This document shows positions 1 to 64,000 of a stretch of DNA of 64,000 bases, piece after piece. The DNA comes from Terasakiella sp. (GTDB taxonomy: Bacteria; Pseudomonadota; Alphaproteobacteria; Rhodospirillales; Terasakiellaceae). Below the pieces are notes generated by a model, which saw only the letters and a program-made list of their open reading frames with translations, was not told the DNA's origin and ran no database searches. The first letter of the stretch is position 1, and each line of letters begins with the position of its first letter. The position numbers and the translations under genes were made by a program. The stretch covers positions 101,966-165,965 of the forward strand of contig NZ_JBLWXN010000001.1 in NCBI RefSeq assembly GCF_048267425.1, given 5' to 3'.

Positions 1-1
1 C

Positions 2-430
2 ATGCGGGGGTTAAAAACGCTTTCCCTGCGCATGGATCGCCATTGTGAAAACGCCTATCACATTGCGCAAATGCTGGTGCAATCTTGCGCCGTTAAGTCG
101 GTTTATTATCCGGGATTGGAAACCGACCCGCATCACGAACTCGCCAAAAAACAAATGGCAAACTTTGGCGGAATGATCGCCTTTGAACTGGTCGGTGGCT
201 ATGAAGCCGGGATCATTTTGATGAACAAACTTAAGATGATCCATCGTGCTGTTTCGCTTGGCGATGCAGAAACCTTGATCCAGCATCCGGCCTCCATGAC
301 CCATTCGACCTATACGCCTGAAGAACGCGAAGCGCATGGCATTTCAGAAGGTCTGGTTCGTCTTTCTGTCGGCCTTGAAGATATTGAAGATATCCGCGCT
401 GATCTTGAACAAGCCATGAGTGGTTTATAA
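2..430 (+). CDS. megL: Methionine gamma-lyase, C-terminal part (5' end outside window)
   Basis: C-terminal RAVSLGDAETLIQHPASMTHSTYTPEER...GLVRLSVGLED closely matches P. putida MdeA/MGL (Cys/Met PLP family). Confidence 0.85.
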   Translation: MRGLKTLSLRMDRHCENAYHIAQMLVQSCAVKSVYYPGLETDPHHELAKKQMANFGGMIAFELVGGYEAGIILMNKLKMIHRAVSLGDAETLIQHPASMTHSTYTPEEREAHGISEGLVRLSVGLEDIEDIRADLEQAMSGL

Positions 431-456
431 ATAACGCAAAAGAACAGGAGGGCCTC

Positions 457-2811
457 ATGCCGACAGACATTCAACATCTCAAAACCATCGAACAACGTCT
501 TTTATGGTTATCACATTGGATGATCCATAATGCCAACAACCTGCGTCTCAAGGAAGATGGCCTGAAAGTCGGTGGGCATCAGGCATCCTCGGCTTCTTGT
601 GTATCCATCCTGACCGCCCTTTATTTCGCCACCTTAAAACCCGAAGACCGTGTGGCTGTAAAACCCCATGCCTCCCCCATTTTTCATGCCATGCAATATC
701 TGATGGGCAATCAGGATTTGGAACGCATGAAAAACTTTCGCGGTTTTGGTGGTGTGCAATCTTACCCGTCCCGGATCAAAGATATCGATGATGTCGATTT
801 TTCCACAGGTTCCGTTGGCTTAGGGGTTGCCATCACCACCTTTGCCTCCCTTGTTCAAGATTATATTCAGGCTAAAAAATGGGGCAAAGACCTGCCTTTA
901 GGTCGCATGATTTCGTTGGTGGGTGATGCGGAAATGGACGAAGGCAACATTTACGAAGCCCTGCAAGAAGGTTGGAAACACGATCTGCGCAATTGCTGGT
1001 GGATTGTGGATTATAACCGTCAATCACTGGACGGCGTGGTTTCCGAAGGATTATGGGAACGCATCATCGGTGTGTTTACTTCTTTTGGCTGGGATGTGGT
1101 TAAAATCAAATATGGCATCTTGCAGGAAGCTGCCTTCCAAAACCCGGGCGGGGAGCAACTCAAAGACTGGATTGATGCCTGTCCCAATCAGCTTTATTGC
1201 GCGCTGACCTATCAAGGCGGTGCGGTTTGGCGCAAACGCCTGCTCGACGATTTGGGTGATCAAGGCGATGTATCCGCCCTGATTGACAGTTACAGCGACA
1301 AAGAACTTGCCGAACTGATGGAAAATCTCGGTGGAAATTGCGTTGAAACCATGACAAACGTCTTTGCGGCCATCGACCATGACCGCCCGGTGTGTTTTCT
1401 GGCCTATACGGTTAAGGGATGGGGAACGCCGCTGGCCGGACATAAGGATAATCACGGCGGCTTTATGAACAAGACGCAAATGGCGGCTTGGCAAAAAGAC
1501 ATGGGCGTACCTGAAGGCCAAGAATGGGATAAGTTTGCCACGGTTGAAAACAGCACGGATTTACAAGCCTTTCTCGATCAGGTTCCTTTCTTTGCCAAAG
1601 GTCTGCGCCGTTACAGCGATAAAATAATCGATGCCCCCATGATCACGGTTTCAACAGATCGTGAAATCTCCACCCAAATGGCTTTTGGTAAAATTCTAGA
1701 TGAAATTTCAAAAAGCGATACGGAACTGGCAGAGCGTATTTTGACCACCTCCCCCGATGTCACAGGGACGACAAACTTGGGGCCGTGGGTCAATCGCCGC
1801 GGATTGTTTCATCGTCATGCCTTGGAAGATACTTTCCAGACGGAAAAAATCCCCTCTACCCAGAAATGGGCGTTCAACAAAGAAGGGCAACATATTGAAC
1901 TCGGCATTGCAGAAATGAACCTGTTTCTGCTGTTGGGCGCTGCGGGGCTGTCCCATTCCTTGTTCGGCAAACGCCTGCTACCGATCGGGACAGTCTATGA
2001 CCCGTTTGTTTGCCGGGGACTGGATGCGTTAAATTACGCTTGTTACCAAGATGCCCGTTTTATGATTGTCGGCACCCCATCCGGGATCACACTGGCCCCG
2101 GAAGGCGGGGCACATCAATCCATCGGCACACCCTTAATCGGCATGAGCCAAGATGGCTTGGCAGCATTTGAGCCAGCCTATATGGATGAACTGTCCATCA
2201 TTATGAACTGGGCCTTTACCTATATGCAAAAAGACGGCGAAGGCGACCCGGATGAACGGACATGGTTGCGCGACGAAACGGGAGGCTCTGTCTATCTGCG
2301 CCTAACCACCCGCTCAATAGAACAACCGGCCAAGCGTCTGGATGATGATTTCAAACAAGGCACCATTGACGGGGCCTATTGGTGGCGCAAACCTGGTCCC
2401 AATTGTGAATTGGTCATCGCCTATCAGGGGGCAGTTGCCCCCGAAGCCCTAGAGGCCGCGGGTTTCCTTGCCGCCCAACGCCGCGATATCGGAGTATTAG
2501 CCGTCACTTCTGCCGACCGCCTCAATGCAGGTTGGACAGCGGCACAAAGAGATCGCGCGCGTGGCAATCAAAACGCCACCTGCCATGTGGAACGTTTGCT
2601 GGGCGATTTACCCAAACATTGTGCGATCTTAACCGTTATCGACGGACATCCCGCAACCCTGTCATGGTTGGGCGCTGTTGCCGGTCATCGCACCATCCCG
2701 TTAGGTGTCGAACATTTCGGACAAACCGGAACCTTGCAAGATCTGTACAAACATTATGGCATTGATCGGGAAGGCATTATTCAACAAGCCCTCGGTGCCT
2801 TGCCACGTTAA
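457..2811 (+). CDS. TPP-dependent AceE-type 2-oxoacid dehydrogenase E1 / transketolase-like protein (MdeB-like, probable 2-oxobutyrate dehydrogenase E1)
   Basis: GGHQASSAS, TGSVGLG and the GDAEMDEG...DYN TPP-binding motif; SD ggagg upstream; 26 nt after megL. Confidence 0.75.
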   Translation: MPTDIQHLKTIEQRLLWLSHWMIHNANNLRLKEDGLKVGGHQASSASCVSILTALYFATLKPEDRVAVKPHASPIFHAMQYLMGNQDLERMKNFRGFGGVQSYPSRIKDIDDVDFSTGSVGLGVAITTFASLVQDYIQAKKWGKDLPLGRMISLVGDAEMDEGNIYEALQEGWKHDLRNCWWIVDYNRQSLDGVVSEGLWERIIGVFTSFGWDVVKIKYGILQEAAFQNPGGEQLKDWIDACPNQLYCALTYQGGAVWRKRLLDDLGDQGDVSALIDSYSDKELAELMENLGGNCVETMTNVFAAIDHDRPVCFLAYTVKGWGTPLAGHKDNHGGFMNKTQMAAWQKDMGVPEGQEWDKFATVENSTDLQAFLDQVPFFAKGLRRYSDKIIDAPMITVSTDREISTQMAFGKILDEISKSDTELAERILTTSPDVTGTTNLGPWVNRRGLFHRHALEDTFQTEKIPSTQKWAFNKEGQHIELGIAEMNLFLLLGAAGLSHSLFGKRLLPIGTVYDPFVCRGLDALNYACYQDARFMIVGTPSGITLAPEGGAHQSIGTPLIGMSQDGLAAFEPAYMDELSIIMNWAFTYMQKDGEGDPDERTWLRDETGGSVYLRLTTRSIEQPAKRLDDDFKQGTIDGAYWWRKPGPNCELVIAYQGAVAPEALEAAGFLAAQRRDIGVLAVTSADRLNAGWTAAQRDRARGNQNATCHVERLLGDLPKHCAILTVIDGHPATLSWLGAVAGHRTIPLGVEHFGQTGTLQDLYKHYGIDREGIIQQALGALPR

Positions 2812-2814
2812 CGC

Positions 2815-2856
2815 AAAAAACGGGCTTCTGCATTGAAACAGAAGCCCGTTTTTTTT
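2815..2856. terminator. Bidirectional intrinsic terminator
   Basis: aaaaaacgggcttctg-cattgaaa-cagaagcccgtttttttt between convergent genes. Confidence 0.9.
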
Positions 2857-2897
2857 GGACGTTTCCTTAAATAAGAAAAAAGGAAACTTATTATTTT

Positions 2898-3713
2898 TTA
2901 GTGAGACATCAAAACCGGAACGGTCATATGTTTGAGGATTTCACGCGTATTGCCGCCTTTTAACATATGTGACACACCGTAATGACCATGTGCCCCCATG
3001 ACGATCAGGTTCGATCCTTCATCTGCGGCATGAGAAAGAAGCAAATCAGTTACACTGGCCCCTTCCTGTTTGTCACGAACGGCCACCGCATTGATGTTGT
3101 ATTTTTCCAAATGTGTTACCAGATCATCCGCATCCGGACGTTTCACGCCTTCCTTCTGAATGGCATAAATTTCGACAACTTCAGACCCCACCATCATCGG
3201 AATTGCATCATTTAACGCACGCGCAGACTCGCGCCCGCCATTCCAAGCCACCAGACAACGCGACCCAACTTTGGGGAATTCCCCGGCAAACGGAATAACC
3301 AGCGCCGGACGACCACTGTGAATGATCACATTTTCAGCCAGATCGGACGGAATGCCCTTATAATTTTTCGACCAGTCATATTGACCGAGAATGGCAAGAT
3401 CACTGGTGCGCGCCGCCCATGTAATCGCCTGAATAACTTGTGCATGGGACGTACAAAGCACATTCTTTGTTGTGCAAGACACATTGGCGGCGTCTGCTTC
3501 TGCCAAAAAGGCTTTTTCAGCATCATCAGCCAAAGCGCGCAATTTATCCCCCACGGGGTGACGCCCGACAATCGCGGACATTTCCGGGTCGGTTTGACAG
3601 AATAAGGCTGTCACATGTGCTTTTCCATCTTTCGCCAAATCCAAAGCGATCTTGACACGTTTTGCGCATTGCTCCGTTGCATCGAGGTGCAATAAAATAT
3701 GCTTGAATGGCAT
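2898..3713 (-). CDS. Universal stress protein (tandem USP domains)
   Basis: FKHILLHLD, GRPALVIP, VAWNGGRESARA and LIVMGAHGH motifs. Confidence 0.9.
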   Translation of the reverse strand: MPFKHILLHLDATEQCAKRVKIALDLAKDGKAHVTALFCQTDPEMSAIVGRHPVGDKLRALADDAEKAFLAEADAANVSCTTKNVLCTSHAQVIQAITWAARTSDLAILGQYDWSKNYKGIPSDLAENVIIHSGRPALVIPFAGEFPKVGSRCLVAWNGGRESARALNDAIPMMVGSEVVEIYAIQKEGVKRPDADDLVTHLEKYNINAVAVRDKQEGASVTDLLLSHAADEGSNLIVMGAHGHYGVSHMLKGGNTREILKHMTVPVLMSH

Positions 3714-3922
3714 GAGTTCTAAACCTTCCCTGAATTGCCTTATAAATTTCGTTCATTCTGCCTACCATAGCTCTGTATGAGAGTGGCGGATTTTTTCATT
3801 TTTTCCAAGCTTTTACTAAAATTTAACAAGACCTTCACATTTCTTTGCAATTGCATATCGACAATAACTCTTTGAATGTGGCAATACTGGATATCAACAC
3901 TTAAACACACGGGGTAAATGAT

Positions 3923-4357
3923 GTGACGGCTTTTGTAAATGACGCAGCCCTTTTTACGGTGAGCCAAAAAGCGATTCTGAAAGATAAAAAAGGTCGCATT
4001 TTGATGATGGAGAAAACCGGCAAAGGCCATTGGGACCTGCCTGGCGGAAAACTGGACGAAGGCGAAGATATGGTCGCCGGTCTGGAGCGTGAAATCATTG
4101 AAGAAACCCACCTGCACAAAGTCCACGTCGGTCAAATCATTTACGCCGGACGTCGCAGTTTTGAAGAAGTCGGCAAACCGGAACGGGTTATGTTGTTCTA
4201 TCTCTGTGAATGCGATCAAAAATTTGAAAAAATCAAGCTGTCCGACGAACATAATGAATGGCGTTTATTAAGTGCTGATGACATCAAGGATCAAAAGAAA
4301 TACGAAATCAATCCGGTTGTTCGAGCTGCGCTGAAAGTCGCTTTTGCTCTTAAATAA
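3923..4357 (+). CDS. NUDIX hydrolase
   Basis: Nudix box GGKLDEGEDMVAGLEREIIEETHL; GTG start. Confidence 0.88.
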   Translation: MTAFVNDAALFTVSQKAILKDKKGRILMMEKTGKGHWDLPGGKLDEGEDMVAGLEREIIEETHLHKVHVGQIIYAGRRSFEEVGKPERVMLFYLCECDQKFEKIKLSDEHNEWRLLSADDIKDQKKYEINPVVRAALKVAFALK

Positions 4358-4388
4358 AAGTCCTAACTCACTTCGGGGGAAGGTTGCT

Positions 4389-4901
4389 ATGTCCAATATG
4401 ATGGAAATCGAACGCAAGTTTCTGGTTACCGGGAACGGTTGGAAAAATGAAGCTCGTGCCAAAAAAATCTCGCAAGGCTATATCAGCAAAGACAATCAGT
4501 GTGTGGTGCGTGTGCGCAGCAAAGGCAATAAATCTTTCCTGACCATCAAGGCAGACCGCGGTGATATCCAGCGCCTTGAATTTGAATATGAAATTCCACA
4601 CGAAGACTGTGCCATGATGCTGGACCAGTTGTGCGGCGATGCCATTTCCAAAACCCGCTACACCTTCGATTATGCAGGCAACACGTGGGAGATAGACGAG
4701 TTCCACGGGGTAAATGACGGTCTGATCATGGCCGAGATTGAACTGGATACACCGGATCAAGTGTTTGAAAAACCCGACTGGGTGGGACCGGAAGTCAGTG
4801 CCGATGAACGATTTTTCAATTCCTATATTGCCGAACATCCCTTTTCCACATGGGGGGTGAGCTTTGGCGACCTTGTAAGCGAATTTCAAGCCAAGGAATA
4901 A
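4389..4901 (+). CDS. CYTH domain protein (triphosphate tunnel metalloenzyme)
   Basis: MEIERKFLV (ExExK), QGY, VRVR, EFEYEI, WEIDEF, AEIEL; start moved to ATG 4389. Confidence 0.9.
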   Translation: MSNMMEIERKFLVTGNGWKNEARAKKISQGYISKDNQCVVRVRSKGNKSFLTIKADRGDIQRLEFEYEIPHEDCAMMLDQLCGDAISKTRYTFDYAGNTWEIDEFHGVNDGLIMAEIELDTPDQVFEKPDWVGPEVSADERFFNSYIAEHPFSTWGVSFGDLVSEFQAKE

Positions 4902-4976
4902 CACCCGCCATATTGTCATCGTAAACCATCCCTTAACTCTCTTGATCTAGACTCCATCACAACTCCGACTCTATCT

Positions 4977-7367
4977 ATGGACCAAGAGAGACACGAGATG
5001 GCCCGAACCATGACAAAATCGCAACGCACACCCTTATTGCCCGCAGGTGCCAAAGAATTTTTGGTAAAACGCATTATCGAATTATGCGGCCTCCTTTTAG
5101 GGGCTTGTGCGATTATGCTTGCGCTAATTCTTGCCAGCTACACACCGGGTGATCCGTCGTGGAACAGCGCCTCTCCCCATGAAGTACAAAACATAATGGG
5201 ACCGATTGGCGCCTATATGGCTGACATTATGGTGCAATCTTTTGGGCTGGCCTGTGTGGTCCCCGTTCTGGTTCTATTTTCATGGGCGTGGCGCATCACG
5301 TCCAAACAGATGGTTTCAAACCTGTGGATGCGTTTAATCATACTTTGTAGTGCCGCCTTTTTACTGGCCATTTCCCTAAACGCCGTTCCAACACCTGATA
5401 CATGGCCGCTACGCAGCGGTCTGGGCGGTGTCGCCGGCATGATCTTAACTCATCGTCTTATCTCGTTTCTGACATGGATCGGCGTGCCTGACCTTGCTCT
5501 CATTCAATTGGGGATCGCTGCATTTTGCGGAATTTCCGGTATTCTGTCACTGCTGTATGGCCTCGCCTTATCGCGCTCTGAATGGACACAAGTCGGTCAA
5601 GGTGTCGGCAATGTCGCCAAGGGGACACTGCAAGGATCCGTTGTTGCCGTTCGCAAAGGCGTCGGTGTCCTGCAACGCACCAAACTGGAAGACATGATTG
5701 AAGAGGAAAGCGGGATTGAAGACGAGGAACCCGTTTTAAAACGCAAACGCAGTGCCAAAAAAATCAAAGCACCGGAAGAAGAAGTCTCCCTGCCCAAAAA
5801 ATCACAAAAAGCCAAACAACAAACGCTTGTCCTGTCCCCGGACAGTTACAATTTTCCACCTCTGGATCTTCTAACCGAAGCTACTCCGGCCCAAAAGGCT
5901 GCAGGCAAAATCGACCGCGCCGCCCTTGAACATAATGCCGAACTGCTGGAACAGGTTTTAGAAGACTTTGGCGTAAAAGGGGAGATTGTCGAGGTCCGCC
6001 CCGGTCCTGTGGTTACCCTTTACGAACTGGAACCAGCCGCCGGAACCAAAACATCCCGCGTTATTTCACTGGCAGACGATATCGCCCGGTCCATGAGTGC
6101 GATTTCCGTTCGCATCGCGGTTGTCCCAGGGCGCAGCGTCATCGGTATTGAACTGCCCAACGCAAAACGCGAAACCGTTTATCTACGCACCCTTTTGGAA
6201 TCTCCCAGCTTCGACAACCCGAAAGCCTCCCTCAACATGGCGTTGGGTGTGGATATCGGCGGATCACCCGTCATGGCGGATCTAGCACGCATGCCGCACC
6301 TTTTGGTCGCCGGGACAACCGGTTCCGGTAAGTCCGTTGGGGTCAATACCATGATCCTGTCCATGCTTTATCGCATGACACCGGAACAATGTAAGTTCAT
6401 TATGATTGATCCGAAAATGCTGGAATTGTCCGTTTATGATGGTATCCCGCATCTGTTGTCCCCGGTTGTCACCGAACCGGGCAAAGCCGTCATGGCGTTG
6501 AAATGGTGTGTGCAAGAAATGAACGAACGTTACCGCCTGATGTCAAACCTTGGGGTGCGTAACATTTCCGGCTATAATGCAAAGCTGGAAGAAAGCCGCA
6601 AAAAAGGTGAAGTCCTCACCCGGCGTGTTCAAACCGGATTTGACCCGGAAACCGGCAAGCCAATTTTTGAAGAACAGCCGCTGGATATGGACGCCCTGCC
6701 GTTCCTTGTCATTATCGTCGATGAATTCGCAGACTTGATGTTGATGGTCGGCAAAGAAATTGATGCCTGCATTCAATCCCTTGCCCAAAAAGCTCGTGCC
6801 GCCGGTATTCATTTGATCATGGCAACCCAGCGTCCGTCTGTTGACGTGATGACCGGCACGATCAAAGCTAACTTCCCGTCGCGGATCAGTTTCACCGTCA
6901 CCACCAAAATCGACAGCCGCACCATTCTGGAAAGTCAAGGTGCGGAACAGCTGCTTGGGATGGGGGATATGTTGTTTAAACCGGGTGGCGGACAAATTTC
7001 GCGGGTTCACGGCCCCTTTGCCTCGGATGAAGAGGTAGAAGAAGTCGTCAATCACCTGAAAAGACAAGGCGAACCCAAATATCTCGATGCGGTCACCGAA
7101 GAAAGTGACGAACCCATTGACGGCCTTGTCATGCCCGCCGGCAGTGTCGGTGGCAATACCTCCAGCGGGGATGCGTTGTATGATCAGGCGGTTCAAATCT
7201 GTATTCAGGACGGCAAAGCCTCGACCAGCCACATTCAACGCCGTCTCAGCATCGGTTATAACCGGGCGGCCCGCATCGTTGATCAAATGGAAGAAGACGG
7301 CATCGTCTCCGCCCCCGACCGGGTTGGACGCCGTAAAATCCTCGCCGGGAAAGATGGTGTCGAATAA
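4977..7367 (+). CDS. ftsK: DNA translocase FtsK
   Basis: N-terminal TM segments, Walker A GTTGSGKS, ATQRPSVDV, gamma domain QRRLSIGYNRAA. Confidence 0.96.
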   Translation: MDQERHEMARTMTKSQRTPLLPAGAKEFLVKRIIELCGLLLGACAIMLALILASYTPGDPSWNSASPHEVQNIMGPIGAYMADIMVQSFGLACVVPVLVLFSWAWRITSKQMVSNLWMRLIILCSAAFLLAISLNAVPTPDTWPLRSGLGGVAGMILTHRLISFLTWIGVPDLALIQLGIAAFCGISGILSLLYGLALSRSEWTQVGQGVGNVAKGTLQGSVVAVRKGVGVLQRTKLEDMIEEESGIEDEEPVLKRKRSAKKIKAPEEEVSLPKKSQKAKQQTLVLSPDSYNFPPLDLLTEATPAQKAAGKIDRAALEHNAELLEQVLEDFGVKGEIVEVRPGPVVTLYELEPAAGTKTSRVISLADDIARSMSAISVRIAVVPGRSVIGIELPNAKRETVYLRTLLESPSFDNPKASLNMALGVDIGGSPVMADLARMPHLLVAGTTGSGKSVGVNTMILSMLYRMTPEQCKFIMIDPKMLELSVYDGIPHLLSPVVTEPGKAVMALKWCVQEMNERYRLMSNLGVRNISGYNAKLEESRKKGEVLTRRVQTGFDPETGKPIFEEQPLDMDALPFLVIIVDEFADLMLMVGKEIDACIQSLAQKARAAGIHLIMATQRPSVDVMTGTIKANFPSRISFTVTTKIDSRTILESQGAEQLLGMGDMLFKPGGGQISRVHGPFASDEEVEEVVNHLKRQGEPKYLDAVTEESDEPIDGLVMPAGSVGGNTSSGDALYDQAVQICIQDGKASTSHIQRRLSIGYNRAARIVDQMEEDGIVSAPDRVGRRKILAGKDGVE

Positions 7368-7404
7368 AAAGGCGGGTTCTTGCCGATCTTATGATGTTTC
7401 AAGA

Positions 7405-7474
7405 TTGACTCAACGGGTCGTTTCCTGTACTACCCGCCCACTTACGTCGCTGGCACCCCTGGAGGCCAGATGAC
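7405..7474 (+). promoter_or_regulatory. rplY promoter and leader hairpin
   Basis: TTGACT-17-TACTAC followed by GC-rich ccgccc; hairpin gtc-g-ctggc/gccag-at-gac at 7446-7474. Confidence 0.6.
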
Positions 7475-7507
7475 ACTCAATGTAACAAAATTTTAAGGAA
7501 TAAGTTT

Positions 7508-8128
7508 ATGAGCTATGTTCTGAACGCACAAAAGCGCGAGACAGCCGGCAAGGGGGCAGCCCGCGCAATCCGTCGTGAAGGCCTCGTACCGGCCGTTATC
7601 TACGGTGACAAAAAAGACCCTGTCAGCATTTCCCTGAGCCCGAAAGAACTGTGGCTGCAACTGCACACAGGTCAAACTTTCTTCGCTTCCACTGGTGAAA
7701 TCCAGATCGGTAAAACCAAAGAAACTGTCATCTGCCGTGATGTTCAGTTCCACCCGGTCACAGATGCACCGATGCACGCCGACTTCCTGCGTTTGGCAAA
7801 AGACGCGTCTATCGTTGTTGCGATCCCGGTTACCTTCGTAAACGAAGAAAAATCCGACGGCATCAAACGTGGCGGCGTTCTCAACGTTGTACGTCACGAG
7901 ATCGAATGTGAAGTTCCGGCAAATGCTATTCCGGAAAGCATCGAAGTTGACTTGACGGGTACTTCTGTTGGGGACTCTATCCACATTTCCGCAGTTTCCC
8001 TGCCCAAAGGTGTTGAGCCGACCATTACAGACCGTGACTTCACTATCTGCTCTATCGCAGCACCGTCTTCCGGTGAGAAAGCGGCAGTAGAAAGCGAAGA
8101 AGAGTCTGAAGAAGAAGCTGAAGCATAA
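7508..8128 (+). CDS. rplY: 50S ribosomal protein L25/Ctc
   Basis: GKGAARAIRREGLVPAVIYG, DVQFHPV, HADF, C-terminal CTC domain. Confidence 0.96.
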   Translation: MSYVLNAQKRETAGKGAARAIRREGLVPAVIYGDKKDPVSISLSPKELWLQLHTGQTFFASTGEIQIGKTKETVICRDVQFHPVTDAPMHADFLRLAKDASIVVAIPVTFVNEEKSDGIKRGGVLNVVRHEIECEVPANAIPESIEVDLTGTSVGDSIHISAVSLPKGVEPTITDRDFTICSIAAPSSGEKAAVESEEESEEEAEA

Positions 8129-8139
8129 GGCAACTTCCT

Positions 8140-8829
8140 ATGATTTTGTTGGTCGGACTAGGCAACCCAGGTGGGAAATACGCCAAAAATCGACACAACA
8201 TCGGATTTATGGCGCTGGACGAAATCGTTCGGCGCCATTCCTTTGGGCCGTGGCGTTCGAAATTCCAAGGCCAAATGTGCGAAGGTACTATTGAGGGCAC
8301 CAAAGTCCTCGCCCTCATGCCTGAAACATTTATGAATGAGTCGGGCCGTTCTGTCAGCGCAGCCGCACGCTTTTACAAAATTGCTCCCGAACAAATCGTT
8401 GTGATGCACGACGAACTTGATCTCGCCTTCACAAAAATCAAAGTTAAAATTGGTGGTGGTCACGGCGGCCATAACGGCCTGCGTTCCATTGATGCCCATA
8501 TGGGCATCAATTATAAACGCGTGCGCTTAGGGATCGGTCATCCCGGTTCCAAAGAAAAAGTCCACGGATATGTTCTCGGTGATTTTGCGAAGGCAGAAGA
8601 AGACGCCCGTGATAAAATGCTGGATGGGGTTGCCCATCATATCGGTCATGTCATCAACGATGCAGATACGGAATTTATGAACCGTTATGCCCTTGATATG
8701 CGTCCACAGCGCCCCAACAAACCAAAAACGCCCGCACAAGACGGTGCACAACCGTCTTCGGTCAAAAATGTAAATAAAGACGACGACAACGCCTCCCCTT
8801 TTGCTGTTTTAAAGAAGCTGATAGACTAA
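8140..8829 (+). CDS. pth: Peptidyl-tRNA hydrolase
   Basis: VGLGNPG..Y..NRHNIGF, HDELD, GGHNGLRS. Confidence 0.97.
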   Translation: MILLVGLGNPGGKYAKNRHNIGFMALDEIVRRHSFGPWRSKFQGQMCEGTIEGTKVLALMPETFMNESGRSVSAAARFYKIAPEQIVVMHDELDLAFTKIKVKIGGGHGGHNGLRSIDAHMGINYKRVRLGIGHPGSKEKVHGYVLGDFAKAEEDARDKMLDGVAHHIGHVINDADTEFMNRYALDMRPQRPNKPKTPAQDGAQPSSVKNVNKDDDNASPFAVLKKLID

Positions 8830-8945
8830 TTTAGATTCTTTTTGACCAGCTTTCCCTGCAAAATAGACGTTTGGCTTGACCTTTCTTGCGTGGCGCGCTA
8901 TCCGCATTGCCAACGGTTTTCTATTTTTTCTTAGGATGAACTCCA

Positions 8946-10049
8946 ATGGGTTTTAACTGCGGTATCGTCGGCCTGCCTAACGTCGGCAAATCAACCTTGT
9001 TTAACGCGCTGACATCAACAGCAGCAGCCGAAGCGGCCAACTTTCCGTTTTGTACAATCGAACCAAACTCCGGGCGGGTCGGTGTGCCTGATGAACGCCT
9101 CGACAAACTAGCCGCGATTGCCGGGTCCGGTAAAATCATCCCGACACAACTGGAATTCGTCGATATCGCTGGCTTGGTGCGCGGGGCCTCCAAAGGCGAA
9201 GGACTGGGCAACCAGTTCCTTGGCAATATCCGCGAAGTTGATGCCATCATCCACGTCCTGCGCTGTTTCGAAGATGAAAACATCACCCATGTCGACAATA
9301 CAATCGATCCTTTGCGCGATGCGGAAACCGTTGAAACTGAATTGATGCTGTCGGACTTGGAAAGTCTGGAAAAACGCGAACAAGCTCTGATCAAAAAAGC
9401 CCGTGGTCAGGACAAAGACGCCAAAGCAACACTGGAATTGGTCGGACGCTGCCTTGAAGTCTTGCGCGAAGGTCAGCCGGCCCGCATTGTGGAGCGCCGC
9501 GATGACGAAGAGGAAAAACTCTTCCAGATGCTGCAATTGCTGACCTCCAAACCCGTCCTTTACGTCTGCAACGTCGAAGAAGACAGCGCGGCAGAAGGCA
9601 ATTCCATCTCGGCCAAAGTTTTTGAAAAAGCCGCCGCCGAAGGCGCACGCGCCGTTGTGATTTCTGCCCAAATCGAAGAAGAAGTTTCTAAACTGGACAG
9701 CGACGAAGAAAAAGCGGAATTTCTGGAAAGTCTCGGCCTTGAAGAAACCGGCCTCGCCCGCGTCATTCGTGAAGGCTACAAACTTCTGGAACTGCTGACC
9801 TTCTTCACCGTTGGCCCGAAAGAAGCCCGCGCCTGGACCGTACAGACAGGGGCCAAAGCCCCGCAAGCAGCAGGCGTCATCCATACGGATTTCGAGCGCG
9901 GCTTCATTAAAGCTGAAACCATCGCCTATGATGACTATATCGCCTGTAACGGTGAAACCGGGGCCAAAGAAAACGGTAAGATGCGTCAAGAAGGTAAAGA
10001 ATATGTGGTGAAAGACGGCGACGTCTTCCACTTCCGCTTCAACGTGTAA
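8946..10049 (+). CDS. ychF: Redox-regulated ATPase YchF
   Basis: GIVGLPNVGKST, NFPFCTIEPN, DIAGLV, C-terminal TGS domain. Confidence 0.97.
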   Translation: MGFNCGIVGLPNVGKSTLFNALTSTAAAEAANFPFCTIEPNSGRVGVPDERLDKLAAIAGSGKIIPTQLEFVDIAGLVRGASKGEGLGNQFLGNIREVDAIIHVLRCFEDENITHVDNTIDPLRDAETVETELMLSDLESLEKREQALIKKARGQDKDAKATLELVGRCLEVLREGQPARIVERRDDEEEKLFQMLQLLTSKPVLYVCNVEEDSAAEGNSISAKVFEKAAAEGARAVVISAQIEEEVSKLDSDEEKAEFLESLGLEETGLARVIREGYKLLELLTFFTVGPKEARAWTVQTGAKAPQAAGVIHTDFERGFIKAETIAYDDYIACNGETGAKENGKMRQEGKEYVVKDGDVFHFRFNV

Positions 10050-10122
10050 TAAATAATTATTGATCAACTAAAAAAGATAAAGCACAATTCCCCCCAGTCA
10101 TCCTGCACTTTCGGAGGGAATT

Positions 10123-10698
10123 GTGCGCGTTCTAATTATTGCAGTTATTTGTATGCTGTCTCTTGGGGCATGCCAAAGTCAACACATGCAAGCTATAGAT
10201 AAATCCAATTTAAATTTAACCGTGGATGATCATAGTGCTTTAATAGAGTTTATGCGCCCTGAAAGTTATGGGTCTCGCTTTCAATCATCCATTTTTAATA
10301 TTACAAATGGCACGCCTGAACTTGTTGGTATTTTATCTGCTCAAAATAGATTTATTATAAAGCTACCAGCTGGCTCCTATCGATTTGCCGTTATAGGAGA
10401 GAACGCTGATTTTCTTGATGCAGAACTAGACGATGGGAAGCTATATGCAGCAAGTATTACGACCCATATTGGCTTCATGCGTATGCAATACAAACTACAT
10501 GCAGTGAAAAACAGCAGCTTAGAAGCTTTTAATCAACAATGCCCCTCTTGTATTTGGACAAAACCGCTCCCCTCAGCAAAGGAGTGGGCGGATGCAAACA
10601 TGCCAAGCATTCGTTCCAAAATCTCTAAATACCTCCCCAAATGGATAAATAACCCTTCTCGCGCAATAATTAATCCATCCGACAATTTGGCTCCCTAA
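10123..10698 (+). CDS. Hypothetical lipoprotein (AT-rich gene)
   Basis: GTG start, signal peptide with lipobox LGA-C; visibly AT-richer than flanking genes. Confidence 0.7.
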   Translation: MRVLIIAVICMLSLGACQSQHMQAIDKSNLNLTVDDHSALIEFMRPESYGSRFQSSIFNITNGTPELVGILSAQNRFIIKLPAGSYRFAVIGENADFLDAELDDGKLYAASITTHIGFMRMQYKLHAVKNSSLEAFNQQCPSCIWTKPLPSAKEWADANMPSIRSKISKYLPKWINNPSRAIINPSDNLAP

Positions 10699-11020
10699 TC
10701 TTCTTGTCCCTATTGTTTGCTCAAAGCGGATTCTATTTATGTCTTGAATTGAAAACGTTCTATTTATGGGCATCATCCCATTAAATATCACGCGAAATTC
10801 ACCTTTTTTCGTATTACACTTTACCTTCTGAGGTAATACGGGAGTTGTTAACCAATACAGGCTAAGCACCTGAGGGGACAGACTCTTTATTTAACAGCTC
10901 TAAAAAGACAACTTAAAAGTCGCCCTTGGTAATACCAGAGACAAGGTTTTCTGCGCGTTTTCAAGGGTTTAGAGACTGGACAAACGATCGCGTTTGTGGT
11001 GTAAATAGGCCACGTTTTTT

Positions 11021-11084
11021 ATGAGGAACTCCGCTTTATGCGGGCTTTCTCCTTATTCACTCTTGCATAAGCGGAGGTAGTTTA
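11021..11084 (+). promoter_or_regulatory. acnB leader: 19-aa uORF plus a stem pairing over the acnB SD
   Basis: ATG 11021 to TAG 11080; ctccgctttatgc (11029-41) is complementary to gcataagcggag (11065-76), which overlaps the ggagg SD. Confidence 0.5.
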
Positions 11085-13670
11085 GTGCTAGAAGAATATC
11101 GCAAACATGTCGAGGAGCGTGCGGCTCTTGGCATTCCACCCCTGCCGTTGTCGGTTGAACAAACTGAAGCGCTCGTTGAATTGTTGAAAAACCCGCCGGC
11201 AGGTGAAGAAGACACACTGGTTGATCTTCTGACACACCGCGTCCCGGCTGGCGTTGACGATGCAGCGCGCATCAAAGCCGGTTTTCTGGCACAAGTCGCC
11301 AAAGGCGAAATTTCCTGTTCTTTGGTTTCCAACGTCAAGGCGACAGAATTGCTGGGTACCATGCTCGGCGGGTTCAACATTGAACCGATGATCGCCCTTC
11401 TGGACGATGCCGAAGTCGGTGAAACCGCTGCAGAAGGTCTGAAAAAGACCCTGCTGGTTTTCGATTACTTCTTCGACGTTAAAGAAAAAGCGGATGCGGG
11501 TTCTGCAAATGCAAAAGCCGTTCTTCAGTCCTGGGCCGATGCGGAATGGTTTACATCCAAGCCGGAAGTCGCTGAAAGCATGAAACTGACTGTGTTTAAA
11601 GTCACAGGCGAAACAAACACGGACGATCTGTCCCCGGCACCGGATGCGTGGTCACGCCCCGATATTCCGTTGCACGCCCTTGCCATGTTGAAAAACCCGC
11701 GCGACGGGATTGAACCGGAAGAAGCAGGCGTTCGTGGTCCCATCCAATTCATCGAAGACCTGAAAGCTAAAGGCAATCTGGTTGCTTACGTTGGTGACGT
11801 TGTCGGGACTGGTTCTTCGCGTAAATCTGCGACAAACTCCGTTCTGTGGTGGACAGGTGAAGACATTCCGTTCGTGCCAAACAAACGTTTCGGCGGTGTG
11901 TGTCTGGGCAGCAAAATTGCACCGATCTTCTACAACACAATGGAAGATGCCGGCGCATTGCCGATTGAACTTGACGTCAACGAAATGAACATGGGCGACG
12001 AGATTGAATTGCGCCCGCTTGAAGGTAAAGCTTTGAAAGACGGTAAAGTAATTGCCGAATTTAAAGTAAAATCCGAAGTGATCTTCGACGAAGTTCGCGC
12101 CGGTGGTCGTATTCCGTTGATCATTGGTCGCGGCCTGACCGCACGGGCACGCGAAGCCTTGGGTCTGGAACCGTCTACCCTGTTCCGTACACCGGTTGAA
12201 CCGGAAGACACAGGCAAAGGTTACACACTGGCTCAAAAAATGGTCGGTAAGGCTTGTGGCTTGGAAGAAGGCAAAGGCATTCGTCCGGGTACCTATTGCG
12301 AACCGAAAATGACCACTGTGGGTTCACAGGATACAACAGGTCCGATGACCCGTGATGAATTGAAAGACCTGGCTTGCCTCGGCTTCTCTGCCGATCTGGT
12401 TATGCAGTCTTTCTGTCACACATCTGCTTATCCGAAGCTGGTTGACGTGAACACACACCAAACGCTGCCCGATTTTATCGAGACACGCGGTGGTGTGGCA
12501 CTTCGCCCACAAGATGGGGTTATTCACAGCTGGCTGAACCGCCTTCTGTTGCCTGATACAGTTGGGACAGGTGGCGACAGCCACACCCGTTTCCCGTTGG
12601 GTATTTCTTTCCCGGCGGGTTCCGGTCTGGTTGCTTTTGCGGCTGCGACAGGCGTTATGCCGTTGGATATGCCGGAATCTGTACTGGTTAAGTTCACAGG
12701 TAAACTGCAAGAAGGCATTACACTGCGCGATATGGTTAACGCCATTCCGTTCTATGCCATCAAAGAAGGCCTGCTGACGGTTGAGAAAAAAGGCAAGAAG
12801 AACATCTTCTCTGGCCGTATTCTCGAAATCGAAGGCTTGCCGGACCTGAAAGTCGAACAAGCATTCGAACTGTCTGATGCCTCTGCTGAACGTAGTGCTG
12901 CGGGTTGTACCGTTCACCTGAACGAAGAGCCGATCATCGAATATATGCGTTCCAACATCACCCTGATGAAATGGATGATCGCGGAAGGCTACCATGATGA
13001 GCGCACTCTGAAGCGTCGTATCGAAGCAATGGAAGCTTTCATTGCCGATCCGAAGCTGATGAAGCGTGACGAAGATGCAGAATATGCAGCCGTTATCGAA
13101 ATCAACATGGACGACATTAAAGAACCAATCGTGGCTTGCCCGAACGACCCGGATGATGTGAAAACATTGTCTGACGTTGCCGGTCAGAACATCGATGAAG
13201 TCTTTATCGGGTCCTGTATGACCAACATCGGTCACTTCCGCGCTGCCGGTAAGGTTCTGGACGGTTTGTCTGATCTGCCGACCCGCCTGTGGATTGCACC
13301 GCCGACCAAGATGGACGCCGCAATTCTGACCGAAGAAGGCTACTATTCCATCCTTGGTAAAACAGGCGCGCGTATGGAAACACCGGGTTGCTCCCTCTGT
13401 ATGGGTAACCAGGCACAAATCCGCAAAGGGTCTACGGCGATGTCTACATCCACCCGTAACTTCCCGAACCGTCTGGGCATTGATACCAACGTTTATCTGG
13501 GTTCTGCCGAATTGGCCGCTGTTTGCGCACAAATCGGTAAAATCCCGTCAAACGAAGAATATCAAGCTAAGGTGAAGGCTGTGAACGAAAAAGCGGATGA
13601 CGTTTATCGTTACATGAACTTCGACCAGATCCCGGCTTTTGTTGAAAAAGCGGCAACGGTTGATGCCTAA
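11085..13670 (+). CDS. acnB: Aconitate hydratase B / 2-methylisocitrate dehydratase
   Basis: N-terminus [14 protein letters not shown]..., [24 protein letters not shown], Fe-S cysteines GSCMTN and GCSLCMGNQ. Confidence 0.97.
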
Positions 13671-13688
13671 GCTTTTACTTTAAGCATG

Positions 13689-13728
13689 AAAAAATCCCCG
13701 TCAGAGCAATCCGACGGGGATTTTTTTT
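13689..13728. terminator. Bidirectional intrinsic terminator
   Basis: aaaaaatccccgtc-agagcaatcc-gacggggatttttttt. Confidence 0.9.
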
Positions 13729-13735
13729 ATATGTG

Positions 13736-14347
13736 TTATTGTGTTAACTCTTTTAAGACCTCAAGAGACGGGGCAAACCCCGCTTCAGCCGCCTTTTCCA
13801 GCCAGTAAAACCCTTGTTGCTTATCCACAGCAATCCCGATCCCGCGCAAGTAGGCCAGCCCCAGAATATGCATGGCCTTTGGGTATCCGGTTTTTGCCGC
13901 CTGTTTAACATAACGAATACCGATGTTCGGATTGGCTTTGATCCCGATACCGGAAATATAAATCTCGCCCATTCGCAACATGGCGTAATGGTCCCCGGCT
14001 TTGGCCGCTTTATCAAACCAGCCGCGCGCAAGGTTCAGGTTGGTTTTACCGTTCAGGCCATCCGCATGAATACGCCCCAGCACCACCATCGCCGGGGCAT
14101 GGTCTTGTCGAGCAGACTTGTGAAACCAGCGCATCGCCGTTTCAATATCTTTTGGCACACCACGGCCCTGCATATGCATGGTGCCGATCCAGTAATCCGC
14201 CACCGGATTTCCCGCCCGCGCATATTGATGAAATTCACGCAAGGCATCCTCGTTGCGTCCTTCCTGCACCGCACGGATCGCATCTTCCATGCTAGCGTCG
14301 GCGGGAAACGAGAAAACGATTAAAATCAGTAAAAAAACAAAGCGCAT
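13736..14347 (-). CDS. Sel1-like repeat protein, secreted
   Basis: Signal peptide; repeats such as ADYWIGTMHMQGRGVPKD and AMHILGLAYLRGIGIAVD. Confidence 0.9.
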   Translation of the reverse strand: MRFVFLLILIVFSFPADASMEDAIRAVQEGRNEDALREFHQYARAGNPVADYWIGTMHMQGRGVPKDIETAMRWFHKSARQDHAPAMVVLGRIHADGLNGKTNLNLARGWFDKAAKAGDHYAMLRMGEIYISGIGIKANPNIGIRYVKQAAKTGYPKAMHILGLAYLRGIGIAVDKQQGFYWLEKAAEAGFAPSLEVLKELTQ

Positions 14348-14430
14348 TTTGGATCAACCCCTTGCGCAAAGCTTACATCCCCGCCAATATCAAGTAAATG
14401 TCGCATTCACAGAAAAAACAGGGTTCTCAA

Positions 14431-16266
14431 ATGGGTTTGAAAACAGCCGCTTTCGCAGGAATAATTGGACTGGCCGTCACGTTTAACGCATGGGCGGCAG
14501 AACCAAAACATGCCGTTGCCATGCACGGTGATATTAAATACGGTCCCGATTTCACCCATTTCGATTATGCCAACCCTGATGCACCCAAAGGGGGCAATTT
14601 GCGTCTTGCCGCACTGGGATCAACATTTGATACCTTCAACCCCTTTACCTTAAAAGGCAACAGTGCTGCCGGGATCGGTATGGTCTATGACTCGTTAACC
14701 CAGCGCTCCCTTGATGAACCGTTCAGCGAATATGGCCTTTTGGCGGAAACAATTGACATCCCCGAAGACCGATCTTCCGTCACGTTCCATCTGCGAGCTG
14801 AAGCCCAATGGCACGATGGTAAACCTGTCACAGCTGACGATGTCGTGTTCAGTTTCAACACCCTGTTTGAAAAAGGACACCCGCAATATCGATTTTATTA
14901 CGGCGATGTGGCCAAAGTTGAAGCCTTATCTGAGCGCACCGTCAAATTCACCTTTAAATCGACAAAAAATCGCGAACTGGCCATGATTGTCGGGCAACTT
15001 CCTGTTATACCGAAACATTACTGGCAGGGTAAGGACTTCGAAAAAACCACATTGGAACCGCCCTTAAGCAGTGGTCCCTACCGTGTCAAATCGTTTGAAG
15101 CTGGTCGCAACGTTGTCTATGAACGCGTCAAAGATTACTGGGGCAAAGATCTCGCCGTCAATGCCGGGCAAAACAACTTTGACGAAATTCGTTATGATTA
15201 TTACCGCGATGCAACCGTTGCGGTTGAAGCCTTTAAAGGCGGCGCGTTTGATTACAGATACGAAAACATCGCAAAGAACTGGGCAACCGCCTATGATATC
15301 CCCGAAGTCAAAAATGGTCAGATTGAAAAATTGCGGTTCAAACATAGCGTCGGCGCAGGCATGCAAGCCTTTGTGTTCAATATTCGCCGTGATAAATTCA
15401 AAGATCCCTTAGTCCGTGAAGCCTTGGCCTATGCCTTTGATTTTGATTGGACCAATAAAAACCTATTTCATGGTGAATACAGCCGGACCAAAAGCTATTT
15501 TGCAAACTCCGAACTGGCCTCCAGTGGATTACCGACAGGGCGCGAGTTGGAAATTTTGGAAAAATACCGCGGGCGCGTACCCGATGAAGTGTTCACAAAA
15601 ACGTACGAACCACCCAAAACCGATGGCTCTGGCAATATTCGAGGAAACCTGAAACAAGCCGTCACTTTGTTGAAAAAAGCTGGTTACGTCATTGAAAATC
15701 GCAAACTGATCAATGCTAAAACGGGCAAACAACTTAGTTTTGAATTCCTGTTACAGGCGGGGCCCACATGGGAACGCGTCGTCCTGCCGTTTAAGAAAAA
15801 TCTCGAACGCCTCGGCATTGGCGTCACTTTGCGTATGGTCGATACGGCCCAATACAAACAACGCATGGATACCTTCGATTACGACATCGTAGTCGACGTC
15901 TTTGGACAAAGCCAGTCACCGGGCAACGAACAATATAGTTTCTGGTCCAGCAAGACCGCAAATCAACCCGGCGCGCGTAATTCTATTGGAATCAGCAATG
16001 ATATTGTAGACGAATTGGTTGAATTGGTCGTCAACGCCCCCAACCGCGAAGAATTGGTCATGCGCACACGTGCCTTGGACCGAGTTCTTTTATGGGGGCA
16101 TTATGTCATTCCCAACTGGCATCTAAAAAGTGCGCGCATCCTTGTATGGAACAAGTTTAGCCGCCCGGATATCTACCCGAAATACAGCCCCGGCTATGAC
16201 GCTTGGTCCTTCTGGTGGCTGGATAAAGAGAAAGAAAAAGCCCTTGCAAGTAAGCGCAAACAATAG
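14431..16266 (+). CDS. ABC transporter substrate-binding protein, family 5 (YejA-like)
   Basis: HAVAMHGDIKYGPDFTHFDYANPDAPKGG, RALDRVLLWGHYVIP; start moved to ATG 14431. Confidence 0.9.
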   Translation: MGLKTAAFAGIIGLAVTFNAWAAEPKHAVAMHGDIKYGPDFTHFDYANPDAPKGGNLRLAALGSTFDTFNPFTLKGNSAAGIGMVYDSLTQRSLDEPFSEYGLLAETIDIPEDRSSVTFHLRAEAQWHDGKPVTADDVVFSFNTLFEKGHPQYRFYYGDVAKVEALSERTVKFTFKSTKNRELAMIVGQLPVIPKHYWQGKDFEKTTLEPPLSSGPYRVKSFEAGRNVVYERVKDYWGKDLAVNAGQNNFDEIRYDYYRDATVAVEAFKGGAFDYRYENIAKNWATAYDIPEVKNGQIEKLRFKHSVGAGMQAFVFNIRRDKFKDPLVREALAYAFDFDWTNKNLFHGEYSRTKSYFANSELASSGLPTGRELEILEKYRGRVPDEVFTKTYEPPKTDGSGNIRGNLKQAVTLLKKAGYVIENRKLINAKTGKQLSFEFLLQAGPTWERVVLPFKKNLERLGIGVTLRMVDTAQYKQRMDTFDYDIVVDVFGQSQSPGNEQYSFWSSKTANQPGARNSIGISNDIVDELVELVVNAPNREELVMRTRALDRVLLWGHYVIPNWHLKSARILVWNKFSRPDIYPKYSPGYDAWSFWWLDKEKEKALASKRKQ

Positions 16267-16356
16267 GGATTATTCCCTAAAAATGTAACATGACTTTGCT
16301 ACCATACCCGCTAAGATGTTACACTCTTGTGACACGCAGAGGGGAAAGGCGGGATA

Positions 16357-17973
16357 ATGATCGTAGAAACCAGATACTACGCACTTGGAAATGAACATAG
16401 CGCGCAGGAATGGGGTAGCATCGTCGCAACCTTGGCCCAAGGCCAAAAATCAGGGGAACAGGTGGTTGAACAAACCTATCTGGATACCTTTGACTGGGCC
16501 TTGTGCCGTAACGATATTTCATTCATCTACGAACAAACCGATGCAAACCATTTACGGATCATGACTGATCAGCGAGGGGTAAAGATGCCAGCCCCTCAAA
16601 CCGTCGAAAACCTTCCTGTCTTTCCCAAAGACATTCCCGACGGAAAAATGCAAAAGATGGTCGCCAAGCTCGTCGGTTTACGCGCCCTTCTTGTGTTAGC
16701 GCAGATCAAATCCGAACAGATCATTATCCATGTCGAAGACAAAAAGGGACGTGTGCGCGTCCGTCTCGTTGTTGAAGTCAACTTCCAACGCACAGCACCC
16801 CGGCGTAAAATGCTGGAATTGGGATGTCGTCTGCGCATTGAATGCCTGAAAGGTTATGAAAAAGATTTCGCCAAAACTTTACCCCGTTTTGCAGGACTTA
16901 CACCGTCCAGTCAGAAAGTCTTTTTTGGACAAATCATGGAAAATATCGGAAAAACCCCGATGGATTATTCCAGTAAATTAAAGATCAAGCTGGACCGTGA
17001 TATGCGCGCGGATGAAGCCTTGAAGGCCATTCTAAAAGACCAGCTTACACAAATTGAAACCAATATCGACGGCACCATTGCCAACACCGATACGGAATTT
17101 TTACATGATTTGCGCGTTGCCGTTCGCCGTTCACGCAGTGCTCTCAGCCGTTTGAAAGGGGTTCTACCCCCTAGCATTCAAGACCGTTTTTCACAGGAAC
17201 TGGCATGGATCGGTTCCATCACGACCCCGGTACGTGATCTGGATGTTTATCTTCTGGATTATCCGAAATACCGGGATCAACTTTCAATCCAACAACAAGA
17301 AAACCTGCAGCCTTTATATTACTTCCTATTAAAGCAACATGAAATGGCCCGTCAGGAATTGGTCCATAACCTCAACAGTCGGCGCTTTCGCGATTTTCTG
17401 GTCAAATGGCGCGCCTTTTTAGACAAACCTGTTCCCCAACGCCCCAGCGCCCCGTTCGCGGTACAGGAAATCGGTACCATTGCCGACAAGCGCATCTGGA
17501 AAACCTATACCCGCGTCATTGCAGAAGGCAGTGCCATTGACACAGACACCCCGGCGGAAGCCTTACATGACCTACGCAAAACCTGCAAAAAACTGCGTTA
17601 CCTCTTGGAGTTTTTTGCCAGCCTTTACCCTACAAACCAGGTCAGTGAACTGGTCAAAACATTAAAAGGCTTGCAGGAAAACCTCGGTGATTTTCAGGAT
17701 TTGGATGTGCAGGCGGAAAAATTACATAATTTCTCGGCTCAAATGATGCAGGACGGCGAAGACCGACCACAAGTCTTCATGTCAATGGGGGTCTTGGTCG
17801 AAGGTTTTATGAGCAAAAAAGAAATTGTGCGAACTGAATTTGCCGAACGCTTTGCCTCTTTTTCCTCAAAAGCCGTTGAAAAAGACTTCCGCCAATTGGT
17901 GAATAAAGACAAAGCAGGCAAAAAGAAAGTCGCCCTGAAGGCCCATATCGAAAATGACGAGACGGTTTCTTAA
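16357..17973 (+). CDS. CHAD domain protein with degenerate N-terminal CYTH-like domain
   Basis: EFLHDLRVAVRRSRS, EALHDLRKTCKKLRY, LQENLGDFQD; N-terminal TYLDTFDWAL. Confidence 0.88.
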   Translation: MIVETRYYALGNEHSAQEWGSIVATLAQGQKSGEQVVEQTYLDTFDWALCRNDISFIYEQTDANHLRIMTDQRGVKMPAPQTVENLPVFPKDIPDGKMQKMVAKLVGLRALLVLAQIKSEQIIIHVEDKKGRVRVRLVVEVNFQRTAPRRKMLELGCRLRIECLKGYEKDFAKTLPRFAGLTPSSQKVFFGQIMENIGKTPMDYSSKLKIKLDRDMRADEALKAILKDQLTQIETNIDGTIANTDTEFLHDLRVAVRRSRSALSRLKGVLPPSIQDRFSQELAWIGSITTPVRDLDVYLLDYPKYRDQLSIQQQENLQPLYYFLLKQHEMARQELVHNLNSRRFRDFLVKWRAFLDKPVPQRPSAPFAVQEIGTIADKRIWKTYTRVIAEGSAIDTDTPAEALHDLRKTCKKLRYLLEFFASLYPTNQVSELVKTLKGLQENLGDFQDLDVQAEKLHNFSAQMMQDGEDRPQVFMSMGVLVEGFMSKKEIVRTEFAERFASFSSKAVEKDFRQLVNKDKAGKKKVALKAHIENDETVS

Positions 17974-19526
17974 GAATACTCCTCTCTCAAGGTCGTTTGA
18001 ACCGTCTTTAAAACCTGTTTCCAATTGCCAAATTCCTGCTGACGGAACAAGCGGATACTGTCATACCAATAACTGTGCGTTGTCTCTTCCTGCCAGCGCC
18101 AATCCGCACATTGGTCCAACAATAACCACACCGGCTTGCCCATTGCCGCCGCCAAATGGGCAATGGCTGTATCCACACTAATGACCAAATCCAACTGGGC
18201 AATTAACGCTGCCGTATCCCCAAAATCCTGAAGACGATTCGTCACATCAATCAAATGGTCAACCTTGGGCAAAGGCGCATTTGCATCCACCTGTAAAGAA
18301 ACCCAATCCAGATGTGCCAATGTAAACAGATCGGCAAACTGGCCCAGATCAATGGATCGCAAATGATCTCGCAAATGCGCCGCCCCTCCGTGCCATGCAA
18401 AACCGATCTTGGGTTTCTTGTTTTTGGGCAGATCCTGAAATCCGTCATAAGATGCGCGTAAATACCCTTCACGGTGTGGCATCCGTTGCACGCTGATATC
18501 CATAAAGATTGCCAAATCCATCAGATAAGACTGGTAATCAAATGCATCCGGATTTTCTACCGTTTCGCAGACCGTAATTTGCGGGATAGCATGTGCAATC
18601 AACCGGCATAAACTTTTACGGCACAAAAAAGTGACCTTCGCCCCGCGTGCCGCCAGTTCAATAAGAAAACGCGAAAACTGAATAACATCGCCTGCGCCCT
18701 GCTCGCAATAAACAAGAATATCTTTGTCTGTAATTTCTTCACCATTCCATATAGGAACTCGGCATTCAGGACGTGAATTTGAAATTTTCACACCGTCATA
18801 ACGCACGCGATATTTTTGAAAGCCTTCTTTCAAACGGCCTTGTTTCAACAAAACATGCGCATCGCGCAAGGCAAGCTGCTGATTTTTAATCCCATAGGAT
18901 TTGGCTAAATTCAGGAAATGAGCTGCCTTGTCAAATTCGCCAATCTCTTCAAAGAAAACATGTAAATGCAGGTAACTTTCCCCATGCATGGGATCAAGTG
19001 ACAAGGCACGAAAATAAGATGAAATGGCCGCCCGCGGATTGCCGCTATCACGTTGTGCAGCCCCTTGAACCCGCCAGATTTCAACCCGGTCCGGATCGCC
19101 CTTTAAAGAACGTTGCGCACATTGAAGGGCCGCCACATAGTTTTTTCCCATGTAAAAGACAACGGCCAAATCCCCCCAGTACTGTGGGCTTGAAGACGTT
19201 TTTTCTTCCAGCCGCGCCAAGATCGGACGCACCTTTGCCGTCTCGCCCGTTTTTGCCAACAGATAACACACAAACGCCATTGCTTCACAAGGTGCTTCCT
19301 TTGTCGACAAAAGTTGGTTTGTCATCTCAAATGCACGTTGATTATCCCCTTCGACATAAGTCAATCGGGCTTGCGCCAACAAAACATGTACATTGTCTTG
19401 TGGTAACTTCATCAATAAATTACGTGCATCCTGTACTTGTCCGCGACTCAGACAGCACAAGACATAGGCAACCGCTTGGGTCAATGTCAGTTCTTTTTTC
19501 ATAAGGGCCAGCTTAGCCGATTTCAA
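17970..19526 (-). CDS. TPR-repeat protein with GT9-like glycosyltransferase domain
   Basis: TPRs, then EQGAGDVIQFSRF, IGFAWHG, LDLVISVDTAIAHLAAAMGKPVW; start uncertain (TTG 19526 or ATG 19502). Confidence 0.82.
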   Translation of the reverse strand: MKSAKLALMKKELTLTQAVAYVLCCLSRGQVQDARNLLMKLPQDNVHVLLAQARLTYVEGDNQRAFEMTNQLLSTKEAPCEAMAFVCYLLAKTGETAKVRPILARLEEKTSSSPQYWGDLAVVFYMGKNYVAALQCAQRSLKGDPDRVEIWRVQGAAQRDSGNPRAAISSYFRALSLDPMHGESYLHLHVFFEEIGEFDKAAHFLNLAKSYGIKNQQLALRDAHVLLKQGRLKEGFQKYRVRYDGVKISNSRPECRVPIWNGEEITDKDILVYCEQGAGDVIQFSRFLIELAARGAKVTFLCRKSLCRLIAHAIPQITVCETVENPDAFDYQSYLMDLAIFMDISVQRMPHREGYLRASYDGFQDLPKNKKPKIGFAWHGGAAHLRDHLRSIDLGQFADLFTLAHLDWVSLQVDANAPLPKVDHLIDVTNRLQDFGDTAALIAQLDLVISVDTAIAHLAAAMGKPVWLLLDQCADWRWQEETTHSYWYDSIRLFRQQEFGNWKQVLKTVQTTLREEYS

Positions 19527-19533
19527 TCAAAAG

Positions 19534-19564
19534 AAAAGGCCCCTGCAGCAACAGGAGCCTTTTT
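19534..19564 (-). terminator. Intrinsic terminator downstream of the mcl2-like gene
   Basis: aaaaggcccctg-cagcaa-caggagcctttt. Confidence 0.65.
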
Positions 19565-19585
19565 AAATCAGATATATAAAGCGAT

Positions 19586-20467
19586 TTAAGCGCCAGCTTC
19601 CATCTTCACAATTGCTTCAGCCTGTGCCACCACTTGTTTTGCGGTAACCACATGCAGGTTTTCAATCAGTTTGCCGTCAACGACAACAACGCCTTTGCCT
19701 TCTTTTTCCGCATCTGCATGGGCGGCAATAATTTTTTTGGACCATTCAACTTCCGCATCGGACGGGCCAAAGATTTCATTGGCTTTTGCAACTGTTTTCG
19801 GATGGATCAACGTCTTCCCGTCAAAGCCAAGTTCCTGTCCCTGCTTGCAATGTTCCACAAAACCTTCATCGTCGGACAAATCCAGATAAACACCGTCCAA
19901 AATTGCAATACCGGCTGCGCGGGCGGCCAAAATACAAACGTTTAACGACATCATAAAGGGCAGACGCATTGGCGTATGGGCACAGCGTAATTCTTTCGCC
20001 AAATCCGAGGTTCCCATGACGAAACCGCCCATACGATCAGTCGAATCGGCAATTTCTTCAGCATGTAACATACCGCGTGGGGTTTCCATCATACACCAGA
20101 TTTTCATCTCGGCAGGCGCACCGGCGCCATCCATGATCGCTTCAACCTGACGAACCGTGTCTGCGCTTTCCACCTTTGGCAATAAAATCGCATCGGCACC
20201 GGATGTAGAAGCCGCAACGATATCGTCATAGCCCCACGGCGTGTTTAAACCGTTTGTCCGGATAAGAATTTCACGCATGCCGTAACCGCCTTCTTTGACG
20301 GCATCAACAATTTGTTGGCGCGCGACTTCTTTGGCATCCGGGGCGACGGCATCTTCAAGATCGAGGATCAAACCATCCGCGGGAAGGGTACGCCCCTTTT
20401 CCAGTGCGCGGGCGTTGGACCCCGGCATATAGAGGACACTACGACGAGGACGTGCTGTTGCAGCCAT
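19586..20467 (-). CDS. CitE/HpcH family CoA ester lyase, Mcl2-like (malyl-CoA thioesterase)
   Basis: RSVLYMPGSNARALEK, DLEDAV, MMET, GFDGKTLIHP, GKLIENLHV; SD aagga before ATG 20467. Confidence 0.8.
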   Translation of the reverse strand: MAATARPRRSVLYMPGSNARALEKGRTLPADGLILDLEDAVAPDAKEVARQQIVDAVKEGGYGMREILIRTNGLNTPWGYDDIVAASTSGADAILLPKVESADTVRQVEAIMDGAGAPAEMKIWCMMETPRGMLHAEEIADSTDRMGGFVMGTSDLAKELRCAHTPMRLPFMMSLNVCILAARAAGIAILDGVYLDLSDDEGFVEHCKQGQELGFDGKTLIHPKTVAKANEIFGPSDAEVEWSKKIIAAHADAEKEGKGVVVVDGKLIENLHVVTAKQVVAQAEAIVKMEAGA

Positions 20468-20599
20468 TGGACTATTTCCTTTGCAATTAAGTTTTCTGTT
20501 ATTTCGCAATTGCGGAAAAATATAAACAAAAGTTTCTCATTGGCAAGCCCGCATGATGGGGTATAACTGCAAGAAAACAGCCTAAAAGAATGTAAGCGT

Positions 20600-21451
20600 A
20601 TGAGCATCTTATCAATTCAATCCTCTGTCGCCGTTGGTCATGTCGGAAATTCGGCTGCCGTCTTTCCCTTGCAACGCCTTGGTTTTGAAGTCTGGGCCGT
20701 GCCGACTGTTCTGTTCTCAAACCATCCGGGTTACGATTCTCATGCCGGTGCTGCGGTTCCCATTGAAACCATGCGGGCGATGGTCGACGGGATCGATAAT
20801 CTGGATCATTTCGCCCATTGCGAGGCAATCTTATCGGGCTATCTTGGCAACGTAAAAGCCGGGCGATTCGTCCTTGAAACGGTTGAGCGCATCAAAGGCA
20901 TTCACAAAGACACCCTTTATTTTTGTGATCCTGTCGTTGGCGATATGACACGCCGCCTCTATGTCAAAGATGAAGTCGCCGCCTTTGTTCGCGATGAATT
21001 AGTCCAGCATGCGGATATTCTCGCCCCTAATGCTTTTGAACTGAAATACCTCAGCGGGCGTTCGCAAGAGACGTTAAGCGATGCCATGTTTGCGGCAGAT
21101 GCCCTGCGCGCACGCGGGCCAAAAACCATTTTAATCACCTCTTTGCGCGGGCGAAAAGGCAACACCCCGACCCTGTCCAACGTCATCGTCAGTGACCAGG
21201 GTGCTTGGCGTGTCACCGTTCCACAACGGGCCTTGCGGGCAAAAGGCACCGGCGACACCTTCGCCGCCCTGTTTCTCGCCCACCACTTGCGCGGGGAAAC
21301 GGCACAACAGGCATTGGAACTGGCGACCTCGACCCTATATGGTATTATAGATGACACACTGCGCCATGACAGTGACGAACTCCGCCTGATTGACGCCCAA
21401 GCCGAATATCTTCATCCAAGTTTTTATATAGATGCCGTTAGGATTGGATAA
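20600..21451 (+). CDS. pdxY: Pyridoxal kinase
   Basis: ILSIQSSVAVGHVGNSAAVFPLQRLG, CDPVVGD, GTGD. Confidence 0.93.
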   Translation: MSILSIQSSVAVGHVGNSAAVFPLQRLGFEVWAVPTVLFSNHPGYDSHAGAAVPIETMRAMVDGIDNLDHFAHCEAILSGYLGNVKAGRFVLETVERIKGIHKDTLYFCDPVVGDMTRRLYVKDEVAAFVRDELVQHADILAPNAFELKYLSGRSQETLSDAMFAADALRARGPKTILITSLRGRKGNTPTLSNVIVSDQGAWRVTVPQRALRAKGTGDTFAALFLAHHLRGETAQQALELATSTLYGIIDDTLRHDSDELRLIDAQAEYLHPSFYIDAVRIG

Positions 21452-21946
21452 ATGATTACCCTCGTTCTAGGTGGCGCACGATCCGGGAAATCGGCTTATG
21501 CAGAAAAAATAATCGAGGATTTAGGCGGTGGGATCTATCTTGCCACCTCGCGCGTTTGGGATGCGGAAATGGCGGAACGGGTACAAATTCATCAGGCCCG
21601 GCGCAACGATCTATGGCGAACCATTGAAGAACCGGTCGCAATTCACGATATCATTGCTAACACAGACAAACCCATGCTCGTCGATTGTCTGACCTTATGG
21701 CTGTCCAATCTGATGGAGATGGAAGCCGATATCGATCAGGAAACCGAACAGCTTTGTCGTGCCCTGAAAATGGCAAAACAAGACGTTGTACTGGTGTCTA
21801 ACGAAGTTGGACTGGGCATTGTGCCCGATAATGCCTTGGCCCGAAAATTTCGTGATTTGGCAGGCAAAATTAATCAAACGGTAGCGCAAACCGCCGATCG
21901 TGTGATATTTGTCGCAGCCGGACTTCCCCTCACAATGAAAGAATAA
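21452..21946 (+). CDS. cobU: Adenosylcobinamide kinase / phosphate guanylyltransferase (CobU/CobP)
   Basis: LVLGGARSGKS, VDCLTLWLSN, VSNEVGLGIVP, FRDLAG. Confidence 0.95.
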   Translation: MITLVLGGARSGKSAYAEKIIEDLGGGIYLATSRVWDAEMAERVQIHQARRNDLWRTIEEPVAIHDIIANTDKPMLVDCLTLWLSNLMEMEADIDQETEQLCRALKMAKQDVVLVSNEVGLGIVPDNALARKFRDLAGKINQTVAQTADRVIFVAAGLPLTMKE

Positions 21947-21949
21947 TCC

Positions 21950-23017
21950 ATGAAGATACCTGCAACTGTCATTACCGGTTTTTTAGGCGCCGGTAAAACC
22001 ACTTTGATCCGCCATCTATTGGAAAATGCCAATGGTAAAAAAATTGCGTTGGTGATTAACGAATTCGGTGATTTGGGCGTTGATCGCGAAATGGTTAAAG
22101 GGTGTGGCATTGCGGGCTGTGAAGACGAAGATGGCAACGACAATGTAATTGAACTGGCAAATGGGTGTATCTGCTGCACTGTCGCGGATGAATTTCTACC
22201 AACGATGGAAGCCCTTTTGGAACGCGACAATCTGCCCGACCATATTGTCATTGAAACCTCTGGCCTTGCCCTGCCCAAACCATTGGTCAAAGCCTTTAAT
22301 TGGCCAGAGATTAAAACACGTGTAACCGTGGATGGTGTGGTCACGGTTATCGATACCCATGCCGTTGACATGGGGCGTTTTGCCGATGATGAAGCCACGA
22401 TACAAAAGGTTCGTGAAAGCGATGAAAGTCTGGATCACGACAACCCGCTGGAAGAACTGTTCGAAGACCAGTTGCAATGCGCCGATATGGTCTTGCTGAA
22501 CAAAACCGATCTTGTCGAAGCTACACGCCTGACAGAAATTAAATCCGATTTGCAGGCCCGCGTACGTGATCATGTCAAATTCATTGAAACAGATCACGGT
22601 CAGGTTGACCCGACCATCCTGTTGGGGTTGGACGCAGCGGCTGAAGACGATTTGCATCATCGCCATTCCCATCACGAACACGACGACCACGATGATGATG
22701 ACGACCATGACCATCATCACGACCACAGCCATGATGAATTTGAAAGTTTCTCTGTCTCGCTTGGTCCGATTGCAGACCCGGTCGATCTGGAAAACAAATT
22801 GCTGGCGCTTGTCGATGCCCATGATATTTTACGGATTAAAGGCTTCCTTGATGTCCCCGGTAAACCCATGCGCCATGTCGTACAGGGTGTGGGGCCGCGT
22901 TTCCAACGCTATTTCGACCGTCCGTGGGCAAATGATGAACCACGCACCAGTCAACTTGTGATTATCGGAAAGCATGGGCTGGACAAAGCAGCTATTGAAA
23001 AAGCCCTTGCATCGTAA
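21950..23017 (+). CDS. cobW: Cobalamin biosynthesis COG0523 GTPase CobW
   Basis: GFLGAGKTT, KGCGIAGC insert, GCICC, His/Asp-rich linker near 22654-22738. Confidence 0.93.
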   Translation: MKIPATVITGFLGAGKTTLIRHLLENANGKKIALVINEFGDLGVDREMVKGCGIAGCEDEDGNDNVIELANGCICCTVADEFLPTMEALLERDNLPDHIVIETSGLALPKPLVKAFNWPEIKTRVTVDGVVTVIDTHAVDMGRFADDEATIQKVRESDESLDHDNPLEELFEDQLQCADMVLLNKTDLVEATRLTEIKSDLQARVRDHVKFIETDHGQVDPTILLGLDAAAEDDLHHRHSHHEHDDHDDDDDHDHHHDHSHDEFESFSVSLGPIADPVDLENKLLALVDAHDILRIKGFLDVPGKPMRHVVQGVGPRFQRYFDRPWANDEPRTSQLVIIGKHGLDKAAIEKALAS

Positions 23018-23122
23018 GCAAAAATAGCCACCTTATCCTATTAGATAAATTACAAGAAATGTAACAAATGGTAGAAATATCTATCATATAAAACCCATCT
23101 AAACAGGTTATAGGTCATATAT

Positions 23123-23926
23123 TTGCGCTTAAAAGGTATCTTCGTTTCTGCAATTTTTTTGTTTTTTTCCGCTGGAACATATGCAAATGAAATCACATCC
23201 ATTCATTTGCCGGAAGGCGTTCTGGCGGAAAAAACGGCGGTTGGCTATGTCGGTGCCTTCCCGGATCTCTTAAATGAAGCCGCGCACAGGCTGAAACGTC
23301 CGATCGCCCTTTATGCCGGACCGTGGGTGCGTTCACAAAAAAATGCACAACGCATCCCCGGGGCCGCGATTGCCCCGCTGACCCGTATCCCGGAACGCGA
23401 AGATCAATATGTCTGGGTGGAAGAAATTCTTCCGCTGAACCTCACCTTCCTGATTATGAGCGGCACAAACGCCCAATATCAAAACATGGATGAGCTGAAA
23501 GGAAAACGTATAGGTGTTCTGCTCGGATCTGTTGCCGATGCCATGACGCGCACCTTGCCGGATCTGCGCAAATATGTTGTGTTATCTTCAACCGGTGAAT
23601 CGTTGAGCAAACTCTTACAACATGGTCGAATCGACGGTTGGTTAATTTGGGATATCGTTGGTCTGGAAAATATGCGTAAGTTTAACCTTATGCCTTTTGT
23701 TAAAACAACTTTTTCCTATACCATCGGCCCCCTTTATCTGGCAACAAACCCAAGCGTCAGCATAAAGGAAGTCCAACTCTGGCAACATGCCCTTCGCGAG
23801 ATGAAACAGGATGGTACAATTGCCACAATTATCCGCCAGCATTACGGCAACAAAATTGTTGCCGCCCTCAAAACAACACCGCCTTATTCGCCGGGAACCC
23901 CGACAGAAGTCGAATATTCAAAATGA
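23123..23926 (+). CDS. Orphan periplasmic substrate-binding protein (family 3-like)
   Basis: Signal peptide; PWVR, LKGKRIGV, LQHGRIDGW; 3' end overlaps the convergent reductase gene by 43 nt. Confidence 0.75.
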   Translation: MRLKGIFVSAIFLFFSAGTYANEITSIHLPEGVLAEKTAVGYVGAFPDLLNEAAHRLKRPIALYAGPWVRSQKNAQRIPGAAIAPLTRIPEREDQYVWVEEILPLNLTFLIMSGTNAQYQNMDELKGKRIGVLLGSVADAMTRTLPDLRKYVVLSSTGESLSKLLQHGRIDGWLIWDIVGLENMRKFNLMPFVKTTFSYTIGPLYLATNPSVSIKEVQLWQHALREMKQDGTIATIIRQHYGNKIVAALKTTPPYSPGTPTEVEYSK

Positions 23927-24900
23927 AGTTCTTCATCGGGGTGCGCATAAGCATGGGCAGAGCGCGCTGCCATTGCCGCTTCGGAAAAACCGCATAAAAT
24001 TAATTTAAGCTTATTTTCATAAGTCACAATATCGCCCACGGCATACACTCCGGCCAAACTGGTCGCCATAGAGGTTGGGTGTACACTGAGATGTTTTTTA
24101 TCCAGTTCCAGTTCCCATTCTGCAATCGGGCCCAGATTTTGCGACAAACCGAAGAACGCCAGCATGACATCAGCTTCGAGGTCGCGTGTATTGCCATCAA
24201 AATCTTTAACAACAACCGCCCTTAACTGATCCCCATCCCCTTTCAGTCCGTCCAACTGATAAGGAACAACCAATTCGATTTTGCCGTCTGCGGCCAATTG
24301 TTGCATCTGGGAAACACTTTCCGGCGCCGCGCGGAATTTCGGGCGGCGATGAACCACCTGCACAGACTTCGCAACATCAGCCAAAGACAGTGCCCAATCA
24401 ACCGCACTGTCACCACCACCAGCAATCACGATGCGTTTATCGCGGAACTCTTCACGTTTGCGTACCATATAAAAGACGGATTTGCCTTCATATTGCGCCA
24501 ACCCGTCCAGCGGCGGACGGTTCGGGCCAAACGCCCCGACACCGGCGGCGACGATAACCGCCTTGGCGTTGATTTGTGTCCCTTTGTCGGTTTCCAGATT
24601 AAAACTGCCATCTTCCTGTTTTTCAAGTTTCGTGACTTGTTGAGAAAGATGATAAACCGGATTGAAAGGAGCCGCCTGTTCTTCCAGCTTGTTAATCAGA
24701 TCACCGCCTGTAATGGACGGATGGGCGGGAATATCGTAAATTGGTTTTTCTGGATACATGGCCGTACATTGCCCACCGATCATGTCCAGCGCATCAATAA
24801 CATGGCAGTTCATTTTCAGCATACCACATTCAAACACGGCAAACAGTCCGGTCGGGCCTGCGCCGATGATGGCAACGTCAGTTTTCTGCATCTCAGTCAT
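23884..24900 (-). CDS. Ferredoxin-NADP reductase (TrxB-like, no redox CxxC)
   Basis: IIGAGPTGLFA, GGQCTAMYPEKPIYDIPA, GGGDSAVDWA, HRRPKFRA, YAVGD, KLILCGFSEA. Confidence 0.88.
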   Translation of the reverse strand: MTEMQKTDVAIIGAGPTGLFAVFECGMLKMNCHVIDALDMIGGQCTAMYPEKPIYDIPAHPSITGGDLINKLEEQAAPFNPVYHLSQQVTKLEKQEDGSFNLETDKGTQINAKAVIVAAGVGAFGPNRPPLDGLAQYEGKSVFYMVRKREEFRDKRIVIAGGGDSAVDWALSLADVAKSVQVVHRRPKFRAAPESVSQMQQLAADGKIELVVPYQLDGLKGDGDQLRAVVVKDFDGNTRDLEADVMLAFFGLSQNLGPIAEWELELDKKHLSVHPTSMATSLAGVYAVGDIVTYENKLKLILCGFSEAAMAARSAHAYAHPDEELHFEYSTSVGVPGE

Positions 24901-24983
24901 TGATTTTAACCTTTTAAGAATTTACGAACCAATTGGCCCTAAAATGCGATGAAAAAGAGGCCGAAGTCTAGTATTAAGTTGCC

Positions 24984-25445
24984 ATGAAAATAGAAATCAA
25001 AAACCAAAACGAAACCGAAGAAATTGCCCAGCGCCTTGCCACCATCGCCGAACCCGGTGATGTCATCGCGCTGCATGGGGATTTAGGGGTTGGGAAATCC
25101 GTCTTTTCGCGCGCCTTTATCCGCGCCATGACCTCCCCGGACGAAGAAGTCCCCAGCCCGACATTTACCCTCGTTCAAATCTATGAGACCGAGGCCTGTG
25201 AGCTTTATCATTTCGATATGTATCGCCTTGATGCCCCCGAAGACGGTTTAGAACTGGGGATCGAGGAAGCCTTTAACGATGGGATCTCGTTGATCGAATG
25301 GCCCTCCAAACTGGGCGCGTATCTGCCGTGGGATTGCCTGAACATCAAAATTTCCCATAACCCGGCAGACCAAAACGCCCGGCATTTTGAATTTTCGTCA
25401 CAAGGTCGCTGGCTCGACCGCCTCAAGGAGATTGCCCTTGTCTGA
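24984..25445 (+). CDS. tsaE: tRNA t6A biosynthesis ATPase TsaE
   Basis: GDLGVGKS, VPSPTFTLVQ, HFDMYRL, LIEWP. Confidence 0.95.
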   Translation: MKIEIKNQNETEEIAQRLATIAEPGDVIALHGDLGVGKSVFSRAFIRAMTSPDEEVPSPTFTLVQIYETEACELYHFDMYRLDAPEDGLELGIEEAFNDGISLIEWPSKLGAYLPWDCLNIKISHNPADQNARHFEFSSQGRWLDRLKEIALV

Positions 25446-26445
25446 TCGCCAAAAATTACGCCAACGTTTTTTAGAAGAAAACGGATGGGGCGGAGTGGAT
25501 TGTCCCTTGCTGGCCGGGGATGCCTCTTTTCGCAAATATTACCGTTTAAACCGCAATGACCAACAAGTCGTTTTAATGGATGCGCCTCCGCCACAAGAAA
25601 ATGTGCGCCCCTTTGTTAAGATCGCCAAATTTTTGGTCAAACACGGTTTCAGTGCACCGCACATTTTGGCCCAAGATGCCAAAAACGGCTTTTTGTTGAT
25701 CGAGGATCTCGGCGACGATACCTATACTCGGCTCTTGCAAAACGGCGCGGATGAACGACAACTTTATAAACTGGCCACCGACGTTCTGGTCGAACTGCAC
25801 AAAGATGTCGCAGAACTGCCAGACGATACGCCCAAATATGATCACGAATTGCTGACGACTGAAGCTCTGCTTTTACCTGACTGGTGGATGAAAGCCGCCT
25901 TTGGCGACACTTACGTCAACGATGATATGCGCGAAAGTTATATTAAGGCTTGGCAACCCTGTTTTGATTATCTTCAAGATCAAAAACAGGTTCTTGTGCT
26001 GCGCGATTATCATGTCGACAATCTGTTGCTGCTGCCGGGTCGCCATGAATGGGCGGCTTGCGGATTACTGGATTTTCAGGATGCCGTTTTAGGGTCCGGT
26101 ATTTATGACCTGATGAGCCTGCTCGAAGATGCCCGGCGCGACATAAAACCGTCACTCATTGAAGAAATGAAAATGCGCTATACTCGGGCCTTCCCGGAAC
26201 TGGAACCGGAAGAATTCGATACCGTCTTCGCAATTTTGGGGGCGCAGCGCCATGCCAAAGTTATCGGTATTTTCGCCCGCCTGTGCATGCGTGACGGCAA
26301 ACCGATTTATCTGCAACATATGCCGCGCGTCTGGCGTTTGTTGGAAAGGTCGCTCAGGCACCCGATGCTGAAAGATGTCAAAACGTGGATCGACCAACAT
26401 ATCACCAAAGAAGCCCGAGGGATTCCCGCATGTCTGAACATATAA
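25438..26445 (+). CDS. amgK: AmgK-like anomeric MurNAc/GlcNAc kinase (APH family)
   Basis: LAGDASFRKYYR, MDAPP, EDLGD, RDYHVDNL, LDFQDA; SD aaggag before TTG 25438; lies between tsaE and murU. Confidence 0.82.
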   Translation: MSDRQKLRQRFLEENGWGGVDCPLLAGDASFRKYYRLNRNDQQVVLMDAPPPQENVRPFVKIAKFLVKHGFSAPHILAQDAKNGFLLIEDLGDDTYTRLLQNGADERQLYKLATDVLVELHKDVAELPDDTPKYDHELLTTEALLLPDWWMKAAFGDTYVNDDMRESYIKAWQPCFDYLQDQKQVLVLRDYHVDNLLLLPGRHEWAACGLLDFQDAVLGSGIYDLMSLLEDARRDIKPSLIEEMKMRYTRAFPELEPEEFDTVFAILGAQRHAKVIGIFARLCMRDGKPIYLQHMPRVWRLLERSLRHPMLKDVKTWIDQHITKEARGIPACLNI

Positions 26446-27146
26446 CCTCCGGCATGGTTCTGGCGGCGGGACTGGGCACCCGAATGCATCCCTTAACCCT
26501 GCATACGCCCAAACCCCTTATCAAGGTCGCCGGGCGGACAATGGCAGATCGGGCCTTGGATCGATTGAAAGAAGCCGGTGTGAGCGATGTTGTCCTGAAC
26601 ATCAGCTATCTGGGCGAACAAATCGCCAGCCATTTCAAAAATCGCACAGACATGAATATCCAGCTTTCAAACGAAGACGAACCGTTGGAAACAGGCGGCG
26701 GTGTGCAAAAAGCCCTGCCCTTGTTAAAAGGAAAGGCCTTTTTTGTCCTGAATGGGGATGCCGTTCTCTTAAACGGACCAACGCCGACCCTGCGCCGAAT
26801 GAAAGATTTCTGGAACGCAGCGGATATGGATGTGTTGTTGCTCTTGCTCCCCAGTGCCAAGGCCATCGGGTACAATGGTCCCGGTGACTTTACGCTGGAC
26901 AACCGTTCCATCCCGGCCTTTCGCGAAGAACGCAACACCGCTCCTTACGTCTTTAGCGGGGTACAGATTTTGGCACATAACACGTTTGAAAACCGCCCAA
27001 GAGGCAAATGGTCCTTGCGCGAAATTTATCAGGATGCGATTACCAAAGGCCGCGCACGTGCACTTGTTCATGATGGCGATTGGTTACATGTCGGAACACC
27101 GGAAGGGCTGGAAGTTGCCGAAGATTACTTTGCAAAGCTTGCTTGA
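26430..27146 (+). CDS. murU: MurU-like MurNAc-1-P uridylyltransferase
   Basis: MVLAAGLGTRM, PKPL, LETGGGV, WLHVGTP; start ATG 26430. Confidence 0.82.
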   Translation: MSEHITSGMVLAAGLGTRMHPLTLHTPKPLIKVAGRTMADRALDRLKEAGVSDVVLNISYLGEQIASHFKNRTDMNIQLSNEDEPLETGGGVQKALPLLKGKAFFVLNGDAVLLNGPTPTLRRMKDFWNAADMDVLLLLLPSAKAIGYNGPGDFTLDNRSIPAFREERNTAPYVFSGVQILAHNTFENRPRGKWSLREIYQDAITKGRARALVHDGDWLHVGTPEGLEVAEDYFAKLA

Positions 27147-28689
27147 CGTTCAAAACCGCTGGAAAAAAGCGGGACTATTGATCACGCTTGGCCTCTGTGT
27201 TGTTGCAGCCCTGCCACCGATTTATATTTTGCCGTTGGCTTTTATCGGCTTTTCCGGACTGTTTCTTTTGCTGGATCGCTGCACAACGGCGAAACAAGCC
27301 TTTTTCACCGGTTGGTTCTTTGGTGTCGGTTTTTTTGGCGGTGGTCTTTACTGGCTCACCAATGCCTTTCTCGTCAATGCGGGCAAACATGGCTGGCTTA
27401 TTCCCATTGCTGTTCCCGCCCTTGCCTTTGCGATGGGGCTGTTTATCGGCCTGACAACCCTGAGCGCCCATTTCATGTGGCGCAATCAAAAACATCCGTC
27501 TCAAGCCTTCGCCCGGATTATCCTTTTTGCGGTTGCATGGACCCTATGGGAATGGGTACGAAGCTGGATTTTTACCGGTTTTCCGTGGAACCTCGCCGGA
27601 ACAGTTTGGGCCTTCAGCGATGTTATGATGCAACCGGCAGCCTATGTCGGTGCTTTCGGTTTCAGCCTGTTGAGCGTCTTGGCCCTCAGCCTACCTGCAT
27701 GCTTTTACTATTTGGAAGGGAACAAAAGGGTTCTTCCCCTTCTCGCCTGCCTTCTCATTCCCATCCTATTTGGGGTTACGGGCAGTCTGCGTTTACAAAA
27801 TGCCAATGTCACCTTTTATGATGAGATAACGCTCCGCCTTGTGCAGCCTAATATCGATCAGGCCCATAAATGGGACAGAAATCTGAAAATCGCCAATTTT
27901 AATCAGCATCTTGAATTAAGCCTTGCAAAAAGCACAAACGGCAAAAGGCCCAGCCACATTATCTGGCCCGAAACGGCCGTGACCTATGCTTTAAACCGCG
28001 AACCCAATGTGCTGCGGGCTGTGGCCTCTGTTGTGCCACCCGGCGGTGCTGTTCTCACCGGCACACCACGTATGACACCCCGGGGGCAAGAACCTTTTCA
28101 GGTATGGAACAGTCTGCTTGTCGTGAATGAAAAGGCGGAAATCACTGCCGTCTATGACAAATCCCATCTCGTCCCCTTTGGTGAATACATCCCCTTTCGC
28201 CGCTTTAACCCTATTCCCAAATTAACAGCGGGTATGGTCGACTTTAGCGCGGGTGATGGAATACAAACCCTACAGATAAAAGGGCTACCTTCCTTCAGTC
28301 CTCTGATCTGTTACGAGGTTATCTTCCCAGGCTCGGTTGTAAATGAAGTAAACCGCCCTCATTGGTTGTTAAACTTAACAAACGATGGATGGTATGCTGA
28401 CAGCCCCGGCCCTTATCAACACTTAATAAGTGCACGTATGCGCAGTATTGAAGAAGGCCTCCCCTTAATCCGCGTTGCCAATACAGGGATCACCGTAGCG
28501 ACCGATGCCTATGGTCGTGTGCTGTCTCACCTGAATTATGGACAGCGCGGTTTCATTGACGTTCCGCTGGCAAAGCGATTGGAACACCCTCCTTTCGCAA
28601 GCAGCGCCGCAAATACTATCTTAATGGGTCTAATCGGCTTTTTATTTCTTATCGCTCAGGTCAGTTTTGCTATATATCGTAAAAGATAA
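27130..28689 (+). CDS. lnt: Apolipoprotein N-acyltransferase
   Basis: GFPWNLAG, LVQPNI, IWPETA, YDKSHLVPFGEY, LICYEVIFP, LTNDGWY; start approximate (TTG 27130/27139). Confidence 0.94.
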   Translation: MQSLLDVQNRWKKAGLLITLGLCVVAALPPIYILPLAFIGFSGLFLLLDRCTTAKQAFFTGWFFGVGFFGGGLYWLTNAFLVNAGKHGWLIPIAVPALAFAMGLFIGLTTLSAHFMWRNQKHPSQAFARIILFAVAWTLWEWVRSWIFTGFPWNLAGTVWAFSDVMMQPAAYVGAFGFSLLSVLALSLPACFYYLEGNKRVLPLLACLLIPILFGVTGSLRLQNANVTFYDEITLRLVQPNIDQAHKWDRNLKIANFNQHLELSLAKSTNGKRPSHIIWPETAVTYALNREPNVLRAVASVVPPGGAVLTGTPRMTPRGQEPFQVWNSLLVVNEKAEITAVYDKSHLVPFGEYIPFRRFNPIPKLTAGMVDFSAGDGIQTLQIKGLPSFSPLICYEVIFPGSVVNEVNRPHWLLNLTNDGWYADSPGPYQHLISARMRSIEEGLPLIRVANTGITVATDAYGRVLSHLNYGQRGFIDVPLAKRLEHPPFASSAANTILMGLIGFLFLIAQVSFAIYRKR

Positions 28690-28825
28690 TATTCAATCTT
28701 TGGTTATTTTTGGACAAAACCCTTCTACTCTGGTTGAATTCCCGTCCAGATGTTTGCTATAGTCCGCCCAACTGCAGAGTCGGGATAATCCTGAACTGGT
28801 GTGCGAATTGGGGAAATTAAGGAAC

Positions 28826-29299
28826 ATGGACGAACTTGCGAAACCTGCAGGCTTGCCGAAAAAAAAGCCCGGAGAGACGAGTCCCATCGACATTCATGTT
28901 GGTGCACGCTTAAGGCAACGACGAACTTTATTGGGGATGAGCCAAGGTAAGCTGGGCGATACCGTCGGACTGACCTTTCAACAAATTCAAAAGTACGAAC
29001 GTGGTGCCAACAGAATCGGCGCAAGTCGACTTTATGATCTCAGCCGCGTTCTGGATGTCTCTATTGCCTATTTTTTCGAAGAGATGCCCGACGAAATTAG
29101 CGAACAACGCTATAAATCCGTCAACAAACACCTGAGTAATGATGTCAGCGCGTTTGAAACCGATGATATCACCCGGCGTGAAACACTCGAACTGGTCAGA
29201 AATTATTACAAAGTTTCAAACCCCTTGGTGCGCAAGCGTCTTTTTGAACTCGCCAAAGTACTTGCGACGCAGAATATTTCAACAAACGAAAACACTTGA
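28826..29299 (+). CDS. XRE-family HTH regulator, PhrR/PraR-like
   Basis: PIDIHVGARLRQRRTLLGMSQ...TFQQIQKYERGANRI; position between lnt and metK as for rhizobial phrR/praR. Confidence 0.88.
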   Translation: MDELAKPAGLPKKKPGETSPIDIHVGARLRQRRTLLGMSQGKLGDTVGLTFQQIQKYERGANRIGASRLYDLSRVLDVSIAYFFEEMPDEISEQRYKSVNKHLSNDVSAFETDDITRRETLELVRNYYKVSNPLVRKRLFELAKVLATQNISTNENT

Positions 29300-29357
29300 C
29301 CTGATAACCATTTCTGATACAAATCCTTCCAATATTTCTGTGGAAAAACCCGCAGAA

Positions 29358-29440
29358 ACATGGGGGGATTTGGATCGCTTGCGCACCCATGTCAAAAAAT
29401 GTCGCTAAGTGGGCTTACAGATAATCGTGCCCTTGATCCA
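29358..29440 (+). ncRNA. SAM-II (SAM-alpha) riboswitch
   Basis: P1 acatggg/cccatgt; GATTTG...CTTGC core; A-rich AAAAAATGTCGCTAA; tggatc/gatcca pseudoknot pairing; directly upstream of metK. Confidence 0.75.
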
Positions 29441-29472
29441 TTGGTTTAACTTTTGATCGAAAGGCGCTTATC

Positions 29473-30645
29473 ATGGCTCTCGACAAATATCTTTTTACGT
29501 CTGAATCTGTTTCTGAAGGTCACCCGGACAAAGTCTGTGACCGTATCTCCGATTCCATTATTGATGCATTTTTGGCTCTCGACCCGCATTCTCGCGTTGC
29601 TGTTGAAACCATGTGTACGACAAACTTTGTCGCACTCGCTGGTGAAGTTCGCGGCCCGGACGAGATGAACCACGAAAAATTCAAAGAAATCACACGCCAA
29701 GCTATTAAAGACATCGGTTACGAGCAACGCGGCTTCCATTGGAAAGATTGCGAAATCACATCGCAAATCCATTCTCAATCTGCTGATATCGCCCAAGGTG
29801 TCGACGAAGGCACAGGCACCGATACAGAAGAAGGTGCCGGTGACCAGGGGATTATGTTTGGTTACGCTTGTAACGAAACACCGGAACTGATGCCCGCCCC
29901 GATTATGTATTCCCACCAAATCCTGCGCCGCATGGCTGAAGATCGCCATTCCGGCAAAGTCGTCGGTTTTGGCCCGGATAGCAAATCACAGGTCACATTG
30001 GCTTATGAAAACGGCAAGCCGGTTCGTGCGACGTCTTTGGTTGTATCGACACAACATGACGAAAGCCTGTCTTTGGGCGATGTTCGTGAACTGGTTCTAC
30101 CTTATTTCGAAGAAGTTCTGCCCGAAGGCTGGTTGCCGGCAGACAGCGAAATTTACGTTAACCCGACAGGTCGTTTCGTAATCGGTGGTCCCGATGGCGA
30201 TGCGGGTCTGACAGGTCGTAAAATCATTGTTGATACTTACGGTGGGGCGGCCCCGCATGGCGGCGGTGCGTTCTCCGGTAAAGATCCGACCAAGGTTGAC
30301 CGTTCTGCAGCTTATGCCGCACGTTATCTCGCGAAAAACATTGTGGCAGCCGGTCTGGCTGACAAATGTACCATTCAGCTTTCTTACGCAATCGGTATTT
30401 CCAAACCGTTGTCCGTATATTGTGACACAGCCGGTACAGCACAGGTTGACGAACAGAAACTGGCAAAAATCGCAGCCGAAATCATGAACCTGTCGCCGCG
30501 CGGCATTCGTGAACACCTGCAACTGAACCGTCCGATTTATAAAGAAACATCAGCTTACGGTCACTTCGGTCGCACACCGACAGCGGAAGGTCACTTCTCT
30601 TGGGAGAAAACCGATCTGGTTGACGAACTGAAACGCCAGTTCTAA
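29473..30645 (+). CDS. metK: S-adenosylmethionine synthetase
   Basis: [47 protein letters not shown]. Confidence 0.98.
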
Positions 30646-30689
30646 TTCTGGCTTAAAACAGTTGAGATTACCTGCAAACGCGGGTATGC

Positions 30690-30716
30690 ATGGCCCCTGT
30701 CTCGTACAGGGGCCAT
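30690..30716 (+). terminator. Hairpin after metK (probable terminator or processing/stability element)
   Basis: atggcccctgt-ctcgt-acaggggccat, 11-bp stem, weak U-tract. Confidence 0.5.
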
Positions 30717-30734
30717 TTGCTATGTGGAAAGAAA

Positions 30735-31442
30735 ATGTCAGATAACCCGGAACTTTATACCACACGTCTGCGCACGTTTGGTCGCCGCCAAGGCTACAAA
30801 CTGAAACCCCGTCAACAAGAACTGGTCGATACACTTCTACCGTCCTTACGCTTGAGTGCCCCGCAAGACGGTCACCAAATCGATCCAAACACTGTGTTTC
30901 AAAAACCCGTCAAGCAAGTCTGGTTTGAAATTGGCTTCGGCGGCGGGGAACATGCCGCCGCACAAATTGCCAATAATCCCGACGTCGGCATGATTGCCTG
31001 TGAACCCTTTATGAACGGTGTGGCCAGCCTTCTGGTCCATATTGACAATCAAAACTTACAGGAACGGGTTCGCATTCTGGATGATGATGCGCGTTCTTTA
31101 CTTGATAGCCTGCCAGATTCCAGTCTGGATCGAATGTTTCTGCTATTTCCTGATCCCTGGCGCAAAAAACGCCATGCCAAGCGACGTTTTATTGGTCACG
31201 AAAATTTGGAACTGGTTGCCCGTGTCCTCAAATCCGGTGGCGAATTCCGTGTTGCCAGCGATCATATGCCCTACATCGACTGGACACTGGAACATCTGTC
31301 AAATCACAGTGATTTCGAATGGATCTGCGACGGCCCGCGAGATTGGCGCATCCGCCCCAATGATTGGCCCCCAACCCGTTATGAACAAAAAGCGTTGAAA
31401 CAGGGTAAGCCCTGTATATACCTGAGGTTTAGACGTAAGTAG
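30735..31442 (+). CDS. trmB: tRNA (guanine-N7) methyltransferase
   Basis: FEIGFGGGEH, LFPDPWRKKRHAKRR, TRYEQKA; start ATG 30735. Confidence 0.95.
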   Translation: MSDNPELYTTRLRTFGRRQGYKLKPRQQELVDTLLPSLRLSAPQDGHQIDPNTVFQKPVKQVWFEIGFGGGEHAAAQIANNPDVGMIACEPFMNGVASLLVHIDNQNLQERVRILDDDARSLLDSLPDSSLDRMFLLFPDPWRKKRHAKRRFIGHENLELVARVLKSGGEFRVASDHMPYIDWTLEHLSNHSDFEWICDGPRDWRIRPNDWPPTRYEQKALKQGKPCIYLRFRRK

Positions 31443-31528
31443 ACAGATACTCAACTCTATGTTATTTTTCTTACCAACACTACGGCTAGGTACTTGCAAT
31501 AAATAACATATAAGAGTATGACGCTGCC

Positions 31529-32314
31529 ATGAAGCACTTACGCACACATTCAGGCCTTTTATCGCTCTTTGCGTTATTCATGCTCATGGCAGGCATGGCG
31601 CAAGCCCAAACAAAAGTTCGTGTTCTTGCGTACCCTTTCCCGCCTTTCTTTAATGAAGATAACCGAACAGGCTTAACAACCGATCTGATTGCCCTGCTCA
31701 ACAATCTTCAAACAGATTATCACTTTGAATTAAAGGTGACATCCCCGACCCGACGCTATCAACAGTTTGCCACAGCCCGTGCCGATATCATTTTCTTTGA
31801 AATGCCCACATGGGGCTGGCAGAAAACGGCACTGACCTTTGAGCAGACGCGAGAGATAATGAAAGGCGGTGAGAAATATGTGACCGCAAATCAGAAGGGC
31901 CGGGATCAAAGCTTTTTTGATGATTTAACATCAAAAAGCATCAGCGCTTATATTGGCTATCATTACGGGTTTGCCAACTTTAATGCCAACCAAGATTGGC
32001 TGAGACAAAACTTTCACATTGTTTTACATAACTCACATGAGCGCATATTGGATCTCACTCTCAAAAATAAAGTCGACATCGGTGTTGTAACGCTGTCTTA
32101 CTTAAAAAAATATTTCTACGCAAACCCGCAAAACCGTTCCAAACTCTTGATTTCAGACCATTTTGATCAACATTACAGCTTGCGCACACTGGTCCGCACA
32201 GGCGCACCCATCAATGTCTTGCAACTTGAACAGCTTTTGGATCAGCTTAAACAAAACAAACAACTGCGCGGATTGTTCATCGCCAATGGGTTGGAAGATC
32301 AATTAACCTACTAA
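31529..32314 (+). CDS. Orphan periplasmic substrate-binding protein
   Basis: Signal peptide; YPFPPF, SPTRRY, YIGYHYGFA; inserted between trmB and rimP. Confidence 0.78.
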   Translation: MKHLRTHSGLLSLFALFMLMAGMAQAQTKVRVLAYPFPPFFNEDNRTGLTTDLIALLNNLQTDYHFELKVTSPTRRYQQFATARADIIFFEMPTWGWQKTALTFEQTREIMKGGEKYVTANQKGRDQSFFDDLTSKSISAYIGYHYGFANFNANQDWLRQNFHIVLHNSHERILDLTLKNKVDIGVVTLSYLKKYFYANPQNRSKLLISDHFDQHYSLRTLVRTGAPINVLQLEQLLDQLKQNKQLRGLFIANGLEDQLTY

Positions 32315-32345
32315 CGTCCCTCTCCTACGCGCGTATTATTTTTCC

Positions 32346-32442
32346 TTGCATTTCAACAAAAGAAGCGTATAAAGAGGGCGAACTCAATACATAGCCACTT
32401 TAGTGGATTTGATTGAAGTGGGCCCAACGGTCCGCTTTTTTT
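32346..32442 (+). promoter_or_regulatory. rimP-nusA-infB promoter and leader terminator
   Basis: TTGCAT-16-TATAAA; hairpin aagtgggcc-caac-ggtccgctt plus U-tract (32416-32442). Confidence 0.7.
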
Positions 32443-32489
32443 GTTATCGGGACATAATTTTCAATCTGAAAGAAAGGGGTTTCTTGCAT

Positions 32490-32984
32490 ATGTCTTTAGC
32501 GCTTAAACGCATTGAAGAAATTATTGCGCCCACCCTGACGGATCTGGGATATGCGATTGTCCGCCTGCAAATGCAGGGTGAACGCCATCCGACATTACAG
32601 ATCATGGCAGAACGTCTGGACCGCAAGATTATGGACGTAGAAGATTGTGCCGCAATCAGCCGCGCGATTTCGCCGTTGCTGGATGTCGATGACCCGATTG
32701 AAGACGCCTATTCTCTGGAAGTGAGTTCACCTGGAGTAGATCGTCCGCTGGTGCGGGCAGAAGATTTTGAACGGTTTGCCGGTTTTGAAGCCAAGGTCGA
32801 AGTGGCCTATCTGATCGATGGCCGCAAACGTTTCACGGGCCGCCTTGTCGGCCTCGTGGATGGAAATGTACAAATTCTCGTGGACGGCGAAGCCCAAGAT
32901 CTTCCCTTCGAAGATATTGTCAAAGCCAAGCTTGTCCTCACCGACGACCTGCTGGCCGCAGCGTCTAAAGAACAAGGATTGTAA
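32490..32984 (+). CDS. rimP: Ribosome maturation factor RimP
   Basis: LQIMAER, CAAISRAIS..LDVDDPI..YSLEVSSPGVDRPL; start ATG 32490. Confidence 0.96.
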   Translation: MSLALKRIEEIIAPTLTDLGYAIVRLQMQGERHPTLQIMAERLDRKIMDVEDCAAISRAISPLLDVDDPIEDAYSLEVSSPGVDRPLVRAEDFERFAGFEAKVEVAYLIDGRKRFTGRLVGLVDGNVQILVDGEAQDLPFEDIVKAKLVLTDDLLAAASKEQGL

Positions 32985-32990
32985 GGAAAG

Positions 32991-34502
32991 ATGGAACAAT
33001 CTAGCGGAATGCCTCGCCCCGAATTGCTTCAAGTCGCAGACGTTGTAGCACGTGATAAAGGGATCGAACGCGACCAAGTTTTCGAAGCAATGGAACAGGC
33101 TATTCAAAAAGCCGGTCGTTCCAAGTACGGGCAAGAACATGATATTCGCGCCCACATCGACCGTAAAACAGGTGAGATCAAACTCGCCCGTTATATCGAA
33201 GTCGTTGCAGAAGTCGAAGACGAACACATGCAAATGACCGTCGATCAAGCCCGCACGCGCAAAGCAGATGCGGAACTGGGTGAGTTTCTGGTTGATCCGC
33301 TCCCTCCGATCGATTTTGGTCGTATCGCCGCACAAACTGCCAAACAGGTAATTGTGCAAAAAGTACGTGATGCAGAACGTGATCGTCAATTCGAAGAATA
33401 CCGCGACCGCATCGGCGAAGTTGTCAATGGTCTGGTTAAACGCGTTGAATTCGGTAACGTCATTGTCGATCTTGGCCGCACAGAAGCCCTGCTGCGCCGC
33501 GACGAATGTATCCCGCGTGAACATGTAAAGAACGGCGACCGTATTCGGGCTTACATCTTTGATGTGCGCCGCGAAAACCGCGGTCCGCAGATCTTCCTGT
33601 CACGCTCCCACCCGCAATTCATGGCAAAACTGTTCACACAGGAAGTGCCGGAAATCTACGATGGGATCATCGATATCAAAGCCGTGGCCCGCGATGCCGG
33701 TTCACGTGCAAAAATTGCTGTGCAATCCAGCGACCATTCTATCGACCCGGTCGGTGCCTGCGTCGGGATGCGTGGTTCACGTGTTCAAGCCGTTGTGTCT
33801 GAATTACAAGGCGAGAAAATCGACATCATCCAATGGTCTGCCGACCCGGCGACCTTTATCGTAAACGCCCTTGCCCCGGCTGAAGTCGCCAAAGTCGTTT
33901 TGGATGAAGAAACCAACCGCATCGAAGTCGTCGTTCCCGATGATCAGCTGTCACTGGCAATCGGTCGTCGTGGTCAGAACGTCCGTTTGGCGTCGCAATT
34001 GACGTCATGGGATATCGACATTCTGACAGAGGCTGATGAGTCTGAACGCCGTCAGGAAGAATTTAAGGCCCGCTCCGCTAACTTTATTGAAGCTCTTGAC
34101 GTTGATGATGTCATTGCACATCTGTTGGTCACAGAAGGTTTCTCTTCTATCGAGGAAGTGGCCTATGTCCCGCGTGCGGAACTGGCAGAAATCGAAGGCT
34201 TCGACATGGATGTTGCCGAAGAACTGCGCTCTCGTGCCCTGACTTATCTGGAAGAACAGGATAAAGTTCTGGATGCGCGCCGCAAAGAATTGGGTGTGTC
34301 TGACGATCTCGTTAATATTGAAGGCCTCTCTGCTGCAATGGTGGTTGCCCTTGGTGAAAATGACGTCAAGACCCTCGACGATCTCGCCGATCTCGCTGGT
34401 GATGAGCTGCGCGAATATGTCGGCGAAAAGAACCTGAGTGAATCGGCTGCCAATGAAATCATCATGGCGGCACGGGCACACTGGTTCGAAGATGAAGAAT
34501 AA
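32991..34502 (+). CDS. nusA: Transcription termination factor NusA
   Basis: FGRIAAQTAKQVI, S1 and KH domains, DPVGACVGMRGSRV, AR1/AR2 repeats. Confidence 0.98.
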   Translation: MEQSSGMPRPELLQVADVVARDKGIERDQVFEAMEQAIQKAGRSKYGQEHDIRAHIDRKTGEIKLARYIEVVAEVEDEHMQMTVDQARTRKADAELGEFLVDPLPPIDFGRIAAQTAKQVIVQKVRDAERDRQFEEYRDRIGEVVNGLVKRVEFGNVIVDLGRTEALLRRDECIPREHVKNGDRIRAYIFDVRRENRGPQIFLSRSHPQFMAKLFTQEVPEIYDGIIDIKAVARDAGSRAKIAVQSSDHSIDPVGACVGMRGSRVQAVVSELQGEKIDIIQWSADPATFIVNALAPAEVAKVVLDEETNRIEVVVPDDQLSLAIGRRGQNVRLASQLTSWDIDILTEADESERRQEEFKARSANFIEALDVDDVIAHLLVTEGFSSIEEVAYVPRAELAEIEGFDMDVAEELRSRALTYLEEQDKVLDARRKELGVSDDLVNIEGLSAAMVVALGENDVKTLDDLADLAGDELREYVGEKNLSESAANEIIMAARAHWFEDEE

Positions 34503-35067
34503 GGGGGACACCCCTGAACGTCGCTGCATCGTCAGCGGAGAAGTTCGACCTAAGGAAGAACTCATCCGCTGCGTTGTTTCCCCGGATGGCATTGTCGTGC
34601 CGGATGTGGATGCAAAATTGCCGGGACGCGGTTTATGGTTGAGTGCTGCGCGAGATGTGGTAAATACTGCATGTGCGAAAAACGCATTTTCACGTGCAGC
34701 ACGCCAAAACGTCAAGCCAATGGATGGTTTGGCGGACAGAATTGAAGCCTTGCTGGTGCAACGTTGCCTCTCACTCATTGGGATGATGCGACGCAACGGC
34801 ACGGTAATATACGGGTTTGAAAAAACCCGGAACTGGTTGAAAGACGGTAGAATCGCCGTCCTGTTGGCGGCCAAAAACGGCGCTGACGATGGCCGGGCAA
34901 AATTAAAAGCCCTTGCAGGCGACCGACCTTTGATCGACGTGTTCGATTCTGAAGAGTTGGGTCAGGCTGTTGGGCGGGACCATTTGGTCCATATGGGATT
35001 CGCTCCCGGTCCTTTGACCGAACGTTTCCAAGTGGAGGCTTTGCGCTTGCAAGGTTTTCGCGAGTAA
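34492..35067 (+). CDS. YlxR/DUF448 plus L7Ae-like RNA-binding protein
   Basis: PERRCIVSG, PGRGLW; conserved nusA-infB position; start ATG 34492 overlaps the nusA end. Confidence 0.88.
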   Translation: MKNKGDTPERRCIVSGEVRPKEELIRCVVSPDGIVVPDVDAKLPGRGLWLSAARDVVNTACAKNAFSRAARQNVKPMDGLADRIEALLVQRCLSLIGMMRRNGTVIYGFEKTRNWLKDGRIAVLLAAKNGADDGRAKLKALAGDRPLIDVFDSEELGQAVGRDHLVHMGFAPGPLTERFQVEALRLQGFRE

Positions 35068-35148
35068 CGCATGAAACTGAAAGAGGCATCTTGTTTTTGA
35101 TTGGCAAGAATACGATGCGAACGTACGAAAGACAGGCACAGCTCGGAT

Positions 35149-37692
35149 ATGACAGATAAAAAAGGCGACGACAGCAACAAGCTCAGCCTCAATCGACCCG
35201 GCAAACTTGAACTGAAGAAGACTGTAGACGCAGGATTGGTCAAACAGAGCTTCTCTCACGGACGCAGTAAGTCTGTGGCTGTCGAGGTTCGCAAGAAAAG
35301 AACGTTTGTTCAAGGCTCCAGCGGACGTATGTCCGAACTGCGCAAGGATCAGGCACAAGCACAAGAACAAGCGGAAAATGCATTCCATGCAGAACCCGAC
35401 TTTGATACGGCTGACAAGCATTTGACACAAGGCGAAATGGCCAAACGGGCCGAAGTGCTTCAAAATGCGAAGAAAGCGGAAGAAGAAGCCGCCCTCGCCG
35501 CATTGCAGGATGCTCAAGCCCGTGCCAAGCGCGAACAGGCTGACGCAGAACGCCGCGAACAGGAAAAAGCCGAAAAAGAAGCACGGGCCAAAAAGGACCG
35601 TGAAGAAAAAGAACGTGCGGAAGAAGCTGCAAAGAAAAAAGCAGAAGAAGACGCACGCCGTCTGGCCGAAGAAGCCGCTATCGCGGCACAACGCGCGGAA
35701 AAATCACCGACTGCTGTTGCGAAGCCGGAAAATAAAGCGGCTGTAAAACCGAAGAAAAAAGAGGTTAAGAAACCAGAAGTCGCCAAACGCGAAGGCGACC
35801 GCCGTCGCGGCAAAGGCAAACTGTCTGTGGACAGCTTCGGTGATGAACAACGTCAACGGTCTTTGGCTTCCGTCAAGCGCGCACGCCAAAAACAAAAGGC
35901 GAAAGCAAGCGGTCAAGACGCCGATAAATCCAAACAAGCACGCGAAGTCGTCTTGCCGGATCACATTACCGTTCAGGAATTGGCCAACCGTATGGCAGAA
36001 CGCGCCGCGGTTGTTGTCAAAACGTTGATGACAATGGGCACGATGGTCACCATCAACCAAACGATTGATGCCGATACGGCGCAAGTTGTCGTGGAAGAAC
36101 TGGGCCATACCGTGAAACGTGTTTCCGATGCCGATGTTGAAACAGATCTGACCGGGCCGGAAGATCAAGCTGACGATCTGCAACCCCGTGCACCGATTGT
36201 GACCGTAATGGGTCACGTTGACCACGGTAAAACATCCTTGCTGGATGCATTGCGTGAAACAGATGTCGTTGATAAAGAAGCCGGTGGCATTACACAGCAT
36301 ATCGGTGCTTATCAGGTGACAATGGCGAGTGGGGCGAAAATCTCCTTCGTCGATACCCCCGGTCACGAGGCCTTTACCGCCATGCGTGCACGTGGGGCGG
36401 AATTGACAGATATCGTCGTTCTTGTTGTCGCTGCCGATGACGGTGTTATGCCGCAAACTATCGAAGCGATCCGTCACGCCAAAGCGGCGAATGTGCCGAT
36501 TATCGTGGCAATTAACAAAATTGACAAACCGGGTGCTGACCCCAGCCGCGTTCGCCAGGAATTGCTGAACCACGAAATTCAAGTAGAGAGTTTCGGCGGG
36601 GATGTCATGGACGTGGAAGTTTCTGCCAAAAAACGCATCAACCTGGAAGGCCTGGAAGAAACCATTCTGCTGCAAGCGGAAATTCTGGAACTGAAAGCCA
36701 ACCCGGACCGCGCCGCAGAAGGTGTTGTTGTCGAAGCCAAACAGGAACGTGGTCGGGGTAACATCGCAACCGTCATGGTTCAACGCGGGACGATCAATAT
36801 CGGTGACATCTTTGTCGTCGGTAGCGAATGGGGCCGTGTCCGTGCCTTGGTTGATGATCACGGTCATCACGTGAAATCCGCAGGCCCGGCAACCCCGGTT
36901 GAGGTTCTCGGCCTGCAAGGCACACCGTCTGCCGGTGACCAAATGGTCGTGGTGGAAAGCGAAGCCAAAGCCCGCGAAGTGTCTGAATATCGGACCAACA
37001 AATCCAAGGCTGCCAAAGCAGCGGCTTCTGGGCGCGGAACACTGGAAGAATTGTTCAGCCAAATCGCTGCTGGCGAAGTCAAGGAACTGCCCGTCGTTAT
37101 CAAAGCTGACGTTCAAGGTTCCATCGAGGCTCTGCAAGGTACATTTGACAAGCTGACACGTGACGATGTGAAAGTTAAGGTCCTGCACGGTGCCGTCGGT
37201 GCGATCAACGAGTCAGATATCACACTGGCACGTGCATCCAACGCCCTGATCATCGGCTTTAACGTTCGTGCCAACCCGCAAGCCCGCGAACTGGCAAAAC
37301 GCGACGGTGTGGATATTCGTTATTATTCCATCATCTACGATGCAGCTGACGATGTGAAACGCATGATGACCGGTCTGCTTGACCCGGTTTATCAAGAGAA
37401 ATTCATCGGTTACGCGGAAATTCGCGAAACCTTCAATATCTCTCGCGTCGGTACGATTGCCGGCTGTATGGTCACCGAAGGCGTTGTCAAACGCGGTGCC
37501 AAGGTTCGCCTGCTGCGTGACAACGTTGTCGTCCACAACGGGGCGTTGGGCCAGCTCAAACGCTTTAAGGATGATGTAAAAGAGGTTAAATCCGGTTTCG
37601 AATGCGGTATGTCATTTGAAAATTACAACGACCTCAAAGTCGGCGATGTGATCGAATGCTTCGAAATGGAGCAAATCGAGCAAGAAATCTAA
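35149..37692 (+). CDS. infB: Translation initiation factor IF-2
   Basis: [24 protein letters not shown]; alphaproteobacterial N-terminus [11 protein letters not shown]; start ATG 35149. Confidence 0.98.
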
Positions 37693-37701
37693 GAAACAAG
37701 C

Positions 37702-37727
37702 GCCCCTGCCTCTGCAGGGGCCTTTTT
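37702..37727 (+). terminator. Intrinsic terminator between infB and rbfA
   Basis: gcccctgc-ctct-gcaggggc-cttttt. Confidence 0.7.
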
Positions 37728-37782
37728 CCACCGATCCCCCGTATTGTTTTGCGGGTCACACAGTGTGGAGGACTATTCCATT

Positions 37783-38199
37783 ATGACAAGACGTTCCGGT
37801 AAAGCACCGACGCAACGCCAATTGCGCGTTGGCGAAGAAATCCGCCATGCATTGGCTGAAATTATCGCCCGTGCCGATTTTCGCGACCCTGATTTGATCG
37901 ACGCCTCCATTTCCGTTTCCGAAGTGCGCGTCAGCCCCGATCTGCGCAATGCCACTGTTTTTGTCTCTGATCTAGGCGGCGACAATACGGATGCGGTTGT
38001 CGATGGCTTAAATCGGGCCAGCGGTCATGTGCGCCACGAATATTCGCGCGTTTCAACCACCAAATATATCCCGAAATTTAATTTCAAGCGGGATGAATCC
38101 TTGGATGAAGCCTTGAAAATCAATCGCTTATTGCAGGATCCTAAAGTTCAAGCTGACCTTGCACATGACGATGATGAAGACGAAGAAGACCTATCATAA
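37783..38199 (+). CDS. rbfA: Ribosome-binding factor A
   Basis: RQLRVGEEIR, EVRVSPDLRNATVFV; SD ggagg before ATG 37783. Confidence 0.95.
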   Translation: MTRRSGKAPTQRQLRVGEEIRHALAEIIARADFRDPDLIDASISVSEVRVSPDLRNATVFVSDLGGDNTDAVVDGLNRASGHVRHEYSRVSTTKYIPKFNFKRDESLDEALKINRLLQDPKVQADLAHDDDEDEEDLS

Positions 38200-38224
38200 G
38201 CCACTTGCGGCTTAAGGGGATTTC

Positions 38225-39121
38225 ATGGGCAGAAAGAAAAAAGGTATTCCCATTCACGGTTGGTTGATTATCGACAAACCACTGGAAATATCATCCAACA
38301 ACGTTGTCGGCAAGGCGCGTTGGTTGACCAAAGCACAGAAAGTCGGCCACGGCGGCACGCTTGACCCCCTCGCCAGTGGTGTGTTGCCGCTGGCCTTTGG
38401 AGAAGCAACCAAGACCGTCTCCTTTGTGATGGATGGCACTAAAACCTATCGTTTTGAAGTCACATGGGGCGAAACCCGCACCACCGATGACGCAGAAGGT
38501 GAAATCAGCGCAACTTGTGAAAAACGTCCAAGCAAAGCTGCGATTGAAGCCATCCTGCCAACCTTTTTAGGGGCCATAGAGCAAATTCCCCCCAAATTCA
38601 GTGCTATCAAGATTAATGGTCAACGGGCTTATAAGCTTGCACGCGCCGATGAAGACATCGAAATGACCGCCCGCACCGTTCAAATTGATCGTCTGGAACT
38701 GATTGATATGCCGGATGCGAATCGGGCTGTTTTTGAAGTTGATTGCGGTAAAGGGACCTATGTACGTAGTCTGGGGCGCGATATCGCCGCAAAATTAGAC
38801 ACCCTTGGATATATATCTGTCTTGCGTCGCACAAAAGTCGGCCCATTCGACGAAAAAAGCGCGATTTCTCTGGATTTTTTAGAGGAGATTGTGCATAGTG
38901 ACGCGCTTTCTGAAAGCCTCCTTGCGATCGAAACCGTGCTGGACGACATCTCGGCATTGGCTTTGAGTGAGGAAGAAGCTCGGAAGATCCGTCAAGGCAT
39001 GCCCCTTCATCGGGACTTGGATAATACAGCAATCCTGCGGTTGATGTATGAAGACAAGCTTTTGGCCTTGGCAAAAATCGAGGATGGTTTTGTCCGTCCG
39101 TTCCGTGTCTTCAATTATTAA
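38225..39121 (+). CDS. truB: tRNA pseudouridine(55) synthase
   Basis: KVGHGGTLDPLASGVL, PPKFSAIKINGQRAY, CGKGTYVRSL. Confidence 0.97.
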   Translation: MGRKKKGIPIHGWLIIDKPLEISSNNVVGKARWLTKAQKVGHGGTLDPLASGVLPLAFGEATKTVSFVMDGTKTYRFEVTWGETRTTDDAEGEISATCEKRPSKAAIEAILPTFLGAIEQIPPKFSAIKINGQRAYKLARADEDIEMTARTVQIDRLELIDMPDANRAVFEVDCGKGTYVRSLGRDIAAKLDTLGYISVLRRTKVGPFDEKSAISLDFLEEIVHSDALSESLLAIETVLDDISALALSEEEARKIRQGMPLHRDLDNTAILRLMYEDKLLALAKIEDGFVRPFRVFNY

Positions 39122-39142
39122 CATTTACATATGGAGTATACG

Positions 39143-39412
39143 ATGTCGATTACTGCTGAAGAAAAAGCACAGGTTATCAAAGAATATGCAACTAAAGAAG
39201 GTGACACTGGTTCACCGGAAGTACAGGTTGCTATCCTTTCTAAGCGTATTGCAAACCTGACAGAGCACCTGAAGACTCATAAAAAAGACTTCCACTCTCG
39301 TCGCGGTCTGTTGCAAATGGTTGGTCAGCGTCGTCGTCTCTTGGACTATACCAAGAAAAAAGACGTTGCACGTTACCAAAGCATCATCGAACGCTTGGGT
39401 CTGCGTCGCTAA
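39143..39412 (+). CDS. rpsO: 30S ribosomal protein S15
   Basis: [28 protein letters not shown]; SD ggag before ATG 39143. Confidence 0.98.
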
Positions 39413-39430
39413 GACAAAGATTTGCAAAGA

Positions 39431-39460
39431 AAGGCGTAGCCAATGGGTTGCGCCTTTTTT
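39431..39460 (+). terminator. rpsO terminator
   Basis: aaggcgtagcc-aatg-ggttgcgcctt-tttt. Confidence 0.85.
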
Positions 39461-39660
39461 GCTTTCGACCAATATGTTCTTCTGACACCTCAGAAGTCTT
39501 TTCAATTGAAAAGATCGTTGTTTTCACAGCGAAACACATGTGGCAATGTCACACATTCGTCAAACCGCAATCGGTCGATGTGGTGTAGATTGGCGAAAAG
39601 GCTGAAGTTTGAGGGAGGGTCCCTTAACCAGCCCAAAATGTACGTATGTAAGGAAGATAT

Positions 39661-41874
39661 ATGTTTAAAGAATTCCGTAAAGAAATCGAATGGGGCGGTC
39701 GCCCGCTGGTATTCGAGACAGGTAAAATCGCACGTCAAGCTGACGGTGCTGTTTTGGTCACGTATGGCGAAACAAAAGTTTTGTGTACAGCCGTCGGCCA
39801 GAAACAGGCACGTACCGACATTGATTTCTTTCCGTTAACGGTCAACTATCAGGAAAAAGCTTTTGCTGCCGGTAAAATTCCGGGTGGCTTTTTCAAACGC
39901 GAAGGTCGCCCTTCTGAAAAAGAAACACTGACATCTCGCCTGATTGACCGTCCGATCCGCCCGCTGTTCGCACCGGGTTATAAAAACGAAACACAAGTTA
40001 TCTGTACGGTTCTTGCTCACGATCTGGAAAATGATCCTGATATCGTTGCCATGATCGGTGCCTCTGCGGCCCTGACCATTTCCGGTATGCCTTTCATGGG
40101 CCCCATCGGTGCGGCCCGCATTGGTTACATCGAAGGCGAATATGTGCTGAACCCAACTTTGGACGAGATGGAAGACTCCATCCTTGACCTCGCCCTTGCC
40201 GGTACAACTGACGGCGTGCTGATGGTTGAATCCGAAGCACAGGAACTGTCTGAAGAAATTATGCTGGGTGCCGTTGATTTCGGTCACGCCGCTTTCCAAG
40301 ATGTGATCAATGCCATCATTGATCTGGCCGAAGTTTGCGCGAAAGAGCCTTGGGCACTGCCGGAAGCCCCGGCGTATTTGGAAGATGTAAAAGCAAAAGC
40401 AGCAGAATTGGCTGAAGCCGACCTGCGTGCCGCTTACAAAATCCAAAACAAACAAGAACGCGTTGCTGCTGTTTCTGCAGCAAAAGAAAAAGTCACCTCA
40501 TTCTACGCCGATGCAGTTGAAGCAGGCGAGATTTCAAGTGTCGTTCTTGGCGGTGCGATGAAAAATCTTGAAAAAGACATCGTTCGCCGTGACATCATCG
40601 CAACCCAGTCCCGTATTGACGGACGCGACACGAAAACCGTTCGTTCCATCGTGGCTGAAGTTGGTTTGTTGCCACGTGCACACGGTTCTGCCCTGTTCAC
40701 CCGTGGTGAAACGCAGGCAATGGCCGTTTGTACATTGGGAACGGGTCAGGATGAACAGATCGTCGACCAACTGGCTGGCGAATATCGTGAAAACTTCATG
40801 CTGCACTATAACTTCCCGCCGTACTCTGTCGGTGAAGCTTCCTTCCTGAAATCACCGGGTCGTCGTGAAATCGGTCACGGGAAACTAGCATGGCGCGCTA
40901 TTCGCCCGCTGATGCCGTCCAAGGAAGAATTCCCTTACACGGTTCGTGTGGTATCTGAAGTGACAGAATCAAACGGTTCGTCTTCTATGGCGACGGTTTG
41001 TGGCACATCCTTGTCCCTGATGGATGCCGGTGTTCCGCTGGCACGTCCGGTTGCGGGTATCGCAATGGGCCTGATCAAAGAAGACGACGGCTTTGCCGTT
41101 CTGTCCGATATTCTGGGTGATGAAGATCACCTCGGCGACATGGACTTTAAAGTTGCCGGTACAGAAGAAGGCATCACGTCTTTGCAGATGGATATCAAAA
41201 TCACATCCATCACCAAAGAGATCATGGAAATCGCATTGGGTCAGGCCAAAGACGGTCGCGTTCACATTCTGAATGAAATGGCACAAGCTATTACATCTGG
41301 TCGTGACGAAATCTCGTCCAATGCGCCGAAGATTACCCAGTTCCAGATCAACAAAGACAAGATCCGTGAAGTTATCGGTACAGGCGGTAAAGTGATCCGC
41401 GAAATTACCGAAGTCACCGGTGCAAAAATCGATATCGAAGACGACGGTACGATCCGCGTCGCCGCTGTTGACGGTGAGTCCGGTCAAAAAGCAATTGACT
41501 GGATCCAAGGCATTGTGGCGGAACCGGAACTTAACAAAATTTACCGTGGTAAAGTTGTTAAGGTCATGGATTTCGGCGCATTCGTCAACTACATGGGCAC
41601 ACGCGACGGTCTGGTTCATATCTCTGAACTGAAAAACGAACGTGTTGCACAAGTTTCCGACGTTCTCAGCGAAGGTGATGAAGTTTGGGCCAAGCTGATC
41701 GGGATTGATGACCGTGGCAAAGTCAAACTGTCCATGCGTGTTGTGAATCAGGAAACAGGCGAAGACATCTCCGACGAAGTGGGCGCAAAACGCCCGCGTG
41801 CAGAAGGCGATGGCGAACAGTCTGACAAGTCCGACAAACCGCGCGGTCGTCGTCCGCGTAGAAAAGCGGACTAA
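39661..41874 (+). CDS. pnp: Polyribonucleotide nucleotidyltransferase
   Basis: [44 protein letters not shown] and S1 domains. Confidence 0.98.
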
Positions 41875-41899
41875 GTCCTCACTGTTAAGTGACTGACAC

Positions 41900-41940
41900 A
41901 AAAGCCCCTTGGTAACGTTCGTTCCAAGGGGCTTTTTTTT
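41900..41940 (+). terminator. pnp terminator
   Basis: aaaagccccttgg...ccaaggggctttttttt. Confidence 0.9.
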
Positions 41941-42037
41941 AGAAAAAGGTCGTAGCTGTTTAATCCCTTATCTGGTTTCCACATAAAATCCTCCCAACCC
42001 TTTCATAAACCTCTCACACACCATAGAGAGGTTTACA

Positions 42038-43573
42038 ATGACCGCACGTATTACAACAGTCACATTCCAAGGCATCGACGTTATTGAAGTCGAGGTTCAG
42101 GTTTCCATAACCACGGGGCTTCCCGCCCTCAATATCGTTGGGCTTGCCGATAAAGCCGTATCAGAAGCACGCGAGCGAGTGCGCGCGGCCCTGAGTGCTT
42201 TGGGGTTATCACTGCCGCCCAAACGCATCACGGTTAATTTGTCACCTGCCGATCTTGCCAAGGAAGGTTCCCATTTTGATCTGCCTATCGCGCTTGGTTT
42301 ACTGGCAGCAATGGATGTCCTCAGTGAAGAAGATCTCAGCCCTTTTATTGTCTTGGGGGAACTCGCATTGGATGGGCGGCTGTCCCCTGTCACCGGTGTT
42401 TTACCCGCGGCCATTCATGCCCAAGTAAATGATCGCAATATCCTGTGTCCCAAACCACAAGGGGGCGAAGCCGTTTGGGCGGGGGATCTTGATGTGGTGG
42501 CACCCAACAATCTCTTGGAATTGGTCAACCATTTTAAAGGACGACAGTTACTGAGCCGTCCCAAACCTGTGCGTGTTGAAAAACAAGAAGGCCCAGCCCA
42601 TCTGGATTTGCGCGATATTCGTGGACAGGAAAGTGCAAAGCGTGCCTTGGAAGTTGCCGCAGCCGGAAATCACAACTTGCTGTTTTGCGGTCCCCCCGGT
42701 GCCGGAAAATCCATGCTGGCCCGCCGCCTGCCCGGTATTCTCCCCCCGTTGGACGCACAAGAAGCCTTGGAAGTTTCCATGATCCATTCCATCGCCGGAA
42801 CACTGCCCGAAGGGGGATTGATGATCCAACGCCCCTTTCGCGACCCACATCATTCGGCTTCCATGCCGGCATTGATCGGCGGTGGCCACCGTGTGCGCCC
42901 TGGTGAAGTCTCTCTTGCGCATTTGGGGGTTCTGTTTCTGGATGAATTACCGGAATATAACCGCACCGCCCTTGAGGCCTTGCGACAGCCGTTGGAAAGC
43001 GGGCGTGCTGAAATTGCCCGCGCAAACGCCCATATATCTTATCCTGCGCAGGTCCAATTAATTGCCGCCATGAACCCCTGTCGGTGTGGTCATCTCGATG
43101 ATGCGGCATTGGCTTGTTCCCGTGCACCAAAATGTGCGGAAAGTTATCGTGATAAAATATCCGGCCCCCTGCTGGATCGTATCGACATTCATTTGGATGT
43201 ACCGGCGGTCAACCCGACCGATTTACATTTGCCACCCCCCCAAGAAGGAACCCTGGATGTGCGCCAACGTGTATTGCAGGCCCGCACCATACAGAAACAT
43301 CGTTATAAAAATCACGGCATTCGCACCAATGCCGAAGCCGATGGCGAATTCTTGCTGAAGATTGCCACACCGGACAAAGCCGGACAAAATCTGTTATTGG
43401 AAGCCACAAAAAAGCTGCGTCTTTCAGCCCGCGGGTATCATCGCGTTTTGCGGGTTGCCCGAACTTTGGCCGATTTATCCGGCAGTGAACAGGTTCAGGT
43501 CGAACATATCGGGGAAAGTCTGTCTTATCGGCCCAACATGACCCGCAAAAAAGCAGCCGCCCTTTTGCCATAA
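42038..43573 (+). CDS. comM: ComM/YifB Mg-chelatase-like AAA+ ATPase
   Basis: EARERVRAA, KEGSHFDLPIA, GPPGAGKSM, FLDELPE, AAMNPCRCG, LSARGYHRVLRVARTLADL. Confidence 0.93.
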   Translation: MTARITTVTFQGIDVIEVEVQVSITTGLPALNIVGLADKAVSEARERVRAALSALGLSLPPKRITVNLSPADLAKEGSHFDLPIALGLLAAMDVLSEEDLSPFIVLGELALDGRLSPVTGVLPAAIHAQVNDRNILCPKPQGGEAVWAGDLDVVAPNNLLELVNHFKGRQLLSRPKPVRVEKQEGPAHLDLRDIRGQESAKRALEVAAAGNHNLLFCGPPGAGKSMLARRLPGILPPLDAQEALEVSMIHSIAGTLPEGGLMIQRPFRDPHHSASMPALIGGGHRVRPGEVSLAHLGVLFLDELPEYNRTALEALRQPLESGRAEIARANAHISYPAQVQLIAAMNPCRCGHLDDAALACSRAPKCAESYRDKISGPLLDRIDIHLDVPAVNPTDLHLPPPQEGTLDVRQRVLQARTIQKHRYKNHGIRTNAEADGEFLLKIATPDKAGQNLLLEATKKLRLSARGYHRVLRVARTLADLSGSEQVQVEHIGESLSYRPNMTRKKAAALLP

Positions 43574-43604
43574 AAAAAGGGCCACATAAAAGCGACCCTT
43601 TTTT
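43572..43604. terminator. Weak bidirectional terminator
   Basis: aaaaaaaggg...ccctttttt between convergent genes. Confidence 0.55.
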
Positions 43605-43630
43605 CAAATATATTGTTCGCTTTAAAAAGC

Positions 43631-45040
43631 TTAAGCCGCGCGACGACCTGCAAGGTTCGGTGTCTTGCGTTGGACTTTTTTCGGTCCACGCTTTTTAAAT
43701 CCACCTTCGGTCTTTTTCTTGAAACCGCCATCGGATTTCTTTTTAAAACCACCTTCAGTCTTTTTCTTAAAGCCGCCATCAGATTTCTTTTTGAAACCGT
43801 CTTCTTGGCTTTTCGGTCCCTTGGTAAAGGTGCGTTTTTTGCCTGTACCGCCTCCACCAAAACGGCGACGTTTTTGATCGCCATTTGCCTTAAACGGCAG
43901 TGGGTCCTGATGATAAGGATGTTCGGATTCAACATCAACACGTTGCTGAATGGTCCGTTCAATGGCTTGCAACAGGTCACCTTCCCCATCAGTACAGAAA
44001 GACAGGGCAACACCGCTTTGACCGGCACGGCCTGTCCGACCGATACGGTGGACATACGCATCGCCTTCCAACGGCATGTCATAGTTAATGACGTGGGAAA
44101 TATCAGCAACATCAATACCGCGTGCAGCAACATCGGTCGCCACCAACAATTCGATATCACCATTGCGGAAAGCGCGCAGAACACGTTGACGTGCAGCCTG
44201 TTGACGATCCCCATGAATGGTATCGGTTTTATGACCGCGTTCTTTTAAATTATCGCACAAACGATCCGCCATCGCTTTTGTACGCGTGAAGATCAGCACC
44301 TTTTTCAAAGTCGGATCGTCCAACAGATGATCAAGCAATTTCGGCTTATCTTTCTGCTTCATATGCATGACGCGGTGGTCAATTGTGTTGGCAACAGAAT
44401 TTTCACGCGCGGCTTCAACCATTTTTGGTGAAACCAGAACACCGCTTGCCAACCCCCGAACCTGTTTAGACATGGTCGCTGAAAACATAACGGTTTGTTT
44501 TTCTGCCGGCATGGAGGCCGCGACTTTTCTGACATCATGGATAAAGCCCATATCAAGCATGCGATCGGCTTCGTCCAAAATGAAGGTATGAACATCATCA
44601 CATTTAATGGAACCGCGTTCCATATGGTCCATCAATCGGCCCGGTGTCGCCACAACGATGTGAACCCCGCGTTGCAATTGCTGCAATTGCTGACGATAAG
44701 GAGATCCGCCATAAATAACCGTATGGAAAACTTTCTGGCCTTTGGTGAAGGAGCGGATTGCCACCCCGATCTGTTGAGCCAGTTCCCGCGTTGGCGCCAA
44801 AATAATACAGCGCGGTTTTCCTGCGACTGTTTTTTCGTTTTCTTCCAGCAGGCGATGAACCAAAGGCAGCACAAAGGCAGCTGTTTTACCACCACCTGTT
44901 TGGGCAACGCCCATCAGGTCATGGCCGTTCATTAAATGCGGAATAGCTTTGTCTTGAATATGCGTCGGCGTATCGAAGCCTTGTTTGGAAATGGCGTCGA
45001 GCAAAGGTTGGGCAAGACCCAACATATCAAATGTGGTCAC
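43631..45040 (-). CDS. DEAD-box RNA helicase (RhlE-like) with basic repeat tail
   Basis: Q motif, AQTGGGKT, PTRELA, DEAD, FSAT, HRIGRTGRAG; likely start GTG 45040 (SD caggaa), alternative GTG 45076. Confidence 0.93.
   Translation of the reverse strand: MTTFDMLGLAQPLLDAISKQGFDTPTHIQDKAIPHLMNGHDLMGVAQTGGGKTAAFVLPLVHRLLEENEKTVAGKPRCIILAPTRELAQQIGVAIRSFTKGQKVFHTVIYGGSPYRQQLQQLQRGVHIVVATPGRLMDHMERGSIKCDDVHTFILDEADRMLDMGFIHDVRKVAASMPAEKQTVMFSATMSKQVRGLASGVLVSPKMVEAARENSVANTIDHRVMHMKQKDKPKLLDHLLDDPTLKKVLIFTRTKAMADRLCDNLKERGHKTDTIHGDRQQAARQRVLRAFRNGDIELLVATDVAARGIDVADISHVINYDMPLEGDAYVHRIGRTGRAGQSGVALSFCTDGEGDLLQAIERTIQQRVDVESEHPYHQDPLPFKANGDQKRRRFGGGGTGKKRTFTKGPKSQEDGFKKKSDGGFKKKTEGGFKKKSDGGFKKKTEGGFKKRGPKKVQRKTPNLAGRRAA
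43688..43804 (-). repeat. 5 x 24-nt coding repeat (G)GFKKK(SD/TE)
   Basis: EDGFKKKSD GGFKKKTE GGFKKKSD GGFKKKTE GGFKKR, with synonymous differences between copies. Confidence 0.95.
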
Positions 45041-45248
45041 AGTTTTACGTTCCTGTATCATCTGCGGTTTCGTCACCCTAAAATGCGTCCTGGCGACATG
45101 TAAAAATTCCGCACATGATGCCCAAATCGGGGCAAGGGAACGCGACCGGCACCGCTAAAAAGCGATACTCCTGCTGCACACAGGACTGACAGGTTTCTGC
45201 CACGGGCACGTGCATTAACTTTGCACGCACGGAAATAACGTGAGGCGG

Positions 45249-45277
45249 CTTATCCGCCTTTTTCCCTAAAATGTCAA
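45249..45277 (-). promoter_or_regulatory. Putative helicase promoter ahead of a ~200-nt structured 5'UTR
   Basis: TTGACA-17-GATAAG followed by GC-rich ccgcct. Confidence 0.55.
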
Positions 45278-45302
45278 GAAAAGCTTGCACTTTTCATCAG
45301 AC

Positions 45303-45343
45303 AAAAAAAGGGGCTGCCTCTCGATAAACGATGCGACAGCCCC
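45303..45343 (-). terminator. Phasin terminator
   Basis: On the minus strand ggggctgtcg...ggcagcccc-ttttttt. Confidence 0.85.
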
Positions 45344-45372
45344 AATTCTAACCTTACAGGGGGGAAGGTTAA

Positions 45373-45876
45373 TTATTTTTTCAGCTTAAGAACTTGCTCT
45401 TTAACTTCGTCAAGAGACTCAGTGAAACGAGCGTGGATTGTTTCAAAAGCTTCTGAGTTGGATTTACCAGCCATTTCGGCCAGTTCACGCATGTTGGACA
45501 AAGCTTTTTCAATCGCTTCTTTCACCAGATCCGTTTGTTGGGCCACTTTATCTTGCGGCTCACCTGCAACGGACAGGTCTTTGAAAGTGGCTTGCATTTC
45601 TTCCATCGCTTGACCAAGGATTTCAGCTTGGCGTTTGAAAACAGCCTGCATGCCTTCCAAGGCAACTTTGTTGGCTTGTGCAAGCGCTTCTACGTTTTTG
45701 CGCTGGCTTTCCAGAATGACGTTACCGTCAACACCGGGGATTTTGTATTCAGAGAACGCTTTGGAAAAATCGCCCATGAATTTTTGCGGGTCGAATTCGC
45801 TCATCAGTTTTGTCGGGTCGAAATCACCGAACATTTTAGAAGCGTCGAAGGCAAATGGATTAGCTTGTTTGGTCAT
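45373..45876 (-). CDS. phaP: Phasin (PHA granule protein)
   Basis: PGVD..ILESQRKNVEALAQANKVALEGMQAVFKRQAEIL...ARFTESLDEVK, TIGR01841-type; SD ggag. Confidence 0.88.
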   Translation of the reverse strand: MTKQANPFAFDASKMFGDFDPTKLMSEFDPQKFMGDFSKAFSEYKIPGVDGNVILESQRKNVEALAQANKVALEGMQAVFKRQAEILGQAMEEMQATFKDLSVAGEPQDKVAQQTDLVKEAIEKALSNMRELAEMAGKSNSEAFETIHARFTESLDEVKEQVLKLKK

Positions 45877-45909
45877 TGGGTTTGCTCCAATAAAGAATGA
45901 TAAGGTTGC

Positions 45910-45986
45910 TGCACTGCAATATTTCTAAGCTCAATATGGTATAATGCTACCTAAGAGTCAACATCTTTTTGTGCACTGCACAAAAA
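45910..45986 (-). promoter_or_regulatory. Phasin promoter flanked by two PhaR-type operators
   Basis: TTGACT(45961-56)-17-CATATT(45938-33); TGCACTGCA at 45910-18 and 45972-80, the latter inside a perfect 21-nt palindrome. Confidence 0.7.
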
Positions 45987-46093
45987 ATATTTACACCCCC
46001 TCAAAGTGTCGCTTTCACTCACCTTATAAGGCTTTGATTTATTGAGTTTTACAGAAACATGACCCTTCCATGACATTCATGAAAAAGGGGTGA

Positions 46094-46900
46094 TCATCCC
46101 GCCAGTTCTTTGGAACGTTGCGTCGCAGCATCAACGGCACGCGCCATCGGTTGTGCGATTCCCTCTTCCCCCATCAAAACTTCAAGGGCCGCTTGTGTCG
46201 TTCCGCCCGGTGAGGTCACGTTTTTGCGCAATTGTGCCGCATCGATCCCGCTTTGACGCATCAACTCGCCGGCCCCGGCAACCGTTGCCCGTGCCAACTG
46301 TGTGGCAAGGTCTTGGGATAATCCCGCCTGAATGCCAGCTTGGGTTAAACATTCCGTCATATAAAACACATAAGCCGGACCAGAACCGGATACGGCGGTT
46401 ACCGGGTCCATAAGGGCTTCGTCATCAACCCATGCCACTTCGCCAATAGCTTCCAGAAGTGTGCTGCATTCGGTCTTTGCTGCATCGCTTACATGGGGAT
46501 TGGCGCATGCGACACTGATCCCGCGACGCACCGCCGCCGGCGTGTTCGGCATCACACGGACAATGGCGGCTTCCTGTCCCAGAATATTTTCAAAATAAGA
46601 TAGGGTTTTACCTGCGGCAATAGACAGAAACGTCGTGCTTGCCCCAAATCGTTTGCAGGCTTGGGCCGCTGCATCCATGCCTTGGGGTTTCACCGCCAAC
46701 AACACAATATCGGCCGAAAAATCTTCTTCAATTTTGGCAATGTCATCATAGACAACCACACCATGACGTTCCCGCAGGGCTTGGGCATTTTCAGCAGAAT
46801 GTTCCACGATACGGATATCGTCAGCCGCAATCCCTTGATCGAGCCAACCTTCCAGCATCGCACCGCCCATCTTACCGCAACCGACCAAAACGATACCCAT
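46094..46900 (-). CDS. proC: Pyrroline-5-carboxylate reductase
   Basis: VGCGKMGGA, LAVKPQ, RVMPNTP, TAVSGSGPAY, VTSPGGTT. Confidence 0.96.
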   Translation of the reverse strand: MGIVLVGCGKMGGAMLEGWLDQGIAADDIRIVEHSAENAQALRERHGVVVYDDIAKIEEDFSADIVLLAVKPQGMDAAAQACKRFGASTTFLSIAAGKTLSYFENILGQEAAIVRVMPNTPAAVRRGISVACANPHVSDAAKTECSTLLEAIGEVAWVDDEALMDPVTAVSGSGPAYVFYMTECLTQAGIQAGLSQDLATQLARATVAGAGELMRQSGIDAAQLRKNVTSPGGTTQAALEVLMGEEGIAQPMARAVDAATQRSKELAG

Positions 46901-46901
46901 T

Positions 46902-47630
46902 TTATTGTTCTCCTGCTTTCAGTCCTTCGGCTTCCAGTTCCGAAGTTTTTGTTTCGATGCGTTCCTGCAAGGTTGCCATAAATTCACGGCGTTTCAAGCC
47001 CGGTTCAATCGGTGGCATAATTTCCATGATAATTTTACCCGGCTTTTTCAGGAAACTACGCCGTCCCCAATACAGGCCGGAGTTCAATCCCACCGGAATA
47101 ACAGGCATGCCCGTTTGGGTATAAATGGCGGCAACACCGGGATGATACGTCCCCGGTTCCCCCGGCGCAGAGCGCGTCCCTTCCGGGAAAATCACAACAT
47201 TGCGATCTTCTTCCAACGCCTTCTTTACATCGGCGACCATGTTTTTCAGGGCACTTGCCCCCGCAGAACGGTTCACGGCAATATGTCCGCTGCGTTTTAC
47301 ATACCAGCCATAAAAGGGAATTTTCAGCAATTCTTCTTTTAAAATATATGCTGTTCGAAGACGCAACAGAACGAAAATTGCCGTATCCCAGGCAGATTGA
47401 TGCTTACAGGCAATAATCCCGCCCGCTTTAGGTAAGTTTTCAAGTCCCCGAATTTCATAATCAATCCCGGTGATATGACGCATCCCCCACATGACATAAC
47501 GCGTCCAAAACTGGGAACCCTTGCGCATTTCCTGTGAAGAAAAAGGTAACAACACAAGCAAAATTAAAGCAATGACCCCTGTGCCGCCAAAAAGATAAAT
47601 GTTAAATAATACAGATCGAATAAATGTCAT
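46902..47630 (-). CDS. plsC: 1-acyl-sn-glycerol-3-phosphate acyltransferase family protein
   Basis: KHQSAWD (HxxxxD), IFPEGTR, LNSG. Confidence 0.85.
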   Translation of the reverse strand: MTFIRSVLFNIYLFGGTGVIALILLVLLPFSSQEMRKGSQFWTRYVMWGMRHITGIDYEIRGLENLPKAGGIIACKHQSAWDTAIFVLLRLRTAYILKEELLKIPFYGWYVKRSGHIAVNRSAGASALKNMVADVKKALEEDRNVVIFPEGTRSAPGEPGTYHPGVAAIYTQTGMPVIPVGLNSGLYWGRRSFLKKPGKIIMEIMPPIEPGLKRREFMATLQERIETKTSELEAEGLKAGEQ

Positions 47631-48259
47631 TTCAATATCTCAAGATCAGTTTGTCGCGCCAGTTCCTGACGCAGCCAGACCAGTAAAAATTTGTTATATT
47701 CGCCAACCATCAGGGCTGCCGTTCCCGGCCAACGCCACCATTGATCCACTTTCACATGTTCAGGAAAAACCGGATGTGCAATCAGCCGGACCTGAGGCAT
47801 GTAAAAAGAAAACTCCAACAGACTTCGCGGCATATGATAGTTCGCCGTCACCAATCGTAAAGACTTAAATCTGGTTTTTTCGATCCAGCGCGCTGTTTCT
47901 TTCGCATTGCCTCGCGTGCTGTCGGCTTCGTGACCGATATCAATACAACACTCGAGTTCTTGCGGGGCACTTTTGGACAAGGCAAGCAATTCTTCTAGCT
48001 CTACCCCCCGATAAACACCAGAGATCAGAAGCTTTTGGGCTTTCTTTTGCATCAAAAGGGTCATGCCTGTGTTCAAACGTTCCGTCCCGCCGGTCAGTAC
48101 AACAATGCCATCCGTTGTGGTATAGTCATCTTCAACCAGTCGCGGCACATGATCCATAAAAACAATAAAACCGCCAGACCAGACGAAACAGGCCAAAATA
48201 CAAAAAATTGCCAACGGACCGAAAAGACGGCGTTTTTTCTGGGGTAACATCCGTACCAT
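47627..48259 (-). CDS. YdcF/DUF218 family protein
   Basis: GIVVLTGG, LLISGV, STRGNA, LVTANYHMPRS. Confidence 0.9.
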   Translation of the reverse strand: MVRMLPQKKRRLFGPLAIFCILACFVWSGGFIVFMDHVPRLVEDDYTTTDGIVVLTGGTERLNTGMTLLMQKKAQKLLISGVYRGVELEELLALSKSAPQELECCIDIGHEADSTRGNAKETARWIEKTRFKSLRLVTANYHMPRSLLEFSFYMPQVRLIAHPVFPEHVKVDQWWRWPGTAALMVGEYNKFLLVWLRQELARQTDLEILK

Positions 48260-48261
48260 AA

Positions 48262-49155
48262 TTAAACCATTTTATGAAGTGTACGCAAGACGGCAACGCG
48301 GGCCGTCAGGTATCCCATAGCTGCGGCAACAATGGGCAATCCCATAACCGCCACCCATTGCCAAAGCCCAATATCAATATCAGGCAATAAAGCACTGTCG
48401 ATTTGACGATATAAATAGCCAAAACCGGCAAACGTCGGACCGGCAGCCGCCAACCCCAACAACCCGCCACGCAAGCCCAAATTCAACGCATGTTCGGCAA
48501 ATTGACGCGCGATATAAGTATCCTGTGCCCCAATAAGATGAAGAACCTCAATCACATCCTGATGAATGGCAAGGCCGGTCTTGGTCACAAAAAAGACCGT
48601 CCCGATAGAGGCGAACCCAATAAGCGATAAAACAATATAAGCCCCCCATTCCAAGGTTTGGCTCATGCGGATCAGACGGTCCAGCCAAACACGGTGATCG
48701 TCCATTGTCGCACCAGGTGCCACTTTATTCATGGCATCAACCAACTGTTGCCCATCCACATCCATCCCACTGCGCAGCGAGACATCAATCAAATGCGGAA
48801 GCGGCATATTATCCAACGCCCGACTATTGCCCAACCACGGTTCCAACAACGAAACCACATGGGACCGCGCAATCGGTTCAGCCAGCACCACAGCCGGATG
48901 GGCTCGCAAAATTTTCAAAACCCCAGCAATCTGGGCTTGATCCTGTTTCACGCTGTCCCCCGGTGGCACCTGAACCGTCAAAGTATCGGAAACACCACGT
49001 TCCCAACGTGCACTCACGGACTGCATAATTGCTGTCGCCACCACAGACAAGGCCGCCAAATACACCATAAAGGCAATCAGCCACGGCAGAAACCGCGTGC
49101 CCGGATCTTTATCCAACGGCACATCTTTATGGTGATTGAAGGACAGAATACTCAT
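48262..49155 (-). CDS. ftsX: Cell division permease FtsX
   Basis: TM topology, LLEPWLG, LHLIGAQDTYIARQF; follows ftsE. Confidence 0.9.
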   Translation of the reverse strand: MSILSFNHHKDVPLDKDPGTRFLPWLIAFMVYLAALSVVATAIMQSVSARWERGVSDTLTVQVPPGDSVKQDQAQIAGVLKILRAHPAVVLAEPIARSHVVSLLEPWLGNSRALDNMPLPHLIDVSLRSGMDVDGQQLVDAMNKVAPGATMDDHRVWLDRLIRMSQTLEWGAYIVLSLIGFASIGTVFFVTKTGLAIHQDVIEVLHLIGAQDTYIARQFAEHALNLGLRGGLLGLAAAGPTFAGFGYLYRQIDSALLPDIDIGLWQWVAVMGLPIVAAAMGYLTARVAVLRTLHKMV

Positions 49156-49877
49156 GTGACCTTCCCCTCCATGCGCACATTGGAGCGACGCGCTGCCGGG
49201 CGCAACGGCCCCATTTGTTCAACACGACCATCTTCAATACAAATACGCGGGTGACCGAACTGACGTACCAGTCCTTCGTTGTGCGTCGCCATCACAATCG
49301 TCGTGCCCAGTTTATTCAATTCTTCCAAAAGATGAAGCAAACGCACAGCCAGTTTATCATCCACATTGCCTGTCGGTTCGTCGGCCAGCAACAAGCGGGG
49401 GCGGGTAATGACGGCACGCGCCAAGGCAACACGTTGCTGTTGGCCACCGGATAATGTACTGGGGCGCGCACTCATATGATCTTTCAATCCAACCCAGGTT
49501 AAAAGTTCCGTCACATGCTTGCGAATATCTTTTTCATGTACATTGGCAACGCGCATCGGTAAGGCGACATTATCAAATGTCGACATATGATCCAGCAGAC
49601 GAAATTCCTGAAAAACAACCCCAACTTGGCGGCGCAGGGCAGGTAACGTGTCGCGTTCGGTGGTCGCAATATCACTGCCGAACAGGGAAATAAGACCACG
49701 GGTTGGGCGATGCGCCAGATACATCAATTTTAGCAAGGATGATTTCCCCGCCCCACTCGGCCCTGTCAGAAAATGAAAGGCTCCTTCTTCCAATGTCAGG
49801 GAGACATCGCGCAAAACCTCCGGCCCTACACCGTAGCGTAAACCTACATTTTCCAGCTTTACAATTACCAAAATCAA
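49152..49877 (-). CDS. ftsE: Cell division ATP-binding protein FtsE
   Basis: [33 protein letters not shown]. Confidence 0.94.
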
Positions 49878-50058
49878 CCGCCTCTTACTTTTAATGCGAT
49901 ACCCTTTGTACGCATTCTTATCGCGTTCGTTAAGACCTTATTCACACATAATATATTAAAGTCAAAACTAACGCGATTTTTTAAGCAACGGGCAGTCTTG
50001 CCTAGACGCAAAGAAACGCCTATAAAGAATAAGGACTTAGGTAAAAGCTGGTGGCTCC

Positions 50059-51036
50059 ATGATTATTAGTTGTCCAAATTGCTCGGCACATTATTCCGTT
50101 CCTATCGCTGCACTCGGCGAAGAGGGGCGCACACTGCGTTGTGCGAAATGCGCACATACATGGGAGCAACCGCCCTATGAAGATAGCATCCTAGAGTTGG
50201 ATGAACACGAGGTAACGACGGCCCCGCCGCCGCCGCCGCCAGCACCGGAACCTATGCCGGAACCGGAACCCATGTTCGAACCGGAGCCAGAGCCGGAACC
50301 GGAGCCAATGTTTGAACCGGAGCCGGAACCAGAACCGGAACCGAAGGCCGCGAGTGATCGTTTTGATACAGACGACATGCCCAGCGACGAGGAATTAAAC
50401 GATATCTTTGGCGATGATGATATCGAACCCGTTCAATCTATGGCCGAGTCGATGTATAGCAAGGACGATATCCTTGACGATATGGACGATCTCGATGACC
50501 CGGAACCAATCCCGGAAGTCTTTACCGCCCCCGTGCGCCAAAAAGAGAAGAAGAAAAAGAAAGGCGGTTTCTTTAAATTCCTTTTCTGGCTGATCATCAT
50601 TATTGCGCTGCTGGGCAGTGCGGTCCATTTTGGTCGGGGCATGATTATGCAATTCGTTCCGCAAGCCGCCCCGGTTTACAAAATTTACGATGACTATTTC
50701 GGGATGGTTCAGGGCATGCTTGGCATGAAACCTGAATTACGTGATTTGATGGAAATCCGCGACGTTCATTCATCGCGGCGTACAGAAGGCAACGACAATA
50801 TTTTGATCGTTGCCGGCGATGTCGGCAATATTTCTGAAACCACACAAAGTGTCCCACAAATCCGGGTATCCCTGTTTGATGCAACCGATGCGGAAGTCCA
50901 GTTCCTGATTGTCGATACCAAAGACAAAGAAGTTGCAGCGGGCGGGACAACACCGTTTGAAGCCCAGATCAAAAACCCGGCGGCCAGTGCACGCCGTCTG
51001 GAAGTCACATTTGTTGACCCGGAAACAAAACAATAA
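50059..51036 (+). CDS. Zinc-ribbon (MJ0042) / DUF3426 membrane protein, ZitP-like
   Basis: CPNC...CAKC zinc finger, acidic Pro-rich linker, TM helix after KKEKKKKK, C-terminal periplasmic domain; divergent from ftsE. Confidence 0.85.
   Translation: MIISCPNCSAHYSVPIAALGEEGRTLRCAKCAHTWEQPPYEDSILELDEHEVTTAPPPPPPAPEPMPEPEPMFEPEPEPEPEPMFEPEPEPEPEPKAASDRFDTDDMPSDEELNDIFGDDDIEPVQSMAESMYSKDDILDDMDDLDDPEPIPEVFTAPVRQKEKKKKKGGFFKFLFWLIIIIALLGSAVHFGRGMIMQFVPQAAPVYKIYDDYFGMVQGMLGMKPELRDLMEIRDVHSSRRTEGNDNILIVAGDVGNISETTQSVPQIRVSLFDATDAEVQFLIVDTKDKEVAAGGTTPFEAQIKNPAASARRLEVTFVDPETKQ
50224..50343 (+). repeat. Low-complexity Pro/Glu coding repeat
   Basis: PPPPPPAPEPMPEPEPMFEPEPEPEPEPMFEPEPEPEPEP; ccggaa/ccggag hexamers. 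Confidence 0.9.
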
Positions 51037-51060
51037 AAAAGATTTAAATCAAATCTGAAG

Positions 51061-51091
51061 AAGCCCTGCCCTGAACGGCGGGGCTTTTTTT
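51061..51091 (+). terminator. Intrinsic terminator
   Basis: aagccctgcc-ctgaac-ggcggggctt-ttttt. Confidence 0.8.
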
Positions 51092-51101
51092 ATATCAACT
51101 C

Positions 51102-51145
51102 TTGACAATTAATTTAACGTTGTTAATTTAATGATGTTAAATTAA
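51102..51145 (+). promoter_or_regulatory. TetR promoter with overlapping palindromic operators
   Basis: TTGACA followed by ttaatttaa-cgttg-ttaatttaa-tgatg-ttaaattaa (14-nt period). Confidence 0.7.
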
Positions 51146-51160
51146 ATTGAGAGACCCATC

Positions 51161-51754
51161 ATGGCCCGTCCCAAAAAATCAGACGCGATCGATATACAAG
51201 ACCATGCTGTTACAGAAGTCATAGCCCTGTTGCGAGACGGCACACACACATTTTCCTTAAACACCATTGCCAAGAAAATCGGCTGTAGCGCCCCTGCCCT
51301 GTACGCCTATTTTTCTAGTAAGGATGATTTGCTGGACCATGTCCGCCAACGGGCCTTTCAAGACTTATTGGCCCAAAAACAAAGTAGATACGAGACAGAA
51401 GCCCCCTCAGAGCCTATTCAAAGTTTGCGAAACGGCGGACATTATTTCATTTCCTTTGCCCAAGAAAATCCAAATCTCTATCGATTGATTTTCACACCGG
51501 ATCATAACAGCAAGGCAGCCGATATAAATGTCGCAGAAACGTTGTTACAGCCCCTGATAAACGGTGTTCGTAATGCCCAACCGCATGCTTTAAAACAAGG
51601 CATAGAAGCCGAGTCGCTCGCTTATCTTATGTGGAATGCCGTGCACGGTGCCATTCTCATGGCGATGGAAAACAACGGGACCTTTTCGTGGGGGCAGGCT
51701 TATGAAGTGGTCGATACCGTTATGACGCTTCTGTTCCCTACTGCACCAAAATAG
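51161..51754 (+). CDS. TetR/AcrR family regulator (WHG-type C-terminus)
   Basis: SLNTIAKKIGCSAPALYAYFSSKDDL; MWNAVHG. Confidence 0.9.
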   Translation: MARPKKSDAIDIQDHAVTEVIALLRDGTHTFSLNTIAKKIGCSAPALYAYFSSKDDLLDHVRQRAFQDLLAQKQSRYETEAPSEPIQSLRNGGHYFISFAQENPNLYRLIFTPDHNSKAADINVAETLLQPLINGVRNAQPHALKQGIEAESLAYLMWNAVHGAILMAMENNGTFSWGQAYEVVDTVMTLLFPTAPK

Positions 51755-51763
51755 GATGAGAAT

Positions 51764-52612
51764 ATGAAAATTTCACGCCCCCTCACAATTGGCCTGCTCA
51801 GCCTATCTATCGCAATCAGCTTATTTATTGGTTATAGCGACCATTCGATGAAGCAAACCATTCAAGGTTTTGAACAGCGTATCATCTCGTCGGCAAAAAG
51901 CTTTTCACTCCCTGATGCAGCAGAAATTCAGGCTTTGCCCCAACCTGTTCAACGTTATTTTGCTTTCACCTTCCCAAATGGTTTTCCCGAGCAAAAGCAA
52001 TATGTCGTGGTCAAAATGCAAGGCATGTTTCGCCGCCCTTTAACACAAAGTTTTGAACCCACAACCGCCCGTCAAGTTGCCAGTTTTACCCGGCCCGATA
52101 TGGTGTTCAGCGCCAGTACGCCTATCTTCGGGCCGATCTGGGCAGACGTTTATGATCGATTTATTGAAGGCGAGATGCAAATGGAGGCCAAGCTTTTATC
52201 CGCATTTTCCGTCGTGCATGAAGACAAGAATCCCAGCCTTAATCAAATCTCACTTCGGCGTTGGTTATTGGAAAGTCCGACCTATCCTATGGCGCTTTTG
52301 CCCGGTGGTATTGTGACATGGCATGCGATTGATGATACCCACGCTTTAGCGGTTGCTTCTGCCTATGGGATCAAGGCCGAACTCATAGCCACGTTTGGCC
52401 CAAATGGTGAATTGCTTTCCTTTGACGCAACAAAACCCGGTGACTTAACCACCCCGTATCACGGATCGGGCGAACGCGTCAGCCGATCAGATTTCCAACT
52501 GGTCAACAATATACGCCTGCCCATGTCGTTTGAAATATCACGTGTCGGCAAAGACGCAATCGCCCATCCTTTCTGGCGCGCAAAAATTACAGATATTCAC
52601 TTTGCCCCTTAA
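51764..52612 (+). CDS. DUF6544-like exported hypothetical protein
   Basis: N-terminal hydrophobic helix; LPQPVQRYF, RWLLESPTYPMALLP; family assignment from memory. Confidence 0.6.
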   Translation: MKISRPLTIGLLSLSIAISLFIGYSDHSMKQTIQGFEQRIISSAKSFSLPDAAEIQALPQPVQRYFAFTFPNGFPEQKQYVVVKMQGMFRRPLTQSFEPTTARQVASFTRPDMVFSASTPIFGPIWADVYDRFIEGEMQMEAKLLSAFSVVHEDKNPSLNQISLRRWLLESPTYPMALLPGGIVTWHAIDDTHALAVASAYGIKAELIATFGPNGELLSFDATKPGDLTTPYHGSGERVSRSDFQLVNNIRLPMSFEISRVGKDAIAHPFWRAKITDIHFAP

Positions 52613-52616
52613 ACAT

Positions 52617-52657
52617 AAAAAACGCCCCGACAACATCTCGCTGCCGGGGCGTTTTTT
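52617..52657. terminator. Bidirectional intrinsic terminator
   Basis: aaaaaacgccccg...cggggcgtttttt. Confidence 0.88.
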
Positions 52658-52682
52658 AAGAATACGCTTTTAAGATAAAAGC

Positions 52683-53708
52683 TTATTTCTTCAAGTGGTC
52701 ACGAACCAGAACTTCTGCGATTTGGACGGTGTTCAACGCAGCACCTTTGCGCAGGTTGTCGGACACACACCAGAAAGACAGACCGTTTTCAACAGTATCG
52801 TCTTTGCGGATACGAGAGACATAAGTCGCATCTTCACCCGCACATTCGACCTGAGTCACATAACCTTCGTCTTCGTGATGATCGACAACCACCAAGCCAT
52901 CTTGGGCCTGCATCACTTCACGTGCACGGGCAACATCAATCGGCTTTTTGGTTTCGATGTTGATATATTCAGCATGACCAATGAACGCAGGAACACGACA
53001 GCAGTTGGCGTGGACCTTGATATTCGGGTCGAGAATTTTTGCAGTCTCTACCTTCATTTTCCATTCTTCTTTGGTCGCGCCGTCATCCATAAAGACATCG
53101 ATATGCGGAATGCAGTTAAACGCGATTTGCTTGGTGAATTTCTTTTTGGTTTCAGACGCAGGCTTATTCATAAAGATGCCTTTTGTCTGTTCAAACAGTT
53201 CATCCATCGCATCTTTACCACCGCCGGAAACAGACTGGTAAGTGGAAACAATCACGCGCTCGATACCAAATTCTTCATGCAACGGCTTCAACGCAACCAT
53301 CATCTGAATGGTCGAGCAGTTCGGGTTCGCGATAATGCCTTTTTTCTTGTAATCCGCAATTGCTTCCGGGTTTACTTCAGGAACGATCAACGGAACATCC
53401 GGGTCCATACGGAAATGGGATGTATTATCCACAACAACTGCACCGGCTTCGGCTGCGCGCGGGGAATATTTCGCAGAAATTGCACCACCCGGTGAAGACA
53501 GAACAATGTCGGTCCCGGTGAAGTCAAACGTATCCAGATCCTGAACTTTCAGGATTTGGTCTTCCCCGTAAGAAATTTCACGACCGACCGAACGACGAGA
53601 CGCCAGCGCGACAACTTCGTCTGCCGGAAAATTACGTTCTGCCATAATCTGGAGCATTTCACGGCCTACATTGCCGGTGGCGCCCATAACTGCAACTTTA
53701 TAACCCAT
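52683..53708 (-). CDS. asd: Aspartate-semialdehyde dehydrogenase
   Basis: VAVMGATGNVG, VVDNTSHFRM, ANPNCST, YQSVSGGG, DNLRKGAALNTVQIAE. Confidence 0.98.
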   Translation of the reverse strand: MGYKVAVMGATGNVGREMLQIMAERNFPADEVVALASRRSVGREISYGEDQILKVQDLDTFDFTGTDIVLSSPGGAISAKYSPRAAEAGAVVVDNTSHFRMDPDVPLIVPEVNPEAIADYKKKGIIANPNCSTIQMMVALKPLHEEFGIERVIVSTYQSVSGGGKDAMDELFEQTKGIFMNKPASETKKKFTKQIAFNCIPHIDVFMDDGATKEEWKMKVETAKILDPNIKVHANCCRVPAFIGHAEYINIETKKPIDVARAREVMQAQDGLVVVDHHEDEGYVTQVECAGEDATYVSRIRKDDTVENGLSFWCVSDNLRKGAALNTVQIAEVLVRDHLKK

Positions 53709-53779
53709 CTTGCTTTCCTTTGTATTGTGGCCCAGTGGTGTCTTCCGCCTGTTCCATTTCCCGATTGATGTTGCACATA

Positions 53780-53824
53780 CGAAAAAAGGCCCGAAGCGGT
53801 AATCCCCGCGAGGGCCTTTTTTCG
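53780..53824 (-). terminator. Attenuator terminator upstream of asd
   Basis: Perfect 13-bp inverted repeat cgaaaaaaggccc/gggccttttttcg with inner gcgg/ccgc stem; U6 tract on the asd strand. Confidence 0.88.
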
Positions 53825-53854
53825 AATATACGATCCGTTTTCAGTCCCCGCAGG

Positions 53855-53980
53855 CTACGCTTTAGTCGTCGTAGTCGTCTTGGTTTTCGTGAAGCCGGTG
53901 AAGAGCGTGCATGCAACATCACCCGCAAAACCTTTTGCGGTGGTCTTTTTAACAGACATGATGTTTTGTGCGTTCAACAT
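53855..53980 (-). CDS. Thr/Lys-rich leader peptide of asd (not in ORF track)
   Basis: MLNAQNIMSVKKTTAKGFAGDVACTLFTGFTKTKTTTTTKA*; 11 Thr and 6 Lys of 41 codons; gaagag upstream; second in-frame ATG at 53959. Confidence 0.82.
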   Translation of the reverse strand: MLNAQNIMSVKKTTAKGFAGDVACTLFTGFTKTKTTTTTKA

Positions 53981-54012
53981 TTAAAGACACTCTTCAAAAA
54001 AATCGTGGCCCT

Positions 54013-54041
54013 TTCATACTGAAATTTACACCATTTGTCTA
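54013..54041 (-). promoter_or_regulatory. Promoter of the asd leader
   Basis: TAGACA-17-TATGAA; predicted start about 26 nt before the leader ATG. Confidence 0.65.
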
Positions 54042-54071
54042 GAGTCTGTTTTCGCAAATGCACAAAAGGGC

Positions 54072-54704
54072 CTAAACGTTTTGATCGTTTGTTCGCATTT
54101 CAGCAAGCGCGCGCGTCACAATTTGTGCAGCCCCCCACAAGCCGAGACCTGCAATTCCCAAACCAACAACGATATCCGGCCAACCTGTTTGAGAGGCCCA
54201 AACACCAGCACCGGCCAGCATAACCGCAATATTGCCAATGGCATCGTTGCGTGAACAAATCCAGATAGACTGGCGGTTGGCATCACCGCTGCGATGTCGA
54301 AACAAAAGCAAGGCCACAACAACATTGGTGATTAACGCCATAAAGCCGATAATGCCCATTACTTCAGCCCGCGGGACAGTGCCGTTTATGATATGGGAAA
54401 CCGATACAAACAAAACATAAGCCCCGACCATGCCCATGCAAACACCTTTAAACAATGCGGCTTTGGACCTGGCTTGCAAGCTCATGCCCAACACAATCAA
54501 GGTAATGGCATAATTCGCCCCGTCAGAGAAAAAGTCCACCGCATCCGCTGTCAACGCCAGAGAATTTCCCATTGCCCCGGCGATGATTTCAATAAAGAAC
54601 ATCCCCAAATTAACCACCAGCGAAAACCATAGAATCCGGCGATATGTTTTATCAACAACGGGCGCGTCCTGAGAAGAACAACAACTGGAACATCCGGCAC
54701 TCAT
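54072..54704 (-). CDS. Cation diffusion facilitator lacking the cytosolic C-terminal domain
   Basis: Cys-rich N-terminus GCSSCCSS, SLALTADAVDFFSD, WICSRND, WPD; ends soon after the last TM. Confidence 0.8.
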   Translation of the reverse strand: MSAGCSSCCSSQDAPVVDKTYRRILWFSLVVNLGMFFIEIIAGAMGNSLALTADAVDFFSDGANYAITLIVLGMSLQARSKAALFKGVCMGMVGAYVLFVSVSHIINGTVPRAEVMGIIGFMALITNVVVALLLFRHRSGDANRQSIWICSRNDAIGNIAVMLAGAGVWASQTGWPDIVVGLGIAGLGLWGAAQIVTRALAEMRTNDQNV

Positions 54705-55000
54705 AACTCTTCTTCCTCATGGACGTGATCAATCATATCTTTCAAGGTGCAACTGATATGGGCATCATGGGCCTTGTAAAAGACTTGCCGACCCGCACGA
54801 CGCGGGCGCACCAAACGCGCGCCACGCAACAGGCGCAAATGGTGAGACACCAGAGATTGCGACGCTTGGGTAATTGCCACAATATCACCAACCGACTTTT
54901 CTTCTTCCATACAGGAAATCAAAATTGCCAAACGGGTTGGATCACCCAGCAGTTTAAAAACTTCGGACAGTTCAATAAGCTGGTCTTGTTCAATTTTCAT
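54701..55000 (-). CDS. ArsR/SmtB family metal-responsive repressor
   Basis: FKLLGDPTRLAIL, SQSLVSHHLRLLR, alpha5-like DAH..x..DHVHE; SD ggag, start ATG 55000. Confidence 0.92.
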   Translation of the reverse strand: MKIEQDQLIELSEVFKLLGDPTRLAILISCMEEEKSVGDIVAITQASQSLVSHHLRLLRGARLVRPRRAGRQVFYKAHDAHISCTLKDMIDHVHEEEEL

Positions 55001-55017
55001 ATCAATAACTCCAATTA

Positions 55018-55051
55018 ATGAATATGTATTCATATGTTTGAGCTATGTCAA
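55018..55051 (-). promoter_or_regulatory. ArsR-CDF promoter with SmtB-type operator
   Basis: TTGACA-17-TACATA; palindrome ATGAATA-N2-TATTCAT (55018-33) over the -10. Confidence 0.75.
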
Positions 55052-55091
55052 GACTGACCTGCAAACTGGATTGGAAAACAGGTTCGTTTCC

Positions 55092-56261
55092 TTAAGAAGA
55101 TTCGATTCTGTCTGTCGGCGGAGCAAGGTCTTCAGCCGGACTTTCATCGCCGATCTGAATTTCCTCAATCTTCTCGCCTCGTCTGGTGATTTTGCCGGTC
55201 GTGATTTGGATATCGCGGATATCTTTTGCCGTTTGGCCGAAATGGCGATCCAGATTCTCGACCCGTTTGTCCAGACGTTCCACATCTTCCAACAAGGTCA
55301 TGACTTCTTTTTGGATGCGCCCGGCTTCTTCGCGCATGCGCGCATCTTTCAAGACAGCCCGCACCGTATTCAAGGTCGCCATTAAGGTTGTCGGGGACAC
55401 AATCCAGACTTTTGCTTTATAGGATTTTTCAACCACATCCACGAAATTAGAATGCAATTCCCCATAAATACTTTCACTGGGTAAAAACATCAGCGCGCTT
55501 TCTGCCGTTTCCCCGGGGATAATATATTTTTCGGAAATATCTTTAATGTGCTTCAATAAATCCGTCTTAAACGTGCGCGTCGCCAAAAGTTTATCCTGAT
55601 CGTTTTCCGCATTTTGTAAGGCCTGATAACTTTCCAACGGAAATTTGGAGTCAATACAGATAGATCCCGGTGGATTGGGCAAATGCAGAACACAATCGGC
55701 CCGTTTGGTATTGGACAAGGTCACCTGAAAAGCATAAGCCGAAGGCGGCAAAGCATTGGTCACCAACATTTCCAACTGCACTTCCCCAAACGCCCCACGA
55801 GTTTGTTTATTGGACAGAATATCCTGCAACCCGACCATTTGTTGGGACAAATCCATGATATTTTTCTGAGCAGTGTCAATAACCGCCAAGCGTTCCGTTA
55901 AATTTGACATATGCTTGGCTGTTGATTTTGTTTGTTCCAACAAGCCTTCCCCCATCCGGTGCGTCAAATTTGCCAAACGCTCATCCAAAGTCTTGGTTAT
56001 GGCCCGTTCCTGTGCCTGCAAACGTTCGTTCACCGCCTGCTGGGCACGGTCTTGGGTTTCATGCAACTGAGCAAGACGGCCTGTCAATTCGCTGTTGGCC
56101 CGGCTCAGTTCCATCATATGTCGGCTCAGCACATCGGCTTGTGACTCGCCCTCTTCCTTTGCCGGTTTGCGTAAAATCGCCCAACCCGCAAGAATAAGGC
56201 AAAAGGCCGAAAATCCGGCAAGTACCGCAATCAACAAATCGTTATTTTGCAAAAAATCCAA
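55092..56261 (-). CDS. rmuC: DNA recombination protein RmuC
   Basis: KQTRGAFGEVQLE, IDSKFPL, MFLPSE, VSPTTLMATL. Confidence 0.93.
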   Translation of the reverse strand: MDFLQNNDLLIAVLAGFSAFCLILAGWAILRKPAKEEGESQADVLSRHMMELSRANSELTGRLAQLHETQDRAQQAVNERLQAQERAITKTLDERLANLTHRMGEGLLEQTKSTAKHMSNLTERLAVIDTAQKNIMDLSQQMVGLQDILSNKQTRGAFGEVQLEMLVTNALPPSAYAFQVTLSNTKRADCVLHLPNPPGSICIDSKFPLESYQALQNAENDQDKLLATRTFKTDLLKHIKDISEKYIIPGETAESALMFLPSESIYGELHSNFVDVVEKSYKAKVWIVSPTTLMATLNTVRAVLKDARMREEAGRIQKEVMTLLEDVERLDKRVENLDRHFGQTAKDIRDIQITTGKITRRGEKIEEIQIGDESPAEDLAPPTDRIESS

Positions 56262-56389
56262 GTGAATATTCCTTATCGACTATCAATGTCAGACATCCAT
56301 AGCATGTTTTTTTCGATGCGCAAGCTTGCCCCTTTTCCCGAGAAGAGGCAACATGCAGAAAAAGAGATTTCATACCGGAGTTGTCAGAC

Positions 56390-57799
56390 ATGTCCTTTTC
56401 ACGCCCCTTTTTGTTAAGTGCCGCTGTTCTTGCCCTTGGTGCCGGCGCCCTGCATGCCGAAACCGTCCTTGATCAACGACAACGCAATGACCTTTCCTTG
56501 ACCCTTTATCAAAACGGTCTGGGCTTTGTGCGCGATGTCCGCAAGGCCAACTTGACAGGCGCTGAACAGACTTTTGTGTTTGAAGATATCAGCACCCAGC
56601 TTACACCGGACAGCCTGCTCATTTCCGGGAAGGGCTTTCGTGTGTTGGAGCGCCGTTTCGATTTTGATTTGCTGACCCCCAACGCCCTTTTGGAAAAATC
56701 TGTCGGTCAAACCGTTCATTTTCGCCGATTTAACAGCGTCAGCGGGAAAGATGATCTTATTGAAGCCAAAATCCTATCTGCACAAGGCCAAACGATTATC
56801 GAACGCGATGGTCGCATCGAAGTGGGGCAACCCGGACAATTGGTTATTGAAAGCCTGCCCGAAGGATTACGCGCCAAACCCGCTCTAACCGCCAAGGTTG
56901 ATGCAGCAAAAAAAGGCGAAACCACAATGGCTTTGGCCTATCTGTCATCCGGTCTGAAATGGCATACTTCCTATAGTGCTGAGTTGGCAGGCGATGGCAA
57001 AAGCCTCGTTCTGCAAAGTTGGGCCAACCTGACCAATACAAGTGGGGTCAGTTACCGTGCCGCCAATCTCAGTTTGGCTGCAGGCCAGGTCAATCGTCAA
57101 ACCGTTGCGCGTAATTTTAACCGTATGGTACGCGCCGAAGCGGCCCCGATGATGGACATGGGCGCTGCCGTCGCAAAAACGGCCCAGCCCCCTCAGGCCT
57201 TGGGTGCCATCCATTTATACAATCTGCCGGATAAAGTCGATCTCAACGACAATGAAACAAAACAAGTCGCCTTAATGCATCCGCTCAACTTTAAAAGCGA
57301 ACGTGAACTCGTTCAGCGCTTTGGTCCCACCTACGGCGAAATGAATTTCGACAGCCCGCCTGCACACCCGCAGGTCGAGTTGACCTTTAACAACACCTCG
57401 AAAAACCCGCTCCCGGACGGCATTTTGCGTCTTTATAGACGGGACGCGCAAGGTCAGCTTCAATTTGTTGGTGAAGACAACCTGACCCGCACCCCGAAAG
57501 ACGGCGAAGCCACCTTGCACCCCGGTGAAAGTTTTGATGTGACGATTGAACGCAATCAGACGTCTTTTGAACGCAAAGGCAAAGACAGTTTCAATGCGGC
57601 TTACAAAATCGTCATCAAAAATGCCAAAGACAGTGCTGAAACGGTACGTATTGAAGAAGCCTTCCCCGGTCAATGGTCCTTAAGTGACACAAGCACAAAA
57701 CCGGACAGCCAGAAAAACAACACTGCTATCTGGAAAATTAAAGTCCCGGCTGGAAAGGAAAAAATCCTGACTTATCAAGTCAGTGTTCGATTACGTTAA
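56390..57799 (+). CDS. DUF4139 domain secreted protein
   Basis: Signal peptide; LSLTLYQNGLGFVRD, LAYLSSGLKWHTSY, TPKDGEATL; SD ggag before ATG 56390. Confidence 0.8.
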   Translation: MSFSRPFLLSAAVLALGAGALHAETVLDQRQRNDLSLTLYQNGLGFVRDVRKANLTGAEQTFVFEDISTQLTPDSLLISGKGFRVLERRFDFDLLTPNALLEKSVGQTVHFRRFNSVSGKDDLIEAKILSAQGQTIIERDGRIEVGQPGQLVIESLPEGLRAKPALTAKVDAAKKGETTMALAYLSSGLKWHTSYSAELAGDGKSLVLQSWANLTNTSGVSYRAANLSLAAGQVNRQTVARNFNRMVRAEAAPMMDMGAAVAKTAQPPQALGAIHLYNLPDKVDLNDNETKQVALMHPLNFKSERELVQRFGPTYGEMNFDSPPAHPQVELTFNNTSKNPLPDGILRLYRRDAQGQLQFVGEDNLTRTPKDGEATLHPGESFDVTIERNQTSFERKGKDSFNAAYKIVIKNAKDSAETVRIEEAFPGQWSLSDTSTKPDSQKNNTAIWKIKVPAGKEKILTYQVSVRLR

Positions 57800-59106
57800 A
57801 CTGCCATATTATTAAAGAAATCGATCTGCCACTGCATTTCATCATCTGACAGAGCGTAATTTCCATCGTTGGCGCGCAAAATATCATCCGCTGCAATATG
57901 GGCAACCTTCGCCTGAATAAATGCGGCGGTTTGCGCATCCATACCCGCTTTCCAACACAGCGCAACAACCCCGCGCGCGCTGCGCATGGCAATCATACGC
58001 AAAGCAACAGAAAGATGGATATGTGCACATTCCGATAAACCGGCAACGACAAAATCATTATCGCCTTCCATCAGGGCATTAATGATCACCTGTGGGGTCA
58101 ACCTGTGCATCCGTTTCAGGTTTTTTGCAATGACGTGGGGTGGCTGTTGGAACAGCCATGCATATTCGCGTCTTAAATCCGCGTTGCCACCTTCATCGGG
58201 TTTCGGCTGTGCCGGTTTGTTATTATTGGCATTATGGGTTTGTTTGATCCGGCGATTGACTTCTTCACGAACGATCGACAAGGTCTTGGCGCTTAAATCT
58301 TTACGATGTTTAAGGCTATCCAAAAGATTACCCGCAACAAATTCCGCCAATCGTTGCGCGGCATATTCGCTCAGGACCGGGCGATGAACCAGCGGGCCTT
58401 GCCAATCTTCGACATTGCGCGATTGTTCAACCAATTGATCCAGCATTTCTTCGCGGATTTGGGCACTTTCATTACACAGCAGTGTCGTAATGGCCGCGAC
58501 ATCGTGGGTATCCACAATCGCATCAGACACCTTGACACTAACGGTTTTCCGGTTGGAAATCGCGCCAAGCGCCCCTGAAGAAATTCCATTGGAAATAATA
58601 TCAAGAAGATCTTCATCCCTTAAAACCGGTGAATGTTCCAACACCGGGCAGGCAACCGATAATTCAGAATCGCGCGCCAATCGCTTGATCAACTCTTCCG
58701 GAGCCTGTGCAACGTCTTTTAGCGTTTCGGCCAAAATGGTTCGCACGTTGGACAACTGATCGGAGGCAAGAATTTCCAAGGCTTGAAAGGCATAACTTTG
58801 CACCCGATCCACTTCATAAGCGGTTAATTTAGGGGCAAGGCGCGCAATTTTCTCTGCAAGGTCTGAGCGGATTTCATCACTGCTGTCTTTGGCAAGCTCA
58901 ATATAAGCCCGTGCCGGTGTCGCCTTGTTATGGGCAATGGCTTTGCGGACTTCCGGTGCGGGATCACCGGCAAGGTAAAACAGAATTTCCGGGCGAATAT
59001 CCTCACGCTCAGCCAAAGATTTGCGCACAGACACATCTTGATGGCGCGCAAGCTCTTTTGCCTCCTCGTATGTTAAAGGAGCGTCATGCACCGGGTCTCT
59101 TGTCAT
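57796..59106 (-). CDS. DUF2336 domain protein with N-terminal helical repeats
   Basis: VACPVLEHSPVLRDEDL, ISNRKTVSVKVSDAIV, LLCNESAQI. Confidence 0.8.
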   Translation of the reverse strand: MTRDPVHDAPLTYEEAKELARHQDVSVRKSLAEREDIRPEILFYLAGDPAPEVRKAIAHNKATPARAYIELAKDSSDEIRSDLAEKIARLAPKLTAYEVDRVQSYAFQALEILASDQLSNVRTILAETLKDVAQAPEELIKRLARDSELSVACPVLEHSPVLRDEDLLDIISNGISSGALGAISNRKTVSVKVSDAIVDTHDVAAITTLLCNESAQIREEMLDQLVEQSRNVEDWQGPLVHRPVLSEYAAQRLAEFVAGNLLDSLKHRKDLSAKTLSIVREEVNRRIKQTHNANNNKPAQPKPDEGGNADLRREYAWLFQQPPHVIAKNLKRMHRLTPQVIINALMEGDNDFVVAGLSECAHIHLSVALRMIAMRSARGVVALCWKAGMDAQTAAFIQAKVAHIAADDILRANDGNYALSDDEMQWQIDFFNNMAV

Positions 59107-59137
59107 CTGTTCAGGGCACCTTGTTTATTTATTCTCA

Positions 59138-60784
59138 TTACTCGGCATCCGTGGGTGTATAATCTTCGGCGACGCAAAACTTACCCCTACCGGAACGCTT
59201 GGCCTCATACATAGCCGCATCTGCGCGCCCGATCAACATTTCAACAGATTCATTTGTATCCGGACGGTAGATTGCCAACCCTAAAGAAACGCCCAATGGT
59301 TTATTCGGTGCCCCTGAATATTCCTTTAAAAACTGGCTTGCTTCCAACAGTCGCTCACAACGACGAGAAGCTGCATCCGTATCAATATCATTCAACCAAA
59401 TGGCAAATTCATCGCCACCCAATCGGGCAACCACATCACCTGGTCGCACCTGATTGAGCAAAAAGTCGCGAATCAGCAACAGGACATCATCGCCTTTTTG
59501 GTGACCAAAAACATCGTTTACCTGCTTGAAATGGTCCAAATCGACATAAATCAGGGCCGCGGGGCTGTTGTTAAAGTGCAAGCGATCAATATGGCGGGGC
59601 AGTTCATCTTCAAAAAAGGCCCGGCGATTTAACAACCCGGTTAACGCATCGGTGCGCGACAGCTCAACAATCCGTTCATGCCCGGAAATTTGCTCATTCG
59701 CGATCCCCAGTTGGTTGGCAACGTCGATGGCAAGAATTTTGTCATCGTCATTCCAGGATCCACGCACATTTTCGCGCCACAGGCATATGGCTCCATTCAC
59801 CGTGCGCCGATACCGGGTTGCAGAATAAATCGCCAGCCAGTCCTTAATTTCAAAGACACCGACTTCATTTTCACCCAATTGTTCCAGCCGCCCAAACAAG
59901 TCGGGAATTTCATCGGGAATTTCGCCAAAGGCCGCACTAACGATCATGCCGCTTTCCGGCTTGCTTCTGAAAATCTGACATCCATTTGCACTGAGTGCAC
60001 GTGCCGTGGCATTGGCTGCCGCACTCAACATATTGCTGGGTTCGACCTCGTCGCGAATGGTTTTCACAATATAGGCCAGCAACTGATCGCGGTGATAAGC
60101 CCGCGCCAACGCCGCATCGCGTTCACGTTCTTCGGTAATATCACGGCAGACCCCGCGTGCCCCCACCCAGTTATTTTTTTCATCAAACAACGGGACACAC
60201 GACACCATCAGGCAGGCGGGTTCCCCATTGGGGCGCAAAACCCACGTTTCTTCACGTTCCAATTTGGTTTTGGATAAAAAAGGATTCTGTGAATGTTTTT
60301 TATCGCGCTTTAAAACAATGTCGTCACAGTGCTTGCGGATCAATTCGTCCGGCTCGTATCCAACCGCGCCCCGTTGAGAAACGAAAATAAAATAGCCGTC
60401 CGCCCCGACTTCCCAGGCAAAATCACTGGAAATTTCCACCAAATCCTTAAATCGTTGGCGAGAATCCATTAAAGCCGCGCGCAAATTATGTTCAAGGCTG
60501 ACATCTTTTGCGAAAAGTAAAAAGCCGTTTTGACAAGGACTCAGTGTCAAATCATAAAACACCACACCTTTGTCCGTTTCCACACCCGCTGTTTGTATAT
60601 GGGGGGCATTCTTGGCATTTACTTTATCAAACAGGTCCGAAATATTCGGAAGGTTAATATTTTTAACCAAAACTTCAGCGGCGGCACTATGAGCGGCAAC
60701 ACTGCGATCCTCATGCAACAATACCGCAGGAAAAGGCGCATTGCTCACCCAGTCCGCAGATATTATAGCCGACGTATCAGACAT
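59138..60784 (-). CDS. PAS-GAF-GGDEF diguanylate cyclase
   Basis: DALTGLLNRR, DLDHFKQVNDVFGH, intact GGDEF, RPGD I-site; PAS SDFAWEVG. Confidence 0.93.
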   Translation of the reverse strand: MSDTSAIISADWVSNAPFPAVLLHEDRSVAAHSAAAEVLVKNINLPNISDLFDKVNAKNAPHIQTAGVETDKGVVFYDLTLSPCQNGFLLFAKDVSLEHNLRAALMDSRQRFKDLVEISSDFAWEVGADGYFIFVSQRGAVGYEPDELIRKHCDDIVLKRDKKHSQNPFLSKTKLEREETWVLRPNGEPACLMVSCVPLFDEKNNWVGARGVCRDITEERERDAALARAYHRDQLLAYIVKTIRDEVEPSNMLSAAANATARALSANGCQIFRSKPESGMIVSAAFGEIPDEIPDLFGRLEQLGENEVGVFEIKDWLAIYSATRYRRTVNGAICLWRENVRGSWNDDDKILAIDVANQLGIANEQISGHERIVELSRTDALTGLLNRRAFFEDELPRHIDRLHFNNSPAALIYVDLDHFKQVNDVFGHQKGDDVLLLIRDFLLNQVRPGDVVARLGGDEFAIWLNDIDTDAASRRCERLLEASQFLKEYSGAPNKPLGVSLGLAIYRPDTNESVEMLIGRADAAMYEAKRSGRGKFCVAEDYTPTDAE

Positions 60785-61018
60785 GATTTTTCTTTTCGTT
60801 TTTAATGTTACACAACAAAACGTCTATCCCCCAGAGTGACGTACCCTTTATCCTATTAGGGTTTTGGATGGAAATCAAATAGAGACTTTCGCCTGAAAGT
60901 TAAATAGGACAATAATCTTATATCATGCCTTCCCCCCCCTTAAACTGCTGATGAATCCTGTGGTTTTCCTAAGAATATTATCAACTGGATTAAAAACGCC
61001 AAATCTGTAGAATCCGGC

Positions 61019-61060
61019 TCACAGCATGTCGATCCATAGGCTGTGAAAACATGATCGACA
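61019..61060 (+). other. Candidate H-type RNA pseudoknot at the 5' end of the Bax-like gene leader
   Basis: S1 tcacagc/gctgtga and S2 tgtcgatc/gatcgaca interleaved; TAGAAT just upstream. Confidence 0.35.
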
Positions 61061-61133
61061 CTGCGCGTGAAAATAGCCGTAAAAGCTGAGACAGGCTTGG
61101 GCCGCGCTTTTGTTAACAGATTTTGATTTTAGT

Positions 61134-62147
61134 ATGGCTGATATGAAGGAAAGCAAGGGCTTCCAATGGACTGTCCTCACGCTTATGGGCTTTTGTCTGG
61201 CATTACTGATTGCCTTACATATTAGTGCCCCGACCAATACAACCAGCAAAGCACCGAAAGCTGTTTTGAAGCTGCCGAACGAAGTTGCAAAACTCCCGGC
61301 AAGTAAAGAAAACCTGAAGCCTGCGCAGATGGACAAAAATCCAAAATTGTTAAGTGTCAACGATTTGACAACGGCTTTTAACAAAATTGGCTATCATCTG
61401 AAGGATGTCCGCGAGGGCGAAAGCAGTGTTCCGCGCCTTTTCCTTGCGAGCTTGCCGCACGATTTGGCAACCCTCACACAAACGGAAGAACGCAAGGCGC
61501 TTTTTTTCAAAGCCCTGCTTCCTTTGATCCTTAAAACCAACGAAGAAATCCTTGCAGAACGCGCTCGTATTCTTCGCCTGCGTCACCGTTTGAATTTAGG
61601 CCTTGATATCATTGCCCAAGATCAAATCTGGCTGAAGGCAACATTTGAGCGTTATAAAGTGCGCGGACAAAAATTCGACCAACTGCTGCAAAAGGTTGAT
61701 ATCGTACCGCCCTCACTGGCCTTGGCACAGGCGGCAGAAGAAAGCGGATGGGGGACATCACGCTTTGTGCGCGAAGGCAACGCCCTTTTTGGTCAATGGA
61801 CATTCAATCAAAATGACGATGGCATTGTACCCGCCCAACGTGGTGACGACCAAACCCATCGCATCAAAGCATTTGACAGCATCAAGGACAGCTTACGGGC
61901 CTATGTTCATAATCTGAACACCCATGCGGCTTATAAGGCATTACGTGCCAAACGCGCCTTTATGCGTACAACGCGCCAGCCAATCCAAGGAAGTCTCCTT
62001 GCAATGGCCTTGGATAAATATTCCGAACGGGGCGAACAATATATCATATCGCTGAAAGCCATTATGGATAAGAACAACTTGCCGCTTTATGACACGGTCA
62101 CATTATCTGACAAGATGATGCTCGCCAGTGCGGAACCTTCCATTTAA
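61134..62147 (+). CDS. Glucosaminidase domain protein (Bax-like)
   Basis: RKALFFKALLP, DIVPPSLALAQAAEESGWGTSRF, NLNTH, YSERG..Y. Confidence 0.88.
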   Translation: MADMKESKGFQWTVLTLMGFCLALLIALHISAPTNTTSKAPKAVLKLPNEVAKLPASKENLKPAQMDKNPKLLSVNDLTTAFNKIGYHLKDVREGESSVPRLFLASLPHDLATLTQTEERKALFFKALLPLILKTNEEILAERARILRLRHRLNLGLDIIAQDQIWLKATFERYKVRGQKFDQLLQKVDIVPPSLALAQAAEESGWGTSRFVREGNALFGQWTFNQNDDGIVPAQRGDDQTHRIKAFDSIKDSLRAYVHNLNTHAAYKALRAKRAFMRTTRQPIQGSLLAMALDKYSERGEQYIISLKAIMDKNNLPLYDTVTLSDKMMLASAEPSI

Positions 62148-62170
62148 GCTTAAGCAAGCAACCACACCTC

Positions 62171-62203
62171 AAAGCGCTGAAAGGTCAACCTCTCAGCGCT
62201 TTT
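62171..62203. terminator. Bidirectional terminator overlapping the mutS stop codon
   Basis: aaagcgctga...tcagcgcttt. Confidence 0.75.
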
Positions 62204-64000
62204 AATTTATAAAGGGCTTCCAACGCTTCGCGCGGGCTCAGATCATCGGGTTGAATATCATCCAATGCCAGTTCCACATCGCACGGCCCGCTTGGTTCTG
62301 AAACAGGATCGGGATTGCTGGCAAGGGCGGCAAACAAGGGTAAATCATCTGCCAGTTTGGTGACGGCACTGCTCTGTTCCCCTTTTTCCAAAGTTTCCAG
62401 AACTTGTTCTGCCCGTTTGATGACGGCCTTGGGCAATCCTGCCAGACGGGCGACATGGATCCCATATGATCGATCCGCCGCCCCGGCGCCGACTTCATGC
62501 AGAAAAATCACCTCGCCTTTCCATTCCTTTACCCGCATGGAATGGCAAGACAAACAACCGAGTTTTGACGTCAATGCCGTCAATTCATGGTAATGTGTCG
62601 CAAATAATGCACGGCATTTGTTTAGCTCGTGCAAATGTTCCACTACCGCCCAGGCAATAGACAAGCCGTCAAATGTTGCTGTCCCGCGCCCAATTTCATC
62701 CAAAATCACCAGTGATCGATCACTGGATTGATTGAGGATCGCTGCGGCTTCAACCATTTCCACCATAAATGTTGACCGCCCACGCGCCAGATCATCCGCC
62801 GCCCCCACGCGGGAAAACAAACGATCCACCACCCCGATATGGGCAGAAGCCGCCGGAACAAAGCCGCCCATCTGCGCCAAAATAGTAATCAGGGCATTTT
62901 GGCGCAGAAACGTCGATTTACCGGCCATGTTTGGACCGGTGATTAACCACAACCGTTGATCTTGCGTGAGATCACAATCATTGGCGACAAAGGCCGCTTC
63001 ATTGGCGGCTTCAAGGGCGGCTTCCACCACCGGGTGACGTCCACCTTTGATATCAAATTCATAACCATCACTTAAAACCGGGCGATTGTAATGACGTTCC
63101 ACCGCAACTTGTGCCAAGGCACTCAAGACATCTAGGCGTGCAAGGCTGTTGGCCGCCAAGGCAATGACATCCGCATCCTGTTTGACATCTTCGATCAATT
63201 CATCAAACAGGCGGGTTTCCAATGCAAGCGCCCGGTCTGCTGCGGAACTGATCTTGCCTTCCAGTTCTGACAATTCCACCGTTGAATAACGGATAACGTT
63301 TTTCATGGTTTGACGGTGAATAAAATCCCCGTCTGCCGGCATCCGTTCGGCCTGTTTTGCCGTCACTTCAACAAAATAGCCTAAGACATTATTATGCTTG
63401 ATCTTCAAAGTTTGAATGTCGGTAATATCTGCATATTTGGCTTGCAGGTTCAGGATCAGACGTTTACTTTCCGAACGCAGGCTACGCAACTCATCCAGTT
63501 CCGGGGCATATCCGGCAGCAATAAAATCACCATCACGCGCCATTAAGGGCAAATCTTCGCCTAAGGCCCGGCGCAGTTTATCCACCAGTTGTCCATGATT
63601 GCCCAGATCACGGATACAGGTTTCCAAAATCGGTGGCGGTGTTAAGGAAATCAAATGTTCGCGCAAATCGAAGCTGGCGGCCAATCCATCGCGAATAGCC
63701 GCCAAATCACGCGGCCCACCCCGGCCCAATGTGATACGCGAAAGGGCACGTTCCATATCTGGGCATTTTTTTAAAGCCTGTCGGATATCTTCACGTGCGC
63801 CCAAATCTTCGCTAAAGAACTGCACCCCATCCAAACGGCGATTAATATCGTCAACATTGGTTAAAGGGGAAGAAAGCCAAACGGACAAAAGACGCGCACC
63901 AGCACCGCTGACGGCTCGGTCAATCACATCCAGTAAACTGCCCTTGCGTTGACCGTTTAAGGTGACGGTTAGTTCCAGATTACGCCGCGTTGCCGCGTCA
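62185..64000 (-). CDS. mutS: DNA mismatch repair protein MutS (N-terminus outside window)
   Basis: [55 protein letters not shown]. Confidence 0.97.

Follow-up and report, generated by a model that had tools for sequence, protein, structure and literature searches.

What sets the expression of asd, the gene for aspartate-semialdehyde dehydrogenase, in Terasakiella sp.? Asd is essential for the cell wall; it is the last enzyme common to the lysine/diaminopimelate and the threonine/methionine/isoleucine branches, and its product is the last intermediate that the two share. To our knowledge, the regulation of asd in Alphaproteobacteria is essentially undescribed. The window analyzed here, a stretch of 64,000 nucleotides, carries a short open reading frame (ORF) and an intrinsic terminator directly upstream of asd (Table 1). 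An earlier note on this DNA had proposed that ribosomes stalling on the ORF control asd by attenuation, reading tRNA-Thr and possibly tRNA-Lys. This proposal fits the conservation of the ORF, antiterminator, and terminator, the geometry of the ribosome footprint at the stop codon, the covariation of the antiterminator helix, and the codon signature. We consider it likely that a classical ribosome-mediated transcription attenuator sets asd expression in response to charged tRNA-Thr, and probably also to charged tRNA-Lys.

Table 1. Features of the asd leader region, in window coordinates.
Feature	Position	Strand	Basis and remarks
-35-like hexamer TAGACA	54036-54041	-	Seen in the sequence; position conserved in the genus
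-10-like hexamer TATGAA	54013-54018	-	17-nt spacer after the -35 hexamer; conserved in the genus
SD-like GAAGAG of the leader ORF, doubling as 5' strand of a long-range stem	53987-53996	-	Pairing with 53908-53899
Leader ORF, 41 codons plus UAG	53855-53980	-	Conceptual translation; invariant ATG; indel-free in the genus
Nested hairpins AACAUCAUG../..GUGAUGUU, CCGCAAA/UUUGCGG, and outer GCA/UGC, plus 3' strand of the SD stem	53899-53965	-	Conserved in the genus
Regulatory run T K T K T T T T T K, codons 31-40	53861-53890	-	10 of 10 codons Thr or Lys
"1:2" hairpin CUACG-N10-CGUAG, including the stop UAG (53857-53855)	53855-53874	-	Minimum-free-energy fold and covariation
Antiterminator 5' strand CCUGCGGGG	53846-53854	-	First base directly after the stop; 9 bp with 53813-53805
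Antiterminator 3' strand CCUCGCGGG, most of the terminator 5' arm	53805-53813	-	Folding
Intrinsic terminator	53782-53831	-	Core stem-loop 53816-53788, U6 53787-53782, upstream A tract
Match of covariance model R1, from the Thr/Lys run to the terminator	53778-53887	-	88.2 bits, E 5.6e-21
asd, aspartate-semialdehyde dehydrogenase, 341 aa	52683-53708	-	PF01118 and PF02774

The leader ORF encodes MLNAQNIMSVKKTTAKGFAGDVACTLFTGFTKTKTTTTTKA, a product with 11 Thr and 6 Lys residues that ends in TKTKTTTTTKA, as the earlier note had read it. Among 10 sequences of the genus, which are about 25% diverged, its ATG is invariant, it contains no internal indels, and a GGAG-like motif is found 5-15 nt 5' of the ATG, whereas indels are abundant downstream of the terminator in the same alignment. 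The promoter suggested in the note, TAGACA-17-TATGAA, is present with both hexamers and their spacing, and is conserved within the genus: the position of T[AGT]GACA is invariant across the 10 sequences with a variable spacer to the -10 element, and a -10 block of CAGTA[TA]G[AT]A is kept. A consensus promoter scan did not call this pair, which it missed because the final base of the -10 hexamer is A; the promoter was assigned from within-genus conservation only. At the other end of the leader, the ATG of asd at 53708 lies 73 nt past the U tract, close to the 70 nt estimated before. The regulated unit is asd alone, and the next gene downstream is convergent.

Each of the 11 genomes of the genus has this layout of ORF and terminator immediately 5' of asd. 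In a survey by locus, a Thr/Lys-tailed ORF followed by a terminator was present at 10 of 10 genus loci and, in other families, at 11-12 of 20. The covariance model R1, whose match here is G000:C1:155743-155852 in genome coordinates, gave full-length matches at E<1e-6 in 83 of the 201 genomes of the order, about 80 of which lie 20-170 nt 5' of asd on the same strand. The match in genome G162 was false, consisting of a gene 3' end plus a terminator. ORF, antiterminator, and terminator adjoin asd in about 40% of the genomes of the order; in one genome with two asd copies, a leader precedes each, and the genes further upstream vary between lineages. Most of the weaker R1 matches away from asd were rejected as A/C-rich gene 3' ends followed by terminators. 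Two other weaker matches away from asd are real leaders of another kind.

Such a layout could also arise from a separate gene for a small protein that has a terminator of its own, in which case asd would have a promoter in the 73-nt gap and the adjacency would carry no regulatory meaning. Within the genus, the peptide is well conserved over its N-terminal half (NIMSVKKTTAKxFAGDVACTL), and SEP5 of Sinorhizobium meliloti, a 39-aa small ORF in the asd 5'-UTR between SM2011_c04408 and c04410, was detectable as a tagged protein (Hadjeras et al. 2023, Microlife, PMC10117765). However, the N-terminal conservation overlaps RNA hairpins with compensatory changes, and beyond the genus conservation is limited to the Thr/Lys run and does not extend to the peptide. 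Furthermore, the ORF adjoins asd in about 80 genomes even though the upstream neighbors change, its stop codon stands in a fixed relation to the strand complementary to the terminator, and the gap between terminator and asd is poorly conserved, rich in indels, and contains no promoter-like match. We consider a separate small-protein gene highly unlikely.

SEP5 also bears on the remark in the earlier note that no alphaproteobacterial asd leader of this kind was known. Ribo-seq and western blot have demonstrated that SEP5 is translated, and the authors of that study already suggested a leader peptide, so the remark no longer quite holds; the same paper gives no RNA mechanism, terms the gene "aspartate dehydrogenase", and states conservation for Sinorhizobium only (PMC10117765). 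Like the leader described here, SEP5 ends in a cluster of Thr and Lys codons (RKTTAKTTTKTV before the stop codon), about 6 for Thr and 3 for Lys, while outside this run the two peptides are unrelated. The terminator is missing from the SEP5 variant. In S. psoraleae, SKTTAKTTTKTV, which has the same tail as SEP5, is found 117 nt before asd. An intrinsic terminator, present in the Terasakiella window and in its order, was not found in 15 of 17 Hyphomicrobiales-type asd loci, and these leaders show instead a long-range pairing, CUCUCC...GGAGAG, close to the ribosome-binding site (RBS) of asd. In Hyphomicrobiales, the expression platform therefore seems to be different, possibly translational.

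In a six-frame scan of the 3.8-Mb genome, windows in which 10 of 10 codons encode Thr or Lys occurred at 2 loci, one of them the asd leader. The other, at C1:512736, was rejected, as it lies in low-complexity intergenic DNA next to a tRNA and has neither a start codon nor a downstream gene. The runs of 41 asd loci together contain 253 ACN, 121 AAR (Lys), and 2 AAY (Asn) codons, with a mean of about 6 Thr and 3 Lys codons per run; Met and Ile are almost absent. This codon-level signature points to translation of the leader. Of the 7 Thr codons in the Terasakiella run, 6 are ACG or ACT, which rank lowest in usage among the Thr codons of this genome; the bias was given no weight because it is not kept in relatives.

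The same codon counts bear on whether the leader senses tRNA-Thr alone, with the Lys codons acting as neutral spacers that are one C-to-A change away from ACN. Thr codons outnumber Lys codons by about 2:1, the two are freely interchanged at homologous positions within the genus, the leader L029 has a single Lys, and in an A-rich run Lys codons may be tolerated filler. Lysine, moreover, is usually sensed via riboswitches or feedback. Against a sensor of Thr only, each of the 41 leaders has at least one Lys codon, the average is 3.0 in each of the two platform classes, and the Asn codons AAY are nearly absent even though they are equally one step from ACN. In addition, thrS in one genome of this order is preceded by a leader with 11 Thr codons and none for Lys, and Asd supplies the lysine branch. 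We therefore regard sensing of Thr alone as improbable.

The strong terminator with a U6 tract that the earlier note had placed ahead of asd was recovered. Its core reads GGCCC..GCGG-GGAUUA-CCGC..GGGCC, and an A tract at 53822-53817 is able to extend the stem; the hairpin with three A:U pairs has a folding energy of about -20 kcal/mol, and when the stem is extended, the complete downstream fold has one of about -35 to -39 kcal/mol. The form ..CGAAAAGGCCCGCGG..CCGCGGGCCUUUUCG.. is kept across families. Of 24 terminator-class loci, 21 have the terminator, and the U tract is weak in the other three. The antiterminator that had been suggested, gcg-ta-gcct with aggc-cct-cgc, overlaps the best-supported register, but that register is shifted, pairing CCUGCGGGG with CCUCGCGGG. 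According to folding calculations, this pairing and the terminator are mutually exclusive. To mimic a stalled ribosome, 12 nt on the 3' side of the A-site codon were masked; the antiterminator, at about -20 kcal/mol, was then predicted to form with the stall at codons 31-38, and to be lost with the ribosome at codons 39-41 or at the stop.

This geometry is shared by the relatives. At 24 of 24 loci, the 5' strand of the antiterminator is located either 0 to +16 nt past the stop codon or, where the stop has shifted downstream, within the ORF itself, and in every lineage examined its position is one that a ribosome at the stop would cover. The antiterminator pairing beats shuffled controls with a Fisher p of 5e-11 over the 24 loci; at single loci the p values are modest, at 0.003-0.27. 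The core helix is 85% paired, compared to 77.5% in shuffles, none of which reached 85% (0 of 500). Covariation of the helix, in a test set that includes several closely related sequences, is 0.30, compared to 0.17 when shuffled (0 of 500), and every slid register scored lower.

The leader RNA contains further structure, and the stability of its fold exceeds that of shuffled sequences (z -3.4). Of the hairpins proposed in the earlier note, the one over the Thr run and stop codon (CUACG at 53874-53870 with CGUAG at 53859-53855) is part of the minimum-free-energy fold, and at two of its pairs both partners vary between members of the genus, giving CAACA/UGUUG and CAACC/GGUUG. The one inside the leader is present as CCGCAAA/UUUGCGG (53940-53923), and shows one compensatory change, from C-G to U-A; the nested hairpins within the ORF are all conserved in the genus, and show a few such changes. 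Around the SD-like region, the strand UGAAGAGUGU pairs with ACGCUCUUCA over 10 bp, and relatives carry compensating versions of this stem (GGAGUUAC:GUAACUCU, GGAGCGU:ACGCUCC, and GGAG.AGUGC:GCAC.CUCC). The hairpins within the ORF may act as a pause site or as a structure that sequesters the SD sequence.

Both the stability of the fold and the conserved hairpins would also be expected of an RNA switch that binds a protein or ligand, in the manner of a riboswitch, and in which the ORF is incidental. The hairpins are specific to the genus, however, while the codon run and the geometry of stop and antiterminator persist across families, and an RNA switch would leave the frame-specific codon bias unexplained. 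Moreover, no Rfam family reaches its gathering threshold in this region or in the window as a whole, and the lysine riboswitch (RF00168) gave no match within 53400-54400 even at E values up to 10. We consider an RNA switch extremely unlikely. The sole Rfam match in the region was a weak one to Thr_leader (RF00506; 20.3 bits, E 0.4), far below the gathering score of 55, and the asd leader is therefore not a member of that family. A permissive Rfam scan also returned a mirror-image match on the plus strand, which reflects the symmetry between the A tract and U tract of the terminator.

With a short ORF and its ribosome-binding site, a cluster of cognate codons, an intrinsic terminator, and an antiterminator that excludes it, the locus has the elements of a leader attenuator, and we propose that it works as follows. 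Transcription would begin at the promoter about 20-25 nt 5' of the leader ATG, and a ribosome would translate the 41-codon leader as RNA polymerase proceeds. With ample Thr and Lys, the ribosome would reach the UAG, where its footprint would cover CCUGCGGGG, so that the terminator would form and transcription would end before asd. When Thr-tRNA or Lys-tRNA is short, the ribosome would stall on codons 31-38 (TKTKTTTT), leaving CCUGCGGGG free to pair with CCUCGCGGG in the 5' arm of the terminator; the terminator would then be blocked and the polymerase would continue into asd. We infer that the leader is translated in this organism, that ribosomes stall on it, and that each of the two amino acids elicits a response. 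If the Thr/Lys model is true, changing CCUGCGGGG to CCUGCCCGG should cause constitutive termination, which a compensating change at 53813-53805 should rescue, and induction should be lost separately on swapping each codon class.

Similar to E. coli thrL, the asd leader combines a regulatory codon run with an antiterminator/terminator pair ahead of an aspartate-family biosynthetic gene. The thrL leader, however, has 21 codons, uses Thr and Ile, and precedes thrABC, whereas the asd leader has 41 codons and extra 5' hairpins, and uses Thr and Lys with essentially no Ile. The proposed logic matches that of the E. coli trp attenuator, in which a ribosome at the stop masks segment 2 and a stall further upstream frees it, and both leaders have a small 1:2 hairpin over the last codons and the stop. 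Unlike trp, the asd leader has two different regulatory amino acids, and its 1:2 hairpin borders on the antiterminator strand without covering it. Since this strand is left uncovered, a leader without a ribosome is predicted, with some uncertainty, to read through, where trp would terminate.

The mechanism itself is textbook, and the gain lies in coverage and physiology rather than in principle. The asd leader family is absent from Rfam, and in a full-text literature search its sole trace was one sentence on S. meliloti SEP5. More tentatively, and with somewhat less than even confidence, we suggest that the asd leader is an old alphaproteobacterial branch-point sensor, which reads Thr and Lys at about 2:1, is coupled to two exchangeable expression platforms, and represents a cis-regulatory family that is missing from the catalogues and extends over much of the class. 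In this order the platform would be the intrinsic terminator, in Hyphomicrobiales a fold that lacks a terminator and probably sequesters the RBS, and a single leader-peptide input module would thus be reused with swappable output modules. Defining this family would improve genome annotation, as the small ORF is usually uncalled, would offer a clean model for dual-amino-acid attenuation, and would explain a translated small ORF found by ribosome profiling. If both Thr and Lys codons are read, the leader would provide simple multivalent control exactly at the Asd branch point.

The elements from which the earlier note had read an attenuator at asd were each found again at the locus: two promoter hexamers, a leader ORF with 11 Thr and 6 Lys (the count matches its translation), a hairpin followed by a U6 tract, and asd downstream. 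As the next gene is convergent, asd is the sole gene of the unit. The leader region folds more stably than 100 of 100 shuffled sequences (z = -3.4).

Features of the asd leader locus and the genes directly upstream
Feature	Position	Strand	Basis or remark
ArsR-family regulator (110 aa) and short cation-efflux (CDF) protein (210 aa)	54072-55033	minus	just upstream of leader promoter
TAGACA promoter hexamer	54041-54036	minus	sequence
TATGAA promoter hexamer, 17-nt spacer after TAGACA	54018-54013	minus	sequence
GAAGAG, ribosome-binding-like motif	53995-53990	minus	sequence
Leader ORF, product MLNAQNIMSVKKTTAKGFAGDVACTLFTGFTKTKTTTTTKA*	53980-53855	minus	sequence
Terminator hairpin, GC-rich	53816-53788	minus	sequence/fold
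U6 tract	53787-53782	minus	complementary A tract upstream of hairpin
asd start	53708	minus	both semialdehyde dehydrogenase domains in product

The ArsR/CDF gene pair, in which the regulator gene overlaps the start of the CDF gene by 4 nt, ends (54072) 31 nt before TAGACA. Transcripts of this pair meet no terminator before the leader and may run on into it. The terminator with its flanks is nearly palindromic (53774-53831: CGUAUAUUCGAAAAAAGGCCC ... GGGCCUUUUUUCGUAUGUG) and therefore terminator-like on both strands, which accounts for a weak match to the Rfam family Thr_leader on both strands; the CGAAAAGG/CCUUUUCG flanks are kept across families. This match scores 20.3 bits, well short of the 55-bit gathering threshold, which places the leader outside Thr_leader, and Rfam has no family for the asd leader.

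The transcript was folded with all sequence up to 12 nt past a chosen A-site codon masked. For a ribosome stalled anywhere in codons 31-38 (TKTKTTTT), CCUGCGGGG (53854-53846), which begins at the first base past the UAG stop, pairs with CCUCGCGGG (53813-53805) in a 9-bp antiterminator of about -20 kcal/mol, including a small internal hairpin. Its 3' strand is most of the terminator 5' arm, so that antiterminator and terminator are mutually exclusive. Once the ribosome occupies codons 39-41 or UAG, it covers CCUGCGGGG, leaving only the terminator. In the proposed mechanism, stalling on codons 31-38 would leave CCUGCGGGG free to form the antiterminator instead of the terminator, and a ribosome at UAG would cover it and let the terminator form before asd. 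The antiterminator drawn in the earlier note (GCG-UA-GCCU with AGGC-CCU-CGC) overlaps this pairing, but in a different register, and the comparative data favor the one just after the stop. The ctacg/cgtag hairpin (53874-53855), described there as protector-like, is real and co-varies, but abuts the antiterminator strand without covering it, so an untranslated leader is predicted, from minimum-free-energy folds only, to read through.

An alignment of 10 genus sequences (mean column identity 75%) showed an invariant leader ATG and a varying spacer, with both promoter hexamers fixed in position. The leader ORF contains no indels, whereas many fall between terminator and asd, and the run stays Thr/Lys despite swaps between Thr and Lys codons and third-position changes. 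In 2 species, the stop is mutated from TAG to TTG, and the ORF extends across the antiterminator strand as far as a new stop, which still fits the attenuator model. Nested hairpins inside the leader ORF are conserved in the genus. The ribosome-binding motif pairs with leader codons 25-28 (UGAAGAGUGU, 53996-53987, with ACGCUCUUCA, 53908-53899, minus strand), and compensating versions occur in relatives (GGAGUUAC:GUAACUCU; GGAGCGU:ACGCUCC). The two strands of this stem (53899-53996, minus strand) enclose conserved nested hairpins. We conjecture that it is a pause structure, or a device restricting leader translation to an early ribosome (a single round).

The conserved Thr/Lys runs upstream of asd that the earlier note had proposed to look for were found well beyond the genus. 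Among asd loci from 30 genomes, a short Thr/Lys-tailed ORF plus terminator was present in 10/10 genus members and at 11-12 of the 20 loci from other families. Outside the run, the leader peptides are unrelated (e.g., ...TGTTKTTTKTTTKTGGG*, ...IETKTKTKTTTR*, ...SATTTTKTKTTTPR*). When a covariance model built from the run through the terminator was searched against 201 genomes of the order, 83 gave full-length matches at E<1e-6; by coordinate comparison, about 80 matches precede asd by 20-170 nt in the same orientation, and one of the 83 was a false positive consisting of a gene 3' end and terminator. One genome carries 2 asd copies (G052:C51:792-1955 and G052:C1:237622-238802), each preceded by a Thr/Lys leader (E 3.8e-11 and 3.8e-8).

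At 24 terminator-class loci, the best pairing partner of the terminator 5' arm lies 0 to +16 nt past the stop or within the ORF, and pairs better than shuffles (median z -2.1; Fisher p 5e-11 over independent lineages). In a further alignment (A3), the core antiterminator helix is paired in 85.4% vs 77.5% in shuffles, with a covariation score of 0.30 vs 0.17; 0/500 shuffles reached either value. Both sides change in 3 of 6 core pairs, and all slid registers were worse. As these shuffle and slide controls leave some relatedness, the covariation is good support for the antiterminator, not proof. At another locus of the order (G100:C5:421000-423620, minus strand), a homologous terminator is preceded by a Val/Thr/Leu/Ile-rich ORF (..LAVVVLTVVTLITKQVHARA*) rather than a Thr/Lys one, and followed by genes for a GNAT acetyltransferase and a membrane protein, then asd; this lineage seems to have rewired the codons of its leader.

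Across 41 loci, the runs include 253 ACN, 121 AAR (Lys), and 2 AAY (Asn) codons. The ACN codons mostly end in a pyrimidine, so a merely A/C-rich stretch should hold many AAC codons; the count is somewhat biased by selecting Thr/Lys-rich windows, but even so Asn accounts for only 2 of about 95 non-Thr/Lys codons. A genome of the same order encodes a Thr-only leader (MFVTTTTTTTTTTTSGGP*; 11 Thr, 0 Lys) and a terminator (GGACCCUCC...GGAGGGUUUUUU) immediately before a gene for threonyl-tRNA synthetase with TGS, tRNA_SAD, and class II core domains (G103:C15:74300-76230, minus strand), an arrangement suggestive of leader-peptide attenuation of thrS. The asd runs hold about 6 Thr and 3 Lys each, with Met and Ile nearly absent, in both the terminator and the Hyphomicrobiales type. 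This Lys content, set against the Lys-free thrS leader, makes it unlikely that the asd leader senses Thr only, and we favor, with some confidence, a leader that senses both Thr and Lys.

Among 80 named alphaproteobacterial asd loci, Thr/Lys leaders were found in Sinorhizobium, Pseudorhizobium, Rhizobium, Shinella, Mesorhizobium, Allomesorhizobium, Chelativorans, Bosea, Chthonobacter, Pseudovibrio, Roseibium, Thalassobaculum, and Dongiaceae, and none at the sampled Bradyrhizobium, Methylobacterium, Sphingomonadales, and Rhodobacterales loci. Hyphomicrobiales-type leaders (L037-L108) share a conserved CCCCGG/CCGGGG hairpin after the ORF and a CUCUCC...GGAGAG pairing near the asd start or ribosome-binding site. 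Of 17 such loci, 15 lack an intrinsic terminator. With these other pairings present instead, the output platform seems different, and the pairings point to control at translation, not at termination.

Within its own 3.8-Mb genome, a six-frame scan of about 5.3 million stop-free 10-residue windows found 16 with at least 9/10 Thr/Lys and only 2 loci reaching 10/10. The second (C1:512736, outside the window; L126 ~937) is a low-complexity (ACA/ACC)n run without start codon or downstream gene, which leaves the asd leader as the only one of its kind in this genome. That run reads KTTTTTTTTT in one frame and may be the remnant of an integration site; the gap of about 600 nt in which it lies is bounded by a tRNA gene on one side and by the end of a convergent 678-aa ORF on the other.

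The only relevant paper that full-text literature searches turned up was that of Hadjeras et al. (2023; PMC10117765), and no mechanism, terminator, or antiterminator for a Thr/Lys asd leader was found described. In that study, both Ribo-seq and western blotting revealed SEP5 of Sinorhizobium meliloti (MRPKGSSIAALNLPAHHAGPISHFSLARKTTAKTTTKTV, between SM2011_c04408 and c04410), which the authors proposed to be a leader peptide and stated to be conserved only in Sinorhizobium. The SEP5 tail recurs in S. psoraleae, 117 nt ahead of asd, so the gene next to SEP5 is asd; judging from the loci compared here, conservation of this leader type is far wider than stated. Folding, conservation, covariation, and codon signature thus support the earlier reading of a leader-peptide attenuator of asd. 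On this evidence, we regard it as a new, uncatalogued family member of a textbook mechanism, its probable novelty being the sensible pairing of Thr and Lys as input with asd as target, partly anticipated by SEP5. The value of the leader, in principle unsurprising, lies in annotation and aspartate-pathway physiology.
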